29,421 bases of DNA from an archaeon (GTDB lineage Archaea; Iainarchaeota; Iainarchaeia; Iainarchaeales; CSSED10-239): positions 1 through 29,421 of the forward strand of contig JBAYPN010000009.1 of the NCBI GenBank assembly GCA_041677685.1, read 5' to 3'. The position numbers and the translations under genes were made by a program. Under the pieces are notes generated by a model that worked only from the letters and a program-made list of their open reading frames with translations, was not told the origin of the DNA and did no database searches. Of this stretch, positions 1 through 29,421 are shown in pieces (positions within the stretch are counted from its first letter, which is position 1; each line of letters opens with the position of its first letter).

Positions 1-1012
1 CTAAGCGCTGGTAAAGAGCGGGCCTAACTCTGAGGCTCTCATGGTAGCGTAATACCTTGCCGATTAAATGTCGGCTTGCACCAAGGAAGTAACGAGATCG
101 TCACTGTCCCTAACTTTAACCTAGTGAACTTGCTTGCGTGGTGAATAAGCCACGAACAACCAATGGGAGGATAAGACCCCACGGAGGTTTACCACAGTCT
201 GATGTTGTTATACTATTCTTACTATAGAGCGTAGATGGGAGTCGCTTAAGCTGCTTTCGCTAGGAAGTAGTTAGACACCAATGTAACACCATCTAGTAGG
301 AAAAGTATAGCTCACGTCTATATGGCGGACAGCATTTGATTTGGTGGTTGGACTGGGGCGGTACACCCCTGAAAGGATATCAGGGGTGTCCAAAGGTCTG
401 CTCAGGCTGGTCAGAAATCAGCCGTAGAGGACAAAACCAAAAGCAGGCTTAACAATGTTCCTAAAAGCACGGAACGTTGGAAGGAAACTTGGGTTTAGCG
501 AACGCTAGTGTCCCTATTTATGGGGGCCTAGTCTGACAGTGAACTTACCCTGGGGGTAACTGGGTTGTCGCGGGTAAGAGTTCACATCGACCCCGCGGTT
601 TGCTACCTCGCTGTCGGCTTACGGCATCCTGGCTGTGCACAAGTAGCCAAGGGTGGAGGTGTTCACTCATTAAAGCCGTACATTAGCTGGGTTAAGAACG
701 ATGCGAGTCAGTTTGGTTCCTATCTATTGGTTGTGTTGGTTGTCTGAGGGTAAGATTTGTTTAGTACGAGAGGAACGATGAGTCGCAGCCTCTGGTGTGT
801 GGATTGTCTGACAAGGCATGTCTGGTAGCTACGCTGTATTCGATAAGTGCTGAAAGCATCTAAGCACGAAGCGAAACCTAAAAATAGATAGCCATTCTTG
901 CAGAAATGTGAGACGAAGACTCCGGAAGAAGACCGGTTTGATAGATCAGTAGTGTAAGTTTCGAGCTTTCGGGCGAGTAATTAAGCTTTCTGATACTAAG
1001 AGTCTGAGGAAA
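1..1012 (+). rRNA. 23S (LSU) rRNA, 3' partial (domains IV-VI); 5' end lies outside the window
   Basis: Colinear with the remembered E. coli 23S 3' third. This includes the H89-H93 peptidyl-transferase region (gggggtaactggg...aagagttcacatcgac...cctcgctgtcggct...agctgggtt), the sarcin-ricin loop agtacgagaggaac at 763-776, gtgctgaaagcatctaagcacgaa, and the 3' end ctgatactaagagtctgagg. GC content is far higher than in the flanking DNA. The 3' boundary is approximate (+/- 15 nt). Confidence 0.95.
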
Positions 1013-1234
1013 ATTTAAGAATTTTGCAAAAACCTTGTTCGTGGAGAATAAACACCTACTTTTTAAGTCTTTATTAGAATATACTGGTTTTTACTTTTTT
1101 TATTTTTTTAATTATTCTAATTTATCTTTCTCTTTTTTAATTTAATTAAATTATTTTTTTAAGTTTTTTAAATTACAATTTCTGAATTATTAGTTTAACT
1201 CTAGGGTTAAAAAGACTTACGTTACATAATTTTA

Positions 1235-1843
1235 ATGATGTTAGAAAAAATCAATTTTGTAGAAGTAAGTAAAGTTCATCCTGCTTTTTCAGGTTTGTTA
1301 GTTGATTGGTCAATTGGGTCAAGAGAGATAACAGCAACCATAACTAATCTAATTATAAAAAATAATATCTTTGTTGTATCTAACAAATTGATTTTAAATA
1401 ATCTAAACACACAGTATGCTTTTGAAAAAGAATTCTTACAAATAATTTTTGAAAATAAAAAGGAGTTAAGCTTTTTAGAGTTGTCAAGTAATGCCTACAA
1501 TAAATATTATAGAAAGCTACTAACTTTAATTTCAAAAGCACTAGTAACAGAAGGATATGTTGTTGAAAATGTGCACGATGTTATTGTAAGTAATTTAAAG
1601 AACAAATATTCAAAGAATTTAAATCAAAAGGCAGTGATTGTTTTTTTAAAATTGTTTAGTTCTAAATCATCTAATTCAATATCTTTTGGAATTGGAGACA
1701 AGTGGATAAGTAAGTTGGGTGTTGGTAATTCATCTATTAATAATTACTTAGAAAGATATGGTAAATCTTCTGATTTTGTATACAATTACTTTGATTTAAA
1801 TAAGTTCTTGTTAGATTTAGAAATAGACAAAAATAGGAAATAG
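1235..1843 (+). CDS. Hypothetical protein with a DUF2207 C-terminal-like motif
   Basis: 202-aa ORF with an ATG start. The N-terminal segment VHPAFSGLLVDWSIGSREITATITNLIIKNNIFV resembles the conserved P-x-x-x-G-x-L-x-D...(D/E)ITATLxDLAxRGYL motif of the cytoplasmic part of DUF2207 proteins. No TM segment. Confidence 0.55.
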   Translation: MMLEKINFVEVSKVHPAFSGLLVDWSIGSREITATITNLIIKNNIFVVSNKLILNNLNTQYAFEKEFLQIIFENKKELSFLELSSNAYNKYYRKLLTLISKALVTEGYVVENVHDVIVSNLKNKYSKNLNQKAVIVFLKLFSSKSSNSISFGIGDKWISKLGVGNSSINNYLERYGKSSDFVYNYFDLNKFLLDLEIDKNRK

Positions 1844-1912
1844 GTTTAAAAGAAAAGGTATAAAAATTGGGAATTAAAATATTTAAATATTAAATTTAAA
1901 AGAAATGGTGTT

Positions 1913-2602
1913 ATGAAAAAGGTATCTAAGATCTATAACTTTTTACTTGTAGAGTATGGTTATCAAGGTTGGTGGCCACTTAGTGATGTTTATAGAAAAA
2001 CAAATAATTTTTATCACCCAAACAATTATAATTTTCCAAAAAATAAAAAACAAAGATTTGAAATCTGTTTAGGCTGTATTCTTACTCAAAACACCTCTTG
2101 GAAAAATGTAGAAATTGGAATTAAAAACTTAAAGGAAAATAAGTTATTTAAATCAAGAAGATTATTAAATTATGATTTAGAAAAATTAAAAGAACTAATA
2201 AAGCCTTGCGGGTATTATAATCAGAAAACAGAATATATAATTGAGTTTACTAAATTCTATATGGCTAACAGAAGAAAAGATTTTGCAAGAGAAAATTTAT
2301 TAAAAGTAAAAGGCGTTGGTCCTGAAACTGCTGATTCAATGCTACTTTATGCTTTTAAAAAACCTAACTTCGTTGTTGACACCTACACTAAAAGAATTCT
2401 TCTAAATTTAAAAATTTGTAAAGAAGAAGATGATTATTACACTATTCAAAGATTATTTTTAGAAAATATAAATATTGAAAATATAAAAGAGAAAGTAAAC
2501 TATTTTCAAGAATATCATGCTCTACTTGTTAGACATGCGAAAAAATATTATAGAAGAAAAGAAGATTATAAAAAAGATCCTCTTATTAATATTCTAAAAT
2601 AA
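1913..2602 (+). CDS. HhH-GPD superfamily DNA glycosylase, endonuclease III-related (COG2231-like)
   Basis: GWWP near the N-terminus, ILTQNTSW, the helix-hairpin-helix VKGVGPETADSMLLYAF, the catalytic-Asp context FVVDTYTKRIL, and EYHALLVRH. GGTG lies upstream of the ATG. Confidence 0.8.
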   Translation: MKKVSKIYNFLLVEYGYQGWWPLSDVYRKTNNFYHPNNYNFPKNKKQRFEICLGCILTQNTSWKNVEIGIKNLKENKLFKSRRLLNYDLEKLKELIKPCGYYNQKTEYIIEFTKFYMANRRKDFARENLLKVKGVGPETADSMLLYAFKKPNFVVDTYTKRILLNLKICKEEDDYYTIQRLFLENINIENIKEKVNYFQEYHALLVRHAKKYYRRKEDYKKDPLINILK

Positions 2603-2621
2603 TTTAAATTTTAGAAATAAG

Positions 2622-3371
2622 TTATTTAGAATATTTTTCTACAAACAAAACTAAAGCATTTGTTGAATATAAAATAATTACTAAATATAAAATTGATCTT
2701 ATTATTAAACTAGCTGGTTCATTATAAAAAAATATTACAGAATATAAAAAATCTACAAGATAATATATGATGTAAATAAACACCATTAAAAATATAATAA
2801 AAACGATTGATAATATAAATCTTCTTTTAACAAATTCCCAAGAATCCTTTAAAGCATTAGAAATTGTGTAGGTGTTTAAACCTAACTTAACTGCTGCAAA
2901 GGTAAACACGAATAAAGCTGCAATCAAACAAAGCCCAAGTATTATTAAAAGAATTATAGTAAAGATATTAATAAATGACATCAATAATGAAAAGATTAAG
3001 GAGAATACAATAATAACTAAGAAAAGTAGTATTGTAAAAACTAACACTTTAGAAAAACCCTTTCCAAAACTTTCCTTCTTTTTACTTGCTGATAGACTAA
3101 CAATATAAACTAAATAATTAATTATAAATAAAGATGCAAACCAAACCAAAATAATTAAAATTGTTTCAAAGCCATAGAAGTTAATAAAAAATTTAAACAT
3201 ATTAATTATGGACATGTCAAGAACATTTTGTTGCAAAAGAATAATCTTTTCAGTTATGTAACTTTGAGTAAAAATATTAAACAAAACATATATGGCTGCA
3301 ATAATTAGCATATAAAAAAAAAATATTTTCTTTTTAAAAAAATTCCAAGCCTTAAAGTATAATTCAAACAT
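2622..3371 (-). CDS. Polytopic integral membrane protein, function unknown
   Basis: 249-aa ORF with an ATG start and about 6 long hydrophobic segments. It sits 17 nt downstream of 3389-3871 on the same strand, with aggaaaag before the ATG, so it looks operon-like. Confidence 0.7.
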   Translation of the reverse strand: MFELYFKAWNFFKKKIFFFYMLIIAAIYVLFNIFTQSYITEKIILLQQNVLDMSIINMFKFFINFYGFETILIILVWFASLFIINYLVYIVSLSASKKKESFGKGFSKVLVFTILLFLVIIVFSLIFSLLMSFINIFTIILLIILGLCLIAALFVFTFAAVKLGLNTYTISNALKDSWEFVKRRFILSIVFIIFLMVFIYIIYYLVDFLYSVIFFYNEPASLIIRSILYLVIILYSTNALVLFVEKYSK

Positions 3372-3388
3372 TTTATTCTTTTCCTATT

Positions 3389-3871
3389 TTATTTTCTAAT
3401 AATTTCTAAATTTGTTCTTTTTGTATATGTCTTTTGATTTAAAATATATTCAATATTAAAGCTATATGTTCCTTCTATAATATTGTCTTTGTTTTTTGGT
3501 CTAACGTCACAGTAGATTGTTCTCTTGTTCTTTGCAGACATTATTGGAATTGTAATTGTATTATAATTGGTTGAGTCTTTACAAAATATAATAAAATTAT
3601 CTTCTATAGATTCAATATTAACAACTGCATCTTGTATGTCTATTGCAGTATTATTCTTAATAGTAATTTCTAAAATTGAATTTGTTTTTTTAATTAAATT
3701 TAATGGGTTTTTATCAAACTTAACTTTAATTGGGTTCTTTGTTAAGAAGTTATCCCAATCTATTTTGGTAATAAAAAATATTAATAGAATTAAAAAAACA
3801 ATAGACACTATAATTATAATTAAAGTTTTAGATTTTAAAAAATCAAATTTATTTTCTTTATATATACTCAT
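3389..3871 (-). CDS. Membrane-anchored protein with a beta-rich ectodomain (CARDB/Ig-like by pattern), function unknown
   Basis: 160-aa ORF with a single N-terminal TM (LIIIIVSIVFLILLIFFI). An alternating beta-strand-like sequence follows (ILEITIKNNTAIDIQDAVVNIESI). Confidence 0.6.
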   Translation of the reverse strand: MSIYKENKFDFLKSKTLIIIIVSIVFLILLIFFITKIDWDNFLTKNPIKVKFDKNPLNLIKKTNSILEITIKNNTAIDIQDAVVNIESIEDNFIIFCKDSTNYNTITIPIMSAKNKRTIYCDVRPKNKDNIIEGTYSFNIEYILNQKTYTKRTNLEIIRK

Positions 3872-3967
3872 ATTTATATCATTTTTTAACTTATGTCTAA
3901 AATATTATATACAATAGTCTTTTTATATCTTATTTTTTAAAGGATCTACTTTTAATGTATGATTTCC

Positions 3968-4001
3968 TTTCATTTATATAGTTTAGTATTTCATTTATAT
4001 A
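3968..4001. promoter_or_regulatory. Two copies of tttcatttatata, each containing a consensus archaeal TATA box (TTTATATA), in the divergent intergenic region
   Basis: Exact 13-nt direct repeat at 3968-3980 and 3989-4001, 21 nt apart. It lies between the divergent starts at 3871 (-) and 4090 (+). Promoter function is inferred only. Confidence 0.35.
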
Positions 4002-4089
4002 CTTTTCTATGTATATAATATATAGTAAATCATAACTATTTTTTAGTTAAACACATATACAAATTTATAAAATTTAAAGGTGAATTTTT

Positions 4090-4830
4090 ATGGGATTAAG
4101 ACCAGGCCGTTGTTACAATAAGAATGTAAAGAAAAGAGCTTATACAAGAGTTGCAAAAAAAGTGCATAGAAAAAACTATGTTGGTGGAATACCAGGTCTA
4201 AAGATCAGACAGTTCCATATGGGTTTTGGAGACAGAAGCTATACTCATGTTGTTCATTATGCTGTTACAGAAAAGATACAGATTAGAGATAATGCTTTAG
4301 AGTCTGCGAGAACAACTATTGTAAGACAATTAAATAAAAAATTAACTGCTCAAAATTTCTATATGAAATTAAGAGTTTATCCACAATTTTTCTTAAGAGA
4401 AAATAAACAAGCACAAGGTGCACATGCCGACAGAATACAGCAAGGTATGAGTTCATGTCCTTTTGGAAAAGTTGTTGGTGCTGCATCAAGAGTAAGACCT
4501 AATCAAAAGATATTTAGTATACTTGTTGATGAGCAAAATATTCCAGTTGTTAAAGAAAGCTTAAACAAAGTGAATGCTAAGTTTCCTACAAAAATGAAAA
4601 TTATAATTGAAGAAAATAAAGATTCATTAAAGTCTGTTGGAACAACAAAGAAGAGAAGAAAATTATTAAAGGCAGCTGAAGAAGAAACAAAAGCAGCAGA
4701 AGCTACAAAGGCAGCGTTAAAAGATGCTAAAAAAACTGTTGAGAAGAAAGATTCAAAAGCTTCAACAGGAAAAGATGCTGGTGGTAAGAAAGATGCTGGT
4801 GCTAAGAAGGATGATAAGAAAAAGAAGTAA
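4090..4830 (+). CDS. rpl10e: 50S ribosomal protein uL16 (L10e) with a Lys/Ala-rich C-terminal extension
   Basis: The N-terminus MGLRPGRCYNK...YTRVAKK...GGIPGLKIRQFHMG is the archaeal/eukaryotic L10e signature. SD aaaggtga lies 7 nt upstream. At 246 aa it exceeds the roughly 170-180 aa typical for archaeal L10e. Confidence 0.95.
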   Translation: MGLRPGRCYNKNVKKRAYTRVAKKVHRKNYVGGIPGLKIRQFHMGFGDRSYTHVVHYAVTEKIQIRDNALESARTTIVRQLNKKLTAQNFYMKLRVYPQFFLRENKQAQGAHADRIQQGMSSCPFGKVVGAASRVRPNQKIFSILVDEQNIPVVKESLNKVNAKFPTKMKIIIEENKDSLKSVGTTKKRRKLLKAAEEETKAAEATKAALKDAKKTVEKKDSKASTGKDAGGKKDAGAKKDDKKKK

Positions 4831-4887
4831 AATTCTTTTCTTTTCTTCTTTTTTAATTTTCAATATAATTAAAGTTATAGATGTTTT

Positions 4888-6060
4888 ATGTACTTATTTT
4901 TACTTGGAAGAGATTATAAATTATCAAAATTAGAATTAATTGTTTATTTAAAAACCTTAGAAGTAAAATATTCTATAATCTCTGACCATGACAAATACCT
5001 ATTCATTAATTTCTTTCAAAAAATAAATTTAAATAAAGTTATAACTGATCTTGGTGGAACTACAAGAATTGCAAAAATATTTCATAAGTCTGAAAAAATA
5101 GATTCTAATTTTATTAATTACTTAGATTTAGATACTCCTAAAAAATTTAATTATTCTGTTTCCTCAATTGATATAGAGGAGAAAAACATAGAATCAATCT
5201 TAATTATTTTAAAAGAATATTATAAGTCAATCAAATCAAAAGCAGTTTATAAAAAACCAAGAAAATTTAAAAAAGAAAGATTAACAATTGTAAATCCTGA
5301 TAATTATTTTTCTTGGAAATTAGATGAGGGTTTTGAATTGTTTGTAATTAAAGAAAAAAATATTTATTATTTTGCAAAAACTGTTTTTTCCTCTAGTTCT
5401 AAAGAAAATAGATTTAAAGACACTAATAGACCTTTAAAAAAAAACCTACACACAACTTCCTTTAGACTTGCAAGGATTATGGTTAATCTCTTAGGTCTAG
5501 AAAAAAATAAAACAATTCTTGATCCTTTTTGTGGAACTGGAACCTTTCTAATTGAAGGATTGATTAGAAATTATAATGTTATTGGTGTTGATAAAAATAC
5601 TGAGATGGCAGAAATTTCTTTAAGAAATTTAAATTGGGCTCAAAAGGAATTTAAGTTTAATAATACTTATAAAGTTATTACTGGGAATTCAACTAAAATT
5701 AAATTTAAAGCAGATGCTTGTGTCTTTGAACCATTTATGGGTCCTTTTTTAGACAATTTGCCAAACACTTTTAGAGCTCAAAAAATAGTGTCTAACTTAA
5801 GTGTGCTTTATTCTGATCTGTTTGAAAATTTAAATTCAAATTTAAAAAGAAATTCTGTTGTTGTTTTTATTTTGCCTGAATTTAGGACTTTTGATAACAA
5901 GATTGTTAATGTTTCTGAAAATGTTTTTTTAAAAAATAATTTTAAAAAATTAGATGTACAGTCACTAGATGGAGATATAAAGCTTGAAAATCCAATTTTT
6001 TATACAACTCCAAATGGTTCTAAGATAAACAGGTATATTTATATTTTAAAAAGAAATTAA
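4888..6060 (+). CDS. UPF0020/Trm11-family putative RNA (guanine-N2) methyltransferase, divergent
   Basis: Trm11-like N-terminus (LLGRDYKLSKLEL), SAM motif I ILDPFCGTGTFLIEG, and VIGVDKN. Motif IV reads VFEPFMG instead of DPPYG. Confidence 0.6.
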   Translation: MYLFLLGRDYKLSKLELIVYLKTLEVKYSIISDHDKYLFINFFQKINLNKVITDLGGTTRIAKIFHKSEKIDSNFINYLDLDTPKKFNYSVSSIDIEEKNIESILIILKEYYKSIKSKAVYKKPRKFKKERLTIVNPDNYFSWKLDEGFELFVIKEKNIYYFAKTVFSSSSKENRFKDTNRPLKKNLHTTSFRLARIMVNLLGLEKNKTILDPFCGTGTFLIEGLIRNYNVIGVDKNTEMAEISLRNLNWAQKEFKFNNTYKVITGNSTKIKFKADACVFEPFMGPFLDNLPNTFRAQKIVSNLSVLYSDLFENLNSNLKRNSVVVFILPEFRTFDNKIVNVSENVFLKNNFKKLDVQSLDGDIKLENPIFYTTPNGSKINRYIYILKRN

Positions 6061-6079
6061 AAAAAGGGGTGGATTATTT

Positions 6080-6541
6080 ATGGAGAGAAGTTTAATTATT
6101 TTTAAACCAGATTCTTTAAATAGAGCTTTGGTTGGAGAAATTTTACATAGGTTTGAAAGAAAGGGGCTAAAGATTATTGGAATGAAGATGACTTACTTAG
6201 ATGATGATCTTTTAGGTCAACATTATTTTCATCTAAAAGACAAACCTTTCTTTCCAAGATTAAAAAGATTTATGCAAAGTGCACCTTCTATTGTAGCTGT
6301 TTTAGAAGGAAACAATGTTATTGAAGTTGTTAGAAATCTTGTAGGTGTTACAAGAGGTTATGAAGCACTTTCTGGAACTGTGAGAGGAGATTATTCTTTA
6401 TCAGGGCAGTGTAATGTTATTCATGCCTCAGATTCACCAGTAAATGCAGAACTAGAAATTTCTAGGTTTTTTAATCATGATGAATTATTTAATTATGAGA
6501 AGATTGATTTAGAATATATTTATGCAGAAGACGAATTATAA
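6080..6541 (+). CDS. ndk: Nucleoside diphosphate kinase
   Basis: ERSLIIFKPDS, RFERKGLKIIGMK, PFF, GTVRGDY, and the catalytic His context NVIHASDS. SD ggggtgga upstream. Confidence 0.95.
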   Translation: MERSLIIFKPDSLNRALVGEILHRFERKGLKIIGMKMTYLDDDLLGQHYFHLKDKPFFPRLKRFMQSAPSIVAVLEGNNVIEVVRNLVGVTRGYEALSGTVRGDYSLSGQCNVIHASDSPVNAELEISRFFNHDELFNYEKIDLEYIYAEDEL

Positions 6542-6642
6542 TTTTTTGTTTTTTTAATTTAATTTTTTTTAAAATAGATATATTTAAAAAGATTATAATA
6601 TAGTATATACAATGGTTTATTAAAAAAAAGGGGGAATAATTT

Positions 6643-7068
6643 ATGTTAAATTTATTAAATATAGGTGTGCAAGATTTTAGCATGGCTGCTCTTGGAGCAT
6701 TTATAGCTAGTATGGCAATATTCTTTTTGTTAATTGGAATTGCAATATATGTTTATTTTGCATTAACATTAAGTACAATTGCAAAAAAGTTAGGTTATGA
6801 ATATCATTGGCTAGCTTGGATTCCAGTTGCAAATTTGTTTTTGTATCCAATATTAGCTAAAAAACATTGGGCATTAGGTTTTTTGTTTTTAATTCCAATT
6901 GCAAATGTAGTTTTATATTTTGTTTGGAAGTGGCAAATTTATGAATTAAGAAATTATCCTGGTTGGTTAAGTCTGGTATTAATTTTAAGTATAGTCCCAT
7001 TATTAAACGTTTTAGCATTTATTGCTGAATTGGTAATTGTTGGACTTGTAGCTTGGAAAGATAGATAA
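6643..7068 (+). CDS. Small multi-pass membrane protein with three (I/V)P-x-x-N motifs (DUF5684-like by pattern)
   Basis: 141 aa with about 4 TM segments. Repeated WIPVANLFLY / LIPIANVVLY / IVPLLNVLAF motifs. SD aagggggaa upstream. Confidence 0.7.
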   Translation: MLNLLNIGVQDFSMAALGAFIASMAIFFLLIGIAIYVYFALTLSTIAKKLGYEYHWLAWIPVANLFLYPILAKKHWALGFLFLIPIANVVLYFVWKWQIYELRNYPGWLSLVLILSIVPLLNVLAFIAELVIVGLVAWKDR

Positions 7069-7122
7069 GTTGGTAATTTCTTTTCCTTTTTTTCTTTTCT
7101 TTTATTTCAAATTTGGTTATAT

Positions 7123-7782
7123 ATGTTAGAAGCAGTGGTTTTTGATTTTGATGGAGTGATTTATAATTCTCCACATTATATTTATTTAGCAAGAAAAAAC
7201 TTTTTTAAAAAGTATGATATTGATTTTTTAAAAAAAGATTTTAAGAAATATCTTGCAATGGTAACTTCTGATTTTGTTAGACAAATAAATGAAGAGAATA
7301 AAGCAAACATCACTCTTAAAGAATTAAACCTTTTTACAAGAAAAGAAGTAACTAAGTTAATGGTTAATAACCATATTCTTAAACCAGGAATTAAAAAATT
7401 ATTAGATACTCTTAAAAAAAATAAAATAAAAGTAGCAATTGCTTCTTCAAATGAAAAAGAAACAATTAAAGAAGATTTAAAAAAACTAGGTTTGTTAGAA
7501 TATTTTAAAATTATAGTTTCTAAAGAAGATGTTACTAAACGAAAACCTGATCCTGAATCTTTTAGACTTGCTTGTAAGAAGTTGAATGTTAATCCACTTT
7601 TTTGTGTTGGAATTGAGGATAGTCCTTTAGGTGTTGTAAGTATTAACAAGGCAGGACTAAAATCAATTGCTTTAATTTCTGAATTCACAAACAAGACTGA
7701 TTTTAAGAAAGTTGATGCTAATTTAATTATTAATTCTGTTGAAGAATTGAGTTTATCTAAATTAAAAAAATTAATAAATTAA
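7123..7782 (+). CDS. HAD-IA family hydrolase (beta-phosphoglucomutase/phosphatase-like)
   Basis: HAD motif I VVFDFDGVIYNS, motif II IASSN, motif III KRKPDPESF, motif IV GIEDSPLGV. Confidence 0.85.
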   Translation: MLEAVVFDFDGVIYNSPHYIYLARKNFFKKYDIDFLKKDFKKYLAMVTSDFVRQINEENKANITLKELNLFTRKEVTKLMVNNHILKPGIKKLLDTLKKNKIKVAIASSNEKETIKEDLKKLGLLEYFKIIVSKEDVTKRKPDPESFRLACKKLNVNPLFCVGIEDSPLGVVSINKAGLKSIALISEFTNKTDFKKVDANLIINSVEELSLSKLKKLIN

Positions 7783-7861
7783 TTTGTAATTTATATGTTT
7801 TTAATTATAATTGTTTAAACTATATAAATTATAAAAATAAAATTTAGTTGATGATTAAAAT

Positions 7862-8637
7862 ATGAAAGAAGTTAAAGATTATTATAATACCTTTCAATAT
7901 CCAAAAATTAACTTGTTTACAAATAAACAAAAAAAGAAACATAAAAAATTAATATTAAAAATACTTTCTTATGGAAAGATTTTTTTAAAAGATATTGATC
8001 AAAAAAAGATTTTAGATGCTGGGTGTGGAACTGGAGAAAAGGCAGTTTTTTTGCTAAAAATGGTGGGAAAGTTATAGCTATTGACTTTACAGAAAATCAA
8101 TTAAAGGTTGCAAAGGATTATGCAAAAAGAGTAGGTGTAGACAATAAAATTATTTTTAAACAAAAAGATATTATTAACTCTTCTTTAAAAGACTTAGAAA
8201 AGTTTGATATAATTATTTGCACAGGTGTTTTACATCATACAGAAGATGCTTATAAGGGTTTTTTAAATTTGGTTGGTTTATTAGAAAGAAATGGAATTAT
8301 AATTGTTGGACTATATCATAAATATGCAAGATGGAGATTTAGATTTATTAGATTTTTATTACATTTGTTTGTTTCTAAAGATTATAAGAAACTAGATTTG
8401 TGGTTTGAGAAAAATAATTTCTTTGCAAGATTTTTAAAGAGAGCTCCAAAGAATTCAGTTTATGATAGATATTTGGTGCCTTTTGAGTCTTACCATACCT
8501 TAAGAGAAGTAAAGGGTTGGTTTAAAAAAAATAATTTAAAATTTGTTGAAAATTCAAAGAATGTAGATGGTTTTGAAATATTTAAAATATTTGAAAGAAA
8601 AACTTTGTTTTTTGTAAGTGGACATAAAAATAAATAA
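7862..8637 (+). pseudogene. Class I SAM-dependent methyltransferase interrupted by a -1 frameshift in a T7 homopolymer
   Basis: ORF 7862-8077 ends ...ILDAGCGTGEKAVFLLKMVGKL*. ORF 8023-8637 continues in the -1 frame as ...FFAKNGGKVIAIDFTENQL...IICTGVLHHTED. Motif I plus the acidic post-I loop is therefore split at the T-run 8046-8052. One extra T would give the continuous sequence GCGTGEKAVFFAKNGGKVIAIDF. Confidence 0.75.
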
Positions 8638-8653
8638 CTGGAGGTTTTTAATT

Positions 8654-9262
8654 ATGATAGAATCTGATAAGGAGAGACAAGCTCCTAAAAATCTTGATGA
8701 AACAGAATTAACTCATCTTGTAAGATACAAGTTTGCACTTGATTTTATTTCTGATGATGATGTTGTTTTAGATGCACCTTGTGGGAGTGGGTATGGAACA
8801 AATCTTTTAACTAAAAAATCAAAAAAAGTTTATGGGGTTGATATTTTTCAACCAGCAATTGATCATGCTAATGAACTGTTTTTAAATGATTATAATTGTT
8901 TTTTTGCTTGTGATGTCTTAGACATGTCTATGTTTGTAGATTATAATTTTAGTGTGGTTGTTTCTTTTGAAGGTATTGAGCATGTTAGAGACCCTGATAA
9001 ATTTTTATTAGAAATAAAGAGAATTTTAACACCTGATGGTATGTTAATTATTTCAACTCCTAAAAAACCACATGGTTCTCCTTTTCACATAGTTGAGTTT
9101 ACATTAGATGAATTTAAAAAAATATTATCTAAATATTTTGTAATTGAAAAAATGTATGGTCAGATTTACACAGATATTTTTGATTTGGAAAAAAAGAAAG
9201 TAAATTTAGATGACTACAAACATTTTAATTTTATTGCAGTTTGTAGAAATGGAGAAATTTAA
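8654..9262 (+). CDS. Class I SAM-dependent methyltransferase
   Basis: VLDAPCGSGYGTNLL (motif I), VYGVDI, VVVSFEGIEHV, ILTPDGMLIISTP. I prefer the ATG at 8654 because ggaggt lies 8 nt upstream. The track start at 8618 would overlap the previous gene. Confidence 0.8.
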   Translation: MIESDKERQAPKNLDETELTHLVRYKFALDFISDDDVVLDAPCGSGYGTNLLTKKSKKVYGVDIFQPAIDHANELFLNDYNCFFACDVLDMSMFVDYNFSVVVSFEGIEHVRDPDKFLLEIKRILTPDGMLIISTPKKPHGSPFHIVEFTLDEFKKILSKYFVIEKMYGQIYTDIFDLEKKKVNLDDYKHFNFIAVCRNGEI

Positions 9263-9323
9263 TTTTTTTTGTTTTTAATAAAAGGTTTTTAAAAAGAAAA
9301 AAATTGAAAGATATGGAAAAAAA

Positions 9324-9986
9324 CTATTCCATATTTTTGTAACATAACCACCAATCATAGCATGAATCCTTATATTCTTCCTTTCTCTTTTTTGCTGTTT
9401 CTACATCTTTTGCAGGAGGAATTATTACTTTGTTTTTAAATAACAGATTGTTTGGCCAATTTTCAGGCATTGCAACTTTATGTTTGTCTGAGTATTGTAG
9501 TGCTTTTAAAGATCTAATGATTTCATCTACACTTCTTCCTATCTCTTGTGGGTAATACATGATAAGTCTTATAATACCTCTTGGATCAATGATAAAAACA
9601 GCTCTTACAGTGTTTGTGCCAGTGTTTGGATGCAGCATACCTAGCTTGTTTGCAACTTTACCATGGTCAGCAATTATTGGAAAATTAATTTCTTGATCTA
9701 AATTATCTTCAATCCATTCTGCCCATTTTATATGTGAAAAAACTTGATCCATTGATAGACCAATTAATTCTGTGTTTATTTCATCAAATTCTTTTTTTCT
9801 TTTTGCAAAAGAATAGAACTCTGTGGTGCATACTGGTGTGAAGTCTCCAGGATGACTAAATAAAACTAACCATTTATCTTTGTAATCATTTGGTAAACTC
9901 TTTGTTCCAAAAGTTGTTTGAACCTCAATTTCAGGAAACTTGTCTCCAATTAAGGGAAATTTGTTTTCATTTTCTTTTTCATTCAT
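9324..9986 (-). CDS. Peroxiredoxin, Prx6-subfamily archaeal type
   Basis: Peroxidatic Cys context [15 protein letters not shown]. The C-terminal [11 protein letters not shown] matches the CxDWWFC tail of archaeal Prx (Aeropyrum/Pyrococcus type). I take the ATG at 9986, preceded by GGTGA. The track start at 9995 is a GTG inside that SD. Confidence 0.92.
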
Positions 9987-10100
9987 AATTATCACCTTTT
10001 TTAATCATAAATATATTATATATCAAACAATTTAAAAATACTTGTATGTTTGTTCAATTGTGGTTGATTTAAACAAACCATATTATTTATAAATTTATTT

Positions 10101-12179
10101 ATGTATATTAGAATTATGTTTTGGTTGCATAAGGTTGTGCTAAGGTTATTTATTTTAATATTTTTTATGTTTTGTTTAGTTCCTATATTGTATTCTTTGG
10201 ATTTTAATATTTCTAGTTTAGGTAATAACTTAGGTTTAGATTATGTAAACATTGATACTAACCAGGCAATTTTTAGAATTGATATTGATAGTGATTTTTA
10301 TCCATTTGATTTAAATTTAATTTCTTTAGATATTAATTCTTTTAATTTCTATGAAGACTTTTTACTTTTTAAGGACACAAATGTTAATGGTTTATTTGAT
10401 TCTAATGATTCTGTTTTAGATGTTAATTTAGTTTATTCTAACTTTTCAAATAATAATTATGATTTAAATATTATTTGCGATTTAGAAATTGATTCTAATC
10501 TTTCTTTTTTTGTGGTTGTTAATTTAAATTCAGGGGTTGGAAGTATAATTGATTTTAATGTTGTTGATGTTATTTCTTCTGTAGATGGAAATATTAATTA
10601 TTTAGATGATAGAGAATTTTTGATTGTGCCTAAACACATAGTTAATAGAGGAAATGTTTTTTATAATTCAGTGTTTTTAGATTATTATTCTTTTTCTGAT
10701 ATTAATGGAGATTATGTTTCTGATATTTATTCTTTAAATTCTGTTTTAGATTTTGATATTTTTAGTTTGTATATTGATGGGAATGATTATAGGGATTATA
10801 ATTTTGGTATTAGTGTTGGGGATTATAATAGAGAAGATCTTGGTCATTTATATTTTGATTTGGGGGAAGGTGTAATAAACATTTCAAATAATAATAATTT
10901 TAATATAGACTTTAATATTTTTAATTTTAATATAATTGATGATTATTATTATCTTGTGGATGGTAATAGTTTGTATATTTTTGATTATAATGTTGAGGTT
11001 TTTAATTACAATCTAATATCTTCTATAGATACAAATGATGTAATATATGCAGTAGACACTTATGATTATAATTTTCATTCATATTTATTTTTAGCAAATA
11101 ATAGTAATGGGATTGTGATATATGATATAACTGATGAGAATATTTTAGATGTTAATAATAATTATGTTGGAAATGTTGTTTATCCTGATTTTAATACCAC
11201 TTATTTAGAATCATTTAAGACACCTAGTGATTTGGACTATATGATAGTGTCTGTTTTAGGCTCTAAATTAGGTGGTCCTCTTTTTTATAAAATTGATGAT
11301 TTAATTGAATTGAATGGAGCTATTAACTCAAACCAGAAAAAATTTAGTAATTTAAGAAAGAATTTAATAGACACTTACTTTAATGACCTTGACAGAAACA
11401 CACTATCTGTAAGTTTTAAAAATAAAGAACAACATTTTAAAGTTGAATATGCTTATAACTTAGATGAACTCTATTTTACAGGAAATAGTGCTGATAAAGA
11501 AAAGTCCTACTCTTCCTTATTTAGATTAAATAATAGAATGTTTGCAATTAACTTTGATAGAAACCAAATTGACAGTTTTAATTATGATGATTTTTATGAT
11601 GTGACTTCTCCACTCCCAATCTCATCATATACACCTTCTCAAAGTATCTTTGCAATTACACCTTATAATGACACAAATAGAATGTTTGTTTTACTTGAAA
11701 ATAAAATAGAAGTTTTAGAGTATAATTTTTTAGATGATAATTTTTACTTAGATTATACCTTTGAAAACATTAATACTGATGTTTCAAATGTTTACCAAAA
11801 AATGAAATTTATAAACTACACATTATTTGTTGGACAAGCAAATAGCTTTTCATCATTTGATCTCAGATTTGATGATCTTAATTTCATCTCTTACTATTAT
11901 ATCCCACCCATAAAAACCTCTAATCTATTTTTATCAGAACATAATATTGATTACGAACTTTACAATAACATAAATTTTGATGGAAACATTAATCTTTATT
12001 TTAAACTATACGATTATAATATAGAAATAAACAACTCAACCTTTACACCCTACCCCTCAAACATCTACTTTAAAGATTCAGAAAATTCTTATACAATTAT
12101 TGATGATCTTTTACTTGCCCAACAATTTGCTATAGAACTACAAATAGAATCTATGATTGTCAATATACCTTTAATATAA
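10101..12179 (+). CDS. Large N/D/Y/F-rich secreted surface protein (N-terminal part of a probable split gene)
   Basis: 692 aa with an N-terminal hydrophobic signal/anchor (LFILIFFMFCLVPILYS) and many N-x-S/T sequons. It has no C-terminal anchor. Confidence 0.7.
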   Translation: MYIRIMFWLHKVVLRLFILIFFMFCLVPILYSLDFNISSLGNNLGLDYVNIDTNQAIFRIDIDSDFYPFDLNLISLDINSFNFYEDFLLFKDTNVNGLFDSNDSVLDVNLVYSNFSNNNYDLNIICDLEIDSNLSFFVVVNLNSGVGSIIDFNVVDVISSVDGNINYLDDREFLIVPKHIVNRGNVFYNSVFLDYYSFSDINGDYVSDIYSLNSVLDFDIFSLYIDGNDYRDYNFGISVGDYNREDLGHLYFDLGEGVINISNNNNFNIDFNIFNFNIIDDYYYLVDGNSLYIFDYNVEVFNYNLISSIDTNDVIYAVDTYDYNFHSYLFLANNSNGIVIYDITDENILDVNNNYVGNVVYPDFNTTYLESFKTPSDLDYMIVSVLGSKLGGPLFYKIDDLIELNGAINSNQKKFSNLRKNLIDTYFNDLDRNTLSVSFKNKEQHFKVEYAYNLDELYFTGNSADKEKSYSSLFRLNNRMFAINFDRNQIDSFNYDDFYDVTSPLPISSYTPSQSIFAITPYNDTNRMFVLLENKIEVLEYNFLDDNFYLDYTFENINTDVSNVYQKMKFINYTLFVGQANSFSSFDLRFDDLNFISYYYIPPIKTSNLFLSEHNIDYELYNNINFDGNINLYFKLYDYNIEINNSTFTPYPSNIYFKDSENSYTIIDDLLLAQQFAIELQIESMIVNIPLI

Positions 12180-12205
12180 AAAACATTAACAACAATCAAA
12201 ATATA

Positions 12206-13285
12206 GTGTATAGTAATAACTACGACATTTATCTAGATATTCCAAGCATCAACTACTCTATAAGCACTCCCTTTAAATTTAATTTAATAAATTTGTCTTC
12301 AGGAAATAATGGTGGTGGGTCAAGTGGAACTAATAGTAGTCAAGGTGGTGGTAGTGAATCATCTTCTCCAACTCCTTCTCCAGAAACTCAAGAAGATTTA
12401 AGAAATAAAAAGATATCAAATTTACAACTTTTAGAAAAAGAATATAATTCTCTAAAAGAACAATTTGAAAATTATCTTTTAAATCTCCCAACAATTAATT
12501 TCGATATAAATAAAGATTTACCACTAACCCAATTTAATACAGAATATGATATAATAATTTCCAATTATGAAAAATTACCTAAAATTAATATTAAGGATAG
12601 AAAAGAAATAACAATTCCATTACCTCTATCTTTATTAGATTTTAATATCTTAGATTACAATTACAAAATTACTTCAAAAAGATTATTTAAATTTTACACA
12701 GAAATAGATTATATTGATTCTAATAATATAAAAAATAAATATTTATTTTTTGAAATTATAATTGATGAAAATGAAGTGATTGATAAAAACACTCAAGTAA
12801 TTTTAGATTATATTTATGACTTAAATATTCTAAAATCTAAACCATCTGTAGCTTCTTTTAATAACTCTTTTATTAAGTTTACAAATGATGTTAATTATTT
12901 AGTTGATTTAAATAGTTTGAAAGATTCTTTCTATCTTCCAATATCTTTTTCTAAAGAAATTAATAAAGATAATTTAGATGATTATAATGTAGATATTTTT
13001 AATTCTAATAATACTTATTCTAAAACACAAGGTAGATATAATATAATTAAATATTTAAAATATATATTATTTACTATACTTATCCTTCTTATAATCTATT
13101 TTTTATTTTTCTTTAAAAAAGGATTTGTAATTAAAAAAATAAAGCAATATTTTATAAGAAATAAAGACTTTAGATTTATGTTTAAAAAGAAAATAAAATT
13201 ACAAAAACCTAAGATATTTAATAAAAAAATAAACCCTGATTTGAAAAATAAATTAGAGTCAAAAAAAAGAGAAATTATAAAATAG
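12206..13285 (+). CDS. Surface-protein C-terminal part: S/G/P linker, coiled-coil, C-terminal TM anchor and Lys-rich tail
   Basis: The frame is open from 12107. There is no in-frame ATG until about 30 codons from the end. The only candidate start is GTG 12206, which has no SD. No signal peptide. It contains SSGNNGGGSSGTNSSQGGGSESSSPTPSPE, the TM YILFTILILLIIYFLFFF, and then a K-rich tail. It is probably a continuation of 10101-12179. Confidence 0.5.
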   Translation: MYSNNYDIYLDIPSINYSISTPFKFNLINLSSGNNGGGSSGTNSSQGGGSESSSPTPSPETQEDLRNKKISNLQLLEKEYNSLKEQFENYLLNLPTINFDINKDLPLTQFNTEYDIIISNYEKLPKINIKDRKEITIPLPLSLLDFNILDYNYKITSKRLFKFYTEIDYIDSNNIKNKYLFFEIIIDENEVIDKNTQVILDYIYDLNILKSKPSVASFNNSFIKFTNDVNYLVDLNSLKDSFYLPISFSKEINKDNLDDYNVDIFNSNNTYSKTQGRYNIIKYLKYILFTILILLIIYFLFFFKKGFVIKKIKQYFIRNKDFRFMFKKKIKLQKPKIFNKKINPDLKNKLESKKREIIK

Positions 13286-13399
13286 GTGTGCTAATATCTT
13301 GTGAAAAAAATAAAACTAAGTTGTTTAAAAAAAGATAAAGCTGTTAAAAAAAAGATAAAATTAAAATAAAGGAAAAGATGAAAAAGAAAAAAAGTTTTT

Positions 13400-13894
13400 T
13401 TAAGCAATAATCATTGGTTTTGGTTCCTTTTTTGCTGTTTCCTCTATAATTTTTTCTTTAACCAAATTTCTTGTAACATTTCTATCTTTTTCATTTATTC
13501 CAAAACTAAGGTCTTTTATAATCTTAAATCTAATTGTAACTTCTTTGTCTGCAAAGCCTTTAAGTAAAACTCCACTAATAACATGAATAGCATCTTTCTC
13601 TAAAGAAACATTTATGTCTCCAAAGTAGTCATTCTTCATCTTATTAAACTCACCAGAAACTTGTTTAATCTTTAAACTTTGATCAATTAGCCTTTGTCTA
13701 AGAGTTCCAGCTTTTGATACAGCCATTCTTGTGTTTTTAAGTCTTCCCTCTGCTGACAACAATACTGCCTTTTTAATATTTTGCTCTTTAAATGCTTGTT
13801 CTATGCTAGAGATTACTTCATCTTCATCATCTAATATTATAGTTAAGTAACTATCATTTTTACCTCTAATTTCGTGCATTCCACTTTGAATCAT
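13400..13894 (-). CDS. PPC (DUF296/PCC)-domain-like protein
   Basis: The layout matches the PPC domain: LTIILDDEDEVISSIEQAFKEQNIKKAVLLSAEGRL...VSGEF...GDINVSL...VISGVLLKG...VTIRFKI. Assigned by pattern only. Confidence 0.45.
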   Translation of the reverse strand: MIQSGMHEIRGKNDSYLTIILDDEDEVISSIEQAFKEQNIKKAVLLSAEGRLKNTRMAVSKAGTLRQRLIDQSLKIKQVSGEFNKMKNDYFGDINVSLEKDAIHVISGVLLKGFADKEVTIRFKIIKDLSFGINEKDRNVTRNLVKEKIIEETAKKEPKPMIIA

Positions 13895-13975
13895 ATATAT
13901 CTACTTTCCTTTTTCATTTTTAGATAAAAATATTCTTTAAACAATATCTATATATAGTATAGAAAACTATTTAAA

Positions 13976-14896
13976 TCATTTTAAAATATGTTTTAGGTTC
14001 TTTTTCTCAATAGTCCTCTTAATTATTTCCTCAACAATCTTAATTGTAGAAATAATCTTAATTTTGTCCATTTTTTGAAACTGATGAGAAACCACATAAA
14101 TTTGTTTAATTACTGACTTTTCAATAACACTAATTGCTTTTTTATCTACAATTCCATGTGTTGAGAGAACATAAATATCTTTTGCTCCTTTCAAAGTTAA
14201 ATAATTTGCATATTCTGAGAGATTAACTCCAGTATTAATTGTGTCAACTATAATTAAAATCTCCTTACCATTAATATTTTCTGAAATTTTAAAAATAACC
14301 TTATTATTTTTATCTTCTTTTGTTGGAAAGATTGTATCTACATTTATCTTATTAGCAACATCTCTTGAAACTTCTTGTAATTCGTGATCAATTGTAGAAA
14401 CAATTAAATTCTTTTTCCCTTGAAAATTATCTTCAATTACTTTAGAATAAAGATTTGTAAGCGGGATATTATATAATGGGATTTTTAAATAAAAACTAAT
14501 CTTTGGAGAATAAAGTCCAAAAGTGTAAATCTTATCTACACTTGTTTCTTCTAAAAGCCTTGCAAACAAACTAAAATTTAATTTATATTCTGTTCTGTAT
14601 TTACTTTTTGTGTAAGGTAAGTAAGAAGTTATTAAATAAATTTTCTCAGCTCCTTCCTTTTTAATTGCATCTGCTAAAAATAATAATTGCATAATTGATT
14701 CATTAACAGGGTGAGTAATATTGTATAATAAAAAAACCTTCTTATAGTTAATATAGCTCTGTACATCTACACTAGTCTCACTACCTTGAACACTTTTAAC
14801 ATTTATGTCCCCTAAAGTGATCCCTAATCTATTTGAAATAGTAATTGCCATTGGTCTTTCTTTGTTCCCAGCTAAAATTATATATTCATCATCCAT
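13976..14896 (-). CDS. Ribose-phosphate pyrophosphokinase (PRPP synthetase)-like protein, divergent motifs
   Basis: Colinear with Prs: IILAGNKERPMAITISNRLG, VNESIMQLLFLADAIKKEGAEKIYLITSYLPY, and IIVDTINTGVNL...GAKDIYVLSTHG. Canonical RQDR, DxH and DDxxxTGGT are not conserved. SD gagga; TGA stop. Confidence 0.6.
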   Translation of the reverse strand: MDDEYIILAGNKERPMAITISNRLGITLGDINVKSVQGSETSVDVQSYINYKKVFLLYNITHPVNESIMQLLFLADAIKKEGAEKIYLITSYLPYTKSKYRTEYKLNFSLFARLLEETSVDKIYTFGLYSPKISFYLKIPLYNIPLTNLYSKVIEDNFQGKKNLIVSTIDHELQEVSRDVANKINVDTIFPTKEDKNNKVIFKISENINGKEILIIVDTINTGVNLSEYANYLTLKGAKDIYVLSTHGIVDKKAISVIEKSVIKQIYVVSHQFQKMDKIKIISTIKIVEEIIKRTIEKKNLKHILK

Positions 14897-15035
14897 CTTT
14901 AATTTCCTCTTACTATTATAATATGTTGTACATAAATGTTTTTAAAATCAATTATTCCTATAAAGTCTAACATTATCTTTATAAACTTTTGTTTATTATA
15001 TATAATTGTTTAAAATTATAAAAATTAAATAAGAT

Positions 15036-16775
15036 ATGTACCTAAAATTAAAAAAAGAAGTTAAAGAGACACCTAAAGATTTCTTTCTAAATTGTCCATA
15101 TTCTTTTCAACCTAAAGATATTAATACTGTTTTTTCTTGTATAAATTGTAAAGACCCACCTTGCTTAAAGGTATGTAAACAAAAGGCAATTTATTTTTCA
15201 ACAAATAATATTGTTTCAATTGATCTATACTTATGTAATGGTTGTGGAGATTGTCTAAAGGCTTGCCCTCATCTTGCAATAATTATTAGAAACAAAAAAG
15301 CATACAAATGTGATCTTTGTTCAAATAGTTCCTTTTCAATGTTTTGTTATAAAAATAATCCTAAATATTTAGAGCTGGTTGAATCAATTGATGATTCTAC
15401 AAAAAAAGAGATTATTAATAAATATCTTGGGTATATGATCTTAAATGATTATAAGACTATAAAAAACTATAATAAAGAAATAATTCAAGACTTACAAAAT
15501 AAAAAAAGATATATTATTCCAAGCCCAAATTTAAGTTTAGATGAAGTATACCTAGTAAATTCAATTTTAGATAATTATAAGGTAAGAGAAGAGAAAGTAA
15601 AGTTAGAGGAAACATTAAAAATAAAAGATGAAATTGAAGAAGAATTGATTAACTTTTGTTATAAGAACAACTTAGAATTAGATCAAGAGCAATATGATTA
15701 TATTTTAGATGCAACCTATAATAATTTACATTTTTTTGGACCTTTAACCTATTTATTAAATGATAAAAATTTAGAGGAAATTGCAATAATTGGAATCAAC
15801 AAGGCAGTTTATGTTTATCATAGAAATTTTGGGTGGTTAGAAACTAATTTAATGTATATTTCTGAATCTATCTTAAAGGAGTTGGTTAACAAACTAGCTT
15901 GGTCTTCAAACAAATACATAACTTTAAAAAATCCAATTTTAGATACTTATTTAGAAGACAATTCAAGAGTTAATGCGATTATAAATCCAATAACAGAAAG
16001 TTGTTCAGTAACTATTAGAAAATTCTCACAAAAGCCATTTACAATCCATGATCTAGTTAAGTTTAATACAATTTCAAAAGAAGCACTTTCTTTTTTAAGT
16101 CTTGTATTTTTAACAGACTCAAATGTTTTTGTTGTGGGAAATACTGGTAGTGGAAAGACAACAACTTTAAATGTCTTTTTATCATTTGTTCCTGATTTTG
16201 AGAGGTTTGTTGTTGTTGAGGATGTTAGAGAAATTAGATTAAATCATAAGCATAAGATCTTTACCTTGGTTAATCAAGAACTTGGAATTACTCTCGATTC
16301 TTTGGTAATTAATACTTTGAGGATGAGGCCTGACAGAGTTGTTATTGGAGAAGTTAGATCTAAGGAGGATTCTAAATCTTTAATAGAGTCTATGCTTTGT
16401 GGGCAAGCAAAAGGAACTTATTCAACATTTCATGCTCAGTCAGTTAATGATTCTTTATTAAGATTAAAATCATATGGTATCTTAGAATCTGACCTAGGGG
16501 TTGTTGATATCATTATCTGTCAAAGAAGATACAATAGTTATAGAAAAGACACAATTACTGATTTAAGGACAATTTTTGAAATTAGTGAAGTTATTTTTGA
16601 AAAAAATAAATTAAGACTTAATGTACTTTATGAGTATGATATTAACAAAGAGAAGTTGGTTAAGAAAAATGAATCTATAAAAATATTTAATAAATTAAAG
16701 TTGTCTTTTGGAATTAAAAGTCTAGTTGATTTAAGAAAGTTAATTAAGAATAAAGAAAAGGAACTTTTTAAGTAA
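15036..16775 (+). CDS. Type II/IV secretion-family (FlaI/PilB/VirB11/TadA-like) ATPase with an N-terminal 4Fe-4S ferredoxin-type (DmsB-like) domain
   Basis: N-terminal Cys motifs: CINCKDPPCLKVC (CX2CX4CX3C), CNGCGDCLKACP (CX2CX2CX3CP), KCDLC and a later Cys. C-terminal motifs: LEEIAIIG...SRVNAI...VTIRKF, Walker A GNTGSGKTTTLN, Asp box VVVEDVREI, Walker B RPDRVVIGEVR, His box YSTFHAQS. Confidence 0.85.
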   Translation: MYLKLKKEVKETPKDFFLNCPYSFQPKDINTVFSCINCKDPPCLKVCKQKAIYFSTNNIVSIDLYLCNGCGDCLKACPHLAIIIRNKKAYKCDLCSNSSFSMFCYKNNPKYLELVESIDDSTKKEIINKYLGYMILNDYKTIKNYNKEIIQDLQNKKRYIIPSPNLSLDEVYLVNSILDNYKVREEKVKLEETLKIKDEIEEELINFCYKNNLELDQEQYDYILDATYNNLHFFGPLTYLLNDKNLEEIAIIGINKAVYVYHRNFGWLETNLMYISESILKELVNKLAWSSNKYITLKNPILDTYLEDNSRVNAIINPITESCSVTIRKFSQKPFTIHDLVKFNTISKEALSFLSLVFLTDSNVFVVGNTGSGKTTTLNVFLSFVPDFERFVVVEDVREIRLNHKHKIFTLVNQELGITLDSLVINTLRMRPDRVVIGEVRSKEDSKSLIESMLCGQAKGTYSTFHAQSVNDSLLRLKSYGILESDLGVVDIIICQRRYNSYRKDTITDLRTIFEISEVIFEKNKLRLNVLYEYDINKEKLVKKNESIKIFNKLKLSFGIKSLVDLRKLIKNKEKELFK

Positions 16776-16822
16776 TTTATATTTTTTTTGATTAAAAGTA
16801 AAGTTTATTAATATATTCTCCC

Positions 16823-16908
16823 TAATTTAAAATAGTAATATCTTAATTTAAAAATAGTAATATCTTAATTTAAAAATAGTAATATTTTAATTTAAAATAG
16901 TAGTATAT
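16823..16908. repeat. Four tandem 21-22 bp units taatttaaaa(a)tagtaatatct, each carrying a TATA-like box
   Basis: Units lie at 16823-16843, 16844-16865, 16866-16887 and 16888-16908. The last unit is degenerate. The array ends 15 nt before the ATG at 16924. Confidence 0.9.
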
Positions 16909-16923
16909 AATAGTTTGATATTT

Positions 16924-17907
16924 ATGGTTGATAGAGACATAATAAACTTTATAAAAAAAGAAAAAGAAAAAAATCTTTCTGAAAAAAAGATAAGAAAGGC
17001 TTTAATCAATGTTGGGTTTGAGAAGTCAGATGTAAAGTCAGCTTTTAAATATATTGAAGATGAACAAAAAACACTTAATAAATTAAAAAAAGATTTGTTA
17101 AACAATAAATTAGATTTGAAAAAAGAAGATTTGAAAAAAGAAGATTTAAAGAAAGAAGATTTGAAAAAAGAAGATTTAAAGAAAGATAAACAAGAAACAC
17201 TTGAAAAATTAAAGAAGGACTTTGAGAAAAGTAAAGTCTCTAAAAATAAAGCTTTTGTAAACAACTCTTCTAAAGAAAATGATTTAGATGATGATTTAGA
17301 TGATGATTTAGAGAATATAAGTTTTTTTACAGATGAATCTTTAATTAGTGATCCTATTAATAGTTCAAGTAAGAACAATTCTGATAACTTAAATAAAAAT
17401 TATTTTGACAATTCAAATAAGAATGACTTGAGTAGTTCAATTAAGAACAATAACTTATCAACTGATGATAAAAAGAAATCAAAAGATCAAAAATTTTGGG
17501 ACGATTATAAATTTGTACCTAAAAAGGAAAAACCAATTAATCCAGAATCATTTAATGTTAATTTTAAAGGAGCTGTTAAAAAAAATAAGTATAATTCTTA
17601 TAAATCTGTGATTATGGATAGTTCTGAAAAAGGGAGATCTTTAAGTTCTTTTCAAAAAATGTTTTTAGTTTTTGGTTTACTTCTCTTTTTAGCAATTATC
17701 TTTTTTTTCTTTATTCCAAATAACTTTTTTAGTTTACACAAAACAACATCTCAATTAAATGAAAAATACTTAGAAAAACAAAAAGAAGTAGTTGTTACAG
17801 ATTGTAATAGCTTAGATCAATATTCTTGTTATGCAAATCCAAAATGTGAAGTTGTTTATGACAGAACTGGTGGATATCTAACATATATTGAATGTAGGAG
17901 TACCTAG
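16924..17907 (+). CDS. Bitopic membrane protein with a charged low-complexity cytoplasmic region (KKEDL repeats), one TM and a small 4-Cys C-terminal ectodomain
   Basis: I take the ATG at 16924; the track start at 16915 is a TTG. The N-terminal helical module is INFIKKEKEKNLSEKKIRKALINVGFEKSDVKSAFKYI. It also has (KKEDL)x5, DLDDDLDDDL, the TM FLVFGLLLFLAIIFFFFI, and then C-x9-C-x5-C-x16-C. Its stop codon abuts the next gene's ATG. Confidence 0.7.
   Translation: MVDRDIINFIKKEKEKNLSEKKIRKALINVGFEKSDVKSAFKYIEDEQKTLNKLKKDLLNNKLDLKKEDLKKEDLKKEDLKKEDLKKDKQETLEKLKKDFEKSKVSKNKAFVNNSSKENDLDDDLDDDLENISFFTDESLISDPINSSSKNNSDNLNKNYFDNSNKNDLSSSIKNNNLSTDDKKKSKDQKFWDDYKFVPKKEKPINPESFNVNFKGAVKKNKYNSYKSVIMDSSEKGRSLSSFQKMFLVFGLLLFLAIIFFFFIPNNFFSLHKTTSQLNEKYLEKQKEVVVTDCNSLDQYSCYANPKCEVVYDRTGGYLTYIECRST
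17113..17187 (+). repeat. Five tandem 15-bp coding repeats (gatttgaaaaaagaa / gatttaaagaaagaa) encoding DLKKE
   Basis: Read directly from the sequence, inside the CDS 16924-17907. Confidence 0.9.
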
Positions 17908-18642
17908 ATGTCTGTATATTTACAGAAACCATTTCTATTTAAAAGTTTTTTTAAATTTTTAATAATCTATCTAATTGCAGCATTTATTTTATTATTAATT
18001 GATTTTACAATAATTATAATTACAGTGATCTATTATGTTTGGTTATTTGTAATAATCTTTTTAGTTTATTTTTCAATAACTTTTTTTATCTTAAAAATCA
18101 AATCCCAAAATTATAATAGATTAATCTTAAAGGACCTACCTTTCTTTCTAAACAATCTAGCAAATGATTTAGATAGAAACATGTCTTTAAAAATTGCTTT
18201 AGAGAATAAAGTAGACAATTCAATAATTGGAATGAAAGTAAAAAAAGCCTTGTCTTTAGTTAAAAAAGGGCATAGCTTAGAAAATGCACTTTATATTGTT
18301 TCAAAGGATTCTTATGACTTGAGTAGGACTTTTAATCAATTAATAGATATTTTAAGTGTTGGAAGTAAAAATAAAGCAACAAATTTAAGATTACTTGCAG
18401 AATCAATAACTGAAGAACAAAATTATTTAATTAAAAAGTATGCAACTAAATTAAACTTAATTACTTTAATTTTTGTAATTGTTTCTGCTGTTGTCCCTGC
18501 CATGTTTTTAATGTTTCTTTTGGTTGCAAGTAATTTTTTGGAGATAACATTTTCATCATTAACAGTAATTGTTGTTTCAGTTGTTTTATTTCCATTAATA
18601 GATATGTTTTTGTTATTGATCATGAAATCAAATAATCCATAG
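17908..18642 (+). CDS. T2SSF-domain membrane platform protein, single-domain (TadB/TadC- or half-FlaJ/PilC-like)
   Basis: Two N-terminal TMs. The cytoplasmic helical domain is LPFFLNNLANDLDRNMSLKIALE...KKGHSLENAL...LIDILSVGSKNKATNLRLLAESI. C-terminal TMs follow. The ATG immediately follows the upstream TAG, suggesting translational coupling. Confidence 0.75.
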   Translation: MSVYLQKPFLFKSFFKFLIIYLIAAFILLLIDFTIIIITVIYYVWLFVIIFLVYFSITFFILKIKSQNYNRLILKDLPFFLNNLANDLDRNMSLKIALENKVDNSIIGMKVKKALSLVKKGHSLENALYIVSKDSYDLSRTFNQLIDILSVGSKNKATNLRLLAESITEEQNYLIKKYATKLNLITLIFVIVSAVVPAMFLMFLLVASNFLEITFSSLTVIVVSVVLFPLIDMFLLLIMKSNNP

Positions 18643-18690
18643 TTTAAGAGATTTAAATTTAGATATAAAAGATTGAATAAAGGCAGAAAT

Positions 18691-19536
18691 ATGATAAACA
18701 AGTTTTTTGAAGAAACAAATAAGATAATAGAAAGCAATTTAGTTTTGTTTATTTTAATTAATTTAGTTGTCATCTTCATATTTTATTTGTTTAACTTATC
18801 TATATTGTTCTCTGTAGCTTTAGCTTTGGCTTTAGACATCTTATTTATTATTTTTAAAATATTCTATATCCAATATCAATTTCAAGTAAGAAAAAAAGCT
18901 TTAGAAGTAGGCTTAATTGATGAAGTTTTAAAAATATCAAGTATTCCTAAAAAAGACATAAAGTTAGTTTTTTCTAAATTAATAAATTCAAATAATAAAA
19001 TTATTTCAGAAGAATTTTTATGGGCATATAAAAAAATAGAAAAAGGGCATTCTTTAAAAGACATATTTTCTATTTTAAAGAAGAAATATAATTCAGAGAT
19101 TTTAAATAGATTTTTAGATCTAATAATAACATCTGTAAACACAGGCTCTGTATCCTCACAGGACTATAAAAATTTAGCAAAAACTTTTTTAAAATCTAAA
19201 GAATTAATAAATGATAGAAAATCCTTACTTTTAATGCAAAAGTACACAATCATCTTTGCAGGAGGTTTAATAGTTCCTGGGATTTTAGGAGTAATTATTT
19301 CTTTAGTTAAAAAATTAGGAGAGGATGTTGATTTAACTTTAATTGGACTAAATGCTTCTACCTCTCTGTATTCTGTTGCTTATTATTGTTCTATTATTTA
19401 CATTATTGAATATGTAATTATTTCTTCAATATATTTATCACTTTTAGAAGATGAATCTAAAAATATTATAATTTATTTAATTTTACTTCTACCTGTTAGT
19501 CTTTTAATCTTTTTTGTTTCTAAGTTTTTATTATAA
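18691..19536 (+). CDS. Second T2SSF-domain membrane platform protein, single-domain
   Basis: Same layout as the previous gene: N-terminal TMs, then EKGHSLKDIF...FLDLIITSVNTGSVSSQDYKNLAKTFL, then C-terminal TMs. I prefer the ATG at 18691 to the TTG at 18673. Confidence 0.7.
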   Translation: MINKFFEETNKIIESNLVLFILINLVVIFIFYLFNLSILFSVALALALDILFIIFKIFYIQYQFQVRKKALEVGLIDEVLKISSIPKKDIKLVFSKLINSNNKIISEEFLWAYKKIEKGHSLKDIFSILKKKYNSEILNRFLDLIITSVNTGSVSSQDYKNLAKTFLKSKELINDRKSLLLMQKYTIIFAGGLIVPGILGVIISLVKKLGEDVDLTLIGLNASTSLYSVAYYCSIIYIIEYVIISSIYLSLLEDESKNIIIYLILLLPVSLLIFFVSKFLL

Positions 19537-19577
19537 TATGTTTTTCAAATTTAAAAATAAGTATTTGTTTTTATGAG

Positions 19578-20189
19578 ATGATGTTTATGTTTTCTGAGTT
19601 GAGTTTTTTAATTTACAATTTTGGATATTTAGGTGTCTTTGTATTAATGACGATTGAGAGTTCATTTATCCCTTTTCCTTCAGAGATAATTTTAATTCCT
19701 GCTGGTTATTTAGCTTTTAAAGGAGATCTAAATATATTTTTAATAATTGCTTTTGCTGTAATTGGTTCTGTTATAGGTGCACTTATCAATTATTATATTG
19801 GTTATTATTTAGGAAAGAAATATTTATTAAAACATAAAAAAATATTTTTTATAAAAGAAAAGCATTTATTAAAATCAGAAAACTTTTTTAAAAAACATGG
19901 AAACTTAGCAACATTTATTGGAAGATTAATTCCAGTAGTAAGACAGTATATTTCAATTCCTGCAGGTTTTTCTAATATGAAGCTTTCAAAATTTATATTT
20001 TGGACTTTTAGTGGAGCTTTAATTTGGAGTACTTTTCTTACACTATTAGGTTATTTACTTGGAGGCACTTTATCAAATTCAATTATTCATATTTACAATT
20101 GGATTGTGTTTGGAATTTTAGGAGTAGTTATCTGTTATTTTATAATTAGATTTGGTTTTTCTAAGAAATTTAAATTCTTTAAAAAATAG
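19578..20189 (+). CDS. DedA/SNARE-associated family membrane protein
   Basis: GYLGVFVLMTIESSFIPFPSEIILIPAGYLA and FIGRLIPVVRQYISIPAGFSNM are the DedA signature regions. Confidence 0.85.
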   Translation: MMFMFSELSFLIYNFGYLGVFVLMTIESSFIPFPSEIILIPAGYLAFKGDLNIFLIIAFAVIGSVIGALINYYIGYYLGKKYLLKHKKIFFIKEKHLLKSENFFKKHGNLATFIGRLIPVVRQYISIPAGFSNMKLSKFIFWTFSGALIWSTFLTLLGYLLGGTLSNSIIHIYNWIVFGILGVVICYFIIRFGFSKKFKFFKK

Positions 20190-20444
20190 ATATATTTAAT
20201 ATTTTGTTTTTATAAAAAGGAAAAGAAGTAATTGTAAATTTAGTTTAAGTAGAATAAATTAAAAAATTATAATTGTAATTAATGAGGCAATGGCTAAAAG
20301 AAAACATATTTAAATAAATCTCTACTTATATATATAATATCATCTATTTTTAAATAGAAAAATATAGTATTTTAGAAATTTATATGCATTAAAAAAATTA
20401 ATAATTATAAATTTAATTAAAAACAATTTAAAGGTGAAAAACTT

Positions 20445-22643
20445 ATGGGAAGAAAAGAACAAGTTGCCGAACTTGCAGAAAAGTTAATGGCGAATCAAAA
20501 AAATATTAGAAATATTGCAATTATTGCGCATATTGATCATGGGAAATCAACTCTAACAGATAATCTAGTTGCAACAGCAGGTCTAATTTCAAAGGACCTT
20601 GCTGGAGAACAGGTTTTTATGGACTCTTATGTTTTAGAACAAGAAAGAGGAATTACAATTAACTCCTCTAATGTTTCTGTGCCTTGTGATATTGATGGAG
20701 AAAAATTTTTAATTAATATTATTGATACTCCTGGACACGTTGATTTTACAGGAGATGTTATTAGGGCTATGAGGGCTGTTGATGGAGCAGTTTTAGTTGT
20801 TGATGCTGTTGAAGGAGTTATGCCACAAACAGAAACAGTTTTAAGACAGGCACTAAGAGAAAGAGTAAAGCCAGTATTGTTTATTAACAAAGTAGATAGA
20901 TTAATTACAGAGATGCATGTTACTCCTGAGGATATGCAACAAAAATTTATAAAAATTGTAATGGACATTAATAACCTGATTACAAAAAATGCACCTGACG
21001 AGTTTAGAAAAGAATGGCAAGTAAATATTGCTGATGGTTCTGTGTGTTTTGGAACTGGATTTCATAATTGGGCATTATCTGTTCCTGCTATGAAGAAATA
21101 TACAATAACTTTTAAAGATATTATTGAACTTGCAGAAAATGATAGACAAAAAGAACTTGGAGAAAGAATTCCAATTTCTGAAGTATTTTTAGAAATGGTT
21201 GCAAAGCATTTACCAAACCCAATTCAATCTCAAAAATACAGAATTCCTGTTATTTGGAAAGGAGATCCTGAAACTGCAGAAGGAAAAGCTATGCTTTCTT
21301 GTGATGCTCATTCTGATAAAGTTGCAATGATGGTTACAGATGTTGTTTTAGATAAACATGCTGGAGACATAGCTTCTGGAAGAATTTATTCAGGAGTTAT
21401 TAAGAAAGGAATGGAATTGAAAGTATTAGGTTCTGAAAAAATTGCAAAAGTTCAACAAGTTGGAATTTATTTAGGTCCTGAAAAAGTTTTGTTAGATGAA
21501 GTAAAAGCAGGAAATATTGCTGCAATTATTGGAATGAAAGAAGTTTATGCTGGACAAACAATTTCAAGTGTTGAGATGGAACCATTTGAAGACTTTATGA
21601 CAGATGTTGAACCTGTTATGACTGTTTCTATTGAGGCTAAAAATTCAAAAGACCTACCTAAGTTAATTGATGTTATTCATAATATTTCTAAGGAAGATCC
21701 AAACATTAAAGCTGAACTGAATCAAGATACAGGAGAACACTTAATCTCAGGTATGGGAGAATTACATTTAGAAATTACTCAATATAAAATTGAGAAAGAT
21801 AATAATATTCCAATTACAGTTTCACCTCCAATTGTAGTTTATTATGAAGCAATTACAAAAGCTTCTCCAGTTATTGAAGGAAAGACACCAAACAAACATA
21901 ATAAGTTTAAGATAACTGTTGAACCAATTGAAGCTGAAATTTTAGAAAATTTAAGAAAAGTAAAGCATAATGGAAAATTAAGACCAAACAAAGATTTAGA
22001 TATTGTAAAGAAATTACAAGAAGCTGGTTTCTCTATTGATGACTCTAAGAATGTTTGGGTAATTAATAATCATTCAGTTTTAATTAATAGGACTAAAGGG
22101 ATACAGAATTTAAATGAAGTTAGAGAATTAATTATTGAAGCATTTATTGATGCAACTAATGAAGGTCCTGTTGCTAAAGAAAAAGTTTCTGGAATTGTAG
22201 TTAGTTTGGAAGATGTTACTCTACACGAGGATGCAATACATAGAGGTCCTGCACAGGTTCTTCCTGCAATGACAAGAGCAATTTATGCTGGTGTTTTGTA
22301 TGGTGATTATATTTTACTTGAACCAAAACAAAAATTAACTGTTTCTGTTCCTCAAGATTTTATGGGAGCAGTTTCTAAAGTCTTGTCTTCAAGAAGAGCA
22401 CAAATTGAGGATATTAAGTCTGAGGGAGACTCAAGTATTTTTACAAGTAAGATTCCTGTAAAGTCTATGATTGGTTTTTCACAAGTAATGAGAGGAGATA
22501 CTCAAGGTAGAGCTGTATGGTCTGCTGAATATTATGGGTATGAGCCTTTACCAAAGAGTTTACAAAAAGATATAATTACAGAAATTAGAACAAGAAAGGG
22601 AATGGATCCTGAACCAAAATCAGCAGAATTTTTTATAGATTAG
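20445..22643 (+). CDS. fusA: Translation elongation factor 2 (aEF-2)
   Basis: G motifs AHIDHGKST, DTPGHVDF and NKVDR. Diphthamide-site motif LHEDAIHRGPAQ. 732 aa. SD aaaggtga 8 nt upstream. Confidence 0.97.
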   Translation: MGRKEQVAELAEKLMANQKNIRNIAIIAHIDHGKSTLTDNLVATAGLISKDLAGEQVFMDSYVLEQERGITINSSNVSVPCDIDGEKFLINIIDTPGHVDFTGDVIRAMRAVDGAVLVVDAVEGVMPQTETVLRQALRERVKPVLFINKVDRLITEMHVTPEDMQQKFIKIVMDINNLITKNAPDEFRKEWQVNIADGSVCFGTGFHNWALSVPAMKKYTITFKDIIELAENDRQKELGERIPISEVFLEMVAKHLPNPIQSQKYRIPVIWKGDPETAEGKAMLSCDAHSDKVAMMVTDVVLDKHAGDIASGRIYSGVIKKGMELKVLGSEKIAKVQQVGIYLGPEKVLLDEVKAGNIAAIIGMKEVYAGQTISSVEMEPFEDFMTDVEPVMTVSIEAKNSKDLPKLIDVIHNISKEDPNIKAELNQDTGEHLISGMGELHLEITQYKIEKDNNIPITVSPPIVVYYEAITKASPVIEGKTPNKHNKFKITVEPIEAEILENLRKVKHNGKLRPNKDLDIVKKLQEAGFSIDDSKNVWVINNHSVLINRTKGIQNLNEVRELIIEAFIDATNEGPVAKEKVSGIVVSLEDVTLHEDAIHRGPAQVLPAMTRAIYAGVLYGDYILLEPKQKLTVSVPQDFMGAVSKVLSSRRAQIEDIKSEGDSSIFTSKIPVKSMIGFSQVMRGDTQGRAVWSAEYYGYEPLPKSLQKDIITEIRTRKGMDPEPKSAEFFID

Positions 22644-22770
22644 AGTTTTAATTTGAAAACATTAAATGTTGGACACTTATTTTTTTAGTGTCAAACTCTT
22701 TTTATTTTTTTCTTTTTTTCTTTTTTTTTAATTTTCAATTTTTCTTTTTTTTTAATTGATTTTTTATTGT
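22642..22770 (+). terminator. Imperfect hairpin followed by long oligo-T tracts downstream of aEF-2
   Basis: Inverted repeats agagttt (22642-22648) / aaactct (22693-22699) and gacact (22672-22677) / agtgtc (22687-22692). Several T6-T10 runs follow. Archaeal termination at oligo-T is established. Function here is inferred. Confidence 0.5.
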
Positions 22771-22961
22771 CTTTCCTTAACACCTATCTTTTGTGACTAA
22801 TTAACATAGTCTGTTCATTATTTGTTGGACATTACATTCTTTCTTGGATTTTTAATTTTTTAAAAATCTATATGATTTATAAATGTTTATATTTACATTA
22901 ATAATATATAATTTTGTTATATCTGTATGTTTACAGAAATAAAATGGAGGGGAGAGATCTC

Positions 22962-23201
22962 ATGGTTGTTAAGAAAAAAGCACCAGTTAAAAAGGCTGTT
23001 GTTAAGAAAAAAGCACCAGTTAAAAAGGCTGTTGTTAAGAAAAAAGCACCAGTTAAAAAGGCTGTTGTTAAGAAAAAAGCACCAGTTAAAAAAGCTGTTG
23101 TTAAGAAAAAAGCACCAGTTAAAAAAGCTGTTGTTAAGAAAAAAGCACCAGTTAAAAAAGCTGTTGTTAAGAAAAAAGCACCAGTTAAAAAAAGAAGATA
23201 A
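22962..23201 (+). CDS. 79-aa lysine-rich repeat protein, M-(VVKKKAPVKKA)x6-VVKKKAPVKKRR
   Basis: ATG at 22962 lies 9 nt after ggagggg (22946-22952). An alternative ATG is at 22944. The whole ORF is seven 33-bp repeats. A terminator-like hairpin overlaps the stop codon. Confidence 0.7.
   Translation: MVVKKKAPVKKAVVKKKAPVKKAVVKKKAPVKKAVVKKKAPVKKAVVKKKAPVKKAVVKKKAPVKKAVVKKKAPVKKRR
22965..23195 (+). repeat. Seven tandem 33-bp repeats (gttgttaagaaaaaagcaccagttaaaaaRgct)
   Basis: Period 33 starting at 22965. Copies 1-3 carry aaaaaggct and copies 4-6 carry aaaaaagct. Copy 7 ends in aga aga taa. Confidence 0.95.
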
Positions 23202-23222
23202 TTTTTCTTCTTTTTTTTTATA
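23189..23222 (+). terminator. Hairpin plus T-tract
   Basis: aaaaagaag (23189-23197) pairs with cttcttttt (23207-23215) across a 9-nt loop, followed by a T run. Confidence 0.45.
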
Positions 23223-23280
23223 TTTTTTTATAAAATTTGAAAATCAATACTTTTAAAAATTCTTTAAGTCATATTATATT

Positions 23281-24411
23281 ATGATAAAGAATATTGTTAT
23301 TTTAGGTTCAAATAATAAATTTGGTTGTTCCATTATTTCTTTCTTTAAAAATTATCCAAATGTATATTCTATTTATGGTTTAACTTACGATTCTAAAAGA
23401 AATAACATAGATGAGTTTATTGAACAAGTAAATACTTTTAATTGTAAAAGAATTTATGTAAATAATAAAATTGATGCAGAATATATTGAAAGTAAAGTTA
23501 ATGCAAAAATTTTTGTTGGCTATGAAAATTTTATAAACTTTATAAAATCAACAGATATTGACCAAGTTGTTTCTACACTTTCTGGAATTATTAGTGTTAA
23601 AAAAATATTATCTGTTATCCATGAATTTAAAGACTTAACTTTACTTAACACCTCTCCTTTACTATATTCAGGTAACATTATTCCAAAGGAAGCAATTTCA
23701 AAAGGAATTAAATTAGATATTGTTTCTTACCCTGCCTACTCAATTGCTCAATTTAAAAATAATAGAAATATTTTAGATATAAGAAAAATAAATCTATTTA
23801 CTACATTTAAAAAAAAGAAACTCTTACCTACCTATGATTATGACAATTTATTAGATTACATAAAAGCATATAACTCTACAAATAATATTAGAATTTTAAA
23901 CGATTTATTTTTATGTTCTTACTTGTATAATATTGATCCGAATAATTTTGATTTCTTTTATCAAGACAAAAAGTTAATAAGCATTATTTTAAAGTTTAAG
24001 GAAGGTGGCAGTATAATTTATTCTGCAAACAAGAACCTAATTTCAATTTACAATTACTATTTTCTAAGAAATTTAAATGTTACAATTAAGGATACAGATG
24101 ATTTTGATTGTGACAAATTATCTTTTAAAGTTGAAAAAATAGATCTTAGTAAAGAAAAATATTTGTCTCTTGGTTTGTCTGCTCTTAAAAAAGGTGGAAG
24201 TTTACCAATTTTATTTTATATAACTACTGAGTTGTTTATTGAATTATTATATAATAATAGAATTTTAAAAAATGTAGAATTATACACAGTTCTTAAAAAG
24301 ATATTAGATGACCCAACACTTTACAAAAAATATCCTGACCTCTCTTCAATATATGCTTTTGAAAATAAAATTAATGATATTTTAATTAATAATTATTGTA
24401 AAAAATTATAA
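23281..24411 (+). CDS. DXR (1-deoxy-D-xylulose-5-phosphate reductoisomerase)-fold homologue with degenerate catalytic and NADPH motifs
   Basis: Colinear with remembered E. coli Dxr. The pairs are: IVILGSNNKFGCS vs ILGSTGSIGCS; DIDQVVSTLSGIISVKKILSVI...LTLLNTSPLLYSGNII vs [22 protein letters not shown]...ILLANKESLVTCGRLF; LNDLFLCSYLYNI...FYQDKKLISIILKFKEGGSIIYS vs MNKGLEYIEARWLFN...[21 protein letters not shown]; and LSLGLSALKKGGSLPILFYITTELFIELL vs [29 protein letters not shown]. Confidence 0.55.
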   Translation: MIKNIVILGSNNKFGCSIISFFKNYPNVYSIYGLTYDSKRNNIDEFIEQVNTFNCKRIYVNNKIDAEYIESKVNAKIFVGYENFINFIKSTDIDQVVSTLSGIISVKKILSVIHEFKDLTLLNTSPLLYSGNIIPKEAISKGIKLDIVSYPAYSIAQFKNNRNILDIRKINLFTTFKKKKLLPTYDYDNLLDYIKAYNSTNNIRILNDLFLCSYLYNIDPNNFDFFYQDKKLISIILKFKEGGSIIYSANKNLISIYNYYFLRNLNVTIKDTDDFDCDKLSFKVEKIDLSKEKYLSLGLSALKKGGSLPILFYITTELFIELLYNNRILKNVELYTVLKKILDDPTLYKKYPDLSSIYAFENKINDILINNYCKKL

Positions 24412-24412
24412 T

Positions 24413-25192
24413 TTATAAGTCTTTATTATAAATTATTATATTTGAATTACTTTTTTCTTTTGCTTCTTCTAAAATTTCTGGATTATTATTTACATCTTTT
24501 AATGCATAGCTCGGGATGATATGTCCAAAGCAAAAAAGATTACTGTTCTTAAATGTTTTTTTATTAAACTTTGTGCAATAATGATTTCCTCCAATTCCAA
24601 TAGCTTCAACCCAGTTTCTTGTTTTTTTAATATCTTCTCTATTATAATTAATAAGAATATTAATTAATATTTGTATAATATAATTTGCAACATCTTTATT
24701 TTCCCAATCAGGATCACTTGAACCAATTTCTACAAACATTGTAGAGATATCAAGGTAAGGTCCATGATGGGTAGCTTCTTGTTTGACTTCATATTCTTTA
24801 ATCTTTGTAGGTTTATTTTTTTTAAGATTAAATAATAGTTCTCTAATTAAGATAGGGTCAGTTTTTACTAAAGTTTTATCTTTACCTCCAAGTTCAGCTT
24901 TTCCCCAATTACCAATTGAGTGAGCTGTTATTGTTTTTGTCTTAATTTCAGATAATGTAGAGTGTTTAGAAAGAACAATTATTTGATCAATTTGTAAACT
25001 TTTAGGAATCATTTCTTCTTCACTTGAATAGATATGTTGTTTTTCAATTTCTTTAAAATAGATATTGTTTATCCCATTTGATTTTAAAAAATAGAAATCT
25101 TCTTTTTGCTCTAAACTATAATTTTCAAAAAGTCTTTTTTTTAGATTAATGGAAGCTTTATCTTCCTTGCTTGAAATTATTAATATATTCAT
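24413..25192 (-). CDS. dtdA: D-aminoacyl-tRNA deacylase, archaeal type (DTD2)
   Basis: Signature motifs HSIGNWGKAELGG, EATHHGP, FVEIGSSDPDW, GIGGNHY and GHIIPSYAL. I take the ATG at 25192 (MNILIISSKEDKAS). The track start at 25207 is a TTG. Confidence 0.85.
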   Translation of the reverse strand: MNILIISSKEDKASINLKKRLFENYSLEQKEDFYFLKSNGINNIYFKEIEKQHIYSSEEEMIPKSLQIDQIIVLSKHSTLSEIKTKTITAHSIGNWGKAELGGKDKTLVKTDPILIRELLFNLKKNKPTKIKEYEVKQEATHHGPYLDISTMFVEIGSSDPDWENKDVANYIIQILINILINYNREDIKKTRNWVEAIGIGGNHYCTKFNKKTFKNSNLFCFGHIIPSYALKDVNNNPEILEEAKEKSNSNIIIYNKDL

Positions 25193-25482
25193 TTTTATTT
25201 TTTCCAATTTATATTTATGTTGTTTACAAATAATAGTATGTTAATAAAAAATATAAAAGTTGTGCTTTTGGATTAACTTATTTTTAAAAGACTTTATTAG
25301 TTATTAGAATATTTTTTTATATAGAATATACTTTTGTTATGTTTCGTTTTTTACTTTAAACTTTAAAAATTTAAAAAGGATCATTTGTCCTAAAGATAAG
25401 TATATAAATGTTTTTATGCAATAATTATTTATAGTCTACTTTTAAATTAATTGAAATAAAAAGTTATTATAAATTCTTATGT

Positions 25483-25554
25483 GCCCTAGTAGTCTATCGG
25501 TTAGGATGCGACCCTGTCAAGGTCGCGGGACGGGTCCGACTCCCGTCTAGGGCG
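25483..25554 (+). tRNA. tRNA-Asp (anticodon GTC)
   Basis: Acceptor stem gccctag/ctagggc, D-arm gtct-atcggtta-ggat, anticodon stem cgacc/ggtcg with loop ctGTCaa, T-arm acggg-tccgact-cccgt, and discriminator g. No CCA is encoded. It is GC-rich against an AT-rich background. Confidence 0.9.
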
Positions 25555-25900
25555 CTTTCTATTTTTCTTCTAAATCAATAATGTTTAATTTTTTTAAATT
25601 TTTATTATACTACTTGTTATATTATTACCACAATATTTTTTAAAATTGTTAACTAATTTAGATATTTTAAGCAAATACTGCAAATTAAGGCTAAATCTTG
25701 GTAAGTTTCGTATAGTTTCGCATAAAGTATTTAAATAATAAGAAATATTAGTTTTTTAGAAAGTATTAAAGATCTTCTATAAAAAGGATTAAGCAAATCA
25801 AATTTAATTTACAAGCTTTCTTTTTTATAAACAATTAAGATCTTTATTTCCCCACCTCACATTAATTTTTAAAAAATAAAAATAAAAGGAGTGAAAGATT

Positions 25901-28057
25901 ATGAACCAATTTTTAAAAAAGATAATTGTAGTTACTTTGGTAGCTTTTGCATTTGTGTTTTTACTATCAATAATTACACCTAAAGTTTCTGCAACTGAAA
26001 TGACTCTAAATTCTGCTTTAGATATTCAATCAAATAGTAACAATGTCTTATTTGATGAAGTCTACCTTTATCTAGATAGTTTAGATAACTATGATGAATA
26101 TGTGATTGATTATATCTATTCTTCACAAGATGTAGTACTACATAATCAAGAACAATTTAGATTAAAAAGAATGGCAGAATTAATTAAACAAAACAAAGTT
26201 TCTGTAGATTTAAAAGTGTTAGACTCAAAACCTACAGGTAATGAATATAAATATAATAAATATAAATTAGAAACATTAGTAAGTTATAAAAGTAATTTCT
26301 CTGAAGAAGTAAGAACTGTAACAGAATATATAGTGGTTATTCCAAAAAATTCAGATGTTATAGAGGATAATTACTCTTATTTTTTTAGTTCTTCAAACTT
26401 TACAAATATTAATTCAGATTTAGAAGGTACTTTTTTTTCAACTGGAATTTTATTTAAAGATTTAATTAGAAATAATTTAAATAATGGTACTATCAAAAAA
26501 AATACAGAATATATTGTTTACGGTAAATTTGTAATCACTGATGAAGATGGAACTATTCAAGAAGTAGTTAGAACAAATGGGTATAATGTGATTTTTACAA
26601 ATAATGAAAACAATAGAATTTCAGAAAAGAATGCAAATCCAGGACACAATTTAAATGGATGGTATTTTGCACATTATGGAGAAATTGGATTTTCAAATGA
26701 TAGCAAAGGTTTAGTTTCAGCTCAAAAAGAAGGATTAATAACAATTGAAGACAAACCAATTTATTTAAATTTCTCTTATGAAGCTAAATTACCAAGCGCT
26801 ATTAAAGAATTACAATCAATGATTGTTGTAATGGCTATAGATGGAAGTGATTTTGCTGTATTTTACCCAACTCTAAATAAAGATAATGTAGTTTGTAAAG
26901 AAAATTTAAATGTAGATACAAAATTAAGAGATTGTAATTTTGAATACCAAATTCCAATTTATAGATCTTTTAAAAAAGGTGTAGAATATAGGGTTGGTTA
27001 TTCTATATTTCCAGCAACAGATAAACAAGTTATTTCTCAAGAAGAAGTAAATTCTGCAGAAGATGAATTGGTTCGTTATGGGGGTATTAAAGTTTATTTT
27101 GGAAACACACCTTACAATGGAAGAATAGACATGTACAATAAGCATATGGAGAAAAATTATAATCTTTTTAAAAATTTAAATCCAGAATATAATTCAAAAG
27201 TTGTAATTATAGATGATGTTTCAAGTACTGCTAATAGTGTGAACAATAATTCCTCAAATATAAACATTATAAATATATCTTCAAATGAGTGTCAAAATAA
27301 TACTGGTAAATTTAGGATGGAATGGTTTGGAAATAATCCAAATATGAGATACTATTTAAATGTGTATGATTTTAAAAATAATTTAGTTAGGATTAGCGTA
27401 GATGGGCAATCTACAGATTCTGTAAATTCAAGTAATAACTTATTAAATATAAATAAAAAGGAAGTTCTTGTTTCTTTAAATAATGTTGATTGTGATGATA
27501 CTTATTTTGCTGAAATAGAAGGGATTTCTCAACAACAAAAAAAAGTTAAATCAACTAAATATAATTTTAGGTTTAAAAATTCAAAAGTTGTAATTATAGA
27601 TGATATTTCAAGTACTGCTAATAGTGTGAACAATAATTCCTCAAATATTAAGCCTGGTACTTTTAGTAGCCAAAATAGAGCAAACGCAAGAGTAGTTGTT
27701 GATGCAGATGTTACTCAATTATCAAGTGATATGATTAATTTAAAGAAAAGATATGCAAAGTCAACAGTTCTGCCTATTAACCAATCTAAATTAACAGTGG
27801 TTGATTCTAAAGACAATTCTAAAGATGTATATATACAAAAAGAAAATCAAACAAGAAAATTAAAAGACATTTCAGAAGTTTTAAGGGAAGAAAGAATTTC
27901 TGTTGACAATATTTCATCGGACATATCAATTGTTGAAGTAGATGGAAGAACTAGTTATGTTTTTAGAACTACAGAGAAAAGAAGGTTATTTGGTATAATC
28001 CCAATTGGTAATAAAAATGTGTATAACGTTCTAAATGCAGTTGAAGACATAAAATAA
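25901..28057 (+). CDS. Large secreted protein, function unknown, with an internal pair of near-identical linker repeats
   Basis: 718 aa. SD aaggagtga. Sec-type signal peptide KKIIVVTLVAFAFVFLLSIITPKVSA/TE. No TM elsewhere. NSKVVIIDD(V/I)SSTANSVNNNSSNI occurs twice. Confidence 0.8.
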   Translation: MNQFLKKIIVVTLVAFAFVFLLSIITPKVSATEMTLNSALDIQSNSNNVLFDEVYLYLDSLDNYDEYVIDYIYSSQDVVLHNQEQFRLKRMAELIKQNKVSVDLKVLDSKPTGNEYKYNKYKLETLVSYKSNFSEEVRTVTEYIVVIPKNSDVIEDNYSYFFSSSNFTNINSDLEGTFFSTGILFKDLIRNNLNNGTIKKNTEYIVYGKFVITDEDGTIQEVVRTNGYNVIFTNNENNRISEKNANPGHNLNGWYFAHYGEIGFSNDSKGLVSAQKEGLITIEDKPIYLNFSYEAKLPSAIKELQSMIVVMAIDGSDFAVFYPTLNKDNVVCKENLNVDTKLRDCNFEYQIPIYRSFKKGVEYRVGYSIFPATDKQVISQEEVNSAEDELVRYGGIKVYFGNTPYNGRIDMYNKHMEKNYNLFKNLNPEYNSKVVIIDDVSSTANSVNNNSSNINIINISSNECQNNTGKFRMEWFGNNPNMRYYLNVYDFKNNLVRISVDGQSTDSVNSSNNLLNINKKEVLVSLNNVDCDDTYFAEIEGISQQQKKVKSTKYNFRFKNSKVVIIDDISSTANSVNNNSSNIKPGTFSSQNRANARVVVDADVTQLSSDMINLKKRYAKSTVLPINQSKLTVVDSKDNSKDVYIQKENQTRKLKDISEVLREERISVDNISSDISIVEVDGRTSYVFRTTEKRRLFGIIPIGNKNVYNVLNAVEDIK
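27191..27261 (+). repeat. 71-bp direct repeat, copy 1
   Basis: aattcaaaagttgtaattatagatgatgtttcaagtactgctaatagtgtgaacaataattcctcaaatat. It matches copy 2 at 70 of 71 positions. Confidence 0.95.
27578..27648 (+). repeat. 71-bp direct repeat, copy 2
   Basis: Same sequence as copy 1 with one G-to-A difference (gatgatAtt). The offset is 387 bp (129 codons), so it is in frame. Confidence 0.95.
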
Positions 28058-28070
28058 AATCATAAAAAAT

Positions 28071-28105
28071 AAAAGAAGAGTAAAATCTTCTTTTCCTTTT
28101 TTTTT
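28071..28105 (+). terminator. Hairpin plus T-tract
   Basis: aaaagaag (28071-28078) pairs with cttctttt (28087-28094) across an 8-nt loop, followed by cc ttttttttt. Confidence 0.45.
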
Positions 28106-28177
28106 AATTATTTTATTTTTAGATAACTTTAAAAAGATGATTATAGATACTATATATTGTAATTTAAGTGATTTATA

Positions 28178-29116
28178 ATGAAAATAAATATAAAGATATT
28201 ATTAATATTTAGTCTTTTAATATTTAGTCTTTTAATATTTACAAGTAATTTATTTTCATACAACATAGATGGTTTAGAGACTTATATTTCTGTTAGGGAT
28301 AATGGGGCTTTAGAAGTTCATGATTATTTGTTTGTAAGTAATGTTGATTCCAATTTTTTGGTCTTAGATATAATTCCTGTTTATGATTTGGTAATAAAGG
28401 TTGATGGAAAGAAATATAATTATTATTCTTATGATCTAGATAACCTTGAAATTGATTTAAGGCATATTAACAAAGAAGTTAATTTAAATTTAGAAATAAT
28501 ATATTTAACTGATTTTTACTCAAGTAAAGAGAATTCTAATTGGATTATTAATTACAAACCTTTATTTTTTGAGAGTGTGGACAATTTTAAGCTAGACTTA
28601 CCTATAAATTCTTCCTTTAATACTTTGTCTGTTGATTTAAGCAAGGTTAGTTTTAACAATAATAGGTTCTCTGTAACTGATGTAAATGTTTCTTATTTAG
28701 ATATCAATTATTTTATTAATGATCTTAAAATAGGGGAGTCAAGTTCTAGGGATCTTAATTATTTATATTTGGGTTTAGTGTTATTTATTATTATTGTAAC
28801 TATATTTTTTATTTTTAATATTAGAAATAAAAAGGATATATATTTTAAATCAAATAAAAAGAACATTGAAACTAAATCTAAAAAAGATTTTAATGATTTA
28901 TTATTAGGTTTAAATGAAAATGAGCAAAAGATAGTTAAGTTATTGTTAGTTGAAAGTGGCTTGTCTCAAAAGAAAATTTCTTTAAAACTATTTTTACCAA
29001 AAGGTACAATTTCTAGAAATATAAAGAAGTTAGAGGAGAAAGGTTATATTGAGATTAAGAAATATGGTGTGACTAATAAAGTATTTTTAAGTAAATTGTT
29101 TGAAAAAAAGCATTAA
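28178..29116 (+). CDS. Membrane-anchored transcriptional regulator: signal peptide, DUF2207-N-like ectodomain, one TM, and a cytoplasmic MarR/ArsR-type winged-helix domain
   Basis: The N-terminal hydrophobic leader is ILLIFSLLIFSLLIF. YNIDGLETYISVRDNGALEVHDYLFV resembles the DUF2207 N-terminal motif. The TM is LYLGLVLFIIIVTIFFIF, followed by RNKK. The C-terminal segment NENEQKIVKLLLVESGLSQKKISLKLFLPKGTISRNIKKLEEKGYIEIKKYG is a typical wHTH. Confidence 0.75.
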   Translation: MKINIKILLIFSLLIFSLLIFTSNLFSYNIDGLETYISVRDNGALEVHDYLFVSNVDSNFLVLDIIPVYDLVIKVDGKKYNYYSYDLDNLEIDLRHINKEVNLNLEIIYLTDFYSSKENSNWIINYKPLFFESVDNFKLDLPINSSFNTLSVDLSKVSFNNNRFSVTDVNVSYLDINYFINDLKIGESSSRDLNYLYLGLVLFIIIVTIFFIFNIRNKKDIYFKSNKKNIETKSKKDFNDLLLGLNENEQKIVKLLLVESGLSQKKISLKLFLPKGTISRNIKKLEEKGYIEIKKYGVTNKVFLSKLFEKKH

Positions 29117-29178
29117 TTTAAATACTTTTATTCTCTTAAATTATTATTAGTAAGCAAAATCTATAATTCTATTTTTTT

Positions 29179-29261
29179 GCAGAGGTGACGGAGTGGTCAA
29201 ACGTGCTAGCCTGCTAAGCTAGAGTCTCACGACTACACGGGTTCGAATCCCGTCCTCTGCG
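29179..29261 (+). tRNA. tRNA-Ser (anticodon GCT), class II with a long variable arm
   Basis: Acceptor stem gcagagg/cctctgc, anticodon stem ctagc/gctag with loop ctGCTaa, a long variable arm (agtctcacgactac), T-arm acggg-ttcgaat-cccgt, and discriminator g. No CCA is encoded. Confidence 0.9.
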
Positions 29262-29421
29262 TAACCGGTTTTGCTCGGTTAACGCGCAATGCTTGTAAGC
29301 AGTTTGCTGTAAGTAGCTTTAAACAGTGGCTTTATAACAAAAAGTTTGTAAAGGACTATGAAACTGGATTAATTAACAAATTACCCTTATTATTCGCAAA
29401 AGAGCAAAAACATACGTATAC

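Follow-up and report, generated by a model that had tools for sequence, protein, structure and literature searches.

A short gene lying between those for elongation factor EF-2 and a DXR-like protein in the genome of an archaeon of the Iainarchaeota encodes a free-standing, lysine-rich repeat protein, and counterparts of this gene are kept at the same place in related genomes with the same reading frame, the same narrow range of amino acids, and the same arrangement of regulatory elements, while the repeat itself is unstable. The whole stretch of DNA that was analyzed (29,421 nt; hereafter the window) has a GC content of 24% outside the 23S rRNA. The product would be a tail-only, intrinsically disordered polycation with ∼45% Lys made from a separately transcribed gene, and we infer high expression, disorder, binding of nucleic acid, and a role in the nucleoid, of which nucleoid binding and compaction is the reading favored here with modest confidence.

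The product of the open reading frame (ORF) can be written M(VVKKKAPVKKA)6VVKKKAPVKKRR, and the array that encodes it is by far the strongest tandem repeat of the window according to TRF (22965–23192, period 33, 6.9 copies, 99% matches, score 435). The units start at positions 22965, 22998, 23031, 23064, 23097, 23130, and 23163; units 1–3 end in AAG GCT and units 4–6 in AAA GCT, the G and A being synonymous for Lys, and unit 7 ends in AAA AGA AGA TAA, with the stop codon TAA at 23199–23201 (Table 1). The first-pass annotation of this DNA, which described an ATG, seven 33-bp units, and a stop, with one synonymous A/G difference between copies 1–3 and copies 4–6, was accurate in these respects, but its figure of ∼55% Lys was wrong, the count being 35 of 79 residues (44%; K+R 47%). 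The protein has a net charge of +37, a pI of 12.0, and a mass of 8.6 kDa; besides Lys, it consists mostly of Val (27%), Ala, and Pro and is devoid of acidic, aromatic, and polar residues. The protein begins directly in the repeat, with MVVKKK, and has no non-repeat segment able to form a domain. The two minus-strand frames are also free of stop codons, as a by-product.

Table 1. Features of the window around the lysine-rich gene, with other annotated landmarks.
Feature	Position	Strand	Remarks
Archaeal 23S rRNA, 3′ fragment	1–1019		
Archaeal EF-2	20445–22643	+	Upstream neighbor of the K-rich gene
EF-2 3′ hairpin, GTTGGACAC..GTGTCAAAC	22668–22696	+	Conserved in L028
T/C tract	22699–22753	+	55 nt; after the EF-2 hairpin
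Upstream element CATTATTTGTTGGACA	22816–22831	+	Putative regulator site; core TTGGACA, ∼130–140 nt before the ATG
Promoter-like block TTTATAAATGTTTA	22876–22889	+	Candidate archaeal TATA/BRE; ∼73–86 nt upstream of the ATG
Leader stem-loop, core CUGUA-UGUU-UACAG	22917–22942	+	In the presumed 5′ leader, just before the Shine-Dalgarno-like site
Shine-Dalgarno-like GGAGGGG	22946–22952	+	9 nt before the ATG
CDS, 79-aa polycationic protein	22962–23201	+	Frame backed by syntenic orthologues
Seven tandem 33-bp units	22965–23195	+	Three G-type, three A-type, and a terminal variant; TRF and sequence reading
A/U-rich 12-bp hairpin and T-runs	23187–23232	+	Stop codon in the loop; probable transcription end
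Archaeal D-aminoacyl-tRNA deacylase (DtdA)	24413–25207	−	

Comparison with relatives identifies the K-rich frame as a free-standing protein-coding gene, as the first-pass annotation had supposed. It is the only frame that is open in all orthologues, whereas the overlapping +1 frame (22927–23256), whose conservation the annotation had named as evidence against the gene, contains stop codons in every orthologue and is thereby ruled out as the true gene. Length differences among the orthologues are all multiples of 3, and GC content by codon position falls from GC1 (0.51) through GC2 (0.28) to GC3 (0.14) in the window ORF and from ∼0.5 through ∼0.3 to ∼0.1 in every orthologue; the overall GC content of the ORF is 31%, vs. 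20% and 10% for the intergenic DNA on either side. The start at ATG 22962 is kept across orthologues as an MVVKKK or MAVKKK N-terminus. A gene caller had chosen the in-frame ATG at 22944, which gives an 85-aa product, and both this start and the TTG at 22914 were rejected since neither is conserved in the orthologues. The orthologue at locus L008 is built of the 11-aa unit found in the window, but its inner units use synonymous codons peculiar to the lineage (GCT, GTG), whereas its last unit retains the codons of the window; all differences between the units of the two are synonymous, a classic signature of concerted evolution with the peptide under purifying selection. The orthologues of L009 and L024 are separated by three synonymous changes, one V>A replacement, and a 3-nt indel that keeps the frame and adjoins a K>A replacement.

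A syntenic ORF of this kind is present in 8 to 10 related Iainarchaeota (DPANN, Ca. Forterrea clade), and relatives whose EF-2 is at least 76% identical all have a small K-rich ORF directly downstream of it. Eight loci extend far enough downstream to show the gene order, and each of them (the window, L028, L007, L008, L009, L010, L024, and L027) has EF-2 > K-rich ORF > DXR-like < DtdA. The encoded proteins are 34 aa (L010), 42 aa (L007), 56 aa (L008, with five copies of the unit VVKKKAPVKKA), 72 aa (L028, with degenerate repeats), 74 aa (L027, with the unit VVKKAPAKKVVKKPVKK), 78 aa (L024), and 79 aa (L009, the complete genome of Ca. Forterrea multitransposorum, CP045477.1, with imperfect repeats) long, and truncated ORF starts occur at contig ends in L011 and L012. 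M, K, R, A, V, P, and rare T make up all eight orthologues, which have no D or E at all, and across them K+R amounts to 44–47%, net charge to +16 to +37, and length to 34–79 aa, with units of 11, 10, or 9+8 residues; the neighboring DXR-like protein is down to 33–50% identity among the same loci. These comparisons indicate that selection maintains the amino acid make-up together with the pattern [V/A]2-K2-3-(A)P[A/V]-K2 and not the sequence, the unit length, or the length of the protein. No K-rich ORF was found beside EF-2 in Iainarchaeota at ∼60% EF-2 identity, and the gene is therefore either restricted to the clade or has moved. EF-2 relatives among the GTDB genomes assign the window to Iainarchaeota (Diapherotrites, DPANN), the closest being MAGs named Ca. 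Iainarchaeum (86–87% identity), with Ca. Forterrea multitransposorum at 85%, and identical neighbor genes are found in four NCBI MAGs (GCA_028708135.1, GCA_028702685.1, GCA_028690785.1, and GCA_028685115.1) and in ENA, JGI, and Logan contigs. Other genes of the window include archaeal uL16/L10e and type IV pilus/T2SS-like genes, and the neighbors EF-2, DXR-like, and DtdA give no chromatin clue.

The signals around the gene are conserved as well. The strong Shine-Dalgarno (SD) site reported in the first-pass annotation was confirmed as the longest SD-like site among the 27 ORFs of the window, where such sites are confined to a subset (uL16, NDK, EF-2, the ORFs that start at 6643 and 25901, and a few weaker matches of 4 nt), and GGAGG(G) stands at the same place in all orthologues. 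The leader stem-loop that precedes it folds with −7.4 kcal/mol (z = −3.5), and a hairpin is predicted at the equivalent leader position in all eight orthologues tested (z from −1.6 to −3.7), with stems that vary in sequence (CUGUA/UACAG, CUGCA/UGCAG, CUGC/GCAG, and UUCUU/AAGAA). RNAalifold found no consensus on a MAFFT alignment of the leaders, in which the short hairpins are out of register, and the individual folds were used; with stems this short, the conservation of the leader hairpin is suggestive. Further upstream, the block TTTATAAATGTTTA, a possible promoter that has its sole exact match in the window at this position, is invariant at 12 of its 14 positions across nine orthologous upstream regions, in which it is followed by a second A/T block, a short stem-loop, and then GGAGG. 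The core TTGGACA of CATTATTTGTTGGACA occurs at −129 to −151 in nine of ten orthologous loci and is repeated at ∼21-nt spacing in L010 and L027, while the full 16-mer, allowing up to three mismatches, gives four matches vs. 0.71 expected, and this element may be the site of a regulator.

At the other end of the gene, the 3′ hairpin (23187–23217) folds with −10.5 kcal/mol (z = −4.5), and T-runs follow the stop codon in all orthologues. The earlier description of a stop inside a terminator-like hairpin holds insofar as the loop of a 12-bp hairpin followed by T-runs contains the codon, but the hairpin was not called by a bacterial-type terminator scan, which found none, such terminator and promoter scans being uninformative for an archaeon. 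Archaeal termination at oligo-T is established, and the hairpin itself may arise simply because Lys codons adjoin a T-run. The hairpin after EF-2 and the T/C tract that follows it separate the two genes, so the small gene probably forms its own transcription unit. The region upstream of the small gene is also conserved in L028, and the K-rich gene of L012 keeps its whole upstream region despite the insertion of a DNA methyltransferase gene behind EF-2. Taken together, the flanking elements suggest that the gene is transcribed on its own, under regulation, and probably at a high level.

The number of repeat units was compared among 16 contigs or scaffolds of the same population. Only three of these span the array, with 6 or 7 units, and written by unit type (T denoting the terminal unit) the spanning arrays are GGGAAAT in the window and L030 (ERZ27247346) and GGAAAT in L003. 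A 100-N gap lies inside the array in scaffolds L001, L002, and L004/L029, at least nine contigs end in the array or at its edge, and the exact 85-aa (7-unit) product is found on only two contigs. At least four A-type units are required in L001 and L004. The flanks of the gap in L002 (GGGA… and …GGAAAT) could be the overlapping ends of a 7-unit array, and the N-gaps are thus no proof of extra copies. The unit number is either polymorphic (6, 7, or more) or beyond the resolving power of 150-bp reads, and this is as far as the copy-number variability judged probable in the first-pass annotation is borne out by the 6- and 7-unit arrays, the gaps, and the contig breaks; seven copies are best treated as an assembler-limited rather than a secure estimate, and users of this genome should not trust the number given in the assembly.

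The close relative L028, with 89% identity in the DXR-like protein and an identical SD-start region, nevertheless has a degenerate, non-perfect repeat. Because of this degeneracy in so near a relative, the perfect 33-bp array is taken to be lineage-specific and to result from recent homogenization and expansion of an older Lys-rich gene, which supports the earlier view of very recent expansion or concerted evolution. Slippage or unequal recombination would homogenize and expand the array, and the length of the protein, and hence its valency, would drift between strains.

Family searches place the protein near bacterial H1-like proteins in composition. Pfam returned no family for the window protein at E ≤ 0.001, and its match to PF07382 HC2 (gathering threshold 40 bits) scored 11 bits (E 0.47), compared with 13.4 bits for L007 and 35.4 bits, the best value, for L009, and no match for L027 or L028. 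The NCBIfam model NF038053 (H1-like, Burkholderia type; cut-off 80 bits) gave 19.7 bits for the window, 33.7 for L009, 34.7 for L024, and 6.5 for L027, and scores were likewise below the cut-off for NF038052 (Hc2; 21.7–23.9 vs. 135 bits) and NF050153 (Rv3852 family; 10.6–36.7 vs. 100 bits), with no NCBIfam match for L028. Among the NCBIfam models, NF038053 scored highest with the window protein and with two of the four orthologues examined, Rv3852_fam being slightly ahead in L024, and the only recurring weak matches at E ≤ 10 were to H1-like DNA-binding families (HC2, NF038053, NF038052, and Rv3852). These sub-threshold matches support the earlier comparison with H1-type Lys/Ala/Pro proteins, although as a likeness that is compositional (low-complexity), with no demonstrable membership. 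By composition, the protein belongs to the ‘H1-like’ lysine-rich low-complexity class, with at least ∼40% basic residues, Ala/Pro spacers, no acidic residues, and short tandem repeats.

The winged-helix domain of linker histones H1/H5 (PF00538) is absent according to Pfam, the sequence, and AlphaFold, and the window protein has neither the folded N-terminal domain nor the KPAA unit of an AlgP/PhaF-type architecture. A PDB sequence search gave nothing meaningful, its single match being a designed repeat protein (E 1.4). From the single sequence, AlphaFold built one long helix (pLDDT 75, pTM 0.28), which is discounted because of the Pro at every 8–11 residues and the single-sequence input, and the model is read as lacking a globular fold and as proof neither of a helix nor of disorder. 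An amphipathic 11-mer helix of the apolipoprotein, synuclein, or LEA-like kind was rejected, as Lys is found on all sides of the helical wheel, the hydrophobic moment is small, and the orthologues do not share a unit length. Similarly, the supposed match to the uL16 tail in the window failed and kinship was rejected, since BLASTP gave no alignment at E ≤ 100 and that tail is of mixed charge (K/A/D/E/T/G) and contains no Pro. In larger protein collections, phmmer and hmmsearch (5.8-billion-protein set) and a HMMER scan (1.84 billion representatives) gave no orthologues, only Lys-rich tails attached to unrelated folded domains; the same searches missed the 85-aa called product of the window, which is present in the collection, and the missing free-standing matches are therefore uninformative. 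Exact look-ups of the 79-, 95-, and 109-aa versions and of eight orthologue sequences found none of them on record, and an exact 33-mer scan of the GTDB genomes gave no match. The module (A/V)KKAP(A/V)KK occurs as a tail on L30p, SWIB, tautomerase, DUF2934, and many larger proteins, and is probably a widespread polyanion-binding module used convergently.

Bacteria are well known to have ‘H1-like’ proteins made of Lys-rich repeats whose number varies. Chlamydial Hc2 (hctB), which gave the best Pfam match for the orthologues, resembles the window protein in being Lys/Ala-rich, in consisting nearly entirely of short tandem repeats, and in lacking a globular domain, and it condenses DNA; its repeat number differs between strains through duplication and deletion (PMC2848022). 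However, it is a bacterial protein of 165–237 aa, vs. 34–79 aa for the archaeal protein, and its units are pentamers in 36-aa elements rich in Ala/Arg/Thr, where the archaeal protein has Val/Pro, so that any relationship would be one of convergent composition and not of demonstrable homology. The H1-like proteins of Burkholderia and Bordetella (BpH1 type, NF038053), mentioned as Hc2-like in the same paper (PMC2848022), are also free-standing and built of (A/P/V)AKKA-type repeats, but are bacterial, ∼195 aa long, and Ala-rich. The eukaryotic H1 C-terminal domain, with ∼40% Lys together with Ala/Pro, no acidic residues, and a disordered state, resembles the archaeal protein and neutralizes linker DNA beside histone-wrapped DNA; H1 additionally has a winged-helix domain and S/TPKK motifs, both of which are missing in the archaeal protein, where Val replaces Ser/Thr. 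The tails of AlgP and PhaF in Pseudomonas are likewise tandem-repeat polycations of Lys/Pro/Ala, which bind DNA in vitro and have a mutational hot spot in their repeat number (PMC9239181), but they are built of 4-residue KPAA units, which the archaeal protein lacks, and are joined to a folded N-terminal domain with a second function (polyP or PHA granules), whereas the archaeal protein stands alone. Tails of HupB, Rv3852, L30p, SWIB, tautomerase, and DUF2934 proteins carry 4–8 repeats of a near-identical module, (A/V)KKAP(A/V)KK(A/V)V; these tails are always appended to a folded domain, whereas in the archaeal protein the module is the entire protein. The Val content of the archaeal protein is atypical of H1-like tails, which are Ala-rich.

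The extreme charge, the regular KK(K) clusters with small or Pro spacers, the lack of a fold, the variable valency, and the strong translation signal fit a non-specific nucleic-acid polycation, and there is precedent in the Lys-rich repeat proteins Hc2 and AlgP, which are DNA-binding and differ in how many repeats they have (PMC2848022; PMC9239181). Such a protein would bind nucleic acid through non-specific electrostatic contacts, neutralize its charge, and condense the nucleoid of a very AT-rich genome as an H1 C-tail or Hc2 does, perhaps together with archaeal histones. The same composition would bind RNA, ribosomes, or polyphosphate equally, and an action on RNA rather than DNA, as a neutralizer of rRNA charge, an assembly factor, or an RNA chaperone, is the less probable but most serious alternative. 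It accords with the fusion of the repeat module to L30p in several bacteria (P0001, P0005, P0024, and P0032), with the long Lys-rich C-terminal extension of uL16 in the window and the K-rich tails on RpoA″ and a 170-aa protein in related Iainarchaeota, with the position of the gene right after EF-2 in the syntenic loci, and with the strongest SD of the window, as would be expected of the expression class of the translation apparatus. Yet the hairpin, the long T-tracts, and the gene's own conserved promoter region lie between it and EF-2 and make it transcriptionally separate, another gene intervenes in L012, ribosomal-protein families are absent from the Pfam and NCBIfam results even at E ≤ 10, no similarity to the uL16 tail can be aligned, and a length range of 34–79 aa is unusual for a stoichiometric ribosomal component. 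A scaffold for another polyanion or condensate, such as a polyphosphate organizer or a driver of complex coacervation along the lines suggested for the AlgP KPAA tail, is improbable: the AlgP tail localizes to polyP granules and sets their spacing (PMC9239181), and the archaeal protein is a pure multivalent polycation of varying valency, but AlgP has a folded N-terminal domain and DNA binding, the archaeal protein lacks a second tethering domain, and the window holds no hint of polyP metabolism.

Little weight can be given to a functionless or near-neutral Lys-rich ORF tolerated in a genome of 24% GC, or to the array itself as the selected DNA element. AT-rich DNA easily yields Lys-rich ORFs, as has been argued for histone tails (PMC10919886), length and sequence are very plastic among species, and two minus-strand frames are stop-free too; on the other hand, the AT-favored residues N, I, F, Y, and L are strictly excluded, the GC-containing codons of Ala, Pro, and Val are enriched and GC1 > GC2 > GC3 holds in all orthologues, conservation extends to the start, the SD, the promoter block, and the upstream element, the unit differences between L008 and the window are purely synonymous, and the frame has stayed intact while the neighbor protein fell to 33% identity. 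Still less is to be expected of an exported cationic peptide, antimicrobial-like or cell-penetrating, that acts on the surface of a host or competitor. DPANN archaea are often episymbionts (PMC5905446), which such a role would fit, and extreme positive charge is common to polycationic membrane-active peptides, but the protein lacks a signal peptide and any hydrophobic or amphipathic segment, is interrupted by KK throughout, and has a hydrophobic moment that is low and unconserved among orthologues, while the varying unit length (11, 10, or 9+8) implies no conserved helical amphipathicity and no export gene is linked; the cell-surface or antimicrobial role left open in the first-pass annotation is accordingly unlikely. 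The collapsed or expanded assembly that it also considered is likely for the exact copy number, given that three of 16 contigs span the array, 3–4 scaffolds have 100-N gaps, and at least nine contigs end there, but is scarcely credible for the gene itself, which is reproduced across assemblies: both unique junctions (SD-ATG-unit 1 and terminal unit-stop-T-run) recur in many independent NCBI, ENA, JGI, and Logan assemblies, and non-repetitive orthologues exist, including that of the curated complete genome L009.

Within the favored reading of nucleoid compaction, a linker-histone-like role is conceivable since Diapherotrites/Iainarchaeota are listed as histone-encoding (PMC6136690). More specifically, the tail-only protein of the Forterrea clade might be an analogue of linker histone, a stand-alone ‘H1 C-terminal domain’ that would compact histone-bound, AT-rich DNA in ultra-small cells, with gain and loss of repeats tuning the charge dosage and with TTGGACA and the leader hairpin controlling expression; this fuller proposal is speculative and is put forward as doubtful rather than probable.

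Archaeal chromatin surveys list folded families (histones, Alba, MC1, Cren7/Sul7, and HU), and no free-standing Lys-rich, H1-tail-like protein was found described for DPANN or other archaea in the literature. Relative to the bacterial H1-like proteins, the archaeal origin, the tail-only and very short form, the richness in Val, and the conserved regulatory architecture are new. Such proteins are likely under-counted, because HMMER searches, with their bias filters, fail to return them, trypsin would cut a protein like this one into fragments of at most four residues so that tryptic proteomics would be expected to miss it, and short-read assemblers break at their genes. If the protein coats DNA, it would add a polycation-only component to the archaeal chromatin of histone-bearing, genome-reduced cells and would bear on the idea of H1-like tails as a bacterial invention. 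H1 is thought to be of bacterial and not archaeal origin, as the view of Kasinsky 2001 is relayed in later papers (PMC10919886; PMC9239181). On the linker-histone reading, if true, this protein would be an archaeal counterpart of the H1 tail that evolved independently.

A 16-bp motif, CATTATTTGTTGGACA, occurs upstream of the Lys-rich gene and also within ORF 10101-12179 of the window, which contains one of its exact copies. The core of this motif, TTGGACA, is conserved in nine of ten related loci, where it precedes the Lys-rich gene by approximately 130–150 nt, and in the upstream regions of two of these (L010 and L027) it is present three times with a spacing of approximately 21 nt, an arrangement that resembles a regulator-binding array.

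The contigs of two related loci (L011 and L012) both stop just within the start of the Lys-rich ORF, and this gene therefore breaks assemblies in other species too. One of them has acquired an inserted gene, DNA methyltransferase-like, between EF-2 and the Lys-rich gene (L012, 6386-7052). The EF-2 match in four more distant Iainarchaeota loci (L013, L014, L016, and L019) spans ∼2770–2794 nt compared with 2196 nt, an excess of ∼190 residues within the match, which suggests an insertion that is possibly an intein.

On the other side of the Lys-rich gene, the DXR-like protein matches DXP reductoisomerase only, and only in the N-terminal NAD(P)-binding domain of that enzyme; the synteny of its gene is kept across the clade (window, L007–L010, L024, L027, and L028). 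The mevalonate route is the norm in archaea, and a DXR-like gene is therefore unexpected here. The gene is apparently without a Shine–Dalgarno sequence and may be leaderless.

Coordinates of the features described (window unless a locus is named)
Feature	Location	Strand	Details
CATTATTTGTTGGACA (16-mer)	22816-22831, 22660-22675, 11821-11836		two exact, one with two mismatches
DXR-like protein, 376 aa	23281-24411		PF02670, E 3.9e-13
718-aa ORF	25901-28057		whole in window, L003, L004
22-bp tandem repeat	16823-16906		3.9 copies; just upstream of 330-aa ORF, reaching into its start
330-aa ORF	16915-17907		no assigned function; (EDLKK)5 at 17112-17186, (DDL)n at 17279-17312
164-aa protein	13400-13894	minus	PCC/PPC (DUF296) domain, PF03479, from gene tables
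uL16/L10e	4090-4830		C-terminal extension, ~70 residues, with abundant K, A, D, E, T, G
419-441 aa protein	L013 956-2215, L014 132-1391, L019 806-2131		Lys/Ala/Pro-rich N-terminal tail
170-aa protein	L027 429-941		Lys-rich C-terminal tail

Gene calling splits the 718-aa ORF in two in a pair of MAGs from this population (L001, 12621-14489, and L002, 12621-15004; 439 + 149 aa and 453 + 306 aa), through either a frameshift/indel polymorphism or an assembly error. The 330-aa ORF is located within a T2SSE/T2SSF (archaeal pilus-like) gene cluster. Plant proteins carry the PCC/PPC domain joined to AT-hook DNA-binding motifs, a point that may bear on the AT-rich genome here.

The uL16/L10e extension carries an 18-bp repeat (4771-4813; KDAGGK/KDAGAK), is of mixed charge, and shows no sequence relationship with the Lys-rich protein. 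The 419–441 aa protein of the related Iainarchaeota loci is, judging by conserved motifs, apparently an RNA polymerase subunit, and basic tails appear to be common among the nucleic-acid machinery of this phylum.
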